40,161 bases of DNA from an uncultured Eubacteriales bacterium (GTDB taxonomy: Bacteria > Bacillota_I > Bacilli_A > RF39 > UBA660), in NCBI GenBank assembly GCA_900321795.1, contig ONXO01000035.1, forward strand, positions 1-40,161, given 5' to 3'. The notes under the pieces were generated by a model. That model searched no databases, was not told the DNA's origin, and saw nothing but the letters and a program-made list of their open reading frames with translations. Both the position numbers and the translations under genes were made by a program. Shown in pieces: positions 1 through 40,161 of the stretch. Position 1 is the stretch's first letter. Each line of letters begins with the position of its first letter.

Positions 1-72
1 TATGCATCTCAGCAATATGTGAGTATGGACTTTCCTCTACATAATAATATGCAGCGTTTACCTAAGATATTT
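1..72 (-). ncRNA. rnpB: RNase P RNA (class B), 5' portion; runs off the left edge of the window
   Basis: Minus strand reads GGTAAACGCTGCATATTATTATGTAGAGGAAAGTCCATACTCACATATTGCTGAGATGCATA. It contains the universal P4 strand GAGGAAAGUCC followed by GCUGAGAUGC, colinear with the B. subtilis rnpB 5' region as I recall it. The 5' end is placed approximately. Confidence 0.75.
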
Positions 73-78
73 TACTCT

Positions 79-393
79 TTATTCTTCTCCATAAACTATT
101 TTTTCAAGTTCTCCAAGTCTTCTTAAAATGTCTACATTAGTTACCCCTTTGTTATTTTCTGCAACGCTTAAAGTAGATTTAAGATTTCTAACTTCTGCTT
201 TTAACTTAGCATTTTCGTTCATTAAGTTTTTAAGTTCTACTTCATATCTAGATAGTAATTTTTCATATTCAGTGTAATCACTAATTATTACATCTAAAAA
301 CTTGTCAACTTCTTGAGGTCTATACCCTCTAGCATCAATTTTAAACTCTTTTTCAAGTATATCTTTTGTTGTTAGTGATATTTTATCTTCCAT
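79..393 (-). CDS. gpsB: Cell-cycle protein GpsB (DivIVA-domain protein)
   Basis: 104 aa. N-terminal DivIVA motif (KEFKIDARGYRPQEVDKFLD), a coiled coil, and a GpsB-type C-terminus (NVDILRRLGELEKIVYG). Sits directly upstream of rnpB, as I recall for Bacillus. Confidence 0.8.
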   Translation of the reverse strand: MEDKISLTTKDILEKEFKIDARGYRPQEVDKFLDVIISDYTEYEKLLSRYEVELKNLMNENAKLKAEVRNLKSTLSVAENNKGVTNVDILRRLGELEKIVYGEE

Positions 394-633
394 AACTTAC
401 TGACCTCTTTTCAATTATAATTGTACAATGATTAGCACCTTTTGTCAAATTAAATATAACAAAAAGAAACCTTATTCTTTAAAGTTTCTTTTTGTTTCTA
501 AAATATTCATTGTTACTTCATCAATTAACGAGTCAAATACTTCTTTTAGTTTTTCGTCCATAACATCACCTATTAACACTATACTAGATATTTGTAATAA
601 GTTCATTAGTTTCGACATAACTAGATAATTATT

Positions 634-1356
634 TTAATTAAGTCTTTCAATTAACCAAGATGTATCCTCTTTTTTAGTTTCTTCGAAAGTTAATTTATAA
701 TTTACTTCTTCAAATTTGCTATTGTTTATAAAGTTATATAGTTCTGTTAATTCAAGTAGCATATATTCTATCTTATTGTTTTTACTATATATTTTAAGGT
801 TTATTTCCTGCTTATCGAGAGTTATATAATTAGTATTATTGATATTATTATATAATTTTAATACATCTCTGATATCAAAAGTTAATTCTAATACTTTATT
901 ATCATTAAGTGAATATTCTTTATTTACTGAATCTAGTTTTATTAAAGATTTAAAGTTATTTAAATCAATAAATGTTTTATCGTAGTCAAAATAACTGAAA
1001 TCATAAAGTCTAGATATTCTGTCTTCATTATAAGTGTAATAGTTATCATTATATTCTATAAAGTTTATGCTTTCTTGGTGATATTTTTTATTACCTACTA
1101 GAATATTATCTTTCTTTTCATATTCAATTGTCTGTGCATCATCATCTAGTGTTATATAAACTTTAGATTTATAATATTTACTATTAATCTTTTCTATAGT
1201 AGAAAGTATTGTCTCTTCCTTTGGTGTATTCATATCACTATTATTTACATTAGTATTTACACTTCCACCAGAAAGCTTTAAGACAATGATTAGAACTACT
1301 AAAGCACCAAAATACAATCCCAGTTTTATTAAATTTTTCCTATTATCTTCCATCAC
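634..1356 (-). CDS. Hypothetical membrane-anchored protein (one N-terminal TM, N/K/Y-rich ectodomain)
   Basis: 240-aa ORF. Its start overlaps the fmt stop by 4 nt (ATGA), suggesting co-translation. No recognisable family. Confidence 0.6.
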   Translation of the reverse strand: MMEDNRKNLIKLGLYFGALVVLIIVLKLSGGSVNTNVNNSDMNTPKEETILSTIEKINSKYYKSKVYITLDDDAQTIEYEKKDNILVGNKKYHQESINFIEYNDNYYTYNEDRISRLYDFSYFDYDKTFIDLNNFKSLIKLDSVNKEYSLNDNKVLELTFDIRDVLKLYNNINNTNYITLDKQEINLKIYSKNNKIEYMLLELTELYNFINNSKFEEVNYKLTFEETKKEDTSWLIERLN

Positions 1357-2282
1357 ATAAACCTCTTACCTATCAAATTACCTTTATAGCCATTTAAGAA
1401 ATCACGAGCAGTCATTTCTTTTTTACCACTAGGTTTTAATCTAGTGATTTCTATAGATTTATCTAGACATTTTACAACAATGCCTTCTTTTGTTATTTCA
1501 GTTATTTCGCCAGCTATTCCTTTAGTGCTTTCAGTCATTTTACTTTCTGTTATCTTTATTATTTCTTCTTCTAAAGTGGTAAAAGCCACTGGAAAAGGAT
1601 ATAGTCCTCTTATTTGATTAAATACTTCTTTTGATGTTTTATTAAAATCTATTTTTTCTTCTTCTCTAGAAACATTATATGCATATGTTACTTTACTTTC
1701 ATCTTGTTTTATCCTTTCGTTAGTCCCTTCAAATATACTAGGTAGCGTTTCCATAAGTAATTTAGCCCCAATTAAGCTAAGTCTATCATGAATAGTACCT
1801 ACATTATCAGTATCTAATATTTTGGTAGATTCCTGAGCAATTATATCTCCACTATCCATCTTTTCATCCATATACATTATTGTAATTCCAGTTTCTTCTT
1901 CACCATATATAATGGCTTTATGAAGAGGCGCTCCTCCTCTTAATTTTGGAAGAAGTGAAGCGTGTACGTTTATACATCCATATTTAGGATTATCTAAAAT
2001 AGCTTTTGGAATAATTTGTCCATAAGCACACGTAATTATGATATCAGCATTTGCATTTATTACTTTATCATAGTCTTTTCTTATCTTTTCTGGTTGAAAC
2101 ACTTCAATGCCATTATCTAATGCAACTTTTTTTATAGGTGTTGTTTCTAAAGTCTGGTGTCTTCCTACTAATTTATCAGGCTGAGAAACAACAAGCACTA
2201 CATTTGTTTCTTTTATTAAACTTTCAAGTACTGGAACAGCAAATTCTGGAGTTCCCATAAATACTACTCTTTTATCTTTCAT
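1353..2282 (-). CDS. fmt: Methionyl-tRNA formyltransferase
   Basis: 309 aa. N-terminus VVFMGTPEFAVPVLESL, a HASLLPKLRGGAPL motif, and a C-terminal Fmt domain. Confidence 0.95.
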   Translation of the reverse strand: MKDKRVVFMGTPEFAVPVLESLIKETNVVLVVSQPDKLVGRHQTLETTPIKKVALDNGIEVFQPEKIRKDYDKVINANADIIITCAYGQIIPKAILDNPKYGCINVHASLLPKLRGGAPLHKAIIYGEEETGITIMYMDEKMDSGDIIAQESTKILDTDNVGTIHDRLSLIGAKLLMETLPSIFEGTNERIKQDESKVTYAYNVSREEEKIDFNKTSKEVFNQIRGLYPFPVAFTTLEEEIIKITESKMTESTKGIAGEITEITKEGIVVKCLDKSIEITRLKPSGKKEMTARDFLNGYKGNLIGKRFM

Positions 2283-2360
2283 AATATTTCCTTTCTTTAT
2301 CTAAAACTATTCATTCAATATATATGTATAACACTTTTGCCTTCTTGTAGTAATATTATA

Positions 2361-2392
2361 CAAAAAAAGTAGAGATTTTACTAGTCTCTACT
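2361..2392 (-). terminator. Intrinsic terminator after the 84-aa gene
   Basis: 8-bp stem AGTAGAGA/TCTCTACT (2368-2375 and 2385-2392) with a 9-nt loop, followed on the minus strand by a T7 run. The 5' arm overlaps the last codons. Confidence 0.7.
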
Positions 2393-2635
2393 CTTAAATG
2401 GATGTCTTATTTTTTCTTTAATTTCAGTAGTTATTATTTCAGCAGCAGCATTATAAATAATATCAGCTTCTTGTTCAGTTTTTCCTAATTTACTTACTAA
2501 TTCATTTATAATCTTATCTTTGTTTTTTCTACTTATTATAAAGTTATCTTCTAAGATAGTATTAATGTTTTCAGCTTCTGTATTAGAAATATTTAACTTT
2601 TCAGAAAGGGCTTTCAGAAAACCTTTTTTATTCAT
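2381..2635 (-). CDS. Small hypothetical protein with an HU/IHF-like N-terminal helix pattern
   Basis: 84 aa. MNKKGFLKALSEKLNISNTEAENINTILED resembles the first helices of HU-fold proteins. Overlaps the upstream gene by 8 nt. Confidence 0.5.
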   Translation of the reverse strand: MNKKGFLKALSEKLNISNTEAENINTILEDNFIISRKNKDKIINELVSKLGKTEQEADIIYNAAAEIITTEIKEKIRHPFKSRD

Positions 2636-3533
2636 TTACTTCTCCATACATTTTAGCATTAGTTTTTTCTTGTAATTTATATCCATATTCAAATACATAT
2701 CCCATTACAAATAATACTAATATTTCTAATAGATAAGCAAGTCCACTTCCTGTGCTAATGTCGGTTCCTGTTATTAATTGAAATAATAATTCTACTACAA
2801 TTGGTACTGCTAGGCATCCAATTAACATGTAAGCAGCTTTATTAATATAATTAACGTTTTCCATAGTAAATGGAGAATCTTTATAACTTATATTTTTAAA
2901 TAGTTTATGTAAACTATGAAGAGCAAGTGCTAGGAATACAAGTGATGCCGCAGTCGTTAAACAAGCTCCTTCTGCATAAGTTACCACTTTTGTTATATCC
3001 GCATTTTTAAGAACTTCTTTTACTGCTTCTCCTTCAGCTTTAGTTAACTCGGCTACTTTTTCATCTCTTACTTTAATTTTATAATTGCCATCTTCTTCTA
3101 CTAATATAATTCTAGATTCTTTATTATTTTTTAATCCTATACTGTTATCAGTTACATCTATTTTGCTAGATAATAATGGTAAGAATATCATAGCTAATGA
3201 TAGACCAACTATTCCAATATATGCACATACCTCTACTATTTTAGCAATAATATAAACCGCTTTGCTAAACCCTCTTGTGCATTTCTGTTTATCTTTAGAA
3301 AGTAGTGCTTTAACTTCTTTAGGTTTATCAAGAGGTTCCACTTTTTCCATTTTAACTTCTTCTGTAACTGATACAGGCATTACTTTTACTGATGACTTTT
3401 TAGCAGTAGCTTTTACAGTTTCTTTCTTAATAGCTTCCTTTTTAGGTGTTTCTTTCTTTACAGTCTTATTCTTAGTTCCTTTTTTAGATTTTACTTCTTT
3501 TTTAGTAGTTTTAACATTCTTTTCTTTTTCCAT
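2628..3533 (-). CDS. Membrane protein with a lysine-rich (histone-H1-like) N-terminal tail and about 4 TM segments
   Basis: 301 aa. The first ~60 residues are K/T/E/V low-complexity (KKEVKSKKGTKNKTVKKETPKKEAIKKE), followed by hydrophobic segments. No confident family assignment. Confidence 0.6.
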   Translation of the reverse strand: MEKEKNVKTTKKEVKSKKGTKNKTVKKETPKKEAIKKETVKATAKKSSVKVMPVSVTEEVKMEKVEPLDKPKEVKALLSKDKQKCTRGFSKAVYIIAKIVEVCAYIGIVGLSLAMIFLPLLSSKIDVTDNSIGLKNNKESRIILVEEDGNYKIKVRDEKVAELTKAEGEAVKEVLKNADITKVVTYAEGACLTTAASLVFLALALHSLHKLFKNISYKDSPFTMENVNYINKAAYMLIGCLAVPIVVELLFQLITGTDISTGSGLAYLLEILVLFVMGYVFEYGYKLQEKTNAKMYGEVNE

Positions 3534-3584
3534 TTTAATATCCTCCTTTTATTAATTAATTTATTTATATTACATTTTAACGCT

Positions 3585-4340
3585 TTACGATAAATCTAGG
3601 TCTATTCCAACTGGGCAGTGATCGCTTCCCATTACTTCATCATATATATAAGTATTCTTTACTTTGTCTATTATATCTTTTGATACTACAAAATAGTCTA
3701 TTCTCCAGCCTATTCCCTTACTTCTTGCATTTGTTATATAACTCCACCAAGTATATTTAATCTCTTCAGGATGATAAAATCTATAAGTATCTATAAATCC
3801 AAAATTTAAAAGCTCAGTAAATTTTTCTCTTTCTTCATAAGTGAAGCCTGCATTACCTATATTTGCTTTTGCGTTTTTTATATCTATTTCATTATGCGCT
3901 ACATTTAAGTCACCGCATACTACTACTGGTTTGTTGTTTTCTAAAGTCTTTAAATAAGTTCTAAAATCATCTTCCCATTTCATTCTATATGGAAGTCTAG
4001 ACAAATCACCTTTTGCATTCGGAACATAGACAGCTATTAAATAAAATTCATTAAACTCTAAAGTAATGACCCTTCCTTCATGATCATGTTCATCTATTCC
4101 CATTCCAAAACTAACACTTATTGGCTTTACTCTTGAATAAACTAATGTACCAGAGTATCCCTTTTTTTCAGCTGGATTTAGAAATATTTCATAGCCTTCA
4201 GGTTTAAATTCGAGCTGCTCCATAGTCAGCTTTGATTCTTCTATGCAAAATACATCAGCATTTACTTCGTTAAAGAATTCTCCAAAGCCCTTTTTAAGGC
4301 AAGCACGAAATCCAGCAACATTCCAAGATATCAACTTCAT
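3585..4340 (-). CDS. xth: Exodeoxyribonuclease III (AP endonuclease, EEP family)
   Basis: 251 aa. MKLISWNVAGFRA start, a CGDLNVAH motif, and a C-terminal SDHCPV. Confidence 0.9.
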   Translation of the reverse strand: MKLISWNVAGFRACLKKGFGEFFNEVNADVFCIEESKLTMEQLEFKPEGYEIFLNPAEKKGYSGTLVYSRVKPISVSFGMGIDEHDHEGRVITLEFNEFYLIAVYVPNAKGDLSRLPYRMKWEDDFRTYLKTLENNKPVVVCGDLNVAHNEIDIKNAKANIGNAGFTYEEREKFTELLNFGFIDTYRFYHPEEIKYTWWSYITNARSKGIGWRIDYFVVSKDIIDKVKNTYIYDEVMGSDHCPVGIDLDLS

Positions 4341-4409
4341 ACTTCTTACTCCTCATTTTATATTAATATAGTATCACAAAGTTGTAAAAAGCACAATAAA
4401 AGAACGTAT

Positions 4410-5093
4410 TTAATTAATAAAATACTCACTTCCATTATCAATGATTGTAGCGTTTAATTCGCCTTGGCTAACATAAACCACATAAGAATAAACTAATTTT
4501 TTAGCATTATAATAATATATATATTTAGTTCTTTCTTCAACTAATTTTTCATCTTTTTTAAAATTTAATTTTTCTTGAACATGTGTATCTTTAAAAGTTT
4601 TTAGCCTTTTTAGTAGATTTTCTTCATTTACCACTTCGTCTAGGCATTTGTAATAAACCTCATTAGAAAAGCCTTCATCAAAATAGAAAATTATAACTTT
4701 ATTAGTATCAATCTCTTTAATGGTATATATAAACTCTAGCATTCCAACAGTCTCATTTTCATTATAAAAATGTATTAAATATTTCCACTTATTATCTATA
4801 TCTATTTTTAAATTATCTCTAATATAATCTATAAAAACTTTCAATTCTTTTTCATTTTCATATATTTTATAACTAGTTTCTTTTAAGGAAGGGAGTTTTA
4901 TAAATATACTATTTTTATTAATAATATTATCTTTTTCTAAGTCTTCATTTATAAAGTGATTTAACTTTAGTGTTATTTTTTCATTTTCTTCTTTCCCATT
5001 TATTTCTGTTGTATTATTTATCGTAAATAACAAAGTAGTCATTATTAACAATACAACTACTAATATATATATTACAATTTTTTTCATAAACAC
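4410..5093 (-). CDS. Hypothetical membrane-anchored protein
   Basis: 227-aa ORF with an N-terminal TM segment. No recognisable domain. Confidence 0.55.
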   Translation of the reverse strand: MFMKKIVIYILVVVLLIMTTLLFTINNTTEINGKEENEKITLKLNHFINEDLEKDNIINKNSIFIKLPSLKETSYKIYENEKELKVFIDYIRDNLKIDIDNKWKYLIHFYNENETVGMLEFIYTIKEIDTNKVIIFYFDEGFSNEVYYKCLDEVVNEENLLKRLKTFKDTHVQEKLNFKKDEKLVEERTKYIYYYNAKKLVYSYVVYVSQGELNATIIDNGSEYFIN

Positions 5094-5098
5094 TTCCT

Positions 5099-6448
5099 TT
5101 AATTCTTTTCTTTATAATAATTAATGTTATATTTATCTAATTCTTTAATAGTTATCTTGTTATTATTAATTGCATCAACTACTTTTTCTGTAGTTCCATC
5201 CTCATATTTTACAATTACATAATCACTTTTAATACAACTAAAATAATACGTGTAATCATTATCTGTATAAAATTTTTCAAGTGCAGTGTCACAAGTTAGA
5301 TTGTTAGTAACTGTCTCGTCCACTATTTCTAAAATGTTATCACTTACTTCATTGTTTATTCCATTTTTTATATCAATTACGACGTATTCGGCTTTTGCAT
5401 CAGTTTTAAACTTAACAGCCCAGTCGCCAATTCCAGAACTTACTATAAATGTAGTGTTGCTTCTCTTTTCTATTCCATAAACTTTATCATTTTCTTTAAG
5501 TAATAAACTTATTGGCCCTAGTGGGAAAAGTTGACCGCCATGTGTGTGTCCGGATATTACTATATCCATCCCTGAAGCTGCTTCGTTATCATAATCATTT
5601 GGTTCATGGTCTAGAGCAATTACATATTTATTTTTATCAATGTCTTTCATTAAATCCTGAGCAGTCACTCTGTTTTTCTCACCTTTATCTTGTCTACCAA
5701 GAAGCACTACATTGCCAATTAAAGAAATGTATTCATCTTCCAAAATAATAACATTATTTTTAGCTAGTTCTTCTCTTATCTCTTTATCACCATATTCTCT
5801 AAAGTCAAAGTACCCCTTGTCATGATTTCCATAGACAAAGTAAACACCATATTTAGTTTTTAACTTTCCTAAACCAGTGCATCCTTTAATCATATCTGTT
5901 AATGATGTACTGTCATCTACAAAATCTCCAGTAACTACGACTATATCAGGATTAGTTTCGTTTATTCTTTCCATATATTCTATAAACTTATCCCCATCCA
6001 TAGTAGCGCCTATATGACTATCAGTAACTTGCACTACCCTTAAGTGATCTATACCTATGTCTTTTGAAGTGACAACTTCATAATGAGTCTCTACTACATG
6101 GTGAGCCATATAATATCCATATCCTAAGTAAATACTGGTAACTATTAGACTAAATACTAAAGCATATCTTTTATTTACTTCTTTCTTAGATATTTTATTT
6201 ATTAAATAAATTAATAATTCACCTAATAATATAAATAAGAATATATGAATATAAACAACAGTAGCATTAACTGTATTTACTCTTAAACCTTTTATTATTA
6301 ATAAAATAGGGACTAAAGATATTAGCCAAGAAATAGTTTTGTGTTTCATATTCTTAATGAATAATGTATTATGAACGTACTTTGTTAAATAAATAGTTAA
6401 ACTTATAAATGTTATTAAAATGAATATTAGCAATATAATGTATCCCAT
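5099..6448 (-). CDS. Membrane-bound metallophosphoesterase (calcineurin-like, YkuE-type) with a C-terminal extension
   Basis: Motifs DSHIG, GDFVDD, GNHD and GHTHGGQ follow about 4 N-terminal TM segments. The likely start is the internal ATG at 6448 (AAGGTG, 7 nt, ATG) rather than the track start at 6469. Confidence 0.85.
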   Translation of the reverse strand: MGYIILLIFILITFISLTIYLTKYVHNTLFIKNMKHKTISWLISLVPILLIIKGLRVNTVNATVVYIHIFLFILLGELLIYLINKISKKEVNKRYALVFSLIVTSIYLGYGYYMAHHVVETHYEVVTSKDIGIDHLRVVQVTDSHIGATMDGDKFIEYMERINETNPDIVVVTGDFVDDSTSLTDMIKGCTGLGKLKTKYGVYFVYGNHDKGYFDFREYGDKEIREELAKNNVIILEDEYISLIGNVVLLGRQDKGEKNRVTAQDLMKDIDKNKYVIALDHEPNDYDNEAASGMDIVISGHTHGGQLFPLGPISLLLKENDKVYGIEKRSNTTFIVSSGIGDWAVKFKTDAKAEYVVIDIKNGINNEVSDNILEIVDETVTNNLTCDTALEKFYTDNDYTYYFSCIKSDYVIVKYEDGTTEKVVDAINNNKITIKELDKYNINYYKEKN

Positions 6449-6519
6449 TTTTTTACACCTTACTTTCATTATTATTCTACCATGATTTAGTAAAATAAAA
6501 CAGGTCTAAGCCTGAATTA

Positions 6520-7110
6520 TTAATTAGATTCTTTTTTCACTATATCTTTTGATAAATACCACATAACTAATGATCCTATGAAATTGCCGAGTATACATAT
6601 TAATAAAGACCAGTGAAATGTTCTAGCAACTCCAAGTGTTATTACATTAGCTATGCAGTGTTGAAATGAGCAAAATATAAATAATGGTATTCCATATATT
6701 ATCCCTAGTGGTGTACCTTTCTTGTACATATAAACAGCTATGTACATTATTACTCCACATAGAATAGATTTGATAAAGAAAGAAAGATTTGTGTTCCAAG
6801 TAGCAACCTTAGCTATTGCATTAGCCATAACTTCTTTATCAGCTACAGAAAAAGCAAGCCCAATAACATAACCAGCTAATAGATTAACAACTAGTATTAT
6901 TAATAAATCTAATATTTTAATTTTATCAGCAAATAAAAAACCGCATTTACCTGTAAATAGATTTAATCCCATATAGCAAACTCCTAAAAGACCTAAAGCA
7001 AATATAACTGGTCCCATAGGGTTTCCAAGTTTAAGTAAAGCAAAATTTCCAAGTCCAATTAAAAGTGATGCTCCAATCGCTTTGTTAACAAGTTCTAAAT
7101 ATTTCTTCAT
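6520..7110 (-). CDS. Small polytopic membrane protein, formate/nitrite-transporter-like
   Basis: 196 aa with about 6 TM segments. The GLNLFTGKCGF segment resembles the FNT L-F-T-G motif. Assigned from memory of short FNT-family proteins. Confidence 0.5.
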   Translation of the reverse strand: MKKYLELVNKAIGASLLIGLGNFALLKLGNPMGPVIFALGLLGVCYMGLNLFTGKCGFLFADKIKILDLLIILVVNLLAGYVIGLAFSVADKEVMANAIAKVATWNTNLSFFIKSILCGVIMYIAVYMYKKGTPLGIIYGIPLFIFCSFQHCIANVITLGVARTFHWSLLICILGNFIGSLVMWYLSKDIVKKESN

Positions 7111-7135
7111 TATTATACCTCCCTATCTAAATTAT

Positions 7136-7174
7136 ACAAAATAAAAAGTAAATAGTAAAACAATATTTACTTTT
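7136..7174 (-). terminator. Intrinsic terminator after the XRE-VanZ gene
   Basis: Perfect 11-bp stem AAAAGTAAATA/TATTTACTTTT (7144-7154 and 7164-7174), followed by a T-rich tract on the minus strand. Confidence 0.7.
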
Positions 7175-7226
7175 TATTTGCTTTATTACTTCAATAATAC
7201 TATCACTTACTAATGTTATTTCATTT

Positions 7227-8330
7227 TTATAGCTCAGATTTTTTTGTGTTCGATATTTTTTTCATTTTTTTTACGAATTTATATGCTGAATAAATAATAA
7301 CTTCTAATGAAGTAAACACAAATAATAATCTAAGGAATACTCTAATAGTCGGTATATGTGGGAAGTGATACCAACTAAGCATTTCAAATGATATATATGT
7401 GATAGATAGTGAAATAAAAGATATAATTATTTTGTCTTTATGATTATATAGGAATCTATATTTCTTTGTTATTATTAAATATATTAAAGACATGCCTAAT
7501 ATATTTAAAATTATATCATCTATGTCAAATACACCTGAATGGCTTATTAATTGTATAGTTTCTATAAGTAAAGCTAATAAAGTATCCATTAATAAACTAG
7601 TTTTATACTTATTTATGTTAAATATTCTCATTAATAAAAACTGAACAGGCATTAAGACTAATATGTTGCCTATAATATTTACTATTATGTTATGAACATC
7701 TAGGTAAGCTATATAACCTAAGATAGTTTTAAAAGGGATTAGGTTATAAGCGTTATATCCAGTTAGCACTCTACCAAATATGGTTAAATTAAATAGCATA
7801 ATTAGATAAATTATCAAAACCATAATATATGAAACTTTATTCATTCTTTCTCTTTCTTCAAGCTTATCAAAGTAGTAATTTGCAATTAGTCTGTTTGTAA
7901 GAAATATTGAAGTAATAAAAAATGAATTGTAAATTATTTCTGCCAGATATGATATATGTGAATTATCACTATAGTCTGTTTTTAAATACCATAAGTATAA
8001 TATTAGGAGAACTACATAAATAATAGAAGATATAGTAATTACAACTTTATTTCTTTTAGACTTAGATGCATCTATATAATTAACTATTTCTTTGAAGTTT
8101 TCTTCTTCTTTCTTATCTTCTTTTCCTTTTAATATTTCTGAAACTGAAATACCAAGTTCCTCACTTAATGGGATAAGTAGTGATATATCAGGAGTTCCTC
8201 TTCCTGTTTCCCATCTAGATATTGCTTTTTCAGTGACATTTATCCTTTTTGCTAGTTCTTCTTGAGTTAATCCTTTTTCTTTTCTTTTGGTTTTAATTAA
8301 GTTAGATATTTTGATGTAATCCATATTCAT
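7227..8330 (-). CDS. Membrane-tethered XRE-family HTH regulator fused to a VanZ-like polytopic domain
   Basis: The N-terminus has an HTH_3 pattern (KGLTQEELAKRINVTEKAISRWETGRGTPD). It is followed by about 8 TM segments including a VanZ-like stretch (IPFKTILGY...NIIGNILVLMPVQFLL). Confidence 0.7.
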   Translation of the reverse strand: MNMDYIKISNLIKTKRKEKGLTQEELAKRINVTEKAISRWETGRGTPDISLLIPLSEELGISVSEILKGKEDKKEEENFKEIVNYIDASKSKRNKVVITISSIIYVVLLILYLWYLKTDYSDNSHISYLAEIIYNSFFITSIFLTNRLIANYYFDKLEERERMNKVSYIMVLIIYLIMLFNLTIFGRVLTGYNAYNLIPFKTILGYIAYLDVHNIIVNIIGNILVLMPVQFLLMRIFNINKYKTSLLMDTLLALLIETIQLISHSGVFDIDDIILNILGMSLIYLIITKKYRFLYNHKDKIIISFISLSITYISFEMLSWYHFPHIPTIRVFLRLLFVFTSLEVIIYSAYKFVKKMKKISNTKKSEL

Positions 8331-8346
8331 CCCTCTTTCAATATCG

Positions 8347-8375
8347 ATTATATATATTTTGTCTTATAATATCAA
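8347..8375 (-). promoter_or_regulatory. Consensus sigma-A-type promoter for the XRE-VanZ gene
   Basis: The minus strand has TTGATA, a 17-nt spacer, then TATAAT (-35 at 8370-8375, -10 at 8347-8352). It lies about 17 nt upstream of the GAGGG Shine-Dalgarno and ATG. Confidence 0.65.
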
Positions 8376-8390
8376 CCTACGAATCGTAGG
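8376..8390. promoter_or_regulatory. Perfect palindrome abutting the -35; candidate operator
   Basis: CCTACGAATCGTAGG (6-3-6) lies immediately upstream of the -35 hexamer. Confidence 0.4.
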
Positions 8391-8392
8391 AT

Positions 8393-8428
8393 TATAAAAA
8401 ATTTAAGGTCACAAAGAGTGACCTTAAA
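8393..8428 (-). terminator. Hairpin terminator after the 296-aa membrane protein gene
   Basis: Stem AAGGTCAC/GTGACCTT (8405-8412 and 8418-8425), extendable by A/T pairs. A T6 run follows on the minus strand. Confidence 0.55.
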
Positions 8429-8536
8429 AAGGAAAATAAAGGTTTTAGTAATTTTGTTAATAATAGCTTATAATTATTGCAAACTTCTTGTTGTCTTTTT
8501 CTATTGATTTATATTTTAATATGATTTTGTGTTATT

Positions 8537-9412
8537 TTATTTTTTAACGATATTATTTTTTTCTTCAACAGAATAGGTATCTCTTCTAATATTAATATCA
8601 AACACCTTTTTTTCACCATTTAGTGATTCAAGCACAAATTCAGTTTTACCAGATTTCTTAAACTCTGCATGAACCATCCACGCTTCAATACTATCTTCAT
8701 ACTTTATACTTAAATCTCCATATTTGTTATCGTTTAAATAAACTTTATATGTGTCATCAAATTGATAGTTATCTCCACTTATTAATATATCTGTGCTATA
8801 TATAGGTGGATTAATAAAACATAAAACTGATATAACAGCAATTATAATTCCACTTATTATTTCACCAATTATTTTTATTTTCTTATTCTTAAATATGACT
8901 AATGGATAAATAACTAATGTTACTAAACAGAATATAGTAGTTAGTAAATGTCTTGGAAATGAGAACATTGTTTTTGATAAATATCCACCAAATTCTTCTC
9001 CTAGAAGCATTAATATCGGAGTTAATATTAATAGTCCCCACCATTTATCTTTTTTCATGTAATATCCAATAAATCCCATTGGTAAGCATCCAACTGTCCA
9101 CATAAACCAATATCTATAATAAGTTTTAAATAACATGCTACCATTAACAACATCTTGTATTAAATAAACAAGTGGCTGGCTTATCAGAAAGAATACGAAG
9201 CATTTAAGTGCTGAATCTTTAGGTGATTTACTATTCATGATTATAAAAATTCCAAATAAGATCCATACTTCAAAAGTAACACACAAATCACTAAAAGATG
9301 TATCTTTTGCTATAGGTAACATTGCCATTATTGCAGTATAGACTCCGGCAACAATCGCAAATATAATTAACTTTTTCCAAGTTAAATCAATTCCACCAAA
9401 TAATTTTTTCAT
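8537..9412 (-). CDS. Polytopic membrane protein with a C-terminal soluble domain (unknown function)
   Basis: The likely start is ATG at 9412 (GGAGG, 7 nt, ATG), which overlaps the TAA of the upstream protease remnant as TAATG. About 7 TM segments plus a ~90-aa C-terminal domain. Confidence 0.65.
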   Translation of the reverse strand: MKKLFGGIDLTWKKLIIFAIVAGVYTAIMAMLPIAKDTSFSDLCVTFEVWILFGIFIIMNSKSPKDSALKCFVFFLISQPLVYLIQDVVNGSMLFKTYYRYWFMWTVGCLPMGFIGYYMKKDKWWGLLILTPILMLLGEEFGGYLSKTMFSFPRHLLTTIFCLVTLVIYPLVIFKNKKIKIIGEIISGIIIAVISVLCFINPPIYSTDILISGDNYQFDDTYKVYLNDNKYGDLSIKYEDSIEAWMVHAEFKKSGKTEFVLESLNGEKKVFDINIRRDTYSVEEKNNIVKK

Positions 9413-9606
9413 TACTTGTTCCTCCAATCATTAATGTTATTTTGAACAATATCACAAGGAATCATATATCCAACTTTATAATGTCCCAACAATGTAAATG
9501 ATCCTGCAATATTTATACCTGCTATTTTCATATTTTCAGTTAATGCAACTCCACCACTATTACCTTGCTGCATATACGCAAAAATTGTATCCAAGAGAAA
9601 ACTCAC
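9412..9606 (-). pseudogene. C-terminal remnant of a trypsin-like (S1) serine protease
   Basis: Contains the active-site serine motif GNSGG but lacks the upstream His/Asp part. The ORF only opens at a GTG inside the module-A hairpin, and stop codons lie upstream. Confidence 0.6.
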
Positions 9607-9809
9607 AAACCCTTATATTTACTGGGCTCACGAGCATTATTTACCATGACATTTCTTATATTTCTTACCACTGCCACATGGATGCGATATTTCAAGCTTC
9701 TGAGACTATAAAACTCTTTAAAACCCTTATAAAACCTCACAAATTGGCTTTTGAGAGCTTTTGAGAGCGTCCAAGAACTCTACCAAAGCGTATGTAAAAA
9801 CGTATGTAG
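9601..9809 (-). repeat. Cassette-boundary module, copy A (divergent, outer)
   Basis: Parts in coordinate order: an interrupted hairpin (9601-9634); the SEC-C tail PCGSGKKYKKCHGK-stop (9637-9681); the core CCACTGCCACATGG (9668-9681); a unique arm with the tandem CTTTTGAGAG x2; then CGTATGTAAAAACGTATGTAG (9789-9809). Confidence 0.85.
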
Positions 9810-9825
9810 AATTTAATTTTTAATA

Positions 9826-10308
9826 CTATAAGTTTAATAGTTCTTTTTTCTTTTGATCAAATTCTTCTTGGCTAATTGCACCCATGTCAAGTAATTCTTT
9901 TAACTCTTTAACTTGCTCGATTGGAGTCTTAACATTTTGAGCAATCGTATTTCCACTATTTTGGTTGGCATTAAATTCTTCAATATAATTTTTAATTTCC
10001 TCAGCATTAGCATTAGCATTTTTTGGATCAAGATTAAATGTAACTGTATTCTCATCTTTTAACGCATCTCTTAAACCATTTTTGCTTTCTCTACTACCAG
10101 ATAATACAAATTGAATATATCCAGCAGTCATACCGCATTTTTTCAATTGCACAGCTGATATTTGATTCAATAAAATAGTTTTTTCACCTTTCAATCCAAA
10201 ATTCATAAAAGATCTAACACCTTTTCTAATAATTGATAGTTTGTTACCATCAATTATTACTATTGTATTTCCTGTACCTAAATTTTTAAATAAATATTCT
10301 TTTTTCAT
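9826..10308 (-). CDS. bPH (YokE/DUF4429-like) domain protein with a C-terminal SHOCT domain
   Basis: 160 aa. The C-terminus VKELKELLDMGAISQEEFDQKKKELL is a typical SHOCT motif. The N-terminal ~100 aa look like a bacterial PH-like domain. Confidence 0.7.
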   Translation of the reverse strand: MKKEYLFKNLGTGNTIVIIDGNKLSIIRKGVRSFMNFGLKGEKTILLNQISAVQLKKCGMTAGYIQFVLSGSRESKNGLRDALKDENTVTFNLDPKNANANAEEIKNYIEEFNANQNSGNTIAQNVKTPIEQVKELKELLDMGAISQEEFDQKKKELLNL

Positions 10309-10368
10309 AACATCAACTCCTATATTAATTATACCATATTTTTCCTATTTTTCATATGCCAACAATAA

Positions 10369-10941
10369 TTACATGAATTCATGTATTATCTCATCAAATT
10401 CACGTATATCATTTCTGATTTTTTCAAGATTATACTCTTTATCACGTTTAAAATATAAATCATTATTTTTATCAATTGGATACCTAAAGCGATATGAATC
10501 ATTATCAATTAAAATAAATTTTTTTACAATCCCATCTAAAGTTTCTACAAAATAATATGAATCTTCACCATAGTAATCCGACTCCTCTTCCATTAATTTT
10601 TGCTTAAGCCCAGGCCAAATTTCACTAAGTCTATGATTACTAAGTAAATTAACTTTCATATCATAGTATTTTTTATTATTAATGTCAAAATATACGTACA
10701 TAGCTTTTATTATTAACTCTAAATAATGGCGGAATAAAAACATGACCGGATATATGTTATACTCTTCCTCAAGTTTTATGCTTTCTATTCTAAATCCTTC
10801 CATCAAAGATGACAACTGCGAATATCTGTTATCATCTAGCAATACATCAGCCAAAATCATGCCCGAATTATAATATCCTGCAGCATAAGTAAAAAGTATT
10901 TCTTTATTACCATTATGTGAAATGTGAATCATTTTTGTCAT
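10369..10941 (-). CDS. Hypothetical 190-aa helical protein (cassette gene, no confident family)
   Basis: Clean ORF with a GGTGG Shine-Dalgarno. Conserved-looking patches are FRHYLELIIKA, SNHRLSEIW and SYRFRYP. Confidence 0.6.
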   Translation of the reverse strand: MTKMIHISHNGNKEILFTYAAGYYNSGMILADVLLDDNRYSQLSSLMEGFRIESIKLEEEYNIYPVMFLFRHYLELIIKAMYVYFDINNKKYYDMKVNLLSNHRLSEIWPGLKQKLMEEESDYYGEDSYYFVETLDGIVKKFILIDNDSYRFRYPIDKNNDLYFKRDKEYNLEKIRNDIREFDEIIHEFM

Positions 10942-11062
10942 AAAACCACCTATTAATATTATATCATAAACTTTTATAGTCCTTGTCTTGTACTGTAGGG
11001 ACAGTGATCATTTTCTTCGTAAAACCTTATAAATAAAGGCTTTATTAGGCTCTAAATAATGG

Positions 11063-11347
11063 CTACATACGTTTTACATACGTATATAAAACGTATGTAG
11101 AGGCACCTTTTGAAGAAATATTACAACTTTTTAGAAAAAGAAAAAGCCCGGAAATTCTTATATTTCCGGGCTTTGTGAACTATTTACCACAACACTGTTT
11201 ATATTTTTTACCACTGCCACATGGTGTAGAAACTGCAATTTTTCTGCAATTTTTACAAAATTTTTGTTGAAATTACAAAGAACTTGTAAAATCTACAACT
11301 TATTTTTGCTTCGGATGCATTACAAAACGTATGCAAAAACGTATCTA
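11063..11347 (-). repeat. Cassette-boundary module, copy B (full length, inner)
   Basis: Parts in coordinate order: the inverted pair CTACATACGTTTT...AAAACGTATGTAG (11063-11100); ATTACAAC; the terminator; the SEC-C remnant FQQKFCKNCRKIAVSTPCGSGKKYKQCCGK-stop (11180-11272, no start codon); the core at 11211-11224; phased TGCAA/TACAA boxes; then ACGTATGCAAAAACGTATCTA (11327-11347). Confidence 0.9.
11133..11171 (-). terminator. Strong intrinsic terminator inside module B
   Basis: Perfect 10-bp stem GCCCGGAAAT/ATTTCCGGGC (11146-11155 and 11162-11171), followed on the minus strand by TTTTTCTTTTTCT. Confidence 0.8.
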
Positions 11348-11385
11348 ATTTTCAAAATTTAAAATTTTTAAATTTTTTTTGTATA

Positions 11386-12477
11386 TTAGCAACAAGTTTC
11401 AAATGTAGCAGATGTTTCACCAGACGTTGTTTTTCCGTTTGCATCAGTTATTGTATAGGTTGCCGTATAATTTCCAGCAACAAAATTTAAAAATAAAGTA
11501 GTTGCATATACGTTCTTTTCTAATGGAGATCCTGTTCTTGCCACAACATTACCATCTCTATATAAAGTATATTCAACTTTATAAGGCTTACTACCACCAG
11601 AATGTTGTATTGATAAAACTACTTGTTCAGTACAATTACTTCCTTTGCAAGAACGTTGAGTAGTTATTCTAGCACTAGCAGTTAATGGCTCGCCGGATTC
11701 AATAGGTTTCTTTTTTAATTCATATGTTTTAGTACCTGTTTTAGTAGTTCCACTTGAATCCTTAACTTCATAATTTAATGTATAAGTACCATCATATAAT
11801 GAACTACCAGAAAACGCTACAGAATTTGTATGCACTTCTTTGCTTACTCCAGCAGGCTCACTTAATCTTAATGTATAAGTATAATTTCCAGTACCACCGG
11901 AAACAGAAACACTTCCAGTAATAGAATAAATACAACTAGAATTGATACACGAAGAATTTTCTGTAATTTGTGGCGTAACAACAAGTTCTGATATTGTAGT
12001 ATTTGTATTTGATCCTGTATTTGTGTTTGATTCAGTATTTGTATTTGATCCTGTATTTGTGTTTGATCCTGTATTTGTGTTTGATCCTGTATTTGTGTTT
12101 GATCCTGTATTTGTGTTTGATTCAGTATTTGTGTTTGACTCAGTATTTGTATTTAATCCTGTATTTGGGTTTAATCCTGTATTAGATTCATTATCTTTAT
12201 TTTGTGCATTTGAATTATCATCAGTATTATCTTTCACATCATTTTTAACATCATCATCTTTTTTTGTATCTAAATCGGTAGATGTTTCTTCTTTTGTCTT
12301 TGTATCATCATTTTTAATATTTGTATCTATTTGTGTATTTGAATTCTTTTGTTTAGGCGTACCACCATTTGGTTTATTAAGCATTAATACTCCAACAATA
12401 GTAGCGACAGTAATAGTTAACATAACTGGTATAATAATCTTAACATTGCTTAAAAACCATTTTATTATTTTATTCAT
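11386..12477 (-). CDS. Membrane-anchored surface protein: N-terminal TM, N/T/S/G hexapeptide repeat tract, two SprB/HYR-like Ig-fold repeats
   Basis: 363 aa with about 10 NTNTGS/NTNTES units. Two ~95-aa repeats carry the motifs SGGTGNYTYTL / SGGSKPYKVEYTL and GTYTLNYEVKD / GNYTATYTITD. The protein ends in CC. Confidence 0.7.
   Translation of the reverse strand: MNKIIKWFLSNVKIIIPVMLTITVATIVGVLMLNKPNGGTPKQKNSNTQIDTNIKNDDTKTKEETSTDLDTKKDDDVKNDVKDNTDDNSNAQNKDNESNTGLNPNTGLNTNTESNTNTESNTNTGSNTNTGSNTNTGSNTNTGSNTNTESNTNTGSNTNTTISELVVTPQITENSSCINSSCIYSITGSVSVSGGTGNYTYTLRLSEPAGVSKEVHTNSVAFSGSSLYDGTYTLNYEVKDSSGTTKTGTKTYELKKKPIESGEPLTASARITTQRSCKGSNCTEQVVLSIQHSGGSKPYKVEYTLYRDGNVVARTGSPLEKNVYATTLFLNFVAGNYTATYTITDANGKTTSGETSATFETCC
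11999..12178. repeat. Ten tandem 18-bp units (GTATTTGTGTTTGATCCT and variants) inside the 363-aa CDS
   Basis: Read directly: the units start at 11999 and recur every 18 bp (12017, 12035 and so on) up to 12161. The variants are GATTCA, GACTCA and AATCCT. They are in frame (6 aa per unit). Confidence 0.95.
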
Positions 12478-12570
12478 ATTTTCACTCCTTTTATTTCTTA
12501 CATATAATTATAACATAATTTAATAATTTATTATAAATACATTTTATATTAATCATTATTTTTCAAAAAT

Positions 12571-12833
12571 AAAAACGTATGTAGAGGGCACTTTTTGAAG
12601 AAAAATTACAACTTTTTAGAAAAAGAAAAAGCCTCGCAATCCCTTTATTTATGGGACTTTACGAGACTATTTGCCATGACAGTTTTTATACTTCAATCCA
12701 CTGCCACATGGTGTAAAATCTACAATTTTACTACAATATTTACAATTTTTTTGTTGAAATTACAAATATCTTATAAATATTACAACTTATTATTTCTTTA
12801 GAATTACAACTAAACGTATGTAAAAACGTATTT
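12571..12833 (-). repeat. Cassette-boundary module, copy C (full length, inner)
   Basis: Parts in coordinate order: ACGTATGTAG (12575-12584); ATTACAAC; an imperfect hairpin plus T-run (about 12620-12666); the SEC-C remnant FQQKNCKYCSKIVDFTPCGSGLKYKNCHGK-stop (12667-12759, no start codon); the core at 12698-12711; six phased TACAA boxes; then ACGTATGTAAAAACGTATTT (12814-12833). Confidence 0.9.
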
Positions 12834-12844
12834 ATTAAAATCTT

Positions 12845-13459
12845 TTATTTAATATCAAATTCTGCATAAATAGTATATGCTTGTGAATCTGGACTCTTTG
12901 ATTTTCTTAAGTCACTTTTAACTAATCTGTATGTTCCACTTTTTAATTCGCCATATCCTAAAGACCAATCAACAATAAACTCTTTCTCTTCATGTGCTTT
13001 CAAAGAATAAACTATTGAATTCCATGTTAATGGTTCTCCTGTCAATGTATCGATTTCTTTCTATGCTTGATTTTCAAACTTTTCAATAGTATATGTTGGA
13101 CCATAAGCATATTCTTCATCTGTAGTGTTTTTTATTATAAATGACGCTCCTTTTGTTGTTCTTGTATCTTCTTTAATTTCTATTAAAACACTACCAACAT
13201 TTTTTTGCGCTGGACTTTCATCATGTTTTAATCTTTCATCAGCATTTATATTTCCACCAACTCTAATTCCTAAAATTTTAAGTTCCCATCCATCTTCATA
13301 ACCTGTAAATGAAATTTCAGTTGGTGTATGAACTATAGTATACTTATACAAAATAGCTTTATATTCTGTAACACCATTTTTCCAATGAGTAGGTATTGGT
13401 ATTAACATTAAAACAAAAATCACAATTGCAACAATAATTAATATTTTTTTCTTTTTCAT
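12845..13459 (-). pseudogene. Secreted or membrane-anchored Ig-like beta-sandwich protein interrupted by one in-frame TAG
   Basis: The 132-aa and 66-aa ORFs share one frame (13459-13045 = 414 nt) and are split only by TAG at 13061-13063 (...FENQA-stop-KEIDTLTGEPLTW...). Joined, they would give about 204 aa. Confidence 0.65.
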
Positions 13460-13495
13460 ACAAGCACCTCTATAATCATTATATCATATATGTGA

Positions 13496-14971
13496 TTATT
13501 CAAACAAGTCGAAGCCTCTCTTTGTAACTTTAAATACTTCACCTTTATAATTTGTACCTCTAATATAATCATTATTAACTAATAATTCCATAGAATACTC
13601 CATATTTGCTTCCTCTTTGGCATTAGCTGGTGTAAAAGTTTTAGTACCACATTGGATAGTTAGTCCTATTATTGTTTTTGATTTAATAATTATTCCATCA
13701 CCATTTACTGCATTTTGTAGCATATATAAAGCGAGTTCATTCAATCCATTTTCCATAATTGTATTATTATATTTTATAATACTTTTATTTTTTGATTCAT
13801 CAATATTAGCCATTTCTTTCACATCTTCAATTATTTCTGAAACGTTATCATATCTATTACTATGATTTCTATCGACACATTTTTTAACAATATTTGAAAT
13901 TGCATTATTAGTTAATTGTAAGCTTTGTTTCCCAGTAAAAATATAAAACAAAATAATACCTATAACATATATTTCATTTTTAATATTATAATTTTTAAAA
14001 TCAACTAATGTATCGTCAATTATTGTTCCTTTTATTTCAGAACCAGTTGATGTTAGATCAGAATTTTTTTCTTTAATTAGGCCAAAATCAGAAACCTTAA
14101 TAGAAATTAAATCATCATCGTATTGCTTGATTAAAATATTATTGAAACTTATATCTCTATGCAATATCTCTTTAGAATGTAAATATTGAATTGCTTTTAA
14201 GAATTGTAATGCAATACTTTTTCTTTTATTAAAATTTAATTTTTCTTTATTTCCATTATATAATTCATAATACTTTTTAAGTGTAAAATCACAATATTCC
14301 ATAACATATGCATCATCATCTTCTAAATATTTATATGCTTTTAGAAGATATGGATTATTTAACTTATTTAAAAAATCAAATTCCTTTTTAAATCTTCCAA
14401 GCTCTTTATCGGTAAATTCCTTCTTTAATTTCTTATATGCATAAAATTCGTTATAAAACTCATCTTTATACCTATAAACATCCGCATATGCACCGCTACC
14501 AATTATTTTAGTTTTAAAATTTGTTTTATATGTATTTGAATTTACCGTTATTTCATTATTCATATTGAAAATTGTATCATATTTTATTAGATTAAATCTT
14601 TTATAATCATTTGGAATTGTACTACCACCAGATGATGATAAAAAACTATCACAATATTTTAAAAACGCTTCATAATCTGTATTAACCGAAAAAGCCAAAT
14701 TGGTATTCTTTAACATTAGTTTTAATTCGTTAATTGTTTCAATTAAAAAAATAAGGCTTCTGCTTTCATCAGCATTAAAATGATGATTAGTTTTACTCTT
14801 ATCATTCATAAAGCCAATTAAACTATTTAAATTTTGATGTAAAAATGAAAAAATATTTTTAACTCTTTTATCATAGTTATTATATAAATCTAAATATAAT
14901 TTTGAAAAGTTAAAATTTGCAAGTTCATCGCTTAATATATTATTTAGTGCTAAATCGATATTTTCTACCAT
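13496..14971 (-). CDS. Hanks-type Ser/Thr protein kinase domain flanked by unknown N-terminal (~150 aa) and C-terminal (~100 aa) domains
   Basis: Catalytic motifs present: GSGAYADV (G-loop), AYKKL (Lys), HRDISFNN and DFG. The likely start is ATG at 14971 (GGTGG upstream). No TM segment or signal peptide. Confidence 0.8.
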   Translation of the reverse strand: MVENIDLALNNILSDELANFNFSKLYLDLYNNYDKRVKNIFSFLHQNLNSLIGFMNDKSKTNHHFNADESRSLIFLIETINELKLMLKNTNLAFSVNTDYEAFLKYCDSFLSSSGGSTIPNDYKRFNLIKYDTIFNMNNEITVNSNTYKTNFKTKIIGSGAYADVYRYKDEFYNEFYAYKKLKKEFTDKELGRFKKEFDFLNKLNNPYLLKAYKYLEDDDAYVMEYCDFTLKKYYELYNGNKEKLNFNKRKSIALQFLKAIQYLHSKEILHRDISFNNILIKQYDDDLISIKVSDFGLIKEKNSDLTSTGSEIKGTIIDDTLVDFKNYNIKNEIYVIGIILFYIFTGKQSLQLTNNAISNIVKKCVDRNHSNRYDNVSEIIEDVKEMANIDESKNKSIIKYNNTIMENGLNELALYMLQNAVNGDGIIIKSKTIIGLTIQCGTKTFTPANAKEEANMEYSMELLVNNDYIRGTNYKGEVFKVTKRGFDLFE

Positions 14972-15040
14972 GTAACCACCCAATTAATATTATATCATAA
15001 TAAACCTAAATAACCTTGAATTTGCCTCAAATCCACATAA

Positions 15041-15191
15041 AAAAACGTATGTAAAACGTATGTAGAGGCACTTTTTTGAAAAAAATTACAACTTTTTAGG
15101 AAAAGAAAAAGCCTCGCAATCCCTTTATTTACGGGGCTTTACGAGACTATTTACCATGACAGTTTTTATACTTCAATCCGCTGCCACATGG
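15041..15191 (-). repeat. Cassette-boundary module, copy D (outer, truncated exactly at the core)
   Basis: Parts in coordinate order: ACGTATGTAAAACGTATGTAG (15045-15065); ATTACAAC; hairpin plus T-run; the SEC-C tail PCGSGLKYKNCHGK-stop (15147-15191); and the core CCGCTGCCACATGG (15178-15191). It is about 94% identical to copy C up to the core and unrelated beyond it. Confidence 0.9.
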
Positions 15192-15270
15192 GTACAAAGC
15201 ACGATTTAAAATCATAGAATTGATAGTTTTTAATTATATTGCTAAGGCTACTATCTATTTTCACATTAAC

Positions 15271-16029
15271 TTAAACTGCTGTGTATCCTCCATCTACTGG
15301 AAGTATTATTCCCGTTACGTAACTAGCTTCTTCACTTGCTAAGAATATGGCAGCCGCATTTAGTTCACCTTCTTGGCCATATCTACCCATCGGCACATGG
15401 CTTTTAGCAAATTCTTGAAACTTTGGTGTATCTAAAACTGCTGTTGTAAGCTCTGTATAAAAGTATCCCGGACAAATGCAATTAACCGTAATTCCCACTT
15501 TTGCTAGTTCAGCTGCCGCTGCTCTTGTAAAGTTAACAACTCCTCCTTTGCTTGAGTGATAAGCAATTGTTGGTATTTCACTATTTCCTACCATTCCATA
15601 CATTGATGCTATGTTTATAATTCTTCCATAATGATTTTTTTTCATTATGTTTGCAAATGTTCTTGTCATTTTAAATACACTAGTTAGGTCAGTATTTATT
15701 GTAAAATCCCATTCTTCATCTTCCATCTCTAATACACCTTTGTCTTTTGAAGAACCCGCACAATTGACTAAGATATCGACTTTTCCAAAAACTTTCTCTA
15801 CTTTTCTTGCTGCTTCATTTATTTCTTCAGTAGAAGTTACATCACATTTGATAGCTAAAGCTTTTACTCCAATTTTCTCTATGTCTATTCTTAATTCTTC
15901 AAGCTTTTCAATTCTTCTTGCAATTAATGCTACGTCTGCTCCAGCACGAGCAAAACCTAAAGCCATTTGTTTTCCTAGTCCACTACTTGCGCCAGACACA
16001 ACTGCTACTCTTCCTTCTAAATCAAACAT
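15271..16029 (-). CDS. Short-chain dehydrogenase/reductase (FabG / gluconate-5-dehydrogenase-like)
   Basis: 252 aa. Has the cofactor motif VSGASSGLG, NCAG, and the catalytic Y-x3-K (YHSSK). Confidence 0.85.
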   Translation of the reverse strand: MFDLEGRVAVVSGASSGLGKQMALGFARAGADVALIARRIEKLEELRIDIEKIGVKALAIKCDVTSTEEINEAARKVEKVFGKVDILVNCAGSSKDKGVLEMEDEEWDFTINTDLTSVFKMTRTFANIMKKNHYGRIINIASMYGMVGNSEIPTIAYHSSKGGVVNFTRAAAAELAKVGITVNCICPGYFYTELTTAVLDTPKFQEFAKSHVPMGRYGQEGELNAAAIFLASEEASYVTGIILPVDGGYTAV

Positions 16030-16057
16030 ATTTTACCTTCTTTCTATATTTACAAAT

Positions 16058-16500
16058 CTATTTTAGCAAATAAGCTATTCCTTTTGCAATCCTCTTTTCC
16101 ACATCAGTAAAATGATTTCCTGCATTTATTACATATTTACACTGAACTTTGTCTTTTAATTGACAATATACTGTATCTATATTTTTTCTTACTTTACTTA
16201 ATATTTCATTTTTTTGTTTTTTAAATCCATATTTTTTTAATTGATTATAATCACATATACTTTATTTAAATGTTTCTTCTTCTAGCATAAATTATTTAGC
16301 AATACAATGTAGCATTACTAAGTTCACTTTCTATTAACTCCTCGTCATTTTTATATAATGGAATCGAGCTTATATTAGATAGATTATTTTAAATATTTAT
16401 CCGATAAATCTGTGTTGTAAACTTTGGTATTTTTTCTTCGTTTAATATGAGATAGCTATCACAATAATTAATCTTAATTATGTCATACTTAAAATCATAA
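16058..16500 (-). pseudogene. Decayed gene remnant, possibly an alpha/beta-hydrolase C-terminus
   Basis: The minus-strand frame reads ...KYGFKKQKNEILSKVRKNIDTVYCQLKDKVQCKYVINAGNHFTDVEKRIAKGIAYLLK-stop (stop at 16058-16060). Upstream frames are broken by stops, and no ORF of 60 aa or more exists in this 480-bp gap. Confidence 0.3.
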
Positions 16501-16547
16501 ATAATATAACAATAGAAAAGCATGATGTGTTTTCTTCATTATTCAAA

Positions 16548-17354
16548 TTAATATAAATTATACTTCATAAGGGCTGAGCATGAATCATCATAATTATAAC
16601 ATGGATAGACATATTGTTTTTCTTTAGACTTATCTATTTCTTTAATATTGGCCACATCTATATATATCATATCGTAGCCATCTCTTGTTTTTCCTTTAGC
16701 AATAACTCCTTCTATTTCATACCATTTGCCTTCTATTACTTTGCTAGTGTCATATTTTGAAATAAAACCAGCAAATGAGGCATCTGCAACACAGCAACTG
16801 ATTGAATATTTACCTATTGCAAAATATCCTTCTGGCATATAATCATTTTTCACTATGAAACCCCTTACTCTTATTGTTTTACCTACTTGGTTATAGGCTT
16901 CATTTTTAGAATTCATATAACTTGTTAAATACTCGTAAGTCTCATCAATTATTTCAAAATCCACTTCTTCAAAAGTGTTATTCTTTTCTTCTTTTTTTTC
17001 AAATGCCTCAGGAATAATAATTTCTTCTATATTTTCTTCCACTTCTTCTACTATAGGTGCAGCACTTGTGTTTGTGAACATTCTGTTGCTAGCTAAAGAC
17101 ACAGTTAATCTTCCGTCACCAGCAAGAATTATCATAACCAGTGGCAAAAGTAAAACTAAATCACTAATCTTAAACTTATACTCAACATTTTTATTTATTA
17201 GCAAAACCAGTCCCATTATTGTAATGGGAAATAATGAAATCTTAATATACAATGCTAAAGTTGGCGCTAAAAAGTTTAAAAGCATATCACTATGCCATAT
17301 ATAGATTATAATACCTGCATATAGAAAACAAATAAAACTTAAGAACTTTTTCAT
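16548..17354 (-). CDS. TIGR03943/DUF1980-family putative permease subunit (YcgQ-like)
   Basis: 268 aa. N-terminal TM segments and a C-terminal domain with a SCCVADA motif. Overlaps the upstream COG0701 permease by 4 nt. Confidence 0.7.
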   Translation of the reverse strand: MKKFLSFICFLYAGIIIYIWHSDMLLNFLAPTLALYIKISLFPITIMGLVLLINKNVEYKFKISDLVLLLPLVMIILAGDGRLTVSLASNRMFTNTSAAPIVEEVEENIEEIIIPEAFEKKEEKNNTFEEVDFEIIDETYEYLTSYMNSKNEAYNQVGKTIRVRGFIVKNDYMPEGYFAIGKYSISCCVADASFAGFISKYDTSKVIEGKWYEIEGVIAKGKTRDGYDMIYIDVANIKEIDKSKEKQYVYPCYNYDDSCSALMKYNLY

Positions 17355-18262
17355 ATGATTTTCACCACCAGTACAGACGCTATGAATGTGATTAAAAATA
17401 TAAGAGTAATTAAAGTAAATACAAAGCTTTTTTTATAGTTTCCTAAAAGCACTATTGTGTTTTTAATATCTATCATAGGACCTAAAAGCAAATATGCTAC
17501 TATTGAGCTTTTAGAGAATGATGATAACAAGGATTTACCAACAAATGAATCTGAAGTTGAGCAAAGTGATATTAAATAAGCAAATAGAAGTAGAACTATG
17601 ATTGATAAAATTTCATTATTATTAAAGAAAGATAATATATTTCTAGGAAGAAGAGTTTGAACTAAGCTTGCAATAAACGCTCCAAACATTAAAAACTTTA
17701 CTACATCAAATAAATCTACTCCTGTATGTTTAATTATACTAAGAATATTATTTTTAATACTTCTTTTATGATTATGATTTTCTTTAGAGTGACAGTGGTT
17801 GCAAGTGCATTCTTCATCTTTTCCATTTAATACTTCTTTAGTGCCAAATATAATTCCCATAATAATACCGATAAGTAAGGAAACAATTATTCCAAGTATA
17901 AGTCTATACCAAAAAATTTCAGGATTAGTTTTATAAAATGCAGAATATGTAGAAAGTAAAACTACAGGATTTATAATAGGCGAAGCGAGCATAAAAGATA
18001 TTGCTACGTTAATAGGAACTTTTTTCTTTAAAAGTCTTTTAGATACAGGAATAACTGCACAGTCGCAAGCAGGAAGGAAAAAGCCTAAAAATACTCCAAC
18101 TATAGATCCTAATACTTTATTTTTTGGCACGATTTTAGTTATAGTTTCATTTGATACATATGTTTCAATAATTGCAGAGATAAAGCTTCCAAGCAGTAAA
18201 AATGGAAAGCTTTCAAAGAAAATTGACATAAATATAATTGCTATATTTTTTATTATATCCAT
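17351..18262 (-). CDS. COG0701/DUF318 permease (YcgR-like) with a Cys/His-rich loop
   Basis: 303 aa, polytopic. Has PACDCAV and a central loop DEECTCNHCHSKENHNHKRS. Confidence 0.7.
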   Translation of the reverse strand: MDIIKNIAIIFMSIFFESFPFLLLGSFISAIIETYVSNETITKIVPKNKVLGSIVGVFLGFFLPACDCAVIPVSKRLLKKKVPINVAISFMLASPIINPVVLLSTYSAFYKTNPEIFWYRLILGIIVSLLIGIIMGIIFGTKEVLNGKDEECTCNHCHSKENHNHKRSIKNNILSIIKHTGVDLFDVVKFLMFGAFIASLVQTLLPRNILSFFNNNEILSIIVLLLFAYLISLCSTSDSFVGKSLLSSFSKSSIVAYLLLGPMIDIKNTIVLLGNYKKSFVFTLITLIFLITFIASVLVVKII

Positions 18263-18270
18263 AAATCCTC

Positions 18271-19110
18271 CTAAAGTACCAAATCCACTATAATTCCAAC
18301 AATCACACCCACAAAATATATAATTGATAACACTTTTAAGTTTTCTTTTAAGTCTTTATTAGTCTTGAAAAGAAGTAATATTCCTAGCCCACTTCCAGTT
18401 AATAAACCGCTCATTAATGTTCCAATTGTTATTATTTCAGATAAATATAGTTCAGTTATAATGACACTACTAGCACAGTTTGGAATTAATCCTATAAGGC
18501 TTGCCAAAAAGTAAGTAAATATGTTTTTTGAAAGCAATAAATTAGATAATTTATCCTCTCCTACAAAATATATAATTAAACTTATAATAAGATTAGCTAA
18601 TAATATAAAAAATCCTATTTTTAATGTGTGTTTTATGCTAGAAAGTATAACACCTTCTTTTTCACATTCGCAATGGTCATGCTCACACATTTCACTTATG
18701 TGCTCGTGACTATCTTCATTTCTTTTAAATATTAAATCAACTATAAAACCTACAATTATTCCGATTAGAACTTTAAAAGCAATAATTTTTAATATTGTTA
18801 TTATATTAGTCTGCTCGCTTATCATAATTGGCAGCATCTCATCACTTGTTGATAAAAATACAGCTATTAAAGTACCCATAGTAATAATTTTATTTGAAAA
18901 CAAGGAAGAAGCCATCGTTCCAAATCCACACTGAGGAAGTGCTCCAAGTACTCCACCAACAATAGGACCATATTTCTTATTCTTTATAAGAATCTCTTGA
19001 TTTTTATGACTTAACTTATGCTCAATGAACTCAAGCACTATAAAAGTGATAAATAGATATGGTATTAGTTTTAATGTGTCTAAAAGTGCATCCAATATAA
19101 CATCTAACAT
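18271..19110 (-). CDS. ArsP_2/DUF2899-type putative metal transporter (often annotated as a putative manganese transporter)
   Basis: 279 aa, polytopic. N-terminus MLDVILDALLDTLKLIPYLF. Central loop EDSHEHISEMCEHDHCECEKE. Confidence 0.6.
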   Translation of the reverse strand: MLDVILDALLDTLKLIPYLFITFIVLEFIEHKLSHKNQEILIKNKKYGPIVGGVLGALPQCGFGTMASSLFSNKIITMGTLIAVFLSTSDEMLPIMISEQTNIITILKIIAFKVLIGIIVGFIVDLIFKRNEDSHEHISEMCEHDHCECEKEGVILSSIKHTLKIGFFILLANLIISLIIYFVGEDKLSNLLLSKNIFTYFLASLIGLIPNCASSVIITELYLSEIITIGTLMSGLLTGSGLGILLLFKTNKDLKENLKVLSIIYFVGVIVGIIVDLVL

Positions 19111-19112
19111 AT

Positions 19113-19502
19113 TTACTTCCCTCCTTTACTGCATTTGCTGCACAGTCCATTTATAATAATGTTTTCTTTATTAAATTGGAAATTGTGTTTTAAACTTATA
19201 TGCTCGTATAACTCTTTAATACAGTCACAATCTATATGTATTAAATTCCCACATTTTTCACATTTTAAATAGAAATGATTTTCTTCATTACACTCTTCCA
19301 AGTATTGGTAATAAAAACTATCTTCTTGATGAGTAATTTTTTTGACAATTCCTTCTTTTTCTAGTTTATCGATAAGTCTATAAATAGTTGTTAAGCCTAT
19401 ATTTCCATTTAGTTCATTATAAATATCTCTTATTGCAAACTCTTTCTTTTGCTTTTTTATAGCATTTAATATACTATCTTTTTGTTTAGTGTTGTATGTC
19501 AT
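19113..19502 (-). CDS. Fur-family metal-responsive transcriptional regulator (Zur/Fur-like)
   Basis: 129 aa. A winged-helix N-terminus (TTIYRLIDKLEKEGIVKK) plus two CxxC pairs (CEKCG, CSKC). First gene of the metal-transporter operon. Confidence 0.8.
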   Translation of the reverse strand: MTYNTKQKDSILNAIKKQKKEFAIRDIYNELNGNIGLTTIYRLIDKLEKEGIVKKITHQEDSFYYQYLEECNEENHFYLKCEKCGNLIHIDCDCIKELYEHISLKHNFQFNKENIIINGLCSKCSKGGK

Positions 19503-19520
19503 ATATTCTTCCTTTCAATT

Positions 19521-19535
19521 TGAAAATGATTTTCA
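19521..19535. promoter_or_regulatory. Fur-box-like 7-1-7 palindrome (candidate operator)
   Basis: TGAAAATGATTTTCA is a perfect palindrome. It differs from the TGATAATnATTATCA consensus only at the symmetric 4th position. It lies 7-21 nt downstream of the -10 and 19-33 nt upstream of the ATG. Confidence 0.6.
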
Positions 19536-19541
19536 GTTTCA

Positions 19542-19569
19542 ATTATAGCACATATATTAACAAAAGCAA
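19542..19569 (-). promoter_or_regulatory. Promoter of the fur-family operon
   Basis: The minus strand has TTGCTT, a 16-nt spacer, then TGcTATAAT (an extended -10). Confidence 0.55.
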
Positions 19570-19707
19570 GAAAAAATCAAGCTTTTAACTTGGCTTTTGT
19601 TTACTATAATAATTGTACAGTATCTCTTAAATCAAAATGCATATCTATTATCATTAAAAATATATGCAATATATAAGTTTTATGCCACGAAATAATTCAG
19701 TTGGAAA

Positions 19708-20085
19708 TTAATACGTAGATGCTTGTGATTTAACAATTAGCCACTTACCATTTCTTTTTTCTAAAACTAAGTCTTGCCTTAATCTCCACCAAGAAGTACT
19801 CATTCCAAAAGGCGAAGCTAGTGTTTTAGTCTTTCCGATTACAAAAGCTTTATTACCTTCTATTTTAACTTCTATACTTTCATGAATTGAGTCAAAATAT
19901 TTAAGTTCTCCTTTATTAACTGAAATAGTATAATCTTCTTTACTTTGTTTCATTCCTGTCATATGAATTAAAACATAATCATCAGACAATAAATCATTCA
20001 ATTTATCTAAATCTTTGTTGATACTAGCTTCACATAAATCAATATATAATTTTCTTATTATTTCTTCATCTTTCATCAATTTCAC
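19708..20085 (-). CDS. NTF2-fold (SnoaL/DUF4440-like) protein
   Basis: 125 aa. The N-terminal helix pattern with DLDKLNDLLSDDYVLIHMTG and a C-terminal W-rich beta-sheet are typical of the family. Confidence 0.6.
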   Translation of the reverse strand: MKLMKDEEIIRKLYIDLCEASINKDLDKLNDLLSDDYVLIHMTGMKQSKEDYTISVNKGELKYFDSIHESIEVKIEGNKAFVIGKTKTLASPFGMSTSWWRLRQDLVLEKRNGKWLIVKSQASTY

Positions 20086-20086
20086 C

Positions 20087-20821
20087 TTACTTTTTAAATA
20101 ATTTAGAACTTATATAAGCTGTTATGGGGATAATTAAAATTGATGTTATAAATGACAGCAGAAGCTCTAGAATTACTTGTGCAAATGCTTTATAGTTAAT
20201 AATATAGCCAAAAGATGTATCTCTGTGCCACATAAAGAAACCTATAAAACCACTTATAATAGCAAAGTATAAGGTGTTAATAGTAGTAGCAAGTATGTCT
20301 TTACCTACATTCATTCCTGATTTAAACAATTCTTTACTAGATATATCACGATTATTAACAAGTATTTCATTCATAGCTGAACTTATTGAAATAGATGTAT
20401 CTATAACAGTACCTATAATACATACTAAATATACACCTACTATTACATCATTCATATTGTAGTTAATGTCCCTATTATACATTCCAACAGTATCAAGCTC
20501 TTCTACTGAAAATCCTCCAACATGACTTACCTTGCCAATAACAATAATAAATATACTTATTATTAAAAGCACAAACAAAATTGAAATAAACGAAGATTTT
20601 GTCTTATTATTGTAACCATTTAGAATGAAAAGAGATACTATTGTGGATAAGATACATGTTATAATAGCAAGCACAATTGCACTTATTCCTAAAGCCATAA
20701 ATCTTACGTAAAGTATAATTAAGAATAGACTAAGTATGAAAGACAAGAAAGTTTTAAATCCTCTTTCCCTTCCTACTAAAAGAAGTAAAGAGAAAAATAT
20801 TATAAATAGTATAGTAATCAT
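20087..20821 (-). CDS. YibE/F family membrane protein
   Basis: 244 aa, polytopic. Paired with, and overlapping by 4 nt, a second YibE/F-like gene. Confidence 0.7.
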   Translation of the reverse strand: MITILFIIFFSLLLLVGRERGFKTFLSFILSLFLIILYVRFMALGISAIVLAIITCILSTIVSLFILNGYNNKTKSSFISILFVLLIISIFIIVIGKVSHVGGFSVEELDTVGMYNRDINYNMNDVIVGVYLVCIIGTVIDTSISISSAMNEILVNNRDISSKELFKSGMNVGKDILATTINTLYFAIISGFIGFFMWHRDTSFGYIINYKAFAQVILELLLSFITSILIIPITAYISSKLFKK

Positions 20822-21903
20822 TTAATTTCCTCCTTCCCTTTAAGTATAAATACAGAAGTATATAGGGATATTGGAATTGTAAGCACAATAGAAATACAAG
20901 CGCATAGTACAGTAGTTAGTTCAAGCTCTCCATATATGTTTAATGCATTAATAAGTAGGATATTATCCTTAATTGCAAGTAGAATACTGGGAAGTACAGG
21001 TGTAAATACAGTAAAAAGCATCACATTGCTCATAGTACCAACTATATCTTTAGATATTTCTTTTCCAGATTTAATAAGTGATTTTCTTTCAATATTTGGA
21101 TTTTTTAATATTAGCTCATTAAGAGAAGAACTTATTGTAATGGAGATATCCATAATTGCACCTAATCCACATAAAAGTATACTTGTATAGAAAAAGTTTT
21201 GATAGTCATGTACAGCTTCGATGTATTCCATAGACCATATAAATAAGTCTTTACCAAATAATTTGATTAAAGAAAAAGATAAGCCAAAGGATATGAATAA
21301 GGATATTATACTAGAAGCAATTGCAGATATAGTTTTCTTGCCCTTGCCGTTTGTTATATAAAGTGAAATAACAATAAAAAGTATAGAAACAATTATATAT
21401 AAAAGTAACATATTAATATTTCTAAAATTCCTTTTGAATATCATTATTGCTAAAGATGTTAATGCAATGTTTATAAATAAGCTTAGTAAAGTTTTAACTC
21501 CTTTATTATTTGCTACAATTAATATTGAATCTATAAAGATAATAAGAAGTATTATTAAGTATTTATCTCTTTTTATATTTTGTATAGATATAAAATCACC
21601 ATTTGTGTTTAGATTAACAAAGACTTCAGTGTTTTCTTCTATCCTCATGTCAAAGACTTGTGAATAAGATGATGTATTTGTAATGGTTAACTCTTTTCCT
21701 TTAAACTCTCCATTCATGATAATTCCAGTAATTCTCTGATCTAAGTATTCTTCTTTATGCAAAGTACTTTCTCTTGTTTCATTATTTATTTTTTTAACCT
21801 TTAATATAGGTGTATTGTATAAAAAGTAATCATTATATACAAATATAATTGCTATTAAAGATAGAATAACCATTATTATTAATTTATAATTTATCTTTTT
21901 CAT
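20818..21903 (-). CDS. YibE/F family membrane protein (long form with an N-terminal extracytoplasmic domain)
   Basis: 361 aa. One TM segment, a ~100-aa soluble domain, then a YibE/F-like polytopic region. Confidence 0.7.
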   Translation of the reverse strand: MKKINYKLIIMVILSLIAIIFVYNDYFLYNTPILKVKKINNETRESTLHKEEYLDQRITGIIMNGEFKGKELTITNTSSYSQVFDMRIEENTEVFVNLNTNGDFISIQNIKRDKYLIILLIIFIDSILIVANNKGVKTLLSLFINIALTSLAIMIFKRNFRNINMLLLYIIVSILFIVISLYITNGKGKKTISAIASSIISLFISFGLSFSLIKLFGKDLFIWSMEYIEAVHDYQNFFYTSILLCGLGAIMDISITISSSLNELILKNPNIERKSLIKSGKEISKDIVGTMSNVMLFTVFTPVLPSILLAIKDNILLINALNIYGELELTTVLCACISIVLTIPISLYTSVFILKGKEEIK

Positions 21904-21981
21904 AAGTGACTCCTAGAAATATTTTATCATAGAAAAAGTAAATCTCAAAATCAAGATTTACTTAAATATATCATAAGCAAA

Positions 21982-23634
21982 TTATTCGCTGTAAGTAGCA
22001 ACACCACTAAATAAGTTAGATATTCCACTTATTACAAAGTCTTTATTGGATGCTGTAGTGTTTCCACCCATGTTATTAGGCATATTTCCTGGCATGCTTT
22101 GCATTTCAGTTCTATCTTTAGAAGTCCTATTTCCATTTTCGCCATTAAAGCTATTAGGTATTCCAGCGCCCATACCCTGAATATTATTTGAATTATATCC
22201 TAGCTGTTCACCACCTGCGAAAGTAGCGTTTGTATAAAATCCAAAGTTTTCACTTCCATTAATAGTTCCATTTTTATACATATTATATGTTCCGTTTATT
22301 AATTTACTTGAAGAATAAACCAAATTAGCATATGTCCTATCAGTCTTATATGAGAATACCACATTAGAGTTTTGATCTAATAATGTAATTACATCATTTT
22401 CAGTAGTTGATGTTCCAAAAGAAAGCACCATAAAGTTTTGTTTAGAATCACTTTTAACTTCGTCATACATGTCACCTGTCGCTAAAATAGTTCCACCATT
22501 AATGTATATTCCAGATTCACTATCTATTCCAGCATCTTGTCCAGGTTTAGCTAAAGCGACTATTGTTCCACCATTTATGATAAGCTCACCATTTGAATCT
22601 ATTGCATCTCCTTCATCAGCTTCTAAAGAAACGATTGCATAAAGTGAATTAACATCTATTGTTAATGTATTTCTAGCATTAGTACCATCTGTAGTAGTAT
22701 TAAGGCAATCATCTTGTGCATTAACAACATAATCTCCTATTCCTCCAGCAAATGTTAAGTTACCTTTAGTTTCAACTCCTTCTTTGTTCTTACTTGTTAC
22801 TTCTAGATAACCTTCACCTTCAAAATACAAATCTATATCAGAGCTAATAGCGCCTGCAGCTTTATAGAAATAATATGGATCTCCATCTTGTAAATCTTCA
22901 TTATCCGCAGTGATTTTAGCAAATAAGACTTTATCGATATCAGCTTTAGTGTAAACACCATAATAATTTGTATAAGCAGTATAATTAGTTTTATTACTTC
23001 CTGAATACCTTGATGTATATGAAGATAACTCATCACTTCCAATTAAAGATACTTTCTTAAGTTTTCCACCTTCTATATAGTTTTTAGTGTTTTGAGTAGC
23101 ATTAATAACTACTTTAGCACCAGTATAATTTATATCTTTATTATATACATGAATAACTAGTACTTTTTTAGAATCAGTGTCAAGTTTTACACCATTTAAC
23201 AAAATGTTGATTTTACCATTTACATCATTTGTGTTGACAGCAATCATTCCGCCTACTAACTCACCAGTAAATTCATAGGTTCCAGAACTTTTAATATTAA
23301 TTACAGTCCCAGTATATGTTTTAACTTCAACGTCGTTTCCTTCTTCTATAAAATCATCTAAATCATAAGTTTTATACATTCCGGCACCGTCAAATAAAAA
23401 CTCTGTAACGTAAACGTTAGGTAAACCACTATTTTTATAATCATTTAAAAATGTTTCGTAATCTTCTTTTGTATAAGTCTTTAAACTAGATAAATCAGAT
23501 AGATTAACACTTATATCAGCAACTACACTAGAAGCATTATTATTTTCTTTAGCACTATTTTTATTATTATATAAATAACCAGCAACCCCCAGAGCAGCCA
23601 ATAAAACTACAAATAAAACTAAAATAAATTTCTT
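21982..23634 (-). CDS. Cthe_2159-like carbohydrate-binding beta-helix protein, secreted or anchored
   Basis: The pattern GTYEFTGELVGGMIAVN...INILLNGVKLD is typical of PF14262-type proteins. The reading frame stays open upstream of the track TTG (23601) through a signal-peptide-like KKKFILVLFVVLLAALG. There is no ATG/GTG/TTG at the Shine-Dalgarno-appropriate position (see findings). Confidence 0.65.
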   Translation of the reverse strand, partial: KKFILVLFVVLLAALGVAGYLYNNKNSAKENNNASSVVADISVNLSDLSSLKTYTKEDYETFLNDYKNSGLPNVYVTEFLFDGAGMYKTYDLDDFIEEGNDVEVKTYTGTVINIKSSGTYEFTGELVGGMIAVNTNDVNGKINILLNGVKLDTDSKKVLVIHVYNKDINYTGAKVVINATQNTKNYIEGGKLKKVSLIGSDELSSYTSRYSGSNKTNYTAYTNYYGVYTKADIDKVLFAKITADNEDLQDGDPYYFYKAAGAISSDIDLYFEGEGYLEVTSKNKEGVETKGNLTFAGGIGDYVVNAQDDCLNTTTDGTNARNTLTIDVNSLYAIVSLEADEGDAIDSNGELIINGGTIVALAKPGQDAGIDSESGIYINGGTILATGDMYDEVKSDSKQNFMVLSFGTSTTENDVITLLDQNSNVVFSYKTDRTYANLVYSSSKLINGTYNMYKNGTINGSENFGFYTNATFAGGEQLGYNSNNIQGMGAGIPNSFNGENGNRTSKDRTEMQSMPGNMPNNMGGNTTASNKDFVISGISNLFSGVATYSE

Positions 23635-23725
23635 CTTCTTTCCTCCTTTATTATCAAATTTAGTTTGTCACATAATAAAGTATTTAATCAATATTAAAAA
23701 TTTAAAAAAAGATGAAAAGTTTCAT

Positions 23726-23977
23726 CTAATTTTTACTCTCTATAGTTTTTAGAGTTTTTTTGACACTTTTGCTTTCTATATTATTTATTGTATACCATCC
23801 ATATTTAGTCATTTCGTCATATGTATTAGCTTGATGTTTCATAGTTTCGTCAAGTCCTCTTTTAAGTAAGCTTCTCATATCTACATTCGAGCTTTCTAAA
23901 GTCCCATGGACATAAACTTCAACTGTACTTTTTAATAATAACAAATAATTTTCCATTAATAACTGATCTTTACTCAT
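23726..23977 (-). CDS. Spore coat protein, CotF (Coat_F) family
   Basis: 83 aa. LLMENYLLLLKSTVEVYVHGTLESSN...MRSLLK...HQANTYDEMTKYGWY matches the Coat_F pattern. Confidence 0.7.
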   Translation of the reverse strand: MSKDQLLMENYLLLLKSTVEVYVHGTLESSNVDMRSLLKRGLDETMKHQANTYDEMTKYGWYTINNIESKSVKKTLKTIESKN

Positions 23978-24161
23978 TGGCTTTCTCCTTTAACATATTC
24001 ATTAGTTTTTCTTTCATGGTTTTGTGTTTTTTCATTTCTTTTTCTATGAAAGTAACTAAATCTTCATTTTCTAGAAAGCTAACTGTTTCAGTAAGTACAT
24101 TAATTAAACTAGTTTCATGCCCGATGGCATCTTCTAAATATAATAATTCTTTTTGTGTCAT
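23970..24161 (-). CDS. Small helical protein coupled to the CotF-like gene
   Basis: 63 aa. Overlaps the CotF-like gene by 8 nt. This is the usual two-gene arrangement. Confidence 0.55.
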   Translation of the reverse strand: MTQKELLYLEDAIGHETSLINVLTETVSFLENEDLVTFIEKEMKKHKTMKEKLMNMLKEKANE

Positions 24162-24231
24162 AACTATCCTCCTATAATTAGTATGGATAATTATTTAAAA
24201 ATTATAATCATTTTCTTAGTTTTTTAGTAGG

Positions 24232-24700
24232 CTAGCTTATATGCGGTACATGATTAATTCTAATATCACTATCCATATATGTTAATGGACTAATAATTAT
24301 ATTAGCAATTATCAAAATCATAATGTTCTTGTTTGTGCGTTCTTGGTTATACATATCACCCATTACTAATATATCAGTTTTATTTACTTTCTTTTCAAAA
24401 ATATAGTTTGCTAATTCATAGGCAATTATAGTCCTTGTAAAATCTAATTCCATACAATTTTTATATACTATTAATTTATTAGAATTAAACATGTCTATTC
24501 TATATTCTGTTTCATTTACTAACAATAGTCCGGAGGAAAAAATGCACCTCTAATATCAAATCCAAGATCAGTACCCAATTTAAAAATATCGATATTATCA
24601 AATGATTCACATATATCTACATTATCAATTTTATTGTCTTTTAAGAATGATAAAACAATATTTTTTGCTTGCAAAATTTCTTATAATTGTAATTAGTAAG
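24232..24700 (-). pseudogene. ImmA/IrrE (peptidase M78)-like gene, frameshifted and with a degenerate HExxH
   Basis: The downstream frame has ...TRTIIAYELANYIF...IIANIIISP, where the family normally has AHELGHY...FAxxLLMP. An upstream fragment (EILQAKNIVLSFLKDNKIDNVDICESFDNIDIFKLGTDLGFDIRGAFFPPDYC-stop) lies in another frame, with a shift near 24525-24535 and a second one near 24690. Confidence 0.4.
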
Positions 24701-24770
24701 CATAGTTTTCAAGTTTAAATATTTATTTTAAAAGAAAATTTTTAAGCTAAATTAAATACATAATAGATAT

Positions 24771-25598
24771 TTAATTAGTTTCATTTTTTATCTGTACTAT
24801 AACTAACTCTGGTCTATTGTTTATTCTTATTGGAAAGCTAGAGTTACCTAGTCCTCTGCTTATCACCATATTTGTGTTATCTTTTATGTGTACTCCACTA
24901 GTAAACTTAGGGAATATTCCTTGATGTGGTGCATAAAGTCCACCAATAAAAGGAACTCTCCACTGTCCTCCATGAGCATGACCTGTAAAAACAAAATCAA
25001 AGCCTTTAGCTGAGTACTCTAATAACATCTCTGGTCTATGAGATAGCAAGATATTAAAACTGCTATTTTCTATATTAAAAGTATTTAACTCTTCTTTAAC
25101 TATGCTGCTTTGAAGAAGTTCATTTTTACTTTTGAAGAAGGGATCTCTTATTCCATAAATATTTATTCCTTCAAAAACACTCTTTTTGTTATCTAATATA
25201 GTAACGTTTCTTTTTCTCATTTCTTCTATTAAATATGAACACTCTTTAATTCTAGCTTCATGATTTCCAGGCACATAATAAATTTTATTATCTTTTAGAT
25301 TATCAATAAGCTTTAAAGCAGTTTTTATGTTAGTCCTACTAGAATCAACTATATCTCCTGTGATAACAATTATATCAGGCTTTATTTCATTAATTTTAGA
25401 AACTAACATAGAGTTAAGACGTTTAGAACTATTGTTATGATAATCAGATATATGAGCTATAGTAAGTTTTTTATCCTTATTTAGTTTACTATTTTTAACA
25501 GTATATTTGCTTACTTTAAGAGCATTATTTTCATAATAAATATATATAGCTAATAATATAAGTGCTGCTATTAAAATTATTATCTCTTTCATTTTCAT
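24771..25598 (-). CDS. Membrane-anchored metallophosphoesterase (YaeI/YkuE-like)
   Basis: Motifs ISDYH, GDIVD, GNHE and GHAHGGQ. The track start lies inside a TATAAT box; ATG at 25598 (MKMKEII) is more plausible. Confidence 0.85.
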   Translation of the reverse strand: MKMKEIIILIAALILLAIYIYYENNALKVSKYTVKNSKLNKDKKLTIAHISDYHNNSSKRLNSMLVSKINEIKPDIIVITGDIVDSSRTNIKTALKLIDNLKDNKIYYVPGNHEARIKECSYLIEEMRKRNVTILDNKKSVFEGINIYGIRDPFFKSKNELLQSSIVKEELNTFNIENSSFNILLSHRPEMLLEYSAKGFDFVFTGHAHGGQWRVPFIGGLYAPHQGIFPKFTSGVHIKDNTNMVISRGLGNSSFPIRINNRPELVIVQIKNETN

Positions 25599-25794
25599 CA
25601 CTTTATATATTATACACAAAATATTAATATTTTTGTAGCATCTATTAATTATTTTGTGTTTTATTAGTAATTGTTTTTACAGCGCTAATAGAAAAAACCT
25701 TCTGACTAAACAGAAGACGAAACTATAAAGTGTAAGCTTTGATTAACAAATATTAGAGGTTTTTTTATTTTATGAAGATAGTAATTATCTAGTA

Positions 25795-26637
25795 CTAATT
25801 ATTTACAACTATATCACCCAGGTTATTAGTAATCACTAGTGAAATATTTGCCTCTTTATCTGTTTTATTGACTTTGACATCTCCTAGTGATGTTTTAGCA
25901 TTTATATTAATATTAGTGGTTTTACCTATTTTAATATCTCCTAAATCATTTTTAATATATGAGCTTTTGTTTATAAAAGCATTTTCTATTTTAATATCGC
26001 CACAGTTATTTTCTAAATCTAGATAACCATTAACAGTATTTATCCTTATATCACCTAGATCTTCATTTGCAGTAATTTCATTAACTGCACCTACTTTAAT
26101 ATTTCCATAATGATTTATAATATTAATGATATCAGCTGAAGTAACATCAATATCGCCAGCATCTTCTTCTATTTTGATATTTGCTTTTTCAAATCTTTCT
26201 ACACTTATATCTCCAAAATTGTTTTTTATATTAATCTTCTTCTCGTAAGCCTTTGGTAAATAAACTTCCACTTTAGAAATAGTAGTATTTATACATAAGA
26301 ACTTACATGTTTTTGTTTTAACATCAATTTTAATGCTAGAGTTTTCTTGTTTGACTGATGCAGTATTGTCTTTTCCATATATAATTATATGTACATTTTC
26401 ACTTTTATTTTCTTTAATATAAATATCAGCAGCATTACTATCTATATCAACCAAGTCAAAACTACCAGTATATACTTTATCTATTAATAAATTATCACTT
26501 ATTTTCTTACTTCTAAAGATAGAGTATCCGTGATTATTATTCAAATTAATAACTAAAAAAGTTATTAATCCTATAACCATTATTGATATTAAAACTATTA
26601 AAGTAATAATTAACCCTTTATTCTTCAATACTTTCAC
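25795..26637 (-). CDS. DUF4097-type (putative adhesin / beta-helical repeat) protein with an N-terminal TM
   Basis: 280 aa with repeated GDI(K/D/R)V units (GDISVE, GDIDVT, GNIKVG, GDIRIN, GDIKIE, GDVKVN, GDIVVN). Overlaps the upstream XRE gene by 20 nt. Confidence 0.7.
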   Translation of the reverse strand: MKVLKNKGLIITLIVLISIMVIGLITFLVINLNNNHGYSIFRSKKISDNLLIDKVYTGSFDLVDIDSNAADIYIKENKSENVHIIIYGKDNTASVKQENSSIKIDVKTKTCKFLCINTTISKVEVYLPKAYEKKINIKNNFGDISVERFEKANIKIEEDAGDIDVTSADIINIINHYGNIKVGAVNEITANEDLGDIRINTVNGYLDLENNCGDIKIENAFINKSSYIKNDLGDIKIGKTTNININAKTSLGDVKVNKTDKEANISLVITNNLGDIVVNN

Positions 26638-27235
26638 CTCTTAGTAAAAAGACTAGTTTTACTATTTCCATTACTAATGCATAAATAATCCAAACTACCC
26701 AAGTGATATGCCAAGCACTGGTAGCAAAGCTAATTAGTAAATATATTACTAAAGTGACAAGACCAAGTAATGAATCAATTTGTTTTAAAAGCTTATTCTT
26801 TTTTTCTATTCTTTCATTCTTATAATAAATTGAAGAATAAACTATCATAGCAACTCCTAAACCACATATAAGTAAGAATACAGCAGAAGATAAAATCGGA
26901 TTAAGCTTTAGTGCCAAAATTGAAACTATTATCCAAGCAACTGCAATAAAGAACATAAATATTCCTAAAACTATACCTTTAGTTTTCTTAAGTCTATTAT
27001 CATTGTCTTTCATATCATATTCTTTTTTACTTTCACTTTTAGCACCTGTTAGAAGTTCATCAGCAGTGATTCCATATAAATTACAAAGTGGAACTATTTT
27101 GTCAAAATCAGGAGTGCTTCCATCAGTCTCCCATTTTGAAACAGTTTGTCTTGTAACATTTAATTTCTCTGCTACCTCTTCTTGTGATAAACCTTTTGCC
27201 TTTCTTAAAGCAAGTAACCTTTCACCTAAATTCAT
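26618..27235 (-). CDS. Membrane-tethered XRE-family HTH regulator
   Basis: HTH_3 pattern (KGLSQEEVAEKLNVTRQTVSKWETDGSTPD) followed by about 4 TM segments. The likely start is MNLGERL (GAGGTGA, 8 nt, ATG at 27235). Confidence 0.8.
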   Translation of the reverse strand: MNLGERLLALRKAKGLSQEEVAEKLNVTRQTVSKWETDGSTPDFDKIVPLCNLYGITADELLTGAKSESKKEYDMKDNDNRLKKTKGIVLGIFMFFIAVAWIIVSILALKLNPILSSAVFLLICGLGVAMIVYSSIYYKNERIEKKNKLLKQIDSLLGLVTLVIYLLISFATSAWHITWVVWIIYALVMEIVKLVFLLRGESIEE

Positions 27236-27342
27236 TTTATTATTCACCTCTTCCATTGTAAATTATACTTAATTTAATGGTTGCATGCCAGCATTTAAAC
27301 ATGGAAATTTGTCAACTATTATTAACATTTGCTTATATTTTG

Positions 27343-27741
27343 TCATTTATTTTTTGTGTCTATTGAATCTTTAAATACAAAATATCTTTGGTATAGAAAT
27401 TCAGTAACTAAATTAAGAACCATATTTAAACCAGTAACTAAATATTCATTCCATAGTAGTTTTTCTACCAAATAATCTCCTAAAATAGTGGTTACAGGTG
27501 TGAATATTAAATAATAGATAAATACTTTTATCATGGCAACTTTAATATTAGATGCTGATTTAAAGGTAAAATTTCTATTTAATGTAAAGTTCCATACTAC
27601 TGATAATACTAAAGCTATTAAATAGCAAGGCCAGTAAGGTAAATTGCATAGTTCATTTAATAGTGAAAAAGAACCTATTTCTATTAAACCTGCACTGATT
27701 GAAAATAATATAAATTTTATTACTCTTAAAAACTCTTTCAT
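27343..27741 (-). CDS. GtrA family membrane protein
   Basis: 132 aa with 4 TM segments. The C-terminal FLYQRYFVF motif is typical of GtrA-like proteins. Confidence 0.75.
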   Translation of the reverse strand: MKEFLRVIKFILFSISAGLIEIGSFSLLNELCNLPYWPCYLIALVLSVVWNFTLNRNFTFKSASNIKVAMIKVFIYYLIFTPVTTILGDYLVEKLLWNEYLVTGLNMVLNLVTEFLYQRYFVFKDSIDTKNK

Positions 27742-27743
27742 AA

Positions 27744-28928
27744 TTATTTCTCCATTTCTTTATTTCTTAAATATAATGAATAGTAAGCAAATACTAAAGC
27801 TATAAGGCCAAATATGAATGCAAATAGAAAGTTATATTTAAGTGAATAAGTTACTGCTATTGCACATATAAAAGTTCCTATTGCTCTTCCTAGATATTTA
27901 CATTCTTCGGCTAAGTTGCTGAAATTAAATTGTTCGCTTTCTTTAAATCTATTTATATATGGTGCATCTGATACATGAGAATATGAATCAGATAGAATCT
28001 TTGTGTATATAATTGCTATTAAGAAAAATATATTACTATTAAATATAAATGCTAGTAGGTATAATATGGATCTGAACATGTATTTAATAGATAAGTTTAT
28101 ATAATTATTTTTAAATGTTAGTTTTTTTAATGCAATAATGCCTATTAATACTGAGATAATACTCATTATTAGCATAAATATAGATGCTTCATTTGTTTCT
28201 TTATTAAGTCCTACCATTATGAGAGTTAGAAGCATGCCATTTAAACAATAATAAGATATATTTCCCATTAGATTAAATATTAAATAATTTCTAGTAACTT
28301 TATCTTTTCTTACTTTATTTAAAAATATTCTATTATCTATTAATGTATCATCTTTGCTTTTATTTATATATTTTTCTAAATCTACTTTTTTTAATACTAA
28401 ATATGCAATAAAAAGAAATACACAACCTATAAATATAAATGTATTATTTGTTATTTTGCTTATTATAGTTTTATTAATTAATAGTATTGTTATTAAAGAA
28501 CCTAAATAAAAGAAAGCTGAATATACTAATCCTCTTGCTGCATATACTTTATCATTTTTACTTATCTGCGCTATCATTGGATAAATGCAGGCAAATACTT
28601 CTACATCTATTACATAATCTAGCATTATTAAAAACTTTATAGCTATGTTTAGTCCTGTTCCATTTAATAGATACAATAGTAGCATAACTATTACATTAGT
28701 AAACATAAGTCCTAAAGTAAAATCTTTAAGTCTTTCTTTTTTTACTAAGCTAGAACAGATAAATAGCATAGATATAGTTAGTAAAGCACAAATGCTAAAT
28801 ACACTTCCAATTGTTTTTACACTTAAGAAGTTCTCACCCATCCAAATCTCTTGAAAGTTGTAAAATATTCCTCCAGATAAAGAATAGAGAGCAAGTACTA
28901 TAAATATCTTTTTCAAATCTTTATTCAT
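27744..28928 (-). CDS. Polytopic membrane protein, MFS-like transporter (putative)
   Basis: 394 aa with about 11-12 TM segments. Assigned on topology only. Confidence 0.45.
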   Translation of the reverse strand: MNKDLKKIFIVLALYSLSGGIFYNFQEIWMGENFLSVKTIGSVFSICALLTISMLFICSSLVKKERLKDFTLGLMFTNVIVMLLLYLLNGTGLNIAIKFLIMLDYVIDVEVFACIYPMIAQISKNDKVYAARGLVYSAFFYLGSLITILLINKTIISKITNNTFIFIGCVFLFIAYLVLKKVDLEKYINKSKDDTLIDNRIFLNKVRKDKVTRNYLIFNLMGNISYYCLNGMLLTLIMVGLNKETNEASIFMLIMSIISVLIGIIALKKLTFKNNYINLSIKYMFRSILYLLAFIFNSNIFFLIAIIYTKILSDSYSHVSDAPYINRFKESEQFNFSNLAEECKYLGRAIGTFICAIAVTYSLKYNFLFAFIFGLIALVFAYYSLYLRNKEMEK

Positions 28929-28938
28929 ATTCTACTCC

Positions 28939-30429
28939 CTATATTCCTATAAGCATCATTGCTACTCCAACGCCTATACCTAATATAAACATAATTATCA
29001 TAGCAACTGCCATTATATTTGCAAATCCGTCCGAACTCCACATGAATGGACTAGCATCCATTTCCATTTTACCAAATAACGGATTAGATTTAATAAGTTT
29101 GCTTCCTTTTTCAATACCGCCTTCTTCTAATTTTTGTTTATAAAAATCATTAAGATTTGCCATAAGCAAACGCCTATTTTCTCTATCTTTAGTATTATTA
29201 ATTTCAGTTAGTTTCATAACTACATTAGATATTTCACCTTTACTAATAGCACCAGCATTAAGCGCTTTTTCAACATTTTCAATTAGACTATCTATAAAGT
29301 TCATTCTATTTTTTAATGTTTCGCTTGCTCTTAAAATGCCTTCTTTAATCCTTGAAGTATAAAATATCTTTTCTTCATATGAAAGTCTGTCATCTCTTAC
29401 CATAAAAGTTGCTTCTTCCAAACTTTCTCTATTTCTAACAATACTATTTATTTCTAAAGTGTTTTTATCTTTCTTTAAAAGTTCATTAATTCTATATTCT
29501 AGTGTTTCTTTATCTAAATCATCAGGCAAACTATTTAGTGCATTTGAAATAGTCTTATTTGCAAGCATAGCTTCATATGTAAAGCTGCTGTTTTCAGTAT
29601 CTCTTAGTTTATTATCTAGAACTTTATTATTTTTCCTAGCTTCTAATGGATTATAGTATTCAAGTATATTTAGATTAGCATACCCTATTTTTGCTTCAAC
29701 TTTATCCATATTTTCTTTCATGGATAAGAACTCGTTGGGATCATGGGCATCTACTCCATATATAACAGGTGTGCCAATTTTTTCACATATCTCCCAGAAT
29801 AATCTTGAAGGATAAGCTTTGTTATTTACTATACCATGAAGGTTGATTTCAAGTGGAATATTTAATTCTTTAGCTTTTTCACAAATCATTCTGGAAGCTA
29901 CTTTAGCATTTTCCATAAATTTTGTTTGTTCTTCTATTTGAGTAAATGTTTCACTATAATTCATAAAAATATCTGGATGTGCAACTATATCAAATAAACC
30001 GCTTTCCATAGCTGCACATATTTCATGTGCGTATACTGTAGGATAATTACTATTTCCTTCTCTTTTAACATCAGTTATAAAGTGCTGTCCTAAGACCATA
30101 TAGTCGACTTTATCTCTAAGTTCACTTAAAAACAAAGATTTCATATTATCATATTCACATTCAAATCCTGTTAATAATTCTATATCTTTATATTTATCTT
30201 TTAATCTTTTTATGCCGTTTATGTAATCATCTACTTCTTTTAAGTGCATTTGTGATTTTATATCTTGAAGCTCTAAAGTGGTAACTGGACAGTGATCTGA
30301 AAAGCCAAGTGACTTAATACCCACTTGTTTAGCTGCTAAAACATATTCTTCAATTTCAAACATTTTGGCATGGCCACATCTTTTAGTATGAGTGTGATAA
30401 TTAAAGTTTTGAAAATACTCCATATGCAT
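28939..30429 (-). CDS. PHP-domain phosphoesterase (HisJ/histidinol-phosphatase family) with a long helical extension and a C-terminal TM anchor
   Basis: N-terminus YHTHTKRCGHA...GFSDH...HPD...GVDAHD (PHP metal ligands). About 200 aa of charged helical sequence follow, then a terminal hydrophobic segment AVAMIIMFILGIGVGVAMMLIGI. Confidence 0.7.
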   Translation of the reverse strand: MHMEYFQNFNYHTHTKRCGHAKMFEIEEYVLAAKQVGIKSLGFSDHCPVTTLELQDIKSQMHLKEVDDYINGIKRLKDKYKDIELLTGFECEYDNMKSLFLSELRDKVDYMVLGQHFITDVKREGNSNYPTVYAHEICAAMESGLFDIVAHPDIFMNYSETFTQIEEQTKFMENAKVASRMICEKAKELNIPLEINLHGIVNNKAYPSRLFWEICEKIGTPVIYGVDAHDPNEFLSMKENMDKVEAKIGYANLNILEYYNPLEARKNNKVLDNKLRDTENSSFTYEAMLANKTISNALNSLPDDLDKETLEYRINELLKKDKNTLEINSIVRNRESLEEATFMVRDDRLSYEEKIFYTSRIKEGILRASETLKNRMNFIDSLIENVEKALNAGAISKGEISNVVMKLTEINNTKDRENRRLLMANLNDFYKQKLEEGGIEKGSKLIKSNPLFGKMEMDASPFMWSSDGFANIMAVAMIIMFILGIGVGVAMMLIGI

Positions 30430-30523
30430 TCTCCTCTATAGTAACATTATACAACAAAACCTTTATAAATAAAATAGATAAAAGAAAAAGAAAACTTGTA
30501 TTAAGCTTTCTTATAAATATGTA

Positions 30524-30865
30524 TTATTTATTAAGTTTTAGTTTATTGGCTTCAACTTTATTCATAGCTAGTTTCCCATTTCTATCATAAAATATATATG
30601 CTAAAGTATATATTTTATCATTTTCATTTAAAACCTCTACATTTAAGTTAATACCTGTTTCTTTATATATATTAGGAAAACTTAAGTTTTCAGCTAGCTT
30701 TTGAATTTCATTAGTAATATTGCTATACACAAGCGATATTACTGCTTCATACTTATCTTTAAAATAAATATATGCCCCTTCTAAGTTTTCATCATTTCTT
30801 AAAAATGTAACAATATAATCAACCCTATTTATAAACTCATTAACATCAATTTTTACTTCTTCCAT
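30524..30865 (-). CDS. Hypothetical small protein
   Basis: The likely start is ATGATGGAA just downstream of GGAGG (about 30865-30868). The longer track ORF would overlap the DUF368 gene. Confidence 0.5.
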   Translation of the reverse strand: MEEVKIDVNEFINRVDYIVTFLRNDENLEGAYIYFKDKYEAVISLVYSNITNEIQKLAENLSFPNIYKETGINLNVEVLNENDKIYTLAYIFYDRNGKLAMNKVEANKLKLNK

Positions 30866-30908
30866 CATTACCCTCCTACTTAATAGTACAACAAAAAAGA
30901 CTAGTTGT

Positions 30909-31760
30909 CTAGTCAATTTTATCAAACACTTTATAAACTAGAAAAGTGTTAATAAGCATTAAAGTTATTCCTATAATTAAATGTACTACATTTAATTCAT
31001 AAGTAAATACACTTATAAACACGCTTATTATACTAGCAAGTACAAAGCCAATTATTATATAGTAAGTGCTAGTTCTATATTTCTTTAGACAGTATTCTAT
31101 TATCTTTGCTATAGCTACTATACCAATAACTACTCCTAGTAAGAAAGGTATCATTATTAATAAATTAGTGCTTAAGTTTTTAAATGAAGATATTTCATTA
31201 ACTACATTAAGTATAGGCTCATAATACCCAATTAACATTAATGTAAATGATCCGCTTATTCCAGGAACTACCATCGTTGCAGATGCTAGCATTCCTACTA
31301 AAAAGAGTATTATGTAACCTAAAGCATTAAGATTAGAAAGACTTACACTAGAAGAGCCTTTATCAATTATCATCATAAGTACTACTATAATGATTCCTAT
31401 AAGCATTAAAGAAAAGTCTTTAAGTTCTGGTTTTTTATCTACACTTTTAAATAATTTTGGAACTCCACCAATAATTAAACCTAAGAATATTAGTATTGTT
31501 ATTATAGGCGATTTGTCTAGTCCGAACTTAATTAGCTTAGCGCATAAAACAAGTGATGTTAAAGCCCCTAACCCTATAGGTAATAAATACATAAAGTATT
31601 TAACAAAGTTATTTTTACTCTTATAGAAATTACTAATAGCCTCGATTAGCTCTTCATAAATTCCAAGTAAAACAGCTAGTGTTCCTCCACTTACTCCAGG
31701 AATAATAAAAGCTATTCCCAAAACAATTCCTTTAATAAATAATATAATTTTATCTCTCAT
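30909..31760 (-). CDS. DUF368 family membrane protein (PopT-type polyprenyl-phosphate transporter family)
   Basis: 283 aa. The duplicated PGVSGGT / PGISGSF signature is typical of DUF368. Confidence 0.85.
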   Translation of the reverse strand: MRDKIILFIKGIVLGIAFIIPGVSGGTLAVLLGIYEELIEAISNFYKSKNNFVKYFMYLLPIGLGALTSLVLCAKLIKFGLDKSPIITILIFLGLIIGGVPKLFKSVDKKPELKDFSLMLIGIIIVVLMMIIDKGSSSVSLSNLNALGYIILFLVGMLASATMVVPGISGSFTLMLIGYYEPILNVVNEISSFKNLSTNLLIMIPFLLGVVIGIVAIAKIIEYCLKKYRTSTYYIIIGFVLASIISVFISVFTYELNVVHLIIGITLMLINTFLVYKVFDKID

Positions 31761-31762
31761 AA

Positions 31763-32395
31763 TTAGTCTCCTATCACATTATATAGTTTATCATATTCTA
31801 TAGTTATTTTTAAAGCTAAAAATCCAAATAAACATCCAAATAATATATCAGCAAAATAGTGTACATTTAAATATATTCTAGAGAATACTATTAATAGCAC
31901 AGTTAATGTAAGCATTGTGTTTAATATTACTTTTATGTTTCTTCTTTTTATTTTCTTATTAATTATATATATAAGCATTCCATAGAAAGCTACACTGCAC
32001 ATAGCATGCCCGCTTGGAAAAGAATATCCACTGGGTTTTTCTATTAGATTAATGAGTGGTCTTTCTCTTCTTAAAGTAATCTTTGCTATATTATTTAGTA
32101 GATATGTATAGGCTAGATTAATAGTTATTAATAATGGTATCTTTTTATTTTTAAATATTATTATAAAAAATATGATTAATATTATATAAAAGTTAACACT
32201 TCCTAAATTAGTAAATATTTTAAAAAATGATGTAAGATTTTTATTAACTACATAATTAGTTAAAAAATCACTAACTGCATTATCTATTTTTAATACAAAG
32301 TCACTAGCAAATATACTACATATAATGGACAATATAAATAAAAATGCAAACGCTATTAAATAATATCTTATACTTCTTAAGAACTCTTTATTCAT
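31763..32395 (-). CDS. PAP2-family lipid phosphatase (BcrC-like undecaprenyl-diphosphatase candidate)
   Basis: PAP2 motifs LRRERP, PSGH and SRIYLNVHYFAD. About 6 TM segments. Confidence 0.85.
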   Translation of the reverse strand: MNKEFLRSIRYYLIAFAFLFILSIICSIFASDFVLKIDNAVSDFLTNYVVNKNLTSFFKIFTNLGSVNFYIILIIFFIIIFKNKKIPLLITINLAYTYLLNNIAKITLRRERPLINLIEKPSGYSFPSGHAMCSVAFYGMLIYIINKKIKRRNIKVILNTMLTLTVLLIVFSRIYLNVHYFADILFGCLFGFLALKITIEYDKLYNVIGD

Positions 32396-32398
32396 AAA

Positions 32399-33367
32399 TT
32401 ATTTTATATACTTTTTATAAGTTTCAAGTAATCCTTTCTTTTCTTTAAACATATTAGGTTTTACTTCATAAATATTAGGTTTACTACTAGCATTTATTAA
32501 TACTAAATCATCTTTCCTAAATGCTAGTGTCCATTCTATATATTTAATGCTAGGGACTTCTTTAGCAAGTCTTTCTACCATGGGTTTAACATAGTCAAAG
32601 TTAGGTAGTTTTACTCCACTAATAGGCTTGAATGTCTTTGGATGTTCTATGTAAATGTGTCCTTTATTATCAGTTAATGGGGAAATTATATATCCTTCAT
32701 CATTAACAAATCCATACATTTTCTCTTTTTCATTTTTATTAACAACAATAACTTTATTAAGTATATGTACATTTTCATTTTTATCTAAAAATGTAATTAC
32801 CTTAAGAGTACTTAATTCACTAGAAAATCTTGTTATATAATTTTCTTCAAAATATGATTCTACAATCACTTCATCTTTTTTCATAATGCTGTTATATATT
32901 TTTAGAACGTTATATTCATTCTTTATTTTATCTTGATCTATGTCTATAACTTCATAACTATCTTGATTACTACTTCTAGCAACGATTTTATTTCTAGTAG
33001 ATATAAATTCAGAGAAAGATTTATATTGAACATCTCTTAAATCTATATACTTTCTTCCTAAATACATATTAAACTTTTTATAAAGTAAACCTTTGTCTGC
33101 AAATATAATTTTGTCAGTATTTGAACTATATTTATTAATTAATTCTTTGTTATATTTATTTGTTAAAAATGTACTTCTTTCTTCTTTAGTTAATCTATAA
33201 AAACCTAGTTCTTTATATTCATTATTATTACATCCATTTTGAATGTTACATTTAGCCATATCAAAAAGAATGGAAATAGTATTCTTATCGGTTTTATTAG
33301 CTATTTCTTTAGCATTAATTATGCATTCTTTATATTTAATGTCTTTTAATTTATCTATCAGTTTCAT
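32399..33367 (-). CDS. Sugar-transfer-associated ATP-grasp-like protein (putative)
   Basis: About 322 aa. An N-terminal pattern (EYKELGFYRLTKEERSTFLTNKY...LYKKFNMYLGRKYIDL) is recalled from PF14397-type proteins. The likely start is MKLIDKL at 33367. Confidence 0.45.
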   Translation of the reverse strand: MKLIDKLKDIKYKECIINAKEIANKTDKNTISILFDMAKCNIQNGCNNNEYKELGFYRLTKEERSTFLTNKYNKELINKYSSNTDKIIFADKGLLYKKFNMYLGRKYIDLRDVQYKSFSEFISTRNKIVARSSNQDSYEVIDIDQDKIKNEYNVLKIYNSIMKKDEVIVESYFEENYITRFSSELSTLKVITFLDKNENVHILNKVIVVNKNEKEKMYGFVNDEGYIISPLTDNKGHIYIEHPKTFKPISGVKLPNFDYVKPMVERLAKEVPSIKYIEWTLAFRKDDLVLINASSKPNIYEVKPNMFKEKKGLLETYKKYIK

Positions 33368-33442
33368 ATTAAATCCTCGTATAAACAATTATAAAATAAT
33401 AAAACTGAAAAGTAAACATACAAAATGAACTTTAATGAATTT

Positions 33443-33472
33443 AAAAACTATTGAAATTATAAGTTTCAATAG
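33443..33472 (-). terminator. Intrinsic terminator after trpS
   Basis: Perfect 9-bp stem CTATTGAAA/TTTCAATAG (33448-33456 and 33464-33472), followed by T5 on the minus strand. Confidence 0.75.
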
Positions 33473-33510
33473 CTTTTAATAATTCTTGTTTTTTACTACA
33501 GCTTCTATTC

Positions 33511-34503
33511 TTAATTTTCAATATATCTAGTGACGCCTAATCTTTTTTTCATTAGTTCATATTTTTCAAATGCTAGCTTTCTACTTTTCTCTATTCCTTG
33601 ATTTAAAATATCATCTAAAACTTCACTATTAATTAATTCATTATATTTTTTTTGTATATTACTGATATGATTTGCAGTTACATCAGCTACATATTTTTTG
33701 AATTCACTGTAACTCTTACCTTGAAATTCTTTTTCTATTTCTTTTACAGGCATATTAGTTAAAGAAGAAGCAATATTTAATAAATTAGATATACCAGGTT
33801 TATTCTCTGGATCGTATTTAATATTATTATCACTATCAGTAGTAGCTTTTAATATTTTTTTAGTTATTACTTCAGGGCTATCAAATAAACTAATTACTCC
33901 TTGTGGATTTTCTTCGGATTTACTCATTTTTTTTGTTGGATCTTTTAAATCTTTAATTTTAGTACCAGTTTCATTAATTAAAGGTTGTGGTAAATTAAAA
34001 GTATTTCCATAATACTTGTTAAATCTTTCAGCAATGTTTCTAGCTATCTCAACATGTTGTTTTTGATCAATACCTACAGGTACGTAATCAGCATCGCAAT
34101 ACAAGATATCAGCTGCCATAAGAATAGGATATGTCAATAATCCAACAGAAAAATTGGCGTTTTGCTTAGATTTTTCTTTAAATTGTATCATTCTAGACGC
34201 TTCCCCAAAAGGTGTAGAGCATTCGAGTAAATAAGACATGGCTGGTATATATTCATTTTCAGATTGTATATAAATAAAATTTTTGTTAGGATCAATACCA
34301 CAAGCAATATACATTGCAATAAACTTTCTTATTCTATCATTAAGTTCTTTAGGGTCTTGTCTTATTGTTAAAGCGTGTAAATCCGCAACAAAAATATAAG
34401 ATTCATACTCTTCTTGCATTAATACCATTTGTTTTATTGATCCAATATAATTACCTAAAGTTAAATCACCTGTAGGTTTTAAACCTGTTATAATTTTTTT
34501 TAT
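33511..34503 (-). CDS. trpS: Tryptophan--tRNA ligase
   Basis: Class-I motifs (PTGDLTLGNYIG and KMSKS) in a product of about 330 aa. The start that matches other TrpRS proteins, (M)KKIITGLKPTG, is an ATA codon at 34501-34503. The track GTG at 34512 lies inside the Shine-Dalgarno sequence. Confidence 0.9.
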   Translation of the reverse strand: MKKIITGLKPTGDLTLGNYIGSIKQMVLMQEEYESYIFVADLHALTIRQDPKELNDRIRKFIAMYIACGIDPNKNFIYIQSENEYIPAMSYLLECSTPFGEASRMIQFKEKSKQNANFSVGLLTYPILMAADILYCDADYVPVGIDQKQHVEIARNIAERFNKYYGNTFNLPQPLINETGTKIKDLKDPTKKMSKSEENPQGVISLFDSPEVITKKILKATTDSDNNIKYDPENKPGISNLLNIASSLTNMPVKEIEKEFQGKSYSEFKKYVADVTANHISNIQKKYNELINSEVLDDILNQGIEKSRKLAFEKYELMKKRLGVTRYIEN

Positions 34504-34538
34504 AATAATCACCTCTTTAAATATTCACTATCGATTTA

Positions 34539-34567
34539 ATTATAAATATAAAATAAAATGTTGTCAA
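34539..34567 (-). promoter_or_regulatory. Consensus sigma-A promoter for trpS
   Basis: The minus strand has TTGACA, a 17-nt spacer, then TATAAT, about 30 nt upstream of the start. There is no room for a T-box leader. Confidence 0.7.
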
Positions 34568-34622
34568 GAATTTGCAAAGTGCTAGGTTCTTTCTTTTACT
34601 TTTTCTAAGTATTATGTTTTAT

Positions 34623-34666
34623 GATTAAAAAAGAAATTACTTTTCTAAACTTTCTAGTAATTTCTT
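34623..34666 (-). terminator. Intrinsic terminator overlapping the valS stop codon
   Basis: Stem AAGAAATTAC/GTAATTTCTT (34631-34640 and 34657-34666), followed by a T-run on the minus strand. The 5' arm encodes the last valS codons. Confidence 0.6.
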
Positions 34667-37162
34667 TTCTTCTTCTAGTTTCTTCTTTTCTTCTTCTACA
34701 AGACTAGCTGGCGCTTTACTTACAAATCCCTGATTAGATAGTAGGCCTTCACGTTTTTTTATGCTCATCTTTAATCCTTCTATTTGCTTTAGAATTAAAG
34801 CTTTATCTTCTTCAGTTACTTCTTTTTCATAATAAATAGTAGCTTTAAATCTTCCAGCTTGAACATTATAACTTGTGATATCTAATGCTTCAGTAACTAA
34901 ATTATCTTGAATTTTAAGCATTTTATTAATTAATGTGTAGTCTTCATTTGTTTCAAGTTTTACTTTTGCATCTTTACTTATGCCATTTTCTTGCTTAACA
35001 TTTCTAAATGCAGCTATAAAACTTATTGTTTCTTCTATTAAAGCTTCTTCATTTTCAAAGTTAAAATCTTTATTAACTATAGGATAAGAACTTATCATAA
35101 TATTTTCTGCATCTTTAATAGGAAGCATATCATATATTTCATCAGTTACATAAGGCATGAATGGATGAAGCATTTTTAAAATAGCATTTATTGTGTAGCA
35201 AAGTGTAGATTTAGTTGAAACATTACCCTGACTAAACTTACTCATTTCTATATATGAATCGCAGAAGTCTTCCCATATAAAATTATATAATTCATTTCCA
35301 GCATTATTAAATTCATATTTTTCCATTGAATCAGTAACACTTTTAATAACTTTATTTAGCTTATTTAGTATCCATTTATCTTTATCATCTATTTGGCTAA
35401 AATTATACTCTTTTAAATCTTCGATATTCATTAAACAGAATCTAGATGCATTCCATAATTTATTAATGAAGTTCCAAGTGCTTTTAACCTTTTCTTCATC
35501 ATATCTCAAATCTTGTCCTTGTGCAGTAGAAGTTGTTAAGAAATATCTAAGTGCATCACATCCATATTCTTCAATAACATCCATTGGGTCTACTCCATTA
35601 CCTAGACTCTTAGACATTTTTCTTCCTTCTTTGTCACGAATAAGTCCATGTATTAAACAGTCTTTAAATGGACGTGTTTCAGTGAAATGAAGTCCTTGGA
35701 AAGTCATTCTATTTACCCAGAATGGTATAATATCATAACCAGTAACTAATACATTATTAGGATAATACCTATCAAGTAAATCTGTTTTTTCTGGCCAACC
35801 TAAAGTGCTTAATGGCCAAAGGGCACTGCTAAACCAAGTGTCTAGCACGTCTTCATCTTGTACCCAGCCCTCGCCTTCAGGAGCATTAACTCCAACATAA
35901 ACTTCTTCACCTTTATACCAAGCAGGAATCCTGTGTCCCCACCAAAGTTGTCTAGAAATACACCAGTCATATGTTATTTCCATCCAGTGATTCATTATCT
36001 TTTCAAATCTTTCAGGTACAAAATTAACTTTAGCATTCTTATTCTTCTGATTTTCAAGCACTCTATCCGCAAGTGGTCTCATCTTAACAAACCACTGCTT
36101 AGAAAGATATGGCTCAACCATAACGCCTGATCTTTGTGAATGTCCAACATTATGTGTTATCTCTTCTATACTTATTAATAAACCAGATTCTTCCAAATCT
36201 TTAACAAGGGATTTTCTTGCCTCAAATCTGTCCATTCCTGCATATTTAAGAGCATTTTCATTCATCGTGCCATCTGGATTAATAACAATTATTCTTTCTA
36301 AGTTATGTCTATTTCCTACTTCAAAGTCATTAGGATCGTGTGCAGGTGTAATTTTAACAACACCTGTTCCAAATTCAGGGTCAGCGTGTTCATCTCCTAC
36401 AATAGGAATTAATTTATTAACAATAGGAAGAACAACATTTTTACCAATTAAATGATTGTATCTTGTGTCTTCAGGATTAACAGCAACTGCAGTATCTCCA
36501 AATAGAGTTTCAGGTCTAGTTGTAGCTACTTCTAAATACTCATCAGTTCCTTCAATAAAATACTTAATATGATAAAAAGCACCTGGAACATCTTTGTATT
36601 CAACCTCTTCATTAGAAAGAGCAGTCATAGCTTCAGGATCCCAGTTTATTATTCTCTCTCCTCTATATATTAAGCCCTCATTATATAGTTTAACAAATAC
36701 TTCTTTAACTGCATTAGAAAGTCCTTCATCCAAAGTAAATCTTTCTTTAGTATAGTCTAGTGAAAGTCCCATTTTAGCCCATTGTTTGTGAATGTTTTCA
36801 GCATATTCTCTCTTCCACTCCCAAGCTACTTTAAGCCACTCTTCTCTATCCATACTTCTTGGATTTATACCTTCACTTCTTAGTTTAGCATCAATTTTAG
36901 CTTGTGTTGCTATTCCAGCATGGTCCATCCCTGGAACCCATAAAGCATCAAAGCCTTGCATTCTTTTAAATCTAATGATTATATCTTGAAGTGTTGTATC
37001 CCAAGCATGTCCTAAATGAAGTTTACCTGTTACATTAGGTGGTGGAATAACTATGCTATATGGCTTCTTAGAAGTGTCTCCACTTTCAAAATATTTATTT
37101 TTAAGCCACTTTTCATATTTTCCTTCTTCAACTATTTTGTGATTATACTTAGTATCTAACAT
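34637..37162 (-). CDS. valS: Valine--tRNA ligase
   Basis: 841 aa. Has [14 protein letters not shown] (HIGH), KMSKSLGN, an editing domain and a C-terminal coiled coil. Confidence 0.95.
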
Positions 37163-37189
37163 TTAAATAACCTCCTCAAATTATTTATA

Positions 37190-37400
37190 AATAAAAAGAT
37201 GGCTACCAAAGGACGAATTATCTCGTGGTACCACCTTAATTTATTCTTATATGCTTTAACGTGCATTAACCGTTCTATTCTACTTTTATTTCAAATAAAC
37301 ACTCAAAGTCTACCTTCAGTTATCATCTATATTAGCTTCCACCATATGCTAACTCTCTGTAAAAAATAAGTAACTTACTCCTACTCTTCTTCGTTTTCGC
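37190..37400 (-). promoter_or_regulatory. T-box riboswitch leader of valS
   Basis: The minus strand carries the Stem-I elements AGAGUA and AGAGAG...GGUGGAAGC, a specifier region CUGAAGGUAGAC, the T-box AAUUAAGGUGGUACCACGAG (core at 37227-37235), and a terminator helix plus UCUUUUUAUUU. Confidence 0.85.
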
Positions 37401-37405
37401 ATCTA

Positions 37406-37434
37406 ATTATAGCATATTTCCTTTGCTTTGCCAA
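37406..37434 (-). promoter_or_regulatory. Promoter of the valS leader
   Basis: The minus strand has TTGGCA, a 17-nt spacer, then TATAAT, immediately upstream of the T-box leader. Confidence 0.65.
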
Positions 37435-37443
37435 TAGTTTTCA

Positions 37444-38913
37444 TTACTCATATTTCTTTTTATAATAGTTTATAAGACTTTCTACTTCTAAATTCTTTTT
37501 GCATATTCGGTTAGATAACTCATTTATATTGTAAGTACTTCCATATTTAAATATACTATTTGTTAGATAAGCTGTAATCTCTTTGACATTGTTTTTCTTT
37601 AAGAGCTCATCTATGCTTCCTAGTTCTTCTTCTAATTTTGCAAGTAACATAGCATCAAATATAGTACCTGCCAAGTATGAAGGAAAGTATCCAAACGAAG
37701 CATCTGACCAGTGAATATCTTGTAGAATTCCTTCACTATCATTTTGGGGTTCTATACCAAGATATTCTTTATATTTTTTATTCCAAATATTTGGTAAATC
37801 ATTTATATTTATTTTGCCATTAAATATTTCTTTTTCTATTTCATATCTTATAATTATGTGAATAGGATAAGTTAGTTCATCTGCCCTGGTTCTAATCATC
37901 GATGGACGAGAATAGTTTAAATGTTTTATTAGTTCATTTAGTGATAAATTAATTTTAGTTATCTTTTTTATGTCATTATATATTGGCAACCAAAAGTTTT
38001 TATTTCTAGCCAAAGTGTTTTCGTAAAATCTTGAAATTGACTCGTGTATAGCATTTTTATTTATTTCATAGAATGGAAAATTTTTTAATTCATTAGCTAT
38101 GTTTAGTTCGTATAAAGCATGACCTCCTTCATGGATGACAGTTAGAAAGTGGTCTATTATGTTATCTGTTTTCGGAAAAGCAATTCTTACTTCTTTATTG
38201 TTAAATTTTGCAGTGTACCCGTGAGCGAATATTCCTAAAGCACATTTGCTTGTGTCTAAATTAATATAATCTAGCAAATATTTACTAACATCTAATAAAG
38301 TATTATCATTTAAAGTGAATTTAACTTTTTTTATGTTTTTCTTCTGTTGCTTTTTTATTAAAGGTAATATTTCTTTCTTTAGATCATCAAAAAGATTATC
38401 TAAAACTTTTGTGTTTAAACCTTCTTCATAACTAGAAAGCATAGAGTCATATACATTACTATTTGGATATACATATTTATAGTATTTTGTTGAATACTTT
38501 ATTATCTTTTTTAGATATGGTTTAAATATATTATAATCATTTTCTTTCTTAGCTTTTAACCAAGCGTTTGATGATGCATCTTTCAATTTTTTAAAATCCA
38601 AATAAAAAACTTTAGGCACTTTCTTTAATATTTTATAATCTCTTTCCAAAGTAAGAATATATCTTTTTTTAGGTTCACGTAGTTTGGTAAAGTCCTTAGA
38701 AGCAAGCACTTCTTTTAGTATATCTTTATATTCTTTGCTTATTTTTAGTTCATATAGTTTTTCTTCATAAACATTTTTTAAATTAGTAGCATACTCAAAA
38801 GAACTAGAAGGTAATGTAGTATTTATTTCCCATTCTAGTACTTTTATTAAATAATTTATTTCTTCTATCTTTTCTAAATAATTTCTTAGTTTATTAAAAT
38901 GCATCAAGCTCAC
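37444..38913 (-). CDS. Carboxypeptidase, M32 family (Taq-type)
   Basis: 489 aa. Has HEGGHALYE (HExxH), IHESISRF (the HES motif) and DIHW. Confidence 0.85.
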   Translation of the reverse strand: MSLMHFNKLRNYLEKIEEINYLIKVLEWEINTTLPSSSFEYATNLKNVYEEKLYELKISKEYKDILKEVLASKDFTKLREPKKRYILTLERDYKILKKVPKVFYLDFKKLKDASSNAWLKAKKENDYNIFKPYLKKIIKYSTKYYKYVYPNSNVYDSMLSSYEEGLNTKVLDNLFDDLKKEILPLIKKQQKKNIKKVKFTLNDNTLLDVSKYLLDYINLDTSKCALGIFAHGYTAKFNNKEVRIAFPKTDNIIDHFLTVIHEGGHALYELNIANELKNFPFYEINKNAIHESISRFYENTLARNKNFWLPIYNDIKKITKINLSLNELIKHLNYSRPSMIRTRADELTYPIHIIIRYEIEKEIFNGKININDLPNIWNKKYKEYLGIEPQNDSEGILQDIHWSDASFGYFPSYLAGTIFDAMLLAKLEEELGSIDELLKKNNVKEITAYLTNSIFKYGSTYNINELSNRICKKNLEVESLINYYKKKYE

Positions 38914-38943
38914 CTATTATTATGATGCTTGTTTTCTATTAAT

Positions 38944-39570
38944 TTATTCAGCTTTAGGAAGACTCCATCTGTAGTGAGCCGCTAATAATCTTAGAGTAAA
39001 TATTATACCTATACCTATTAATGATGCAGAAATCTCGCCTAAGTTTCCCCAAAGAAAAGAACACAAGATTGCACCTAGTAATGAAGCACATGCATAGAAG
39101 TGTTTCACAAATATATATGGTCTATCTCCTGATAAAACATCTCTTAATACTCCTCCACCTACTCCAGTTAGTACTCCTACAAATATTTGAAGAAATAAGT
39201 TTTTTTCAAATCCGGATTCTATTGCTACTCTAACCCCAATTACAGTGAATAAGCCTAGTCCTAAAGAATCGAGCATACGAGTTACAAATTCATATACTTT
39301 TTTCTCTTTTATAAAAATTTTTCTTACTACCGGCAAAAATACTATTAATGCGGTTACTATAGCCACTAAGGCATCCAGTGGATTTTGAAATGCTTTAGGT
39401 GGATTTACTCCAAGAATTAAATCCCTAATTACTCCACCACCAGTTGCAGTTATTAAGCCTATTATAGCCACACCAAATATATCCATTTTCTTTTCTATTG
39501 CTACTAAAGCACCAGATAAAGAAAATGCTATTATACCAAGTATTTCAAATATAAAAAATACTTCTTCCAT
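38944..39570 (-). CDS. Trimeric intracellular cation channel (TRIC / UPF0126, YadS-like) family protein
   Basis: 208 aa. Two internal repeats each carry a GGG(V)(I/L)RD motif (TGGGVIRDL and GVGGGVLRDV). Confidence 0.8.
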   Translation of the reverse strand: MEEVFFIFEILGIIAFSLSGALVAIEKKMDIFGVAIIGLITATGGGVIRDLILGVNPPKAFQNPLDALVAIVTALIVFLPVVRKIFIKEKKVYEFVTRMLDSLGLGLFTVIGVRVAIESGFEKNLFLQIFVGVLTGVGGGVLRDVLSGDRPYIFVKHFYACASLLGAILCSFLWGNLGEISASLIGIGIIFTLRLLAAHYRWSLPKAE

Positions 39571-39757
39571 TAATTATCACCACCACTTAATTATACAATA
39601 ATCTTTAATAAAATAGTGCTATTTATGTTAATTTTGCAAGTAGTTCTTGCTAATTTAATCTTTTGAGTTTATTGTTTTTATTTTTTGTATTACTAAAAGC
39701 AGACATGTTCAGTCTGTTAAGATGTTTGCATTAGCAACCTGTTTCAAACTTTTTATT

Positions 39758-40060
39758 TCAATAATTTTCAAATGCATTTGCATTTATGATTGTATTAGAT
39801 ATAAATTTTCCTATATGAAAATTAGCCCAGTTATTAAATATACATGGAGCATTTCTAGCTTTTTCTAACACTTTATCAAGCTGGTTATTAAATGTTTCTA
39901 CGAAAAAAATTAAAAGTCCTTATATTTAAAGGTTTTTAAGTTCCAAAAGACAAATACACTCAATATGCCTTGTATGGACTGAACGAACATACTGATTTTG
40001 CATGTATTCTTTTAAATAACATATTATTTGAAATTTTTTTACCATATATGTCTGCGTATA
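39758..40060 (-). pseudogene. Broken coding remnants, possibly the C-terminal part of an IS1595/ISXO2-like transposase
   Basis: Minus-strand fragments in two frames. One is ...YVRSVHTRHIECICLLELKNL-stop, which recalls the VHTNxIExFWSxLKRG motif. The other is VETFNNQLDKVLEKARNAPCIFNNWANFHIGKF...-stop. No intact ORF. A weak hairpin (CAGAC/GTCTG) lies at about 39703-39719. Confidence 0.25.
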
Positions 40061-40082
40061 ACGAACATATTATATTTATATA

Positions 40083-40161
40083 ATTACTTTAATACTTCCC
40101 AGTAACCAGTTTTATCTGATCCTACTCTTTCAATAATATTATTATCACTTAAAACCTTAAA
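40083..40161 (-). CDS. 3' end of a gene running off the right edge; tail resembles AlbA_2/HATPase_c_4-type putative DNA-binding ATPases
   Basis: The minus strand reads FKVLSDNNIIERVGSDKTGYWEVLK-stop. The ...IERxGxxKxGYWxV tail is recalled from that family. Confidence 0.4.

Follow-up and report, generated by a model that had tools for sequence, protein, structure and literature searches.

Three cassettes on a repeated 14-bp core

The window (the whole stretch of DNA analysed, 40,161 nt) contains a 5.9-kb block flanked by an SDR gene on one side and a membrane-protein gene on the other, and truncated at both ends. All features located below are on the minus strand, and the block is described in this, its coding, orientation. 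It is organised around a 14-bp sequence, CCACTGCCACATGG, present in 4 copies against 0 expected by chance. Three copies are exact (A, 9668–9681; B, 11211–11224; C, 12698–12711) and the fourth has one mismatch (D, 15178–15191; CCATGTGGCAGCGG on the coding strand). No further match at up to 2 mismatches occurred in the window, and 0 were found in 100 shuffles. The positions of an earlier, sequence-only reading of this DNA, which had reported four copies with a mismatch in one of them, were reproduced exactly. Copy D is the first junction of the array, C joins cassette 3 to cassette 2, B joins cassette 2 to cassette 1, and A is the last junction.

On the coding strand the 14-mer encodes P-C-G-S-G of a SEC-C zinc-finger tail. 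The remaining codons of the tail come next, then the stop and a terminator hairpin. The four orphan tails read PCGSGLKYKNCHGK up to the stop codon at D (15147–15191) and at C (12667–12711), PCGSGKKYKQCCGK at B (11180–11224) and PCGSGKKYKKCHGK at A (9637–9681); only 8 in-frame codons separate the nearest possible start codon from the core in tail D. Hairpins with a T run follow tail D (approximately 15104–15146, −15.2 kcal/mol) and tail C (approximately 12624–12666, −16.5 kcal/mol). Tail B is followed by a terminator hairpin of 13 pairs and then TTCTTTTT (11143–11174), and tail A by a hairpin at the end of its P′ arm (approximately 9600–9635, −12.9 kcal/mol). The 14-bp core itself has no dyad symmetry; when inverted core-type sites on either side of a 6–8 bp overlap region were sought, a short dyad, ACCA...TGGT around TGTGGCAG, was weakly visible in some copies.

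Between the cores lie three cassettes. Cassette 3 (12712–15177, 2,466 nt) carries a Ser/Thr kinase gene (13496–14983) and an interrupted Big_14-like gene (12845–13459), cassette 2 (11225–12697, 1,473 nt) a gene for a 363-aa, repeat-rich, membrane-anchored protein (11386–12477), and cassette 1 (9682–11210, 1,529 nt) genes for a 190-aa protein (10369–10941) and a DUF4429/SHOCT protein (9826–10308). Every cargo gene has a promoter-like motif of the TGnTATAAT type: in cassette 3 the cargo is preceded by TGATATAAT, which resembles an extended −10 (14989–14997), and similar motifs lie in cassette 2 (12507–12515), in cassette 1 (10958–10966) and at the second genes (13478–13486 and 10328–10336). No recombinase gene is encoded in the 40-kb window, secA is absent from it, and the units showed no trace of integration or conjugation genes. 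Like CIMEs and other units of site-specific accretion, the cassettes are att-flanked and lack integration and transfer genes; together they make up a short, displaced array of three small cassettes, each built on the core and none with an integrase.

Homology boundaries and the 3′ end of secA

Copies C and D are 94% identical across 125 nt (12587–12711 versus 15067–15191) and unrelated from the very next base, the first mismatch in the alignment falling at −1; the sequence-only reading had placed the end of this homology at the last base of the core, and rightly. Copies B and C have both arms in common (169 nt, 79% identity), and are attP-like (P arm, core, P′ arm) as that reading had proposed. 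Copy A departs from B and C directly past the core on the P-arm side, as claimed, but it is not armless there: it has a P arm of another family. It is another attP-like junction with both arms, the P′ arm being truncated.

These boundaries were compared pairwise in a census of 71 non-redundant core copies. Where copies shared a P′ arm but had unrelated left flanks, the first difference lay at −1 in 19/21 pairs and at −2 in 2/21. Where they shared a P arm and differed in their P′ arms, it lay at base 15 in 11/28 pairs, at bases 16–27 in 8/28, and at base 45 in one more; the other 8/28 broke at the core wobble bases 3, 9 or 12. The earlier reading had named scattered boundaries in further copies as the observation that would count against it, and in the 71 copies they were not scattered. 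An identical core at the junctions with homology breaking there is a mark of a lambda-type att site, and here the left break fell at −1 in 19/21 pairs and the right one at base 15 or later in 20/28.

Related loci were retrieved with a pattern consisting of the core, 100–128 nt and ACATACGTTTT, which gave 17 genome and 28 metagenome stretches. As the pattern demands the ACATACGTTTT box, these 45 loci are a biased sample; all are contigs from gut MAGs or metagenomes, open to misassembly at repeats, and two of them start exactly at the core. In 10 of the 45, the core closes an ORF of 816–878 codons, one of which was confirmed as SecA with all domains plus SEC-C. Tail-only copies lie downstream of secA (up to 6 cores in 11 kb), in rows of 0.9–3.4 kb cassettes that are each closed by another core and tail. 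In low-GC gut Firmicutes, the element family therefore very probably targets the Pro-Cys-Gly-Ser-Gly codons that lie near the 3′ end of the chromosomal secA gene. That the tail is a secA tail had been missed in the earlier reading. We found no published account, in the literature searched, of the SEC-C codons of secA as an integration target.

An intact PCGSGxKYKxC[CH]G[KR] ORF is retained in 52/54 orphan tails, and their variation is concentrated at third codon positions (entropy 0.22/0.20/0.76 bits), as it is in gene-linked copies. Judging from this pattern, the orphan tails are still under purifying selection. One cassette occurs in both L003 and L026, with 93% identity over the first 1.35 kb and unrelated neighbours on both sides. 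Degenerate copies are found elsewhere, in L008, L018, L028 and L032.

The outer ends of the window array are of a different kind. Upstream of core D, the 79 nt that reach to the SDR stop codon (15192–15270) are neither secA nor a recognisable P arm, and had no relatives in any other locus compared. On the tail side of copy A, the SEC-C tail and hairpin are cut off and the P′ arm is deleted into the C-terminal fragment of a trypsin-like protease gene (9412–9606), which is fused to the truncated arm and forms the distal edge of the block. The sequence-only reading had taken the outer copies for attL and attR of a target at this locus, a view that fails here: the window has neither secA nor a recombinase gene, the D flank is an orphan and A is attP-like. 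It had also named an empty site without the 14-mer in relatives as an observation that would count against it, and such a site was seen. L048/L049, the closest relative found, has the two flanking genes adjacent, with a homologue of the membrane-protein gene 15 bp past the SDR gene and no 14-mer between them. Because the outer copies are not attL or attR and L048/L049 lack the 14-mer, the array was probably assembled elsewhere and not at its present locus, and it most likely arrived or was relocated by a non-site-specific event. It shows some signs of decay, namely one interrupted cargo gene, the truncated P′ arm of copy A and the orphan outer flank of D.

Arm boxes and adjoining recombinases

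The P arms of cassettes 3 (12712–12834) and 2 (11225–11347) belong to one family, termed T-type for its TTGTAA/TTGTAG boxes, which was found in 9 copies on other contigs; identity among T-type arms is 0.94 and drops to background beyond about −140. The P arm of cassette 1 (9682–9808) is of a second family with CTCTCAAAAG and GTTTTATA repeats, and its last 36 nt (at copy A) recur unchanged in L003:3131 and L039:2440. One and the same base forms the end of the P arm in at least eight unrelated families. Compared with other loci, the window cassettes have in common only the first 126–280 nt and the last ~120–145 nt. Thus, across loci the arm boundaries are uniform and the cargo is unrelated.

Both arms of the cassettes carry paired 7-nt boxes about 105–130 nt from the core. 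In cassette 3 these are two ACATACG boxes in the P′ arm (15046–15063, at +114/+125 relative to the core), which may be arm-type sites for an integrase, and AAATACG and ACATACG in the P arm (12815–12833, −115/−103). Cassette 2 has a single ACATACG in its P′ arm (12576–12582), and AGATACG and GCATACG in its P arm (11328–11347). In cassette 1 the P′ boxes form a 38-nt palindrome of ACATACGT boxes (11063–11100), and the P arm has two ACATACG boxes (9789–9808, −119/−107). The ACATACGT box was observed 8 times in the window versus 0.38 expected, always within 9800–15063.

Box type was matched within a cassette, that is, between the P′ arm after one core and the P arm before the next, in 20/22 cases, compared to 6/20 across the two arms of one junction (Fisher p = 8e-5; 0/10,000 permutations reached the observed count). 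The match held for 7/8 cassettes with boxes other than ACATACG, and at least seven box classes occur on the one core. Because box type matches within cassettes and not across junctions, the coherent unit is the cassette. The paired boxes would then be the arm-type sites of a lambda-type tyrosine integrase.

Phage_integrase proteins lie next to the core in L027, L020 and L034. The integrases of L020 and L034 match the Arm-DNA-bind_4 domain, L020 just under the Pfam cut-off, and those of the L027 type have the catalytic R..HxxR..H..Y residues. Two independent integrase homologues, P0141 and P0128, are tail-to-tail with secA, 125–131 bp from its stop, and their loci have the same core with their own box pairs, AGATACG and ATCTACA. 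In all, the core has a tyrosine integrase beside it at no fewer than five independent loci (L027, L020, L034, L058 and L060), and the large relatives at the secA site look prophage-like. The integrase-less cassettes are, we infer, substrates of a tyrosine integrase working in trans. It may not be the sole enzyme using the site, because a large serine recombinase adjoins the same core in L004/L031. There, 420 bp away from the core, lies the gene for a protein of 553/574 aa with Resolvase, Recombinase and Zn_ribbon_recom domains, and the join between the DNA of this element and a typical P′ arm is precisely at core base 1.

Proposed mechanism, alternatives and known systems

From these features of the DNA, CCATGTGGCAGYGG is very probably the common core (the strand-exchange region and its immediate flanks) of the att sites of an integrative-element family. 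This agrees with the sequence-only reading, which took the 14-mer for the shared core at which elements inserted in tandem recombine site-specifically. The crossover, placed there in the Pro-Cys-Gly-Ser codons, would fall within the Pro-Cys-Gly-Ser-Gly codons of the SEC-C tail, with strand exchange presumably inside the 14-mer. Because the boundaries are sharp, the boxes match and tyrosine integrases adjoin the core in relatives, we consider it highly likely that the secA-tail cores, arms and cassettes are lambda-type att sites with miniature integrated elements.

An element would bring an attP made up of a P arm of about 130 nt (from one of many unrelated families), the core and a P′ arm. The P′ arm would re-supply the last 10 codons of secA, the stop codon and the terminator, leaving secA intact after integration. 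A tandem pair of 7-nt boxes on each arm (here ACATACG) would provide the arm-type sites for a lambda-type tyrosine integrase; large, prophage-like members encode such an enzyme beside the P′ arm. The window units would be miniature members of 1.5–2.5 kb with one or two cargo genes and no recombinase, and repeated integration into resident cores could produce the head-to-tail row in which each inner junction is P-core-P′. Excision and integration are here read from comparative anatomy.

Could the cassettes instead be decayed remnants of autonomous prophages or integrative elements, CIME-like and immobile even in trans, stranded as younger elements inserted at secA? The window lacks an integrase, one of its cargo genes is interrupted, the distal arm is cut short, the array is out of place, the degenerate copies in the four loci named above fit such decay, and decay followed by accretion is the accepted route to such tandems (PMC5704250). 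We nevertheless regard this as rather unlikely. No integrase remnant was seen in the window cassettes or the scanned cargo ORFs, both arms with matched box pairs are kept in 20/22 cassettes, and arm boundaries are uniform despite unrelated cargo. Intact tails in 52/54 cases, varying at third positions, would be unexpected for inert relics, and the same cassette occurs with different neighbours on both sides. That a large serine recombinase acts on the core, the paired boxes then being regulatory and not arm sites, is improbable. The L004/L031 protein and the exact junction of its element at core base 1 speak for it, but they represent one element type on two near-identical contigs, against tyrosine integrases at five or more independent loci. 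Moreover, a serine integrase can do without arm sites, yet box type co-varies from one arm of a cassette to the other.

The repeats might also have arisen without site-specific recombination, through homologous recombination or duplication via the conserved SEC-C coding sequence. All copies of the tail are conserved at the protein level, with 40–45 nt of similarity. However, breaks should then be scattered along the tail, whereas they fall at −1 in 19/21 pairs on the left and from base 15 on the right, and the unrelated P-arm families stop at one base; this reading is already disfavoured, and very improbable. Barely credible is a cassette system of the integron (attC/IntI) or Xer/dif-module type, which the rows of small, co-oriented, recombinase-less cassettes superficially resemble. 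There is no attC-like pairing between the arms, the strong hairpins being only terminators and the box palindrome, and no IntI-like gene lies beside the arrays. Xer/dif modules (IMEX, pdif) have a dif-like site of 28–31 bp with two inverted 11-bp arms; no dif-like 28-mer was present, with 0 matches at ≤3 mismatches to the B. subtilis dif consensus. Lambda-like arm boxes are present instead, and the L020/L034 integrases match an arm-binding domain.

The lambda-type reading extends, tentatively, to an integron-like cassette system anchored on the essential secA gene in low-GC gut Firmicutes (Bacilli and Mollicutes-like lineages, Erysipelotrichaceae and some Clostridia). In such a system, which we consider possible, recombinase-less cassettes of 1–3 kb, each with its own promoter-like motif, terminator and full attP arms, would be captured, shuffled and swapped between species in trans by prophage-borne integrases, and the seven or more arm-box classes would be separate compatibility groups on one 14-bp core.

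Several known systems are similar in part. Like the lambda-type att sites of phages, ICEs and IMEs at gene 3′ ends, the secA site has one short core at all junctions and elements that bring a replacement 3′ end and terminator. Boxes are repeated on each arm some 100 nt away from the core, and autonomous members encode an integrase beside the att site (with an arm-binding domain in L020 and L034). The secA site differs in its target, the SEC-C zinc-finger codons of secA, in consisting mostly of 1–3 kb units without integrase, and in having at least seven box classes on one core. In integron arrays, too, small, co-oriented, recombinase-less cassettes with highly diverse cargo are arranged in rows and presumably moved in trans. 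Here, however, IntI, attI and folded attC are absent, the attP sites are lambda-like, being double-stranded and furnished with arm boxes, and every cassette brings a promoter-like motif and a terminator of its own.

According to the review in PMC5704250 (Pavlovic 2004, Bellanger 2011), streptococcal CIMEs are integrase-less and att-flanked, stand in tandem with their relatives where a target gene has its 3′ end, form such tandems by integration into a resident att site, and are described as decayed ICEs or IMEs. Mobilisation in cis by an adjacent ICE also belongs to the definition of a CIME. The secA-tail units share the integrase-less, att-flanked, tandem arrangement at a gene end. Unlike CIMEs, they are uniformly tiny, keep complete matched arms, have promoter-like motifs ahead of their cargo and orphan gene tails that evolve under protein-level constraint, and lack conjugation genes, their large relatives being prophage-like. 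The tycheposons of Prochlorococcus are tyrosine-recombinase elements that target a conserved gene end, stack in tandem with older ones pushed distally, leave partial target copies and carry diverse cargo; they target tRNA genes and usually have their own integrase (bioRxiv 10.1101/2020.12.28.424599). Gene-end integration, tandem piling, partial target copies and diverse cargo recur at secA, but the target is a protein-coding tail and the junction sequences are SEC-C coding tails, most units have no integrase, and the hosts are gut Firmicutes. Tandem accretion of integrative elements is an already known phenomenon, of which the secA-tail array is a variant.

The core and its arms in the window

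The 14-mer core, CCACTGCCACATGG, occurs exactly at 9668-9681, 11211-11224 and 12698-12711 (copies A, B and C) and with one mismatch at 15178-15191 (copy D). No further sites with two or fewer mismatches were found in the 40-kb window, and 100 shuffles gave no matches. All genes in the array region lie on the minus strand, and the structure is described in that orientation. The core then reads CCATGTGGCAGYGG, which encodes Pro-Cys-Gly-Ser-Gly, and the frame then runs on to give xKYKxC(C/H)GK-stop, the C-terminal half of a SEC-C zinc finger. A hairpin follows each of the four tails (-12.9 to -20.2 kcal/mol), with a T run 3' of it at tails B, C and D. The repeat pattern described in the sequence-only reading is confirmed: C and D are 94% identical over 125 nt that end with the core and lose all similarity at the base directly beyond it, B and C are alike on both sides of the core, and A parts from both at the core edge.

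The order of features on the minus strand is as follows. The SDR gene (15271-16029) comes first, then 79 nt of orphan DNA and core D. Cassettes, which run from one core to the next, come after it. Cassette 3 (D to C) carries a Ser/Thr kinase gene (495 aa, 13496-14983) and an interrupted Big_14-like gene (12845-13459), cassette 2 (C to B) a gene for a 363-aa repeat protein (11386-12477), and cassette 1 (B to A) genes for a 190-aa protein (10369-10941) and, just before core A, a DUF4429/SHOCT protein (9826-10308). The tail and hairpin after core A are followed by the 64-aa C-terminal fragment of a trypsin-like protease (9412-9606) and finally by the membrane-protein gene (8537-9427). The protease fragment retains GNSGG, and its stop and the start codon of the gene that follows overlap (TAATG).

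The DNA on either side of the core has a regular make-up. Every core is followed by a P' arm in which the tail and terminator come first, then a GTTGTAAT box (about +85) and, at +112 to +125, one ACATACG box or two. Cores C, B and A are preceded by P arms, each of which opens with two boxes in tandem near -119/-107 (ACGTTTTTACATACG or variants of it). The octamer ACATACGT occurs eight times in the window compared to 0.38 expected, always inside the array. One P' arm subfamily also carries a 38-nt near-perfect palindrome of ACATACGT boxes in both orientations (11063-11100), followed by about 110 more conserved nt that reach the promoter-like motif of the cargo; this subfamily recurs in L003, L007, L016, L020, L022-L026, L039 and L043 of the related loci fetched for comparison. 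The palindrome could be an operator or an extra site for a recombinase or accessory factor. In the T-type P arm (11225-11297 and 12712-12790), TTGTAA/TTGCAG/TTGTAG boxes make up an imperfect inverted repeat of 36 nt with 72% complementarity, where an accessory (Xis/IHF-like) factor may bind.

The interpretation offered in the sequence-only reading, tandem integration with the outer copies as attL and attR, is right in kind but wrong in local detail. In the nearest relatives found, L048 and L049, whose SDR is 88% identical, 15 bp separate the SDR stop from the start of a gene homologous to that of the membrane protein after the array in the window (57% identity over 287 aa). The 14-mer, which that reading expected at the empty site of relatives, is absent between these two genes. 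Compared to this arrangement, window positions 9428-15270 form a 5.9-kb insertion. Its edges are not cores, and the outer copies are therefore not attL and attR of a target here. Core D has a P' arm only, and the 79-nt flank outside it, which may be a shortened P arm, matches no fetched locus; core A is a complete P-core junction whose P' arm breaks off after the hairpin, where it is fused to the 3' protease fragment. Judging by this single, moderately distant pair, assembly of the array probably took place at secA or on some other element, and the block was then moved here. An exact look-up of the SDR protein returned only contigs with the same arrangement. An 83% relative (L050) was rejected as an empty site, having upstream synteny alone in common.

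The secA target and its arrays in related genomes

We scanned a database of one genome per species and the JGI metagenomes for the core followed, after 100-128 nt, by ACATACGTTTT, a pattern that demands one box class and for which about 0.03 chance matches are expected from base counts. The scan yielded 17 stretches from genomes and 28 from metagenomes, from gut and rumen MAGs labelled Bacilli, Erysipelotrichaceae, Mollicutes, Clostridium/Clostridiales and Bacillota, and one Saccharibacteria bin. The whole comparison set consists of contigs from MAGs or metagenomes, which are prone to break or misjoin at repeats. In 10 stretches, the core closes an ORF of 816-878 codons located after hpf; that of L005 has every SecA domain plus SEC-C, and several shorter gene-linked copies are the same secA ORF cut by the contig end. 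Rows of 0.9-3.4 kb cassettes lie 3' of secA, each ended by another core and tail, with six cores within 11 kb in L043. The window itself lacks secA: its only PCGSG strings are the four core copies, and an 841-aa ORF (34637-37162) considered as a possible SecA is ValS. The DUF1186/SEC-C gene of L013 (2512-3357, 281 aa), which is not SecA, is an alternative target gene: the core closes it and the usual P' arm with ACATACG boxes follows.

No report of secA as an attachment site was found in the literature searched, scans of IMG/VR with two repeat patterns gave nothing useful, and the unit itself had no match among deposited phage genomes. Two metagenome contigs (L025 from position 1 and L035 from position 2) start exactly at a core, which suggests either assembly breaks at the repeat or populations that are heterogeneous at the junctions. 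Inside the L011 array (oriented 735-2697), an IS91-like zinc-finger/Y2 transposase-like gene and a 282-aa tyrosine recombinase gene lie on the opposite strand; this pair is probably an unrelated insertion sequence.

Cargo across the arrays was heterogeneous, comprising XRE-type HTH membrane proteins, DUF4379 zinc-finger proteins, NUDIX, GNAT, deaminases, Mrr and NERD nucleases, Ser/Thr kinases matching the PD-T4-6/Stk2 defence models, and a second MetRS. The cassette 3 kinase matches PADLOC models mad6, PD-T4-6 and Stk2 (E 1e-25 to 1e-34), and a second kinase is cargo in another array. The Big_14-like lipoprotein gene has an in-frame stop near 13046-13060 that leaves ORFs of 132 and 66 aa, and is probably a pseudogene inside cassette 3. 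The 363-aa protein of cassette 2 contains 10 copies of an 18-nt tandem repeat (11963-12214, NTGSNT peptide repeats), and a cassette of L020 (oriented 11012-12646) contains a complete extra methionyl-tRNA synthetase (tRNA-synt_1g, E 7e-131). A TGnTATAAT motif (10328-10336, 10958-10966, 12507-12515, 13478-13486 and 14989-14997 in the window) and a GGTGG/GGAGT ribosome-binding site lie ahead of each cargo gene. The longer string TATGATATAAT occurred 40 times in the fetched loci, five of them in L001 and L002, which represent the window's own locus. A sigma-70 consensus scan gave 49 sites compared to 45 expected, which is uninformative in such AT-rich DNA.

Homology boundaries, box matching and candidate recombinases

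To locate the homology boundaries, 79 copies (71 non-redundant) were anchored at the core and all pairs compared. Where P' arms were at least 90% identical and left flanks unrelated, the first difference fell at -1 in 19 of 21 pairs and at -2 in the other two. Where P arms were at least 90% identical and P' arms different, it fell at base 15 in 11 of 28 pairs, at bases 16-27 in eight, at base 45 in one, and at the synonymous core bases 3, 9 or 12 in eight. At least eight mutually unrelated P-arm families and the secA coding sequence share one common end nucleotide. Thus, the shared segment is exactly the 14-mer, and the scatter of boundaries that would have told against the sequence-only reading did not appear among the 71 non-redundant copies.

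Every P-arm family has its own tandem box pair, with a T run between the boxes, at about -105 to -130 (ACATACG, AGATACC, AGATAAG, AGATACG, AGATACA or AGAACCA, called heuristically). The boxes after one core matched those before the next in 20 of 22 cassettes, whereas the two arms at one junction matched in only 6 of 20 (Fisher p = 8e-5; the observed count was reached in 0 of 10,000 permutations). For example, three consecutive cassettes of L043 read AGATACA/AGATACA, AGATAAG/AGATAAG and ACATACG/ACATACG. Since 7 of 8 cassettes with non-ACATACG boxes also matched, the result is independent of the search pattern. The coherent unit is therefore the core-to-core cassette. Such a unit is what would be predicted for an integrating circular element with a P-core-P' site, and it argues against a fixed 'spacer' repeat. 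The window cassettes share with other loci their arms alone, that is, the first 126-280 nt and the last 120-145 nt or so, and identity in the T-type P-arm family (11 copies) falls from 0.94 beside the core to background beyond about -140. One cassette was found both adjoining secA (L003) and in second position (L026), with 93% identity over its first 1.35 kb and unrelated outer sequence on both sides.

Which enzymes might act on these sites? No recombinase gene is present in the small cassettes or anywhere in the window. In L027, a 384-aa Phage_integrase gene ends directly past the ACATACG boxes of the secA-proximal P' arm, and phage-type genes then follow. A homologue (57% identical) stands at the start of a ~9-kb element of L020 that has AGAACCA boxes in its P arm, and a different, 426-aa integrase lies just upstream of a core in L034. 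Arm-DNA-bind_4 was matched in L020, slightly under the Pfam cut-off, and in L034. The R..HxxR..H..Y residues are retained in the L027 family, for which a database search at E <= 1e-40 gave 1,595 relatives. Three of these were looked up independently: P0141 and P0128 lie tail-to-tail with secA, 125-131 bp from the stop codon, and combine the same core with box pairs of their own (AGATACG and ATCTACA); the remaining one is in tandem with another integrase. Searching IMG/VR with the integrase, as a single sequence and as a profile, gave nothing useful, and deposited phages include no close relative (best identity to any deposited phage integrase, 28%).

On each arm a pair of boxes lies about 110 nt from the core, the box classes vary with the integrase variant, and at least some of the enzymes have an arm-binding domain; together, these features make up a lambda-type attP architecture. 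We infer that a tyrosine integrase would bind the boxes and catalyse the exchange. L004 (2117-4211) and L031 (12269-14426) encode a large serine recombinase at a distance of 420 bp from the same core, and there GC-richer DNA gives way to a typical AT-rich P' arm precisely at base 1 of the core. These junctions may reflect a second recombinase family on the secA-tail core or a chimeric contig; the core may thus be exploited by more than one enzyme family.

Mobility of the cassettes and comparison with known systems

Are the cassettes decayed remnants of formerly autonomous elements, now immobile, or are they still moved? Tails attached to no gene keep an intact reading frame in 52 of 54 cases, and their variation is concentrated at the third codon position (0.22/0.20/0.76 bits), indistinguishable from that of secA-attached tails (0.26/0.21/0.70 bits). 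Inert relics should not show this, and the simplest reading of these patterns is that cassettes become joined to secA often enough to keep the tail under selection. On account of this selection, the uniform architecture and the matched arms, we lean towards the small cassettes being miniature elements mobilised in trans rather than a pure graveyard. Homologous recombination was also considered and rejected, as were integron and Xer/dif readings, since the defining features of those systems are absent.

The arrays mark the last secA codons as an integration hotspot that is widely used among gut Firmicutes, in lineages that are poorly studied and mostly uncultured. Most of the accumulation at the secA tail is a row of tiny uniform cassettes, not prophages or ICEs. 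This explains why such genomes contain many tiny orphan SEC-C ORFs and why their assemblies break. Should the cassettes be moved in trans, they would be functional equivalents, in Gram-positive bacteria, of the cassette arrays of integrons, assembled from lambda-type att sites, with the box classes as a simple, testable specificity code. For engineering these organisms, the site could offer a compact, essential-gene-linked landing pad with ready-made attP arms.

Phage, ICE and IME integration would share the mechanism, entry at a gene 3' end with re-supply of the gene end. The secA-tail arrays correspond to the accretion and CIMEs defined for streptococcal elements (PMC5704250), and they resemble tycheposons, which are stacked at tRNA genes (bioRxiv 10.1101/2020.12.28.424599). 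What sets them apart is that secA SEC-C codons are the target, that the units without an integrase are uniformly very small and bring promoter-like motifs of their own, that several box classes share one core, and that selection on the orphan tails continues.
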